Below, piece by piece: positions 1-27,034 of a stretch of 27,034 bases of DNA. Position 1 is the stretch's first letter, and the number at the start of each line of letters is the position of its first letter. Below the pieces are notes generated by a model that did no database searches, was not told the DNA's origin, and saw nothing but the letters and a program-made list of their open reading frames with translations. The DNA comes from Candidatus Sigynarchaeum calidifontis (GTDB lineage: Archaea > Asgardarchaeota > Lokiarchaeia > Sigyniarchaeales > Sigyniarchaeaceae). The position numbers and the translations under genes were made by a program. The stretch lies in assembly GCA_030587475.2 (NCBI GenBank), contig JAUQYZ020000263.1, positions 1 to 27,034 of the forward strand, written 5' to 3'.

Positions 1-1
1 G

Positions 2-1390
2 GCGCTGTCTGACACGACCCTGGACTACACGGTGGCGGACAGCATCAGAGCACAGCTGACGACGCTTGTAAAGTGTACCTGGTGGACAGCGGACGGAAGC
101 TTCGGCGTCTGGGAAGGGCTCGGCTGCTGCGGGTTCCACACGACCGACATCACGTACCAAGGATCCTTCAATTTGCTCGCCCTCTTTCCCGATCTGCAGA
201 TGCGCCAGATGCTCATGGGTGCCCGGTTCCAGCGTGAAGACGGCCGCATCCCCCACTTCTTCGTGCCCGACCTTTCGCACGTCGATCATGGCTTCGACCG
301 GGTGGACATGAACCAGCAATTCGTGATGCTCGTGTGTCGTGATTACTTGTGGACCGGGGACACGAAGTACCTCAAGGAAGCGTGGCCGCATGTCGTGCGC
401 GCGATGGACAACACCCAGCTGCTCGACGGCGACGGCGATGGCTTGCCCGATCACGACACGAGACGCAACACGTATGATGGCTGGAATTTCTTCGGCACGC
501 CATCCTACATCGCAAGCCTCTGGCTCGGAGCGCTCCGGGCTGCGGCCCGAATGGCACGAGACATCGGCGACAAGGCAAACGAGACGAAATGGGAAGCATT
601 TCTGGCAAAAGCGGTACCGGCATTCGTCGACAAGCTGTGGAATGGTGAATATTTCAGCCTGTGGATCGACAAGGACCGGCGCGACGAGATGTGCATGACC
701 GACCAGCTGAGCGGCGAGTGGTTCACGCGGCTCGTTGGCCTAGGCAACAGCATCCCCGTAGATCGCGTCAAGGCCGCCCTGGCCGCGGTGTTCAAGCACA
801 ACTTCTCGGCCGAGGGCGGGCTCATCAACGGGTCGTATCCCGCGGGCAAGAAGCGTTCCTTCCCGGCACACTACAACGGGCAAGCGATGGCCACGTGGAC
901 GGGCATCGAATACGCTATCGGGTCAATGATGATCGATCACGGCATGGTCAGCGAAGGCATCGCGGTCGTCGACGCGATCCACGACCGTTACGAGCGGGCG
1001 GGCCGGTATTGGAACCACGTGGAATGCGGCGATCATTATTACCGGGCGATGTGTTCCTGGGCCGTGCTGCTCGCGGCAACCGGTTTCAAGCTCGATGTCC
1101 CCAAGCAAGCGATGCGCATCGCGCCATGCACCAGCGGGGACGTGCGCGCCCCGTGGTTCTCGTCGACCGCATGGGGCACGTTCTCGTGGAAGGGTGACAA
1201 GCTCGAGATAGAATGCTTGGCAGGCAAGCACGTGTTGGCGGATCTTGTCCTCGACCGGAATCCGGCATCCGCTTTTGCAACTATCAGCGGTAAGGCAATA
1301 AAAATCAAGGTCGCCACGGGCGAGGACGGCGTGCATGTCGCGTTCGATGCCCCGGTCGAGCTCGACGCCGGCTCTTCTCTCGTGATCTAG
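2..1390 (+). CDS. Glycoside hydrolase family 116 (GBA2-like beta-glucosidase/xylosidase), catalytic domain; 5'-truncated by window edge
   Basis: Frame is open from position 2. GH116-type motifs FGVWEG (nucleophile Glu region), LLALFPDL, GRIPH, DGDGDGLP, NTYDGW (acid/base Asp), DQLSGEWF, WTGIEY, WNHVECGDHYYRAM. Confidence 0.9.
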   Translation, partial: ALSDTTLDYTVADSIRAQLTTLVKCTWWTADGSFGVWEGLGCCGFHTTDITYQGSFNLLALFPDLQMRQMLMGARFQREDGRIPHFFVPDLSHVDHGFDRVDMNQQFVMLVCRDYLWTGDTKYLKEAWPHVVRAMDNTQLLDGDGDGLPDHDTRRNTYDGWNFFGTPSYIASLWLGALRAAARMARDIGDKANETKWEAFLAKAVPAFVDKLWNGEYFSLWIDKDRRDEMCMTDQLSGEWFTRLVGLGNSIPVDRVKAALAAVFKHNFSAEGGLINGSYPAGKKRSFPAHYNGQAMATWTGIEYAIGSMMIDHGMVSEGIAVVDAIHDRYERAGRYWNHVECGDHYYRAMCSWAVLLAATGFKLDVPKQAMRIAPCTSGDVRAPWFSSTAWGTFSWKGDKLEIECLAGKHVLADLVLDRNPASAFATISGKAIKIKVATGEDGVHVAFDAPVELDAGSSLVI

Positions 1391-1393
1391 CCG

Positions 1394-1410
1394 TTTTTTT
1401 CCTGCTTTTA
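1394..1410 (+). terminator. Putative archaeal oligo-T terminator
   Basis: T7 tract plus a second T tract directly after the TAG of the GH116 gene. Confidence 0.4.
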
Positions 1411-1476
1411 TGGCAAGGCCAAGCAATAATGTGCATCCCTTCATTCCAAATTCTTGACGTCCTGAAGTCGATTCCT

Positions 1477-2262
1477 ATGGAACACGTTTTGTCCTTATCG
1501 AACGTCCGCTACGTGCGTGGTGACAAGGTCATCTTAGACTCTATCACGTGGCAAGTACGAAAGAACGAGCATTGGATCGTCTTTGGCCCGAACAGCTCCG
1601 GCAAGACCACGTTACTCAGTATCGTTAACGGCTACGCGTGGCCGACGGAGGGCGAGGTGCAAGTCTTGGGGGAAAAGTTCGGCGAAACCGACCTCACCGT
1701 GCTGCGGAAACGCATCGGCTGGGTGAGCCGGTCGCTCGAGCATCTCATCCACGACGAGGATCCCGCCATCGAGATCGTCATGGCAGGGGCGTTTGCCGGC
1801 ACGGTTCTCTGGCAAGACGTGGGGGCGGCGGGCGAGGCTCGAGCAAGGGATCTGCTCGCGCAGGCCGGCCTCGCGGGAGTTGTAGAACGTCCCTACGGCG
1901 TGCTCTCCCAAGGCGAACAAAAGAAGGTGCTCATCGCCCGTGCCCTCATGGCTCATCCCGGGCTGCTTATACTCGACGAGCCTTGCGAGGGCCTCGATAT
2001 CTCAAGCAAGGAGCGATTCCTCGTCGACTTGTCGCGGATCGCGCTCGCTCGCGAAACGCCAACGATCATAATGGTGACGCATCACGTTGATGAAATTCTC
2101 CCGTTCTTCACTCACGTTCTCGTCCTCAAGGATGGGCACGTGTTCGCGCGTGGCACCCCGGCCGAGATCGTCACGTCCCGCTTACTTTCCGACTTGTTCG
2201 GCATATCCATCGAGATCGAGCAGCGGGCTGGAAGATATCGCGTGGTTTATCCTGGCGCTTGA
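1477..2262 (+). CDS. ABC ATP-binding protein, ModF/YlmA-like (no permease adjacent)
   Basis: Walker A GPNSSGKTT, signature LSQGEQ, Walker B LLILDEP, H-loop VTHH. ATG at 1477 (MEHVLSLSNV) is a better start than GTG 1429. Confidence 0.88.
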   Translation: MEHVLSLSNVRYVRGDKVILDSITWQVRKNEHWIVFGPNSSGKTTLLSIVNGYAWPTEGEVQVLGEKFGETDLTVLRKRIGWVSRSLEHLIHDEDPAIEIVMAGAFAGTVLWQDVGAAGEARARDLLAQAGLAGVVERPYGVLSQGEQKKVLIARALMAHPGLLILDEPCEGLDISSKERFLVDLSRIALARETPTIIMVTHHVDEILPFFTHVLVLKDGHVFARGTPAEIVTSRLLSDLFGISIEIEQRAGRYRVVYPGA

Positions 2263-2358
2263 CGGAAAAAAAGGAGGGTTGCTATGCAGTTTAGATTTAC
2301 CAGGACAAAATTGGACACGGCATGGATGATATCCGGCCCGAACTTGAAATAACGGTTG

Positions 2359-3180
2359 TTATAACTTCGCGCTCTTCTCGAGGAACTCGTCTGTCTTCGA
2401 CGTGTAGCCATTTTTTACCTCCGAGTACGTTACGGTCGATACCATATGGCCGCGATGCGTGGCATCGAAAAGACGGATGGCCTTGACAGAGTTATAATCT
2501 CCCTCCGTTAAGATTATGTATTGCTTGCATGTCATGCAAGCCCGGGCAGTCGCGAGATCGCTCTGATCCAGCGCTTTCGGCTTCTTGATCGTTTTTTCCA
2601 GCTCGACATACTGCTCGAGCGCAGCATCTCGCTGTTGCTGGAGATCGGCCACTTCCTTTTCCAATTGTTCTTTCTCTTGTTGCAAGCGAGCGCTGAGTTC
2701 ACCTTTTTCAGCCCTTTCAGCTTCTATCGCTATGACCCTGGCTTGAAGGTCGCCGATGTCGCGCTTGAAATTCTCGATCTGTCGCCCCATGGCTTCGAGC
2801 TCCTGCTTGGCACGGTCTCTTTCCGATTCGATTTCCTTCCCGTGACCTTCGAGCCCTGCGATCTTTTCCTGGAGTCTTTGCACTTCAGCTTCCGTGGAGC
2901 TTGCCTTGGCGACCTTGTTCTTGTAATCGTGTTCGAGCGTTGATAACCTGCGCTCGAGGTCAGCAGCCCTTGCCCGCTCCGCGTTCAAAGCACTCTCCAC
3001 GCTGGCTTTCTCGGTTTCCAGCTGTTTGATTTTACGGTTTCTCTCGTCAAGAGCCCCTTGTTGAGCCTCGATGGTTGATCGGAACTCGATGATATCCCGT
3101 CCCCGGATCTTATGTTCTTTTTCGGGTTGGTTTTCGATTTTATCCCACGGGATCGACTTGTTCGAATCGTTCATGCTCAT
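2359..3180 (-). CDS. Coiled-coil protein with C-terminal putative Zn-binding domain (CxxC...HxxH)
   Basis: About 160 aa of E/K/Q/L heptad-like sequence, then ARACMTCKQYI...FDATHRGHMV. Confidence 0.75.
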   Translation of the reverse strand: MSMNDSNKSIPWDKIENQPEKEHKIRGRDIIEFRSTIEAQQGALDERNRKIKQLETEKASVESALNAERARAADLERRLSTLEHDYKNKVAKASSTEAEVQRLQEKIAGLEGHGKEIESERDRAKQELEAMGRQIENFKRDIGDLQARVIAIEAERAEKGELSARLQQEKEQLEKEVADLQQQRDAALEQYVELEKTIKKPKALDQSDLATARACMTCKQYIILTEGDYNSVKAIRLFDATHRGHMVSTVTYSEVKNGYTSKTDEFLEKSAKL

Positions 3181-3299
3181 GCACTCGAACTGGCACGTCC
3201 GCTATCTGATTACGAAGGGGGTAACGGGGTAATAAACATGAGGGTGCGAGTGAAAAATTCCACCGATGGCCTTATTTTTGCCCGAGTCTAGTATTAACC

Positions 3300-4151
3300 G
3301 TGCTCGATTGGCAGCAAGATGTTGAAATCATAAACAACATCATCCTCGGAAACGCCGTGGCGCCGTGGGACGCGCACTACCTCGTGGCCAAGTACGGGTT
3401 CCGCCGGGAAACCTTCCCGAGCTGGTATTTCGGCAATCTCGAGAAGGCCAGGGTCGCAGTCTTCGGGTACAATCCCATCGCGGATGAGCTCGTCGACGCC
3501 TTCGAGACCGCCCTCATCAACCACCAGTTCGCGTCGAATCCTGACAATGCCATGGCGGAGGATCCCGGTGCGGCATTCATGGCCGTGATCGAAGCTTACT
3601 ATTCCATGTACTTCGACGACGCTCGCATGGAGGAACAACTCCGGGGCCATCTCTCCCCGGATTATTACGAGGAGATCCGCGGCCGCATGATCGGGAACTC
3701 GTTATACAAGAGCGTCACGCGCGTGTACCAGTCGCCGTTCGTCGTCATGAACTTGCTTCCCTACCGGTCGCCGAAAATCTACTTGAAGATCTACGACGAT
3801 GACAAGATCACCCCGATCTTGCTCAAGAACTGGACCACCACGGTGAAGAACTTGTTCCGCGCCGACCGCCTCGTGCTCCTTCACTTCTCCGGCCGTGACG
3901 TGTTCAAGAAAGCCATCAAGCAGCGGGACGAGCGCATTTTCCCCCCTTCTCTCATCGAAATAGTGTCCACGTCCGATGGGCTCGGTAGCGTGCTGCACGG
4001 AGAATGCGTGTTGAAACATCCCGAGACAGGCGGGAGGAAGCAAGTGAAATTCGTCGTCACGAGCCAGGTGACGTCCAAGGTCGATGTAAAGGCGTTCGAG
4101 GCCATCCACCAGCTCGTGAAGGACGACGGGATCAAGATCACGCTATTCTGA
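3300..4151 (+). CDS. Hypothetical protein, uracil-DNA glycosylase superfamily-like
   Basis: 283-aa ORF with host-like codon usage. Motifs PSWYFGNLEKARVAVFGYNP and VVMNLLPYRSPK resemble the P-x-x-Y-x-G...h-h-G-x-N-P and h-h-P-Y/W-x-S elements of divergent UDG-fold proteins. The CDS is secure; the fold call is tentative. Confidence 0.55.
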   Translation: MLDWQQDVEIINNIILGNAVAPWDAHYLVAKYGFRRETFPSWYFGNLEKARVAVFGYNPIADELVDAFETALINHQFASNPDNAMAEDPGAAFMAVIEAYYSMYFDDARMEEQLRGHLSPDYYEEIRGRMIGNSLYKSVTRVYQSPFVVMNLLPYRSPKIYLKIYDDDKITPILLKNWTTTVKNLFRADRLVLLHFSGRDVFKKAIKQRDERIFPPSLIEIVSTSDGLGSVLHGECVLKHPETGGRKQVKFVVTSQVTSKVDVKAFEAIHQLVKDDGIKITLF

Positions 4152-4427
4152 GCAATGTTTATCAAAAACAAATGAGCTAGCTGTCTTTCGACAGCGCTGG
4201 CATGCGTGGCGAACGAGATCTTGCCGGAAACGGTCATCGCGCCACCCGTTCCAAGTTTTTTATCCGAGCTCGTCGAGCATCATTTTATCCAATCCGAGAT
4301 GCCCCGTGAACCCGATGGTCGTTGGATCCATTTTTATCGAAGAATGGTTAAAAAAGGGCGATAAACAAGCACTCGAGAGCGGAATAGCGTCTTCAACACG
4401 CTTGAATGAGACCGAGAGAACGTGAAT

Positions 4428-5369
4428 TCATGGGATCAAGGGGGCAATGAGCGAGATGTTGAGCACGAGGAAGATCGTTCCGACGGCGAGCGGTAGAAGC
4501 ATGAGCACCATGCCGTATACCGATTTTTGCAGCTGGCTCCTCCACCGGGTCGCAGCATAGAACAAGACGGCCAGCCCGATCGATATTGCCAGCGGGACGA
4601 GCGAGGCCAACGCGAGCTCGCCCTTGTTCCCGAACCGGTCGGGTGTCCCGCCGAGGTCATAGTGAAGCGGCACGATCTCGGGAAGCCACGGGAACACGAC
4701 GACCATGTAGGTGATGCTGATGCCGGCTTCGATGAGGACGGCGACGAAGAGCGCGGTGGTCAAGACCTGGTGCTTGCGAGCCATCGATTCCGGCCCCGCG
4801 AGGCGCTGCGTGTTGTCGAATTGCTTTTCGGCAATGCTACCGATTCGCTGCTTCACGGTCGCGATGAATTCCTCCGGCGCCGCGGGCGTGATCCCGTAAT
4901 ACTTGCCCGCCGAGGTGACGATGATGACCAGGTTTGCCATCCTCGTGGCGACCAGCTTGATCGGCCTGTAGGAACCGTCGATCAGCAGCCGGAATGCCCC
5001 GTACAAGTGATCGGGGATGCCCACCCCGGCCGTCCTGATACCATCGAAGGCGGTGCTACTTGGCCGGCCGACACTCGCTATCTCGTTAAGTGGAATCACC
5101 ATCTTGAAGAAACCCCACCGCAGCACCAGGAGATCCCTCGAAACAATATATGCCATCTTGAAATAGCCATGAATCACGACAGAGAACAGCGCGGAAATGC
5201 CACCAACGAGGACGAAGGAGAATGATGTCAAGATCATATCCGATGTCATGAGCACGACGGGGATAAAGACCGCGGAGAGGGTGCCCACGATCACGATGCC
5301 GAGGGCAACGCTCCAACAACCACCTTTCGACGGGGCCGGTCGAAACGAGCGGGCTTCGTCTGGCTGCAT
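4428..5369 (-). CDS. Membrane protein: 2 TM + bacterial PH-like domain + DUF1648 (SdpI N-terminal-like) domain
   Basis: LPEIVPLHYDLGGTPDRFGNK is the DUF1648 signature. LVLRWGFFKMVIPLNEI...GIRTAGVGIPDHLYGAF...YGITP is typical of membrane-associated bacterial PH domains. About 5 hydrophobic helices. Confidence 0.8.
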   Translation of the reverse strand: MQPDEARSFRPAPSKGGCWSVALGIVIVGTLSAVFIPVVLMTSDMILTSFSFVLVGGISALFSVVIHGYFKMAYIVSRDLLVLRWGFFKMVIPLNEIASVGRPSSTAFDGIRTAGVGIPDHLYGAFRLLIDGSYRPIKLVATRMANLVIIVTSAGKYYGITPAAPEEFIATVKQRIGSIAEKQFDNTQRLAGPESMARKHQVLTTALFVAVLIEAGISITYMVVVFPWLPEIVPLHYDLGGTPDRFGNKGELALASLVPLAISIGLAVLFYAATRWRSQLQKSVYGMVLMLLPLAVGTIFLVLNISLIAPLIP

Positions 5370-5573
5370 CGATGGTTCACCCGGGGTAGGATGAGAAAGA
5401 AACCAGGAACGTTTAAATCATGCGGGGTCTTGCGATCGTCGCCGCGATCTCGGCCATCGATGCGATCAAGCTGGACCGGGTGGATCGGACAGTACGAGAA
5501 GCCCCGCAAGCGTGCGCTTCAGAAATTCCGCGCTGCTCGCTCCCTCATTAACCACGAGGCGATCCCCACGCCC

Positions 5574-6344
5574 ATGGCCATGGAGAACACGTGGAAGGCC
5601 CGCGAGCCCGCCATCGCGGCGCTCGCTCCCGACCTGCTCCGGGCGCTCATCGTGCTCGAGGCCCGGCCGCCCGTGTCGGTCCGCGTGTTCTTCTGCGAGG
5701 GCGTCATGGCGGTCGTGCGGTACCTCCGGGAGGCCACGACGGGCACGGAGCCCGGCGCGATGCATCACGTGTTCAAGATCCTCGCCAAGCACGCGATGTA
5801 CGGCGAGCGCGGCCGCATGGAGGTGGCGAGCCGGGGCGAGCGCATGGACATCTATTTCGACGAGACCATGGCGTCGATATCGGTCAAGACCATCATCAAC
5901 GCCACGATCGAAGCCATCCGCGGCAAGACCATGGCCATCTTCGACGCCACGCCCGCCGACCAGACGTGGATTTTTTTCTTCTACAAGTTCAAGGGCCGCG
6001 CCAGCCCGCGCCCGCCGTGCCAATACTTAATAACGTGGGTCGACATAGCTAGCCTCGACCTCGATGTGCCCGGCGCGCTGGTCCGGCAGGTGATCGCGAT
6101 GGTGACGAAGGCAAAGGAAAAAGCAGCGAAGCAGCTCGGGGTGCCCGGCAAGATCCTGATCCCGGTGCCGGACATCATCAAGGTGGAAGACCTGGAACGC
6201 GAGATCGAAGAAAAAGACAAGATCATCGCCGATAAGGACAAGGCGCTCGTTGAAAAGGACAAGGCGCTCGTTGAAAAGGACAGGGTTATGGACGCGCTCG
6301 CGCGGGAGAACGCCGAGCTCAAGAAACGCCTCGGTTTGAAATGA
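5574..6344 (+). CDS. Hypothetical protein with C-terminal EKDK heptad coiled-coil tail; possible degenerate PD-(D/E)xK fold
   Basis: GC-rich ORF. ATG 5574 lies about 25 nt after an AT patch (CATTAACC). Contains RMDIYFDETMASISVKT and tail EEKDKIIADKDKALVEKDKALVEKDRVMDALARENAELKKRL. Confidence 0.7.
   Translation: MAMENTWKAREPAIAALAPDLLRALIVLEARPPVSVRVFFCEGVMAVVRYLREATTGTEPGAMHHVFKILAKHAMYGERGRMEVASRGERMDIYFDETMASISVKTIINATIEAIRGKTMAIFDATPADQTWIFFFYKFKGRASPRPPCQYLITWVDIASLDLDVPGALVRQVIAMVTKAKEKAAKQLGVPGKILIPVPDIIKVEDLEREIEEKDKIIADKDKALVEKDKALVEKDRVMDALARENAELKKRLGLK
6234..6282 (+). repeat. 21-bp in-frame tandem repeat (AAGGACAAGGCGCTCGTTGAA x2.3)
   Basis: Identical units at 6234-6254 and 6255-6275 plus partial 6276-6282; each encodes one heptad (KDKALVE). 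Confidence 0.95.
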
Positions 6345-6598
6345 TACCAACCGTGCGAGGATCCGCTTCTTGGCCGTTCTTACTCGGACCAATAAGATGG
6401 CCAGTGCCTCTTAAAAGGTGTTGTTATCCCAAAACGACGGCTCCCCTTTTATGGCAATTAAAGTGGCTTAAAAGGACGGGTGCGGTACCACGTCGCCAGT
6501 CGTGTGGCACGTCCCGCGGCCGCGCACGCACGCATCCGATACCCCGCATCCCGAATCGTTCGCACGGGCCTCGTGGCCATCCACTCTCTAAATAGTTA

Positions 6599-7060
6599 TC
6601 AAACATCGACCAAGCAGAGCATTTTCTTCTCTGCCACGATGAGCCACGAGAATTGCTGGATTGCTCGCATTCCGAAGAGCGGGTGGCGGAACTGCTGTAT
6701 AGGGATTACCGCGGGGTCGATAACCTCGGCGCCCGTTCCATCGGTATTTTCTTGCAGCACCTCCCGCTCGTCGCGCTTCAGCATGGTGATGGATTCTTGC
6801 TTTTCATCGATGATTTCTACCATCCCGGAATGCGTCTCGAAGTCCACGCTTCCCGTGATCGTGTGCGCCCTGCCCTTGCCCGCTGGCTTGAGGTGTAGAT
6901 CCTTTATCGTGCCCGCGTCGAGGCTGACGTATCCCGTGAACCCGGAATCGAAAATGCACCAGACGGTCTTGCTCACTTTCGTGTCTGGATTGGTAACACG
7001 TAAGGGGATCAAGTACGAACCCAGCGGCTCATGCATGAGCCAGCATGCCTTGATGATCAC
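6599..7060 (-). CDS. Retropepsin-like (clan AA) single-domain aspartyl protease
   Basis: CIFDSGFTGYVSL catalytic motif, flap-like GRAHTITGSV and terminal PLFGMRAI (hhG motif). GTG start overlaps the upstream TGA (GTGA). Confidence 0.82.
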   Translation of the reverse strand: MIIKACWLMHEPLGSYLIPLRVTNPDTKVSKTVWCIFDSGFTGYVSLDAGTIKDLHLKPAGKGRAHTITGSVDFETHSGMVEIIDEKQESITMLKRDEREVLQENTDGTGAEVIDPAVIPIQQFRHPLFGMRAIQQFSWLIVAEKKMLCLVDV

Positions 7061-7341
7061 GTGCGCGGCACCTTGAAGTCTTTTACCTTCTCTTGCAAGG
7101 CCTTGACGTCGCGCTCGTCCGGCTTAAGCGCGTCGAGTGGCAAGTCGAGTAGCGAGGAGATGTCCTCTTGATTGAATGGCCCGACGATGAATGGGAGCGA
7201 ACCGTTATAACTCGAGCGTGAAATATATTCTTGAAGAGCTATCCTCAATATTTCGCTCCGGTTTCGATATAATCCCGATTTCACGAGCTGGTCGACCTTT
7301 TCGAGTAATTCTTTTGGAAGCCGTATTTGTAATGTTTCCAT
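7057..7341 (-). CDS. Ribbon-helix-helix (CopG/Arc/MetJ, ParD-like) DNA-binding protein
   Basis: METLQIRLPKELLEKVDQLVKSGLYRNRSEILRIALQEYI is a canonical RHH, followed by a ~50-aa C-terminal tail. Confidence 0.9.
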   Translation of the reverse strand: METLQIRLPKELLEKVDQLVKSGLYRNRSEILRIALQEYISRSSYNGSLPFIVGPFNQEDISSLLDLPLDALKPDERDVKALQEKVKDFKVPRT

Positions 7342-7352
7342 TTAATTCGCCT

Positions 7353-7376
7353 TGATCATTACAAATGTAATGATCA
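7353..7376. promoter_or_regulatory. Perfect palindromic operator candidate for the RHH operon
   Basis: TGATCATTACA-AA-TGTAATGATCA (11-bp arms), 11 nt upstream of the RHH ATG and just downstream of minus-strand TATA-like elements at about 7383-7402. Confidence 0.7.
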
Positions 7377-7732
7377 TCCGGCTATATATCTCTGGCTATA
7401 AACCTTGGAAATCGATACGACTGATTGGTTTTACTTGATCATCGAGGAATGGATAAAAAGAACGATAAAAGGTCGACCAGCTCGTATAAAAGAATACGAT
7501 TGCAATAACTTCGAGATCGTATTGCTAGCGGCTTTATCAATGACAATGATACTTATTCAAGCAGGATCCGGTTCCTCAATACATCCGTGCGAGACGATCA
7601 GCGGCAACATGCTTGTTTCCACTAGTAACGAGTTCCAGTTCGGCCCCCCGAACGCTACGCACCAGCTCAGGGTTAGATCTCCCGCGCAACAAGGAAATAA
7701 AAAATATATATTGATAATTGCTCCAGCTCTGT

Positions 7733-9082
7733 ATGAGGTCGGAATACGAGCAGAAGAAAAAACATCTGTTCATCCTTTCAATCGTCGAGGTCATTGCAAT
7801 CGTATTCTGGATAATTTCGTGGGAAAAAGCACTTTGGGCGATTTTCACTTTAGCTATACTTTAAACGGTAGCTTACAGTATTGCTTTTTTTCCGATGTTG
7901 TATAAAATCCACCGGATCAAGATGGATGATGAATTGAGCGAAATCATGGACAAGAAAGCGAAGCAAGTAGCGCCCAACGAGTGCCTCGGCTGCAAGCGAG
8001 TCATGCCTTTCGCCCAACTCGTTCATTTTCCCCGGGCTTTCGCAACAACGATAGTGGATATCGGCCCGCTGTGCACGGATTGCTGGGAGAGGGAACGGTA
8101 CCACCACGTTTCAAGGACACGCATCACCTGGCGGGAAGCGAGCGCCATCGTCCTTGTCCACCTCGCCGTCGTGTATGTCTTGTTGTTTTTCACGCCGCCC
8201 GAAATTCGCTTTGCTTATGTTGGGCTTTGGTACGTTGCGATCTTGATATTCATCTTGTTTCTCGTCGTTCTGGCGAAGACCAAGCACGATCCGGCGTTGA
8301 TACCGGTTAACGGGAAGGAATTGGCCTGGAAAATGCCTGATCCGGAAAAGAACACGTGCCTCTACCATCCACACGTGAACGCGGTCGGTGCCTGCCCGTA
8401 TTGCGGTGCTCCTTACTGCCGCCTCTGCTTGCTCTTCCCGGCCCTCAAGACCAACTATTCCAGGATCAAATCCAGAGATATCACGGCGAAGGCAGACGCG
8501 TTCGCTTCGAACGTTTCGAAACGTTCGTATGATTGGGGCGTTAAACCAACGGTGGAATGGTACACGTCGGTGTACGCGAATTACGTGAGCCCTGAAACCG
8601 ATTTGTCTGACCGCACGAGAATCAACATGTTCGAAGCACGGAAAAAAGCTTTACCACCAAGGTTCACGAAATTCTATACCCCTGCCGTGGATTTCGCCGT
8701 CGATGCAATAATTACAGGGAAGCCGTTCGACCAGAATGTACCGCCCGCCAGCTTTCTCACGTGTCTCGAGCACGCGTTTGGGCGGAACGTGATGGCCTCG
8801 CGGAGAGAGAAGTCCACGAGAGCGATATTCGTCGCTCTGTTGTTGATCACGATCCCATTGCTCATCAACATCATTGTCGGTATTGGACTGGATTCGTTGT
8901 TTGTGCCAACTGTCGTGTGCATCGTGTTCATCTTGATGCTCTGTATACTGTCTCGTCCTCCAATGGATGTCACGATCACGAGGCCAGAGAACGAGATCAA
9001 CAAGGATATCGACAATTTCCTTTTGTTCTTGGATAACATGCTGGGTGCAAGGATATCAGGAGAGATTCCAAAGGAAAGATAA
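7733..9082 (+). pseudogene. Multi-pass membrane protein with C4 zinc finger and B-box-like finger, interrupted by one in-frame TAA at 7862-7864
   Basis: ATG 7733 is in frame with ORF 7895-9082: MRSEYEQKKKHLFILSIVEVIAIVFWIISWEKALWAIFTLAIL*TVAYSIAFFPMLYK. TATA-like AAAAAATATATATT lies about 25 nt upstream of 7733. Contains CLGC...CTDC and CLYHPHVNAVGACPYCGAPYCRLC. 7895-9082 could still be expressed on its own. Confidence 0.7.
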
Positions 9083-9105
9083 AAAAGGAGAAGTCTGAAG
9101 TCTGG

Positions 9106-9159
9106 TTTCATCTTCAAGGGCTGCGAGTTCGCCTGGAACATCGGATCGATGAATTAGCT
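9106..9159 (-). repeat. Diverged duplicate of the last ~18 codons of the TrmB-like coiled-coil gene
   Basis: Reads S*FIDPMFQANSQPLKMK versus SQFIGPMFQANSQPLKI* at 9338-9391; 42/54 nt identical by manual alignment. Confidence 0.9.
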
Positions 9160-9195
9160 ATCAAATGATTTTAACCTGGATTGATAAATACTTGC

Positions 9196-9280
9196 TTCTC
9201 GCCGGCGCAGCGCGCCGGCGGGAACGACTGAGGCCGCGGGGTACCATGCAAGCCGGTCGCGGCTTGCTGCTTGCCAAGCA
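9196..9280. repeat. Cluster of GC-rich inverted repeats
   Basis: CGCCGGCGC-AGC-GCGCCGGCG (9200-9220, extendable to 9196-9224), GCAAGCCG-GTCG-CGGCTTGC (9248-9267), TGCTTG-C-CAAGCA (9268-9280). Confidence 0.7.
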
Positions 9281-9337
9281 TTCGGACTACGAAAAACAAG
9301 AACGAAAAATAAGAGAAAAAGGGAAAAACGGAATGAA

Positions 9338-11899
9338 TTAAATCTTGAGGGGCTGGCTGTTGGCCTGGAACATTGGACCGATGAACTGGCTGTAGAGCTT
9401 GGCATAGCCCTCCTGGTCGCTGATGACGCACACCAGGTCGTTGTCCTTGGCCGTCTCGGGCGCCAGCATGATCTCCTCGGCGTCGCGGGTCACCGCCCAG
9501 TACTCGCCGGCCGTCTTGAGCTGCCGGAACTGGACGTTGCCGAGCACGCTCATCTTCTTGATTATGTCGCCATAAGAGGCAAGGTCCCAATGTGTGGTTA
9601 GGAAAAACTTTTGTGCCTTGCGCTCGTACGCCACTTGTGCTATCAATTCCAAGATTTCGGGCACGACCGTCGGCGTCACGATGATGATCGACGATTTCGT
9701 GCGCCAAATCACGTCCTTCAAGTAGGTAATCAACCCCGCCTTCCCGATCAAGTGCCACGTCCTGATCGGCTCGATCGGCCGCACCGCGTGTGCAGCGTTG
9801 TGGATCTCGGTCAGTTTTTCCTCGGTTTTCTCGGCGCTGGAGAACGCGTCGTCGATCTTGTTCATGAACGTGAGCGTGAAGTCGGCGATCGAGTCCTTTA
9901 TTTTCTGGATGGTCTCGTCGACGGTCGCCTTGTTCGCGCCCTCCATCTTGCCCGACACGTCCTTGAACCGGTCCTTGTGGTCGTCGAGCATGGCCAGCAA
10001 GTTGGAATTCATTTCCTTGCACTCGGACTTGAACAGGCCGATTTGCTCGTCGATCAGGTTCGACGCCTTGGTCTTCGTGGCGTCCTTGTCGTTCAAGATC
10101 TTCGTGAGGCGGCTCTTGTAGATCTGGGCTTGCTTGGCCTTCATGTCGTCGGTATCGGCCTTGAAGATGTTCGCGTGCTCGGTGTGCTGCGCCGTCGCAT
10201 CGGCGTGGAAGTCCGTGACGACCTTTTTCTTCTTGGCGATGTCGGCGGATATTGATGCCTTCTCGGCGGCCGTGTCGTCGTTGAATTTCTTGCGGAACGC
10301 GTCGTTGAACGAGAGCACGCCGTTCCGGTGGTTGTTGAGCGCCGTGTTGAAGTTACCCTGGTGCGCGTTGAACGACGACTCGACCGACGTCTTCAGTTTC
10401 GCCGTCGTGTCGTGGCAGTGCTGAATGTTCGTCTGCATGGTCTTCAAGGTCTCGGCCGACAAGTTCGACGCCAGCCCTTCCAGCTCGGCGTTCACGGTCT
10501 CCTGCGCGAACTTGTCCAGCTCGCCCGATTCTTTCTTGAGTCCCTCGTTCTCTTTCTTGAGAATCCCGAGCACCTCGGTATCGAGCGCCTGCGTCATGGC
10601 GTTCGTCTCGCCGATGTAGTCCTTGGTCTCCGAGTCGAACTGCGTCTTGATGTCCACCCCCAGCGCCGCGACCCGCTCCTTGACCGCCTTGTAGACCTCG
10701 GCCCAGTGTTTGTGCTGGCCGGAGAACAGCGCCTTGAACGCGCTGCCACGGCTGCCGAGGAACTTGGACACGTCTTGCAGTTGTCCCGAAATGTCGACGA
10801 GATTATCGATGAGCAGCTTGGTCTTGTACTCGAAATCCTCGACCTTCTTGACATAGGCGGCTTGCTTCGTGTCCAGCGTGCTCGTGACCTGCTTGCCCAT
10901 GGCATCGGTCGTGTTGTTGAGGTGGGCGTTGTGCTTGGCGAGGATGTCCGAGATGCGTTTCTTGAGGTCCTCCACGACCGCGTTCATGCGGTCGAGATAT
11001 TTCTGGAGGATCTCGTCCATCCGGGGCTTGAGGCCCTCGGCGTGCTGCTTGTGGCTGTCCACGTGCGCGTCCATCTGGGTCTTGACTTCCCTGTCCAGCG
11101 TCTTGAGCCGCGTGTCGAAATCCTTGAGCAAGTCATCGATGAGCTTGTTGATCTCGTTCTTGGCCTTGCTCGTGTGGTCGCCGGCCTGGTTGTTGAGCGC
11201 GTCGGTCGTGGCGTGCAAGCTCTTCTCCAGGTTCGTCGAATCTGCCAGCAACTGGTCGCGGATCGCGGTGAGCTTGTCGTTGAGGGCCTTGTTGTCGCCC
11301 GTGAATTTCGTGCTATGGGCGGTCCACTTGGCCGAGATCTCGCTCTCGAGTTCCGCGCTGTCCGCCTTGAACGTGTCGAAGTTCTTGTCCAGCGTGGCGT
11401 GGATCTCCAGCTCCATCTTCTTGGATGTCTCCTCGAACCGGTCGCGTGCCTTCGTGATCGTGGCGGTGGCGACCGTGCCCTGGTCGTTCGCGTCGGCGTT
11501 GAACTGGGCCTGCTGGTCGGCGACGGTCTTCTCGATATCGGCCTTGGCTTTCGAGGCAATGCCATCCAGCTCGTCGTATTTCTTGCTCTGGTCCGCGAGC
11601 ACGTTGTCCTTGATGACAGAGATCTCGTCGCGGAACTTCTTGCTCTGCCCTGTAAACAAGCTAAAGTAAGGCTCGAGTGGGATGTACCGTTCGATTTTCC
11701 CCTCGATTTTTTTAAGGAACTTGGCCTGTTCAAGTTTTTCGGTTATCTTTTTGACCGTGTCGTAGTCCATCTCCAGCAAGGACATGATTTGACTCACGGT
11801 TGCTTGCGGCATTCCAAGATAACCGATATAGACCTTGACCTCGTTCTCCAGGAGGCCATATTGTGTAAATATATCCATAAATACTTCTTTTAACGACAT
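9338..11899 (-). CDS. TrmB-like protein: N-terminal winged HTH, ~630-aa hendecad coiled coil, C-terminal degenerate PLD-like/TrmB effector domain
   Basis: YGLLENEVKVYIGYL...ATVSQI...KLEQAKFLKKIEGKIERYIPLEP is a TrmB-type wHTH. TWHLIGKAGLITYLKDVIWRTKSSIIIVTP...YWAVTRDAEEIMLAP resembles the TrmB C-terminal domain and has no HKD motif. Start 11899 preferred; 11998 and 11878 are alternatives. Confidence 0.85.
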   Translation of the reverse strand: MSLKEVFMDIFTQYGLLENEVKVYIGYLGMPQATVSQIMSLLEMDYDTVKKITEKLEQAKFLKKIEGKIERYIPLEPYFSLFTGQSKKFRDEISVIKDNVLADQSKKYDELDGIASKAKADIEKTVADQQAQFNADANDQGTVATATITKARDRFEETSKKMELEIHATLDKNFDTFKADSAELESEISAKWTAHSTKFTGDNKALNDKLTAIRDQLLADSTNLEKSLHATTDALNNQAGDHTSKAKNEINKLIDDLLKDFDTRLKTLDREVKTQMDAHVDSHKQHAEGLKPRMDEILQKYLDRMNAVVEDLKKRISDILAKHNAHLNNTTDAMGKQVTSTLDTKQAAYVKKVEDFEYKTKLLIDNLVDISGQLQDVSKFLGSRGSAFKALFSGQHKHWAEVYKAVKERVAALGVDIKTQFDSETKDYIGETNAMTQALDTEVLGILKKENEGLKKESGELDKFAQETVNAELEGLASNLSAETLKTMQTNIQHCHDTTAKLKTSVESSFNAHQGNFNTALNNHRNGVLSFNDAFRKKFNDDTAAEKASISADIAKKKKVVTDFHADATAQHTEHANIFKADTDDMKAKQAQIYKSRLTKILNDKDATKTKASNLIDEQIGLFKSECKEMNSNLLAMLDDHKDRFKDVSGKMEGANKATVDETIQKIKDSIADFTLTFMNKIDDAFSSAEKTEEKLTEIHNAAHAVRPIEPIRTWHLIGKAGLITYLKDVIWRTKSSIIIVTPTVVPEILELIAQVAYERKAQKFFLTTHWDLASYGDIIKKMSVLGNVQFRQLKTAGEYWAVTRDAEEIMLAPETAKDNDLVCVISDQEGYAKLYSQFIGPMFQANSQPLKI

Positions 11900-12264
11900 A
11901 TCATGCACCTTTGTATCGTTATTCGATGTAACAGCAAATCCTTCGTCGATCGTCCCGCCCTCGCGTGTTTCCCTTGAGACAAAAGGCGGGTCCGGCATCG
12001 GCGAAAATCTATCGTATTGTTCAATGTGTTGGTTTTAAGCATTAAAAAAGTCTTCACCCGGCCGATTTCACGGCATCGATGCAATGTTGCGGCATGGGGC
12101 ATAGTTGCGCATGATCCGACTACAAGGTGGGATGGCCCATCATGCGAGAACGCGAGCACGAGTACCTTTTCGAGGCACGTGCGAGCTTTTTTTTTCATGG
12201 TGTTTCGATCCCTTTCGTGGCCGAATCGTTAACAATACCAATTGAACTGGAAGGGACGAGAAAA

Positions 12265-12294
12265 ACCGAAGAAACCGAAAAAACCGAAAAAACG
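12265..12294 (+). repeat. 9-bp tandem repeat (ACCGAARAA x3.3)
   Basis: ACCGAAGAA ACCGAAAAA ACCGAAAAA ACG in apparently non-coding DNA. Confidence 0.8.
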
Positions 12295-12595
12295 ATGCAA
12301 TCGACTAGCCACCGACCGTACCTAGATAGCTCCTTCAATTGCTTGGCGCGCGTGCGAGAGAAACAAGGTGGAAGCCTGTTGAGCCCTTCCACCCTTTTAT
12401 ACTTTATCCTTTTTCCTTTAATGCACGTAAAAGCCACCACGTTACTATCTCAAGGTACAAGAACGTCTATAACATGGAGATCGTCGATTTCGTTAAATAT
12501 AACCCATCATTCGCTAGCCTGGCAATCGTCGTGATGCCCAAGCCATGCTTTTTCCTCGGTGCGGTCATCGTCACGGATCAGATACGTCAAAAAAA

Positions 12596-12743
12596 GGTTG
12601 GCATGGTGGTTGGTGAGGTGAAACCCTTTCCATCTCGTAAACCGCTCGGAAGCGCATCGCGCAAGCCGTTGGATAAAGGTTGGGCTCGACCCGAAAAGGC
12701 CACCCGACATCGCGACGATTGTCGACCACGAACACGCCGTTCT
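12596..12743 (+). ncRNA. Candidate structured RNA upstream of IS110 transposase remnant (possible bridge/seek RNA)
   Basis: Manual pairing: 12600-12616 with 12719-12738 forms a long closing stem (several G-U pairs, one 3-nt bulge). Internal stems CCUUUCCA/UGGAUAAAGG, CGCU-CGGA-AGCG, GC-GCAA-GC, UUGGG/CCCGA, AUCG-CGA-CGAU. Confidence 0.35.
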
Positions 12744-12749
12744 CTCTCT

Positions 12750-13298
12750 CTGCTCACGCCGTTCTCCGCCGCATGGCTCGTCTCCGAGGTTGGACCGGTG
12801 TCGCGCTATCCGACACATCGAAAGTTCTCGGCATATTGCGGTTGCGGCGAGCGCGTGGTAAAGTCTGCAGGAAAGACCTATTCCGCCCATGTTTTGCGCC
12901 GGTCAAATAAATACGCTCGGACGATCTTGTTTAATGCAGCACGCGTGCTTTGCTACGCCGTGAAGAAGGATTCCGCGCTAAAGCGATATAGCAAGCGGAT
13001 GTTCGCAAAGAAGGGACACAAGGGGCCGGTGCTTGTATATTGCACGATCGCGACGAAATTATCCCGCATCATCTATGCGATGCTTAGGGATGGTGTCGAG
13101 TTCGACCCAACAATGGCCGCGGATAATCGACGTCCAGCGAGTATCGGCAACACCTTGCTTACCATCACCGATAGAAAGCGCATACTACACGCGCAAAAAG
13201 CGCTGCAGCGCGTCGCAAAACTCAAGCATCTCGGGCTTTTATCGGATCGAGCGGCATGTTTCGCGGAAGGGCTCGAACGAGCATTAAAAGAAAATTAA
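12750..13298 (+). mobile_element. IS110-family transposase remnant (C-terminal Transposase_20/Tnp domain only; RuvC-like DEDD domain missing)
   Basis: LTPFSAAWLVSEVGPVSRYPTHRKFSAYCG...VVKSAGK...SNKYARTILFNAA...IATKLSRIIYAMLRDGVEFDP. I could not find a GxD-type DEDD N-terminus upstream. Confidence 0.88.
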
Positions 13299-13349
13299 GA
13301 ATGCGGTTTGAGGCGAGTTCTCTCGCCAGGATCCTTTTTTTCTTGCCGG

Positions 13350-14150
13350 TCACGTGTATTGCTTGTCGGGCTTTTTTCGCGCCGAGTTTGCCTTCCCCTT
13401 GGGCACTTGCTTGGCCCATCTGTTCTTCAACGACTCGGGCGGCGTGAAGCCAAGGTAGACGATCACGCCACCGAACGCGCCGAGCAGCCACCCGAGCGTC
13501 ACGGTCCAGTATTCCCGGATCGGCACGATGATGATGACCTCGTGTGCCACGAACAAGATTACCGCGGCGAACATGACCAGCCCCGAGATGCCGATGAACG
13601 CGAGGCCATGCGCCTCGACTTGCCTCGATGCGTCGCTCTTGATGCGGCCGCGCAGCCTGAAGGCGTTCGCAGAAAGGATCGTGTAGATGACCAGCGCCGA
13701 TGCCACGTGGACGGCGAGCGCGAGCAAGGGCAAGTCGGGGTCGTCCGTGAAAAAGATGGCCACGAGCGCGGGGCCGACCGCTGCTTCGAGCCCGGCGAGC
13801 AGCTTGATAGACACCTTGGCCTTGCCATCGAAGAACACGTCGCGGATGAAGAGCAGCAAGTAGATATTGGCAATGGCATTTGCCGTGAATGACATGTACG
13901 AGCCGAGCCTGACATAATCGAACGCAAGGCGCCAGCCAGGGTAGAGAGCGTTGATCGTGAACGTCACGTAGTCGATGACGGCGGCGAGCATGAGGAACGC
14001 GGCCATGTTTCGCAAGGAACGCACGGTGACGGCCTTCCGCTCGGCATACTTCCGGGCAAGCAAGGCAAGGACGACGAGGGCTATCACGGAGCTCGCGATG
14101 GCCCCGACATACGCCATCCACTGGTAATCATACGTGAAGAATTGGGACAT
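13350..14150 (-). CDS. Seven-transmembrane protein of unknown function (stand-alone 7TM)
   Basis: Seven hydrophobic segments, basic loops after TM1 and TM5, TM7 ending YLGFTPPESLK, basic C-terminal tail. No Lys in TM7. Confidence 0.8.
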   Translation of the reverse strand: MSQFFTYDYQWMAYVGAIASSVIALVVLALLARKYAERKAVTVRSLRNMAAFLMLAAVIDYVTFTINALYPGWRLAFDYVRLGSYMSFTANAIANIYLLLFIRDVFFDGKAKVSIKLLAGLEAAVGPALVAIFFTDDPDLPLLALAVHVASALVIYTILSANAFRLRGRIKSDASRQVEAHGLAFIGISGLVMFAAVILFVAHEVIIIVPIREYWTVTLGWLLGAFGGVIVYLGFTPPESLKNRWAKQVPKGKANSARKKPDKQYT

Positions 14151-14286
14151 GGTGGATCGTGGATGTTCTCGCGAGGGGAGATTAAAAAAGGCTCTGCCGC
14201 GCTTTCACCGCCCCTTGCATTCCCACGTCCTCGCGTTCCCGCGTGTCTCCCACGGGACTTTCCCATTCCTCGCGTCGTGTACCACG

Positions 14287-14469
14287 ATGGCGTTGAGTGT
14301 TGGCATTCTTGTCATCGTGCTCATGCTTCTGGCGATTTCCAAGTTCAAGGAGCATGACTTGCTCCGCAACGTGAAAAAGAAGCTGACTTCATGCTTCAAG
14401 CGTGTTTTTGACAACGCGGGCGTCGCCACGATCGCCATGGAGATCATCGGGGCAATCTTGACCTTGTAG
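14287..14469 (+). CDS. Small 60-aa two-helix membrane ORF, possibly a 3' remnant of a VIT1/CCC1-like gene
   Basis: MALSVGILVIVLMLLAISKFK...AGVATIAMEIIGAILTL; host-like codons, T tract after the stop, preceded in frame by FPFL. Confidence 0.35.
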   Translation: MALSVGILVIVLMLLAISKFKEHDLLRNVKKKLTSCFKRVFDNAGVATIAMEIIGAILTL

Positions 14470-14513
14470 TCATTTTTTAATGCTTCTTTTGCACGGAACC
14501 TAGCTTTTCTGTC

Positions 14514-15434
14514 TCATCCGACCACGCTGATCTCGACCTTCTCGACATTCTCGAGCAACTCGAGCCCGGCCTTCACGCGGGCGATCGTTTCTTCGATATT
14601 GGCAGCCACGGCAAAATACGCCTCATAAGAACACTTGCCTGCCTTCTCCTGGCAGATGCCCGACGTGAACAGCAGCGGCAGCTCGATCACGCGTGCCGTG
14701 CGCATGATGAACTCGGGCGTGAGCGCCTTGACGATGATGCGCACCTTGATGGCCTGGCCGCTGCACGGGATCAGGTCGGCCTTCATCATGTCCCCGACCT
14801 TGCGGAAGACCGTGAACGCCCGCGACGCGGCCTTGCCCCTGGCGAGATCCTTGAGCTCGTTCAGGGCAGAGCGGGGGATAGGCACTTGCTCGGCCGACGC
14901 GATTGCCGCGATGGGTAACATGCTGGCGTACGTCGTGGGCGTGACGATGCGCAACTGGTCATTCAAGGCATCCAGCATGCCCGCTAGCTTGTTGTACTTC
15001 GCCGCGATGAGGCCATCGAGCTGGGCCGGGTCGATCGCCTTCCCCTCGGGGGTCGTGAAGAACGTGGCGGGGATGTATTCCTTCCGGTTGCCCGTGTAAA
15101 ACGCCATGTAGATGTCCGGGTCGCTGGCAAGCTGTTCCTTGAAATCGAGCATGCTCCGCTTGAACACGTCGATGGCCGGGGTTTCCTCCATCGTGAAGAC
15201 GGACAGCTGTGCCATCTCGACTTGTCCCCTGGCCCATTTCGAAGCAATGTTCAAGGGCATGTTGATGCTCTTGACCCCTTCTTCGGGGTCATCCTTGATG
15301 AAGAACTCGTCATCTTGAACGAAGTCCATGAGTTTAATGGTCTTTCTTACGATTTTCTCGTTGAAATTCCGTGGTATGACCATGAACGAGATGGGTCCCA
15401 ACCGGGTGTCGAAAATCGCGAGAAGCACGGCCAT
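14514..15434 (-). CDS. Longin/uDENN (FLCN/SMCR8/NPRL2-like) domain fused to a C-terminal ACT-like domain
   Basis: VLLAIFDTRLGPISFMVIP (F-x4-GP first hairpin) and NIASKWARGQVEMAQLSVF (ARG loop). C-terminal ~78 aa follow a beta-alpha-beta-beta-alpha-beta pattern ending LELLENVEKVEI. Alternative start 15476. Confidence 0.75.
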   Translation of the reverse strand: MAVLLAIFDTRLGPISFMVIPRNFNEKIVRKTIKLMDFVQDDEFFIKDDPEEGVKSINMPLNIASKWARGQVEMAQLSVFTMEETPAIDVFKRSMLDFKEQLASDPDIYMAFYTGNRKEYIPATFFTTPEGKAIDPAQLDGLIAAKYNKLAGMLDALNDQLRIVTPTTYASMLPIAAIASAEQVPIPRSALNELKDLARGKAASRAFTVFRKVGDMMKADLIPCSGQAIKVRIIVKALTPEFIMRTARVIELPLLFTSGICQEKAGKCSYEAYFAVAANIEETIARVKAGLELLENVEKVEISVVG

Positions 15435-15657
15435 AATATCATCATACCGCAGTGTTTTCAAAAGGTTTGCATGCAAGCAAATTGCCGTATTGGGTTAATA
15501 ATTGGCAGAAAAGGCAGCTGTTCGCGGGTCATTCCGTTTAAATTATCTCCGACGCTATTGGTAATGATTAGATCGTCATCATCGCTCTTGATCATCAGAG
15601 CATCCGTTCGGCGTCCCGGCGACATTACCCAAAAAAAAAGAAAGGCGCGAAAAAACC

Positions 15658-16866
15658 TTGGATCAATTCGTGGAGAAAAGTTTTGACAAGGACTTGCGTT
15701 CTTTGTTCAAAAAGGACGTGCACGTGGATAACAAGTCATTGCATAAAGTGCTCGATCTCCCGGTTGACAAGCTCCAGGGTATCGATCTCGTTTCCAAGGA
15801 CAAGCTCGAGGAAGCGGGCATCAAGACGATCTATGACTTGAGCCAAGCGGCAGCGAGCGAGAAGAAAATCACGATCGATTCCACGATCCTTCGGAAATGG
15901 ATACGCAAGGCCAAGATCATCGTCAATTACGTGCAGAACCCGCTCACGAAGAAAAAACTCGTGCTCGCGGGGTTGGATTTCGCTGGAAAGACCAGCTTGC
16001 TGTCCGTCTTGAAAAAAGATTATTCTGTCATACAAGACTTGATGCCGACCAAGGGTGCACAGCGCGATGGCGTTGAATTCTTCGGGATTCCGATCATCAC
16101 GTGGGATCTTGGCGGGCAGGCACTGTACCGCAACGAATACCTCGATTCTGGCAAGTCAAAGCTCTTTTTCAGCGACACCGACGTGCTCTTCTACGTCATC
16201 GACGTTCAAGATGAAAAACGATACGACGAGGCACTCGACTACTATGGCAAGATGCTCGCGTCCTACAAGAATCTAGGCGAGCGGCCATCGCTCATCGTCC
16301 TCTTCCACAAGCTCGATCCCCAGATCAAGGAACAAGAGCACGTGATGCAGCGCATCGCTAAATTGCAAGTTGACATCGCCAACGTCTCGACAGAGCACGA
16401 GTTTTCGCCTGTCTTCGCCAACACGTCGATCTACGACAAGAACTCGGTATTCGTGGCGTTCTCGCTCGGCATCCGCAACATCTCGCAAACGGCCGAGCTC
16501 GTGGCATCGCTGCTCGAGGAATACACGGTCAAGGCCAACGGCAAGGCGGCCGTGCTGTTGTCGTCCGAGGGCGAGGTCTTCGCGCAGACCGGCGTCACGA
16601 AGGAATACATCGAACTCGTCACGCAGAACGGCTTGCTCATAGACACGCTTGTCAAGTTCGATATCACGAAGGGGTTCAAGTTGGAAAAAAATCCCGTGCT
16701 CAAGTTTTCCGACAACGAGATGTACCTCATTGGCCATCACATCTCGTCCCAAATGGGCCGTACGGTGTATCTCTGGCTGCTGCTCCAGAACCTGATCGAC
16801 TTCACGAGCTCGCTTTCATTCTTCCGGAACGAGGTCGAGCCGTTGTTGAACTTGTTCATCATCTAA
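15658..16866 (+). CDS. Rag/Gtr-like (Arf-related) small GTPase with N-terminal HhH-like domain and C-terminal roadblock-like domain
   Basis: G1 GLDFAGKTS, G2 PTKG, G3 WDLGGQ, FYVID, G4 HKLD, G5 TSIYD. N-terminal LPVDKLQGID...KLEEAGIKTIYDL. C-terminal LLEEYTVKANGKAAVLLSSEGEVFAQ. Start is TTG 15658 or GTG 15670. Confidence 0.88.
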   Translation: MDQFVEKSFDKDLRSLFKKDVHVDNKSLHKVLDLPVDKLQGIDLVSKDKLEEAGIKTIYDLSQAAASEKKITIDSTILRKWIRKAKIIVNYVQNPLTKKKLVLAGLDFAGKTSLLSVLKKDYSVIQDLMPTKGAQRDGVEFFGIPIITWDLGGQALYRNEYLDSGKSKLFFSDTDVLFYVIDVQDEKRYDEALDYYGKMLASYKNLGERPSLIVLFHKLDPQIKEQEHVMQRIAKLQVDIANVSTEHEFSPVFANTSIYDKNSVFVAFSLGIRNISQTAELVASLLEEYTVKANGKAAVLLSSEGEVFAQTGVTKEYIELVTQNGLLIDTLVKFDITKGFKLEKNPVLKFSDNEMYLIGHHISSQMGRTVYLWLLLQNLIDFTSSLSFFRNEVEPLLNLFII

Positions 16867-16888
16867 AAGGAATTTCTTTCCTTTTTTA

Positions 16889-17647
16889 TTAGCAATCTCG
16901 CACCAGTGCGCACGATGGATTGCGCGCCGCTTCCGAGATGGCCTCCTCGACCATGTACACGATGCGGGCAACGACCGTCCACGCGTCGAGGGGGATGGGG
17001 GCTATCGAATGCAGGTTTCCAGGCGGAACGATAGACTGCCATGCTCCATCGAAGTGGCCCCCTTGAAATCCGCCGATGACCAGCGCAAAGTCAACATTGG
17101 CATCGATACATCCGCTGCCGATGCTCGACAAGACATCATCGAAGGACCGCAGCTTGCCTTTGGTCGAGAACGCGTGGATCCGCGAAGCATCGAATCGAGA
17201 CAGGAAATTGGCGAGCGTGGTTTCCTGGATGGTGAATAGCTGCGGGCCATCCGTTGCCGCGGGCTGTTTCTTGTCCGAGAGCAGTTCGCCCATGATACCC
17301 TCGAACCGGTTGAGTGAGCGGGGGATCCTAGTTGCTGGGTCGATTATAATGATGCGTTCCTTCGGATAGATCACGTGGACGCAGACGCGTAGCTTTTTAA
17401 AAAGCAAGTTAAGTGGCGTATTCATCGCGGCCAATAAACAGAAGTGCACGATGTCCGGTCGCCCGCGCTTCTCGGCGCCAGCCAGCGACGCCATGGCCGA
17501 GTGATGGTAGTTCGTGTCAAGTAACAGCTTACCGGCTCGCGTGCCCTTCCGCTTCACGTCGGCGAGGACGCTCGCGTGTTCCCGGAGGGCTTCGGGGACG
17601 AGCTCCAGCGCCGCTTCCGCGATGACGAGCCAGATCATTTTTATCAT
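16889..17647 (-). CDS. nep1: 16S rRNA pseudouridine N1-methyltransferase Nep1/Emg1 (SPOUT)
   Basis: LVIAEAALELVP, LLDTNYHHSAM, KRGRPDIVHFCLL, TRIPRSLNRFEG, VIGGFQGGHF. ATG 17647 overlaps the rnp4 stop (ATGA). Confidence 0.95.
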   Translation of the reverse strand: MIKMIWLVIAEAALELVPEALREHASVLADVKRKGTRAGKLLLDTNYHHSAMASLAGAEKRGRPDIVHFCLLAAMNTPLNLLFKKLRVCVHVIYPKERIIIIDPATRIPRSLNRFEGIMGELLSDKKQPAATDGPQLFTIQETTLANFLSRFDASRIHAFSTKGKLRSFDDVLSSIGSGCIDANVDFALVIGGFQGGHFDGAWQSIVPPGNLHSIAPIPLDAWTVVARIVYMVEEAISEAARNPSCALVRDC

Positions 17648-18003
17648 CCCTCCAGGAAGCCTGGCCGTGGTCGCTTGTAGTGATACCGCTTGACATTCCC
17701 GCACTGCAGGCATGTCACGACGACATGCGCGTTTTTTCCTTTGCCTTGCAATCGCACGCGTGCCGTGGTTCCTTCGAGCAAGAATGCGTTGCATTTTTTA
17801 CAAATTTTTCTCGTGGCTTGTGGATCGAGCGGCATTCGAACTTTCATTGCGATCTTTCGAGCAATGTGGACATACCGGTTAGCCATGGCAGGGCCGTTCC
17901 CCGGCATGGATACGGCCTTCTCCGCCGCTGCCATGAGGATATCGACGCGCTCGCGGGCGATCTGGCCGGCTTTCTGCTTGTTCTTGATGTATTTCTTTGT
18001 CAC
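17644..18003 (-). CDS. rnp4: Ribonuclease P protein component 4 (Rpp21)
   Basis: IARERVDIL, ANRYVHIARKIAMK, CKKCNAFL, VTCLQCGNVKRY. Confidence 0.95.
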   Translation of the reverse strand: MTKKYIKNKQKAGQIARERVDILMAAAEKAVSMPGNGPAMANRYVHIARKIAMKVRMPLDPQATRKICKKCNAFLLEGTTARVRLQGKGKNAHVVVTCLQCGNVKRYHYKRPRPGFLEG

Positions 18004-18056
18004 AGCGAATTACCTTTCCTCCACGCCCTCCGCACAAACGATGGAAGCAGCTGTGC

Positions 18057-18311
18057 TTATCTTCCGATCACGAAGGTATTCCCCCGCACGCCGACAAGCT
18101 TGGCATGCACTTGCTTCGATACTTCTCTGGCATAATAATCGGCATCCTTGTCCCCGGAGATGGCGCTCTTGAGCACCTTGATCTTCAATGGACTCTTGAC
18201 CTTGAGTTGTTCCTTGATGTAGTTGATCACGGACTCCGGTATGCCGTTTTTGCCTATCTGGATGTCAATTGCATCGTGAAACGCGGCTTTCATGGGAATC
18301 GATGAGATCAC
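18057..18311 (-). CDS. YhbY/CRM-domain RNA-binding protein
   Basis: IQIGKNGI...IKEQL...LKIKVLK...AKLVGVRGNTFVI. Alternative ATG at 18293. Confidence 0.9.
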   Translation of the reverse strand: MISSIPMKAAFHDAIDIQIGKNGIPESVINYIKEQLKVKSPLKIKVLKSAISGDKDADYYAREVSKQVHAKLVGVRGNTFVIGR

Positions 18312-18456
18312 GGCATCCTTGAAAAATGAAGTTTATGGGCATCGGATCGTGGTGCAAGGAATTGCATGGAAGCGAGCCCGGAGACAGCTTAAATTAATAG
18401 TACGGTAAATTTGATCTCTCATCACTCGCGTATCATGCTAGTGACGAAGAAAAGGT

Positions 18457-18939
18457 ATGAACATGAGCCAACCCAGTTCTAAGCCTGCTAAGCCACCGGT
18501 GAGCAACGTCTACAGCGTCGAACCAACAGCACTCATCAAGAGGCTAGCCGACAAGTTACGCACTTATCCAGAAGTTAATGTTCCCCGTGAGGTCAAGCTC
18601 GGTTTTTGGAAGACCTCTTGTGCCAAGGAATTCGCTCCGGAGAATGATGACTTCTGGTTCATCCGCGCGGCATCGCTGTTGCGACGACTTGCCCTCAAGA
18701 AGCACATCGGTGTGAGCCGGCTTCGGAAAGAGTACGGGTCTCGCCAGAGAAACGGCTTGAGGCCTGCCCGCTTTCGGAAAGCGTCTGGAAAGATCATCCG
18801 GCGCATCCTCCAACAATTGGAGAAGGCGGGGCTCGTAGTTATCGACAAGTCCGCCGGGAGAAAATTAACTGGTTCCGGGCACTCGCTGGTCGACAAGATC
18901 GCGCACGAGATCGTGCGCGAGACCGCCGCGGTAAAATAA
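18457..18939 (+). CDS. rps19e: 30S ribosomal protein S19e
   Basis: KTSCAKEFAPENDDFWFIRAASLLR, GVSRLRKEYG, ASGKIIRRILQQLEKAGLV, GRKLT. Confidence 0.97.
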   Translation: MNMSQPSSKPAKPPVSNVYSVEPTALIKRLADKLRTYPEVNVPREVKLGFWKTSCAKEFAPENDDFWFIRAASLLRRLALKKHIGVSRLRKEYGSRQRNGLRPARFRKASGKIIRRILQQLEKAGLVVIDKSAGRKLTGSGHSLVDKIAHEIVRETAAVK

Positions 18940-18978
18940 ACACGAATCGAGACGAACAAGTTCCTGGTGAACCATTCC

Positions 18979-19332
18979 ATGAGCGATGACGAACAGCTTG
19001 AAGAGATCCGCCGCCGCAAAATGCTCGAACTCCAGCAACAAGCGGCTGCGCAAGCCCAGCAAAAAGAAGCCCAGGACAAGTTCGAGGCCCAGAAGGACGC
19101 GTTGATGCGAAAAATTCTATCATCCGAGGCACGCCAGCGCCTCATGAACCTCAAGCTCGTCAGGCCCGAAATGACCGACGCGATAGAGGCACAATTGATT
19201 CAACTCGTCCAGATGGGACAGATAAACCGCCTGGGCGTCCCGCTTCCGATGTCCGACGAGCATTTCAAGGCATTACTTCAACAGTTGATGAACAAGAACC
19301 AGCGGAAAGATTTCACGATCAAGAAGATCTAG
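18979..19332 (+). CDS. PDCD5/TFAR19-family DNA-binding protein
   Basis: [45 protein letters not shown]; canonical position after rps19e. Confidence 0.95.
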
Positions 19333-19361
19333 CACATCTAATTCCACCGAGACGAACCATC

Positions 19362-19517
19362 ATGCCACATTTTCGACCGCATGCAAAGAAACTACGAATG
19401 GCAAAAAGATTGAAGGAAAATCGACCTGTTCCAACTTGGGTCGTAATAAAAACGGGCCGAAAAGTACGCTCCACGCCTAAACAGCGCCGTTGGAGACAAA
19501 CGAAAATGAAGCCGTAA
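19362..19517 (+). CDS. rpl39e: 50S ribosomal protein L39e (not in the supplied ORF track)
   Basis: Manual translation gives 51 aa: [51 protein letters not shown]. Confidence 0.96.
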
Positions 19518-19541
19518 TGGCACGATAAATGGTGATTTTAA

Positions 19542-20096
19542 ATGGGCAAAAAAGCAAAAAAGGCAGCTATGGACGAGGACAAGGAGGAAACCGTCGAAGA
19601 GACGAGTGAGGAAACCGCCACGGAAGAGACCAAGCCCACTCCCAAGAAGACCAAGGTCAAGAAAGCTGTTACCGAGGAAAAATCCGTGGACGATGAAGGA
19701 GTCAAACATGAAAACACGGCATCCACGAGCACTGACAAGGATATATTCGAGGAGAAATCAGAGGTCGCAAAGCAATTTGAAACCGCCGGTGAGCCCAAGG
19801 AGGAAATCACCGAGGAGCGGACATACATCGTTCCCCTTTCTCGTGCATATGCCAGTCCCCGGAAATACCGCGCGAAGAAGGCAATCATCATCTTGCGCGA
19901 GTTCTTTAAGCGCCACATGAAACCGACCGAGCTCGTGATATTGCCCGAGGTCAACGACGAGATCTGGTCAAGATCCATCGAGCGCCCCCCTCGAAAGCTC
20001 AAGATCCGCGCGACCAAGAGCATCGAAGGAAAAGTAACGCTGTACCTCGGAATGACGCCGCTAACTGAGCCGGCAAAAGCGCAGAGCAAAAGTTGA
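19542..20096 (+). CDS. rpl31e: 50S ribosomal protein L31e with long charged N-terminal extension
   Basis: ERTYIVPLSRAY...RAKKAIIILREFFKRHMK...VNDEIWSRSIERPPRKLKIRA. GGTGA Shine-Dalgarno-like motif before ATG 19542. Confidence 0.95.
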   Translation: MGKKAKKAAMDEDKEETVEETSEETATEETKPTPKKTKVKKAVTEEKSVDDEGVKHENTASTSTDKDIFEEKSEVAKQFETAGEPKEEITEERTYIVPLSRAYASPRKYRAKKAIIILREFFKRHMKPTELVILPEVNDEIWSRSIERPPRKLKIRATKSIEGKVTLYLGMTPLTEPAKAQSKS

Positions 20097-20194
20097 AACA
20101 AGCCGTCGCACGTAATTATTTATTTTTTTACCATTCGAGAGAATTTGATACTTTATTAGACAAATAACTTCACATGTTTCAAAAATGAAGAGTC

Positions 20195-20884
20195 GTGGAC
20201 GAAGTGCTTGAAAGGTTGGACGCGTTCGGTTCGAACACGATCGGGATCTCTTTGCTTGCTACCGACGCATACTGCATCGCTCCTGGCGGAACCAAGACCA
20301 AGGTCAAGGAGCGGCTCGAGGCCGTGCTACAAGTGCCCTGCATCGAAATCGACGCGTCATTCAAGCGGCTGGCCGGCGTCATGATGGTCGGCAATTCCCG
20401 GGGATTATTACTTCCCAACCATATCAGCCCGCACGACGAGGAATCGATAATAAAGGCCATGGAGCAATTCGGCAACGTGAAAGTGCTCGTACTGGAACAG
20501 AGCAAGCTCAATGCACTCGGCAACCTGATATCGACGAACGACAAGGGCGCGGTTGCCAGCAGCAAGTTGACTCCTGAAAGCATAAAGTCCATCGAGGACG
20601 TGCTCGGCGTTAAAGCGATCCAGGCACGCATCAACAACTCGCCCCTGGTGGGTACCAAGATCGTCGCAAATGCGAAGGGGTGCCTCGTAAGTCCCCTCGC
20701 CACGAACGAGGAGGCCGAATCATTCAAGAAGATTTTCGGCGTGGAGAACACGGATTTCACGACGGTCTGCCTCGGAATGGAATCCATCCGCGTCGGCATG
20801 GTCGCCAATTCATTCGGTGCGCTCGTGGGAAACTCGACATCGGGACCTGAAATGGCCCGCATCTCGGAAATTCTCGAGGTCTGA
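20195..20884 (+). CDS. eif6: Translation initiation factor 6 (aIF6)
   Basis: GSNTIG, GVMMVGNSRGLLLP, NALGNLISTNDKGA, LVGTKIVANAKG, VANSFGALVGNSTSGPEMARISEIL. Confidence 0.95.
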   Translation: MDEVLERLDAFGSNTIGISLLATDAYCIAPGGTKTKVKERLEAVLQVPCIEIDASFKRLAGVMMVGNSRGLLLPNHISPHDEESIIKAMEQFGNVKVLVLEQSKLNALGNLISTNDKGAVASSKLTPESIKSIEDVLGVKAIQARINNSPLVGTKIVANAKGCLVSPLATNEEAESFKKIFGVENTDFTTVCLGMESIRVGMVANSFGALVGNSTSGPEMARISEILEV

Positions 20885-21122
20885 TGCAACGACATCGTGC
20901 ATTGCCCGATAGCGAGGGGAGAACTGTAAATTCCAACATCCACGCGGCAATCTTCAAGATTGGCTTTAGTAACTTGGTTCGATATGACCGCACCTTGTCA
21001 ACAACAAGATCATTCTAACGTGCATGCACGAGATTGCGAGTTCCACCACTTCGGTTCCAAACATGGTCAAGATTTAATGCCACAAGCCCTTCATACATCG
21101 TGAGCGATCGTAGTGAAAAAGT

Positions 21123-21380
21123 ATGCCAGAAGTAACAGTAAGCACCTTTCGCGTGCGCGGTTTTTACCGCACCCGGTACGGCGTGAATAAAAACATGTTT
21201 GAGAAGGAAGTGCGAGCTATTAATAAGGATGATGCTATTGCTTCTGTTAAGCACCTCATATCATCGCAAAAAGTTAAGCTTTCCCGCATCGTTGTCGAGT
21301 CGGTCGAGGAAATCAAGAACAGCGATGATATCAAGAGCCGAGTCGTGAAAGCGTTCGCGACCGAGAACATTCGCGTGTAA
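21123..21380 (+). CDS. rpl18a: 50S ribosomal protein L18Ae/LX (eL20)
   Basis: FRVRG...FEKEVRAINKDDAI...ISSQKVKLSRIVVESVEEI; canonical position between eif6 and pfdA. Confidence 0.9.
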   Translation: MPEVTVSTFRVRGFYRTRYGVNKNMFEKEVRAINKDDAIASVKHLISSQKVKLSRIVVESVEEIKNSDDIKSRVVKAFATENIRV

Positions 21381-21418
21381 CAAGTCGCTTCGAGAAACGT
21401 CCGTCTTGAGGAGGTCCG

Positions 21419-21901
21419 ATGATGGAGAACAACGAGCTGCAACAGATGGCCGCCTTCATTGAGTTTGCGCAAGACCAGCTCAAGCAGCTGGAGTTGCAAC
21501 ACCAGGTGATCGGCCAGGCTATCGACGATATCGCAGCGACCATGGTCACCATCGAGAATCTGGACAAAGAACAACCAGATAGCAATGGAAATTTGAATAC
21601 CGTGCTCCCGATTGGTGATAACGCCTTTATCCGCACGGCTATCAAGAAACCAGCCGGATACCTCATTTCCATCGGCGCCCGGTATTTCATCGAGGCAAGC
21701 CGCGAGTCCAGCATCAAGATCCTGGAATCACAAAAAGAACGGATGCTTGGCACCCTCGGTGCGATAGAGGAACGCATGAAAAAGATCTCCGAACAAGTCG
21801 AGAAAGTTCGCCCCGTGATCGAGCAGCAGGTGCAAGCAATGAAGTCAAGCGGAGCGGCTCCCGCCCAAACACCCAAAAAGTCTACAACGGATGGCTTGTA
21901 A
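21419..21901 (+). CDS. pfdA: Prefoldin subunit alpha
   Basis: Coiled-coil arms flanking TVLPIGDNAFIRTAI and LISIGARYFIE beta hairpins; synteny. Confidence 0.93.
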   Translation: MMENNELQQMAAFIEFAQDQLKQLELQHQVIGQAIDDIAATMVTIENLDKEQPDSNGNLNTVLPIGDNAFIRTAIKKPAGYLISIGARYFIEASRESSIKILESQKERMLGTLGAIEERMKKISEQVEKVRPVIEQQVQAMKSSGAAPAQTPKKSTTDGL

Positions 21902-21972
21902 AGGACGTTTTCACCCCCACCAGTGCGCCTTGCACCAGAGCCGCTCTAGTAGAGAATGCCGAGGGATCGCAC

Positions 21973-22881
21973 GTGTTCGAGAAGATCAAGTCCGGATTTC
22001 AAGCGTTCGTCAAGAATCTCAAGACAAAGGAGCTTACCGAGAAAAATATTAAAGTTGCACTCGAGGAGCTCAAGATTTCCCTTGTCAAGAATGATGTCGC
22101 ATATAATGTTGCTCAAAAAATATCTGATGATGTTAAAGCAAAAATTCTCGGCATGCGCATAGACCGGGCGAATAGAATCGAGGCCTTTCTCAAGGACGCC
22201 ATCACGACCACGATCCTGGAAATCCTCAACACCAGTAAACCTTTCAATCTGCTAGACAAAGTCAAGGAGAAGGCGGCACAAGATGCGCCGCTCGTGCTCG
22301 TGTTCCTCGGGGTGAACGGCACGGGAAAGACCACGACCATCGCTAAGGTGGCCAATTACTTCAAGAAGAACAACGTGACTTGCGTTATCGGCGCAGCTGA
22401 CACGTTCCGAGCCGGCGCGATCGAGCAGCTGGAAAAACATGCCAGTAATGTCGGCATCCGGGTCATAAAACACGAGTACCGGAGCGATCCGAGCAGCGTG
22501 GTGTTTGATACAATATCGCACGCGCAAGCCCGGCATATCAGGACCGTTCTGATAGACACAGCAGGGCGGCAAGTCATTGACAAGAATCTCATGAAGGAAT
22601 TGTCCAAGATCGTTAGCGTGGCGGATCCGGATTACGTGATCTACGTGGGTGATGCAATGGCGGGCAACGACGTCGTTTCACAAGTCGAGAATTTTTCCCA
22701 AGTTGTCCGCGTGGATGCTTCGATCCTAACCAAGGTTGATGCTGATATCGGCGGAGGCGCAGCCTTGAGCGTCGCGTATCTCACGAAGCGACCCATTTTA
22801 TTTGTCGGGACGGGGCAAGGCTATGACGACCTCCAGCCATTCGATGCTGACTGGTTCTTGAAGAAGATCGTCGATTTCTAA
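21973..22881 (+). CDS. ftsY: Signal recognition particle receptor FtsY
   Basis: GVNGTGKTTTIAK, AADTFRAGAIEQL, DTAGR, TKVD, GGAALS, FVGTGQGYDDL. Confidence 0.97.
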   Translation: MFEKIKSGFQAFVKNLKTKELTEKNIKVALEELKISLVKNDVAYNVAQKISDDVKAKILGMRIDRANRIEAFLKDAITTTILEILNTSKPFNLLDKVKEKAAQDAPLVLVFLGVNGTGKTTTIAKVANYFKKNNVTCVIGAADTFRAGAIEQLEKHASNVGIRVIKHEYRSDPSSVVFDTISHAQARHIRTVLIDTAGRQVIDKNLMKELSKIVSVADPDYVIYVGDAMAGNDVVSQVENFSQVVRVDASILTKVDADIGGGAALSVAYLTKRPILFVGTGQGYDDLQPFDADWFLKKIVDF

Positions 22882-22976
22882 GCATCCTGCTTTTGCTTGG
22901 ATTGCGAAAAAAACTTGGCATAACGCTTTCTTGTCATCTCATCATTCGAGGTGGTGGGAAAAAGAATCCGCTATCT

Positions 22977-23660
22977 TTACTGGCGGCCAAGCACGTACTT
23001 CAATTGCTGGAGGACGCGGTTTAAAAAGACTAGCAGGCAAATGCCGAAGAACAAGTAGATCCCGATCATTAGGAAATTTCCTTGAACAATTGCGACGACG
23101 ATCTCTACTCCCGTATACACGAGCATGTATCCAATAATGAGTTGGATGAACCCAACCATGGCTTTTGGTGGTAACAGCCCACGTTTTTGCTTGATTGCGA
23201 TGTAAAATAGGAACGGCAAGAACACGGCGTGTACGATCAACGGGAGAAGCATGAATGGATTTTGGAACATCAAGAAAAAAGCTAGATCCATCCCGGCAAA
23301 AATGAGAAATACTACAAGGCCGAACACGAGATTTACACTGCCCACCATCCCCCCGCCCAAGCGCATGCTCACGTCGGAATCCTCCTCGTCATCCTCGTAT
23401 GCACGCGGTTCGCTCTTGTCCCCGTACATGCGTCTTTCGTTCTCGGGGGTATCATTGATCGGCATGCGCTGTGTCGCCCTTCGCTCGCCCCCCTTTTCGA
23501 GCTGCATGCGGATCGCCACTTCCTCGCTCTTCATGTTCTTGAACGCGCAGTTGTGGGTCTCTGGAAGGCGATGCTTGGCGCAAAAATAGCCGCCACATCG
23601 CTTGCATTGGAATCCCAGGTAGGCATCCTTGTTACAGTGGGCACACTTCGTGTTTTTCAC
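22977..23660 (-). CDS. AN1-type zinc-finger protein with four C-terminal TM helices
   Basis: CAHCNKDAYLGFQCKRCGGYFCAKHRLPETHNC, then an acidic linker and four hydrophobic segments. Confidence 0.88.
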   Translation of the reverse strand: MKNTKCAHCNKDAYLGFQCKRCGGYFCAKHRLPETHNCAFKNMKSEEVAIRMQLEKGGERRATQRMPINDTPENERRMYGDKSEPRAYEDDEEDSDVSMRLGGGMVGSVNLVFGLVVFLIFAGMDLAFFLMFQNPFMLLPLIVHAVFLPFLFYIAIKQKRGLLPPKAMVGFIQLIIGYMLVYTGVEIVVAIVQGNFLMIGIYLFFGICLLVFLNRVLQQLKYVLGRQ

Positions 23661-23689
23661 GCCTCATCTACAATCAGTATACATTTACC

Positions 23690-23708
23690 TTATGGAGATG
23701 CTCCATAA
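23690..23708. promoter_or_regulatory. Inverted repeat between divergent genes (operator candidate)
   Basis: TTATGGAG-ATG-CTCCATAA, about 30 nt upstream of the AN1 gene start. Confidence 0.4.
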
Positions 23709-23857
23709 TAACCCTTCCCTTTCTTGAAAAACGTACAAGCCATGGTTACACGGGCACGCGATGGCACGAGCGGACGACATCCCCGCTTGGAATTTTTTTC
23801 CGGACATGCGCGGCATTATTAAATACGCATGCTTGCTTCCATTCCTCGCGTTTCGAG

Positions 23858-24193
23858 GTGATTTTCACGGACATTTTCAAGCAGTTTGCCGAGAGAAACA
23901 AGAAAGTTTTCGCGGACATGGGCGTGAACCCGGCAAATATGAATTTCACTGCTACCATCGGCGATGGATCCGAGCAGTTCAAACACGCGCGCGTGCTGGA
24001 GAAACTCGTCAAGAGCCGGTCATTCCCGGCATCGGTCGAGCCCGGCATCACCCATAAGATCGAGACTATTGAACATCAAGCTGGCGGAGCTCGTGTAACA
24101 CGTGAAGCTATCGAAAAGAAAATGCGCACGTCGATCCTCGTTCCTGTCCTCCTCGCTGCAACGTTATACCTTGTCCTTACATTGTTGCTATAG
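23858..24193 (+). CDS. Hypothetical tail-anchored membrane protein
   Basis: 111-aa ORF ending KKMRTSILVPVLLAATLYLVLTLLL*; start uncertain. Confidence 0.6.
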   Translation: MIFTDIFKQFAERNKKVFADMGVNPANMNFTATIGDGSEQFKHARVLEKLVKSRSFPASVEPGITHKIETIEHQAGGARVTREAIEKKMRTSILVPVLLAATLYLVLTLLL

Positions 24194-24274
24194 CCATAGT
24201 CCTACCATAATCATCCCAGATGGCAAGCGATGCAGCAATTTCCCCGCGCGTTCAAAAAGACATCATCCATACCT

Positions 24275-24305
24275 TACATGTGGTATATACCTTACGCCAC
24301 ATGTA
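24275..24305. promoter_or_regulatory. Inverted repeat upstream of a TATA-like element
   Basis: TACATGTGG-N13-CCACATGTA, followed by TTTATATG at about 24316. Confidence 0.4.
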
Positions 24306-24436
24306 TATGCCGTATTTATATGTGCCTATGACCTAATGACATTGAACCCGCAGAAAAAAAAATGGCGATCATGGCAATGACACCTCGCGAGGAACCAGGG
24401 ATAAAGGCCATTTTTTTTTGAAGAGGTTTGAATAAT

Positions 24437-24775
24437 ATGTCTTCTATCGAAAAAACGATCAAGGATTTTCTCAAGGATGGCAAAGATTGGGATAAATTAC
24501 CCACTAAACAGCTGCCTGGCGTAAATATAGTCAAGATGCCCGCCACGAAATCTCGACCGGCACTCCTGGCTTTGGAAGTGAACCCTGTAAAAGAAGGCAA
24601 GCCCATGAAAAGGAAAGGCTTGTTTGTTACAAGCAAGGAAATGCTCGTTTCCTTTTCCGAGATCCTCACGAACGATTCCATCTTCACGCTCATGAAGACC
24701 ATAGAGGATATCAATGCCGCTGCGATGCCGAAAGGATCCAGCGTCCCCAAGGCGCTCGATCTTGACGAGGGTTGA
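24437..24775 (+). CDS. Conserved archaeal hypothetical protein
   Basis: KDWDKLPT...PGVNIVKMP...LALEVNPV...GKPMKRKGLFV resembles a small uncharacterised archaeal family; T tract after the stop. Confidence 0.75.
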   Translation: MSSIEKTIKDFLKDGKDWDKLPTKQLPGVNIVKMPATKSRPALLALEVNPVKEGKPMKRKGLFVTSKEMLVSFSEILTNDSIFTLMKTIEDINAAAMPKGSSVPKALDLDEG

Positions 24776-24815
24776 ACGCGCGGGATATCCTCGGCATGAA
24801 TTTCGTTTTTTTTTA

Positions 24816-26318
24816 TTAACCCTTTTTTTCGATGAACATCGGCACGTATTTCTCGTCGAAGAGCCGGTTCCATCGTTCCTGGCTAGCAGGTTCGAACCGA
24901 CGTGGTGGAAACGATGCAGCGACCAACTTTCTCCCCGCTTTGATATCTCGGATCTCGCCATTCGAAATTGCTTGCACGATTATGTTGCCAATGCTCGTTG
25001 CCTCGTCTGGACCGGCTAGCACCGGCACGCCAGTGGCATCGGCAACATATTGACACATTAGCTTGTTTTTGGATCCACCACCCACGATGTGCAAGGTGTC
25101 GATCCTGGTTCCGGTGAGATCTTGAAGCATGCCGAGTACTTGACGGTAGCGCAAAGCAAGGCTCGCAAAGACGAGAGCGGCAAATTCCCCGAATTTTCTT
25201 GGCGGTTTTTGCCCCGTGTCCTTGCATGCATTTCGAATGGCATCGAGCATGTTATGCGGGTTTAAAAAGCGCGAATGATCATCGGGAAACACGATGCTAT
25301 CAAAATATTCGCATTTCTTTGCCTCATCCATGATGTACTCATAATCGAGCCGCGATCCCGTTTCCATCTCCCAGCGGGCCTTCGATTGTTGCAGCAACCA
25401 CATGCCGGCGATGTTTTTCAACAAGCGGATCGTGCCATTGACTCCCCCCTCGTTGGTGAAATTCATTTCGAGTGCTTTCCTCGTGAGGACGGGACGATCA
25501 AGTTCCACGCCGAGCAAGCTCCACGTGCCCGAACTGAGGTACGCGGCGTTCCGCGATGTGATTGGTGTTCCCGCGACGGCCGCGGCTGTGTCGTGACTTG
25601 CCGTGAGGTGCACGGTCGCGGATTTAAGACCGATCTTCTCGAGTAACGCAGGGGTGACATGACCGAGTACACGACCCGGCTGCACGGGCTTCGAGAACAT
25701 GGCGGCATCGACGTGGATCTTCTCGAGGAACGGCACGATCCAGTCCCTCGTCGTCGCGTCGAGTAGCTGGGTGGTTGACGCATCAGTATATTCTATTGCC
25801 TTCTCGCCAGAAAGCAAGAAGTTGAAATAATCAGGCATCATGAGGAACGACTTGCCCACGCCGGGGATCGTGCACGGATGTCCATCCTTGGCCAATGCAT
25901 GGAGTTTGACGATCGTGTTCAAGGACATGAACTGGATGCCCGTTTTCTCGTAGATCTGCTCCCGCGGGATGATCCGCAGCAAATCGTCGAGGGCAGCGTT
26001 CATGACCGGGTCTCGGTAATGGTACGGGAGCCCGACGAGGTTGTCGTGCCGGTCGAGGATAACGAAATCGACGCCCCACGTGTCAATGCCTATGCCATCG
26101 ATCGAACTACCTTCAACTTGTTTAACATTTTCCTTCAAGCCAGCGATAATCTCCTCGTAGAAGCGAAGCACGTTCCAATACATGCGGCCGTGGACTTCCG
26201 TGCCTTGCGTCTTGTACCGGTGGAGCTCTTTCACTTCCAGCTTGTCATTGGCGATATTTCCTAGGAGCAGGCGCCCGGACTCGGCACCCATGTCGACAGC
26301 GACGTACTTGCTCGCCAT
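24816..26318 (-). CDS. rhaB: Rhamnulokinase (FGGY carbohydrate kinase)
   Basis: AVDMGAESGR, GIDTWGVDF, PYHYRD, IYEKTGIQF, SHDTA, YLSSGTWSLLG, FTNEGG...RLLKNIAGMW, VGGGSKN, AGPDEATSIGN. Confidence 0.92.
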   Translation of the reverse strand: MASKYVAVDMGAESGRLLLGNIANDKLEVKELHRYKTQGTEVHGRMYWNVLRFYEEIIAGLKENVKQVEGSSIDGIGIDTWGVDFVILDRHDNLVGLPYHYRDPVMNAALDDLLRIIPREQIYEKTGIQFMSLNTIVKLHALAKDGHPCTIPGVGKSFLMMPDYFNFLLSGEKAIEYTDASTTQLLDATTRDWIVPFLEKIHVDAAMFSKPVQPGRVLGHVTPALLEKIGLKSATVHLTASHDTAAAVAGTPITSRNAAYLSSGTWSLLGVELDRPVLTRKALEMNFTNEGGVNGTIRLLKNIAGMWLLQQSKARWEMETGSRLDYEYIMDEAKKCEYFDSIVFPDDHSRFLNPHNMLDAIRNACKDTGQKPPRKFGEFAALVFASLALRYRQVLGMLQDLTGTRIDTLHIVGGGSKNKLMCQYVADATGVPVLAGPDEATSIGNIIVQAISNGEIRDIKAGRKLVAASFPPRRFEPASQERWNRLFDEKYVPMFIEKKG

Positions 26319-26430
26319 TGCCTTTCTGATCCGGGATCGACGCCCCGTCTTTTAACCTTGATACCATTTAAAGATGTTAGCTCGAGCTTCAACCCATGAA
26401 AAGGAAATAAAGAAGAAGATATTGAAAAAA

Positions 26431-27033
26431 TCACTTGCGGTATTTCCGGTAGACGAGCACGAAGCCGATACCGATCGCGATGAGGATGGTAATCACGGGG
26501 AAACCCGGCACCTCGGGTTGCGCGTTCGGCCCGAACGTGATGCCAACGACGCTCGTCAGCGTGCATTTGAGCGCTTGTGGATGCAAGTTTTCAAAGAACG
26601 TGCCCCCGATCTTCGCGTCGACGCGGCATTGCTCCGTGTAATACTCGAGCAAGATGCCAGTCTCGGAATCGAATTTCGCTTGTTCCTTTCCTCCGACCTT
26701 GGGATAGCTGATCCCGAACTTTGCACGCCAGCGGAACGCCTCGTCGCTCTGTCCCTCGTGCCACGTGTACGTGTCGCTTTCGTCGAAGGACATCGTGAAC
26801 GTGGAGGCGTCGGGGGCGCCGGGCAGCGCGACGCTCCACAATCCCATGCCCGTCACGCTTGAAAGGTCTAGCCCGGTATTCAACCAGAACGTGCCATACT
26901 GGCCCGCAAAAGACATCGGCGTGTAGAAGAGAGCATGGGCGTAAACCTTGTCTGTACTCGTGTTCCCTTCGGCATTTCGCACGACAGGTGTAGTACTAAT
27001 GATCGCACCCGTGATGTTCGACGAGACGATGAA
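26431..27033 (-). CDS. Cell-surface protein with PGF/Loki-CTERM-type sorting signal; 5'-truncated by window edge
   Basis: Frame is open to the window end. C-terminus EVPGFPVITILIAIGIGFVLVYRKYRK (PGF motif, TM helix, basic tail). Confidence 0.85.
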   Translation of the reverse strand, partial: FIVSSNITGAIISTTPVVRNAEGNTSTDKVYAHALFYTPMSFAGQYGTFWLNTGLDLSSVTGMGLWSVALPGAPDASTFTMSFDESDTYTWHEGQSDEAFRWRAKFGISYPKVGGKEQAKFDSETGILLEYYTEQCRVDAKIGGTFFENLHPQALKCTLTSVVGITFGPNAQPEVPGFPVITILIAIGIGFVLVYRKYRK

Positions 27034-27034
27034 C

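Follow-up and report, generated by a model that had tools for sequence, protein, structure and literature searches.

A TrmB-headed Asgard archaeal protein with a predicted antiparallel hendecad hairpin in place of the linker helix

TrmB, the sugar-sensing regulator of Pyrococcus and Thermococcus (PDB 3qph and 2f5t), and its relatives are the closest described systems for the protein reported here. In ordinary TrmB, one short amphipathic coiled-coil helix (alpha5) lies between the DNA-binding and effector domains, and the sugar-binding residues of the C-subdomain include Asn305, Gly320 and Glu326 (PMC4158304). Tyr50 and Asp/Glu51 of the recognition helix are the DNA-reading residues of functional TrmB, TrmBL1 and TrmBL2 (PMC4158304, Table 1), and thiol-based regulators exist in the TrmB family (PMC9426492). 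TrmBL2 (TK0471/PF0496; PDB 5box, 5bpd, 5bpi and 5bqt) is a chromatin protein of the Thermococcales. The protein described here has the same order of parts as TrmBL2, namely a TrmB-type winged helix-turn-helix (wHTH), a helical part and a PLD-like C-terminal domain that lacks the sugar-binding subdomain, and TrmBL2 is also its best Foldseek match (E 2.5e-8). However, TrmBL2, at 264 aa, has a single linker helix, whereas this protein has a predicted 630-aa hairpin with a tip and a knuckle, no detectable sequence similarity to TrmBL2 outside the wHTH, and no conserved equivalent of Tyr50. With TrmB it shares the wHTH profile and the effector N-subdomain, but the C-subdomain, Tyr50/Asp51 and an adjacent sugar operon are absent and the linker is about 20 times longer.

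The rod also invites comparison with other long helical proteins. Like those of the SMC/Rad50/MukB type, it appears to be a long antiparallel intramolecular coiled coil with a head at one end, a special far tip and conserved arm lengths. However, it has neither a hinge domain nor a CxxC zinc hook, its apex being a two-residue turn with a cationic-aromatic patch; its repeat is hendecad and not mainly heptad; and its head is a TrmB wHTH with a PLD-like domain, and neither a Walker A pattern nor any Pfam or NCBIfam match to an SMC/Rad50 ABC-type ATPase was found in the protein. The MCP hairpin 2ch7 is likewise long, helical and conserved at its tip, but MCPs are heptad based and form four-helix bundles as dimers, whereas the rod protein has a single narrow seam and 11/3 periodicity. 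The 11/22-mers of apolipoproteins A-I, A-IV and E have the 11-residue amphipathic periodicity in common with it and give weak sequence matches; the rod protein differs in its narrow seam, its sub-threshold score and its two arms, whose pairing is shown by mirrored indels.

The gene was found in Candidatus Sigynarchaeum calidifontis (assembly GCA_030587475.2, contig JAUQYZ020000263.1), in the whole stretch of 27,034 nucleotides that was analysed, which is called the window below.

9338..11899, minus strand: rod-protein gene, likely extent, 853 aa, stop included
12025..12055, minus strand: A/T-rich TATA-like element TTTTTTAATGCTTAAAA upstream of the rod gene, a putative promoter assigned by eye

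The start at 11899 is likely because homologues of 846-853 aa begin with MSLKE and a GGTG lies 8 nt 5' of the ATG at this position. The open reading frame spans 9338..11998 on the minus strand (886 aa, P0001), and the longer form, starting from the ATG at 11998, is unlikely to be used. Residue numbers refer to the 886-aa frame; the numbering of the AF2 model starts from the 853-aa form. The initial annotation, made from the sequence, had placed a wHTH and a TrmB/PLD-like domain about 630 aa apart, separated by a stretch of 11-residue periodicity. The Pfam match, the periodicity and the fold match confirm that the protein consists of a wHTH, a helical rod of about 630 aa and a C-terminal PLD-like domain. 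The annotation's statement that ordinary TrmB has a short-helix linker agrees with PMC4158304; in the protein studied here that short alpha5 linker is absent, and about 630 residues in two antiparallel helices stand in its place.

10748..11668, minus strand: N arm, aa 111-417, about 28 hendecads with a single narrow hydrophobic seam
9788..10744, minus strand: C arm, aa 419-737, antiparallel to the N arm in the register i+j ~841

Within aa 121-740, hydrophobicity shows its strongest periodicity at 3.66 residues (11/3), where the power is 8.2, compared with only 0.57 at the heptad period of 3.5. In shuffled controls (n=2000) the maximum averaged 0.75 (sd 0.23, top value 2.0), which places the observed peak about 30 sd above them, and the 11-mers quoted earlier were confirmed at aa 281-357. 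About 3 of 11 positions form the hydrophobic seam. At the others, hydrophobic residues make up <10% (in aa 254-410, the arm segment that is ordered best) and charged ones about 50%. A second hydrophobic seam for lateral packing was not found in the arms.

The proposal that this stretch folds back as an antiparallel hairpin of about 45 nm is strongly supported by the paired arm lengths, the mirrored indels and the midpoint break of the AF2 model. Three checks that the initial annotation had named for its proposal, on co-varying arm lengths, conservation of the tip and a model break at the midpoint, all came out in favour of the hairpin. Among 54 and later 129 distinct homologues, the lengths of the N and C arms co-vary with r = 0.999 over 10 length classes (N arm, 257-407 aa), and the difference between the C and N arms is constant at 18-22, a spread traced in the 54-sequence alignment to a 3-4-residue indel at the tip and never going beyond it. 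Arm-length changes are equal and mirror-placed in both arms, mostly multiples of 11 and fixed within each lineage. Nine separately placed indels each have a mirror partner of the same size, with centre sums of 836-849 (around residue ~420, i+j ~841), and conservation along one arm shows its highest correlation with that along the other at i+j = 840. The 323-aa mini-variant P0064, in which aa 156-692 are deleted, is a mirror deletion in its own right; it may be an assembly artefact, since its provenance is not on record. Its model is collinear with TrmBL2 over 245-250 of ~260 residues, but not as a rigid body (rmsd 27-33 A).

The AF2 model contains four long helices, with helical stretches at 111-416 and 419-737 and its sole sharp break at R417-G418 (384-385 in model numbering). 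Model residues 234-542 align with the chemoreceptor hairpin 2ch7 past the midpoint and across the tip (301 residues, Z 12.7, rmsd 9.5 A), a match that indicates architectural likeness only because its Z lies within the range common for long helices. Two further stretches of the model, aa 217-246 and 596-630, are unstructured at low confidence, the segments being missing from short homologues. These "elbows" are probably artefacts: they coincide with shallow alignment (occupancy 0.55-0.67), contain no helix breakers except G234, and the N-arm hendecad phase runs through aa 217-246. A two-copy complex prediction for the distal hairpin (aa 280-562, with its own alignment) scored 0.30 against a mark of 0.42, a result that speaks neither for nor against lateral or tip-to-tip pairing.

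10703..10765, minus strand: tip KFLGSRGSAFKALFSGQHKHW, aa 412-432, the R417-G418 turn and then SAFKALF-x-G-x-HK-x-W, midway along the helical region

The tip sits centrally between helices 111-416 and 419-737, as the initial annotation had placed it, and is conserved across the homologues. A near-invariant Arg-Gly turn marks the exact centre, where the hendecad phase also shifts. The net charge of the tip is +4.6 (range, +2 to +8), compared with -1 to -1.9 per 23 aa in the arms, and it contains 3.5 aromatic residues compared with 1.06 in the arms. F421, L424, F425 and W432 continue the core stripe of the C arm and may therefore simply cap the hairpin; the hydrophobic residues of the tip may then be buried instead of lying exposed as a membrane anchor.

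11024..11065, minus strand: N-arm half of the knuckle, H312, H316, G322 and invariant P325, from the family alignment
10406..10441, minus strand: C-arm half of the knuckle, T520, G/N524, [D/H]527, C528 and T531, facing H312/H316 by the indel-derived register

A near-invariant H-H-[D/H]-C quartet, in register between the arms, is new in this study. H312, H316, [D/H]527 and C528 occur together in 126 of the 129 sequences; in each of the other three, two or three of these residues are missing. P325 is invariant and G524 is common; both lie with the quartet, in register between the arms and about 100 residues from the tip. The quartet is a candidate metal-binding knuckle, with a geometry that comes from the register only.

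11669..11863, minus strand: TrmB-type wHTH, aa 46-110 (Pfam PF01978), ending in the invariant R-Y-I-P-L-E-P
9341..9787, minus strand: C-terminal alpha/beta domain, aa 738-886, with the predicted fold of the TrmB/TrmBL2 PLD-like N-subdomain

For the C-terminal domain of the AF2 model, the best fold match is the effector N-subdomain of TrmB 2f5t (residues 110-243; Z 17.5, rmsd 2.1 A over 132 residues), followed by 3qph (Z 16.9) and TrmBL2 5bpi (Z 15.0, rmsd 2.7 A), and PLD-superfamily proteins match at Z 11-15. The model thus contains the TrmB effector N-subdomain, an eight-stranded PLD-like sheet with flanking helices. This link is one of predicted fold only, since neither Pfam at E<=10 nor the family profile against PDB sequences gave a useful match. 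The catalytic HxK(x)4D motif (HKD) of the phospholipase D/Nuc superfamily is absent across the whole protein. As in TrmBL2, the chain stops where the N-subdomain stops (model residue 853 aligns with residue 243 of the 2f5t chain), and the sugar-binding C-subdomain beta-barrel with Asn305, Gly320, Met321, Val324, Ile325 and Glu326 is absent.

The wHTH matches PF01978 with 31.7 bits in the whole protein and 36.6 bits as a domain alone, above the GA cut-off of 25.6, and its predicted fold resembles 3r0a (Z 10.8) and AbfR2 (Z 10.6). Its profile aligns without gaps to residues 9-83 of TrmB 3qph at E 0.012, and because this alignment is weak, the placing of Tyr50 is only moderately secure. By this alignment, Tyr50/Asp51 of TrmB correspond to K83/K84 here, and in the 129-homologue family the corresponding columns are mostly L/K/E and E, so that the DNA-recognition Tyr50 (and Asp/Glu51) is not conserved; the recognition helix is acidic in most members. 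The domain is not basic (K+R 11, D+E 12), and the wing retains the invariant R104. DNA binding by the wHTH is thus doubtful on the residues present.

The rod family is near-universal in its order, being found at E<=1e-20 in 69 of the 76 genomes sampled, in most of them as one gene, and the rod gene is monocistronic. All named members of the superfamily are Asgard proteins, of 323-1794 aa with spacers of 83-1539 aa, and the longest paralogues reach about 770 residues per arm. No neighbour is shared across the family, as judged from three long contigs and from eleven ORFs of the window that were compared with 83 loci by tblastn, and no sugar operon adjoins the rod gene. The only neighbour links, to a longin-like gene and to Rag-like GTPases, are limited to clades. 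The guess that the family may be catalogued under an SMC-like misannotation finds no support in the names given at source, namely "hypothetical protein", "helix-turn-helix domain-containing protein", "sugar-specific transcriptional regulator TrmB" and "YukE". NCBIfam gave sub-threshold noise only (hemerythrin domain, 17 bits against 51.75), the PDB sequence search with the whole protein returned only weak apolipoprotein matches, and no description of a TrmB-headed long coiled coil of this kind was found in the searchable literature.

We suggest, with about an even chance of being right, that the protein is a derivative of TrmB/TrmBL2 in which the single dimerisation helix has been replaced by an antiparallel hendecad hairpin, and that it acts as a fixed-length strut or tether rather than as a ligand-sensing operon regulator. 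The helix would have become two helices of about 306 and 319 residues with an 11-residue repeat, and these would lie antiparallel, held by a single narrow hydrophobic seam, as a two-helix rod about 45 nm long. The model and the register place both globular domains, wHTH and PLD-like, at the same end of this rod as a putative head, and the conserved Arg-Gly turn with its cationic, aromatic patch at the far end as the tip. The head would hold nucleic acid or another head, the tip would hold a second anionic partner, most plausibly a membrane, and the H-H-[D/H]-C cluster beside the invariant proline would clamp or gate the arms, probably through a bound metal ion. A family that is near-universal, mostly single-copy, monocistronic and free of constant neighbours does not behave as a local regulator. 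A tether between DNA and membrane, as proposed initially, is put forward here as a hypothesis only.

Another reading, which we consider unlikely, is that the protein is a working DNA-binder of the TrmB/TrmBL2 type, a transcription factor or chromatin protein, and that the rod is a long-range sensor or an oligomerisation device, for example relaying a metal or redox signal from the knuckle to the head in the manner of a chemoreceptor hairpin. The above-threshold wHTH, TrmB and TrmBL2 as the nearest structures, the Lys-Lys of this clade at Tyr50/Asp51 with the invariant R104 in the wing, and the conserved Cys/His cluster, considering that thiol-based TrmB-family regulators are known (PMC9426492), are consistent with it. 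However, most family members carry L/E at the recognition positions, on an acidic recognition helix, and no conserved target operon lies beside the gene. A sensor also does not explain matched arms of 257-407 residues here or spacers of 83-1539 aa in the superfamily, and the one narrow seam speaks against a chemoreceptor-like four-helix bundle.

Mirror-symmetric, equal indels would also be required if the chain did not fold back and two extended chains of about 630 helical residues formed an antiparallel rod about 90 nm long. This would be a domain-swapped version of the hairpin, each end carrying the wHTH of one chain next to the C-terminal domain of its partner. For the TrmB dimer itself, a domain swap around the linker helix has been described (PMC4158304). 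This arrangement has little chance of being correct, as the nearly invariant Arg-Gly turn and the hendecad phase shift lie at the exact centre, the AF2 monomer breaks its helix there and aligns across the tip with 2ch7, and a cationic-aromatic patch midway along a continuous rod would serve no obvious purpose as a turn. A cytoskeleton-like polymer subunit, whose heads and tips drive end-to-end or lateral assembly as a counterpart to FilP/Scy, the hendecad-rich intermediate-filament-like proteins of bacteria, seems similarly improbable: the rod is long, conserved, mostly encoded by a single gene and has two conserved ends, and TrmBL2-type C-terminal domains reportedly oligomerise (in the literature on PDB 5bpd), but the arms offer no second hydrophobic seam for lateral packing. 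Amphipathic 11-mers lying flat on lipid, as in apolipoproteins, perilipins or LEA proteins, would make the whole rod a membrane element, which we regard as highly improbable because, although the 11/3 periodicity is common to those proteins and there are weak matches to Pfam Apolipoprotein A1/A4/E (PF01442, 34.2 bits) and to ApoA-I/A-IV in the PDB (E 0.002-0.02), the score is far under the PF01442 cut-off of 90, the ~3/11 stripe is flanked by positions that are ~50% charged and net acidic, and surface helices need no exactly mirrored indels in two arms.

The strut or tether can be taken one step further, to a metal-stapled molecular ruler of Asgard cells with its tip on the inner face of the membrane and its head on chromatin or on the head of a second rod, an extension that we hold to be quite unlikely as it stands. 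If true, cargo would sit about 45 nm off the membrane, or two facing membranes would be spaced by about 90 nm, which is in the size range of the thin membrane protrusions seen in cultured Asgard archaea. The 11-residue steps in arm length would then set the distance for each lineage, and the longer paralogues would set larger ones.

Among known prokaryotes, the Asgard archaea are the nearest relatives of eukaryotes, and to our knowledge little has been learned of how the inside of their cells is organised. Rods of constant length whose two sticky ends differ, such as SMC arms, kinetochore rods and golgins, allow cells to measure and hold distances. An ATPase-less, TrmB-headed rod for holding distance is not described in the searchable literature. 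Since the mirrored indels give the register i+j ~841, a residue-level structural model is obtained without experiment, and this register singles out one specific question, that of metal binding by the His/His/Asp-or-His/Cys knuckle. An orthologue of 963 aa, for which a rod of 54 nm would be expected, is present in the cultured Promethearchaeum syntrophicum MK-D1 (NZ_CP042905.2, about 3.186 Mb), which makes localisation and pull-downs feasible, and whole-cell proteomes of Asgard archaea have been announced (bioRxiv 10.64898/2026.07.02.735847). In this superfamily a transcription-factor scaffold has apparently been converted to rods, the two arms staying matched to the residue in proteins of 323-1794 aa.

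The rod protein of Candidatus Sigynarchaeum calidifontis is derived from TrmB or TrmBL2, and its linker forms an antiparallel rod of two hendecad helices, the length of which is fixed within each lineage; the protein has a composite head (the wHTH plus the C-terminal PLD-like domain) and a cationic-aromatic tip. What the initial annotation had read from the sequence (the wHTH, the 11-mers, the midpoint break and the TrmB/PLD-like C-terminal domain) was confirmed in every part. The sole long ORF of the region is 9338..11998 (-), and its 886-aa translation (P0001) provides the residue numbering used here. Because full-length homologues (846-853 aa) start with MSLKE and AAGGTG stands eight bases 5' of the ATG at 11899, the gene is likely 9338-11899 (853 aa), as originally proposed. 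A T/A-rich TATA-like element lies farther upstream of this ATG, an oligo-T-rich stretch follows the stop, and the gene is monocistronic. A relic copy of its last ~15 codons was found at 9106-9160 (-), ~180-230 nt 3' of the gene's own stop. Where the gene ends in FIGPMFQANSQPLKI-stop, the relic has FIDPMFQANSQPLKMK, and it closes much like the mini-variant P0064 (C-terminus ...MPLKM). The relic suggests that the 3' end of the gene was replaced by recombination in the past.

The N-terminal wHTH (aa 46-110) matches Pfam PF01978 (TrmB) with 31.7 bits in the whole protein and 36.6 bits as a domain alone (cut-off 25.6), and the family wHTH profile aligns without gaps to residues 9-83 of TrmB (3qph; E 0.012). 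The conserved Y79 corresponds to Tyr46 of TrmB, and Tyr50/Asp51, the DNA-reading residues of TrmB (PMC4158304), fall on K83/K84. Because these two columns read L/K/E and E in most homologues and the wHTH is not basic overall, we regard DNA binding by the head as doubtful, but possible in this Lys-Lys clade. The last 150 residues had no match among sequence families. In the AF2 model, 132 residues of the C-terminal domain superpose with an rmsd of 2.1 A on the TrmB effector N-subdomain (2f5t; Z 17.5); TrmBL2 follows with Z 15.0 and an rmsd of 2.7 A, and PLD-superfamily proteins with Z 11-14. The motifs HxK(x)4D, Walker A and CxxC are all absent from the rod protein. Since the chain ends with the PLD-like subdomain, the sugar-binding subdomain is missing, as in TrmBL2, whereas TrmB has it.

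Between the two domains, the strongly hydrophobic residues of aa 121-740 recur most strongly every 3.66 residues (11/3), with a power of 8.2, compared with a mean maximum of 0.75 (sd 0.23) and a highest value of 2.0 in 2000 shuffles; the power at the heptad period of 3.5 is 0.57. The 11-mers first quoted sit at aa 281-357. Hydrophobic positions make up ~3/11 across 129 homologues, and within aa 254-410, where the arm is best ordered, the remaining positions are <10% hydrophobic and about half charged, a pattern that describes a single narrow hydrophobic seam along the predicted rod.

The strongest evidence for a hairpin is comparative. Arm lengths were measured in 54 aligned homologues with the tip Gly as common boundary, the N arm beginning at the invariant PLEP and the C arm ending at the invariant Trp in the C-terminal domain. 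The pairs of N- and C-arm lengths were (257,275-279), (297,315-319), (301,323), (308,330), (319,341), (341,359-363) and (363,385), with r = 0.999; the residual spread is a 3-4-residue tip indel (RGSAFKALF versus KKG----FFW). The arm-length symmetry held in a larger set of 129 distinct sequences, 76 of them from genome contigs, with 10 N-arm classes of 257 to 407 residues and a C-N difference always of 18-22. The arm indels are equal in size and mirror-placed, with sums of centres of 836-849:

Mirrored arm indels (residue positions and size)
368-378 with 464-474, 11 residues
insertions at 273 and 567, 11 residues
at 191 and 652, 22 or 44 residues
222-239 with 599-616, 18 residues
232-242 with 597-607, 11 residues
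194-204 with 634-644, 11 residues
219-240 with 598-619, 22 residues
at 239 and 598, 22 residues
192-253 with 583-644, 62 residues

These indels set the two arms in antiparallel register about residue 420, with i+j ~841. Conservation gives an independent measure: the N-arm profile and the mirrored C-arm profile correlate most strongly at i+j = 840 (r 0.39) and 844. Two extended chains paired antiparallel in a domain-swapped form would fit the indels equally well; however, the near-invariant Arg-Gly turn at the centre, the hendecad phase shift at this turn and the AF2 model make such a pair less likely than the hairpin. The model (mean pLDDT 77.8; ~83 for the C-terminal domain) has helices at 111-216, 247-416, 419-595 and 631-737, with its sole sharp break at R417-G418, and the chemoreceptor hairpin 2ch7 aligns with residues 234-542 over 301 residues; the model thus folds back at the tip, as had been predicted. 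An arm of ~306 residues at ~0.15 nm per residue gives the expected ~45 nm. The unstructured, low-confidence stretches 217-246 and 596-630 coincide with segments that short homologues lack and that the alignment covers thinly; they contain no helix breaker except G234, and the N-arm hendecad phase runs on through 217-246. We read them as artefacts.

A close relative, the 323-aa P0064, lacks aa 156-692 through one mirror-symmetric deletion that removes the rod; it represents a natural mini-rod or else a collapsed assembly. Its model (pLDDT 84, pTM 0.58) is collinear with TrmBL2 over ~250 residues and not rigidly superposable (rmsd 27-33 A).

The turn lies within the following break:

10703-10765 (-), tip break KFLGSRGSAFKALFSGQHKHW, aa 412-432

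Conservation in the tip window is 0.77, above the ~0.5-0.65 of flanking arm windows. Family members carry a mean net charge of +4.6 over aa 411-433 (range +2 to +8), whereas stretches of 23 arm residues average -1 to -1.9, and aromatic residues number 3.5 in the tip versus 1.06. Because of this charge and aromatic excess, the composition fits a binder of an anionic surface, either membrane or nucleic acid. F421, L424, F425 and W432, however, extend the C arm's core stripe and may partly be a hairpin cap.

The rod has more near-invariant polar residues (H262, H312, H316, H356, H359, C528, H546, H557 and H674) than is usual for a coiled coil. The register deduced from the indels places H312 and H316, which are separated by one helical turn, opposite [D/H]527-C528, and H356/H359 opposite the near-invariant E483/N484. 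The H-H-[D/H]-C quartet, ~100 residues (15 nm) from the tip, is kept in 126 of 129 sequences, the three exceptions each lacking two or three of its residues; it is flanked by G322 and an invariant Pro (LKP325) on the N arm and by T520, G/N524 and T531 on the C arm. From register rather than geometry, we infer that this knuckle is a candidate metal site between the arms or, failing that, a specialised joint.

All named homologues are from Asgard archaea (Promethearchaeota/Lokiarchaeota, 'Sigynarchaeota' and bins labelled Thor-, Hod- and Hermodarchaeota), save one contig binned as Bathyarchaeota. Profile search found the gene in 69 of 76 genomes of the order, this genome included (62/68 and 6/7 in two of its families); the several matches per genome appear to come from segments of a single gene. 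Other Asgard families gave weaker matches, and a 963-aa orthologue is present in the cultured Promethearchaeum syntrophicum MK-D1. A profile of just the C-terminal domain recovered 261 cluster representatives, ~50 of which carry both domains (323-1794 aa; named ones Hel-, Loki-, Atabey- and Borrarchaeal) with spacers of 83-1539 residues, mostly of 3.62-3.69 periodicity, clearest in the longer ones. The window's genome has a second, more distant member, P0062 (883 aa; contig C63, L002 28-2679 (-)). An extra N-terminal domain of ~95 aa precedes its wHTH (PF01978, 21 bits); the helical part spans ~390 aa and shows the 3.62 periodicity more weakly, and the PLD-like domain, which matches the family profile at E 1e-6, is followed by a C-terminal extension rich in Pro and Ala.

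No neighbour conserved across the family was found among the homologous loci. Longin-like or Rag/Gtr1-like genes accompany the rod gene in 4-5 of 83 loci, a clade-limited link:

14514-15476 (-), window, longin-like
15658-16866 (+), window, Rag/Gtr1-like GTPase
L009 19-378, longin-like, ~100 nt upstream on the same strand (69%-identical orthologous locus)
L008 3-548, longin-like, 3.4 kb upstream
L006 10946-12103, Rag/Gtr1-like GTPase
L021 1322-2089, Rag/Gtr1-like GTPase

In the window, L006 and L021, the GTPase gene is found within 1-4 kb of the rod gene. An IS110/IS116/IS902-family transposase gene at 12339-13298 (+) (PF02371, E 8e-10) sits upstream of the window's rod gene, between it and the longin-like gene, and appears to have split an older arrangement. 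Neighbouring genes encode a GTPase of the Gtr1/RagA type at 15658-16866 (+) (PF04670, E 1e-25), an EMG1/NEP1 methyltransferase at 16889-17794 (-) (E 5e-41) and, at 4428-5369 (-), a protein with a bacterial PH domain (bPH_5 plus DUF1648).

Source annotations read 'hypothetical protein', 'HTH domain-containing protein' or 'TrmB', and none is SMC-like, contrary to an earlier guess; the literature searched gave no description of a TrmB-headed rod family. We class it as belonging to the TrmB family, with an SMC-like fold-back architecture, differing from SMC in its TrmB-family domains and lack of Walker A. Rival readings, besides the domain-swapped pair, are a DNA-binding regulator or chromatin protein that is still functional and uses the rod as sensor, apolipoprotein-like helices on a lipid surface, and a filament subunit. 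Rather than a sugar-sensing regulator, the rod protein would be a strut or tether between the partner of its head and that of its tip, and the knuckle may staple or gate the two arms.
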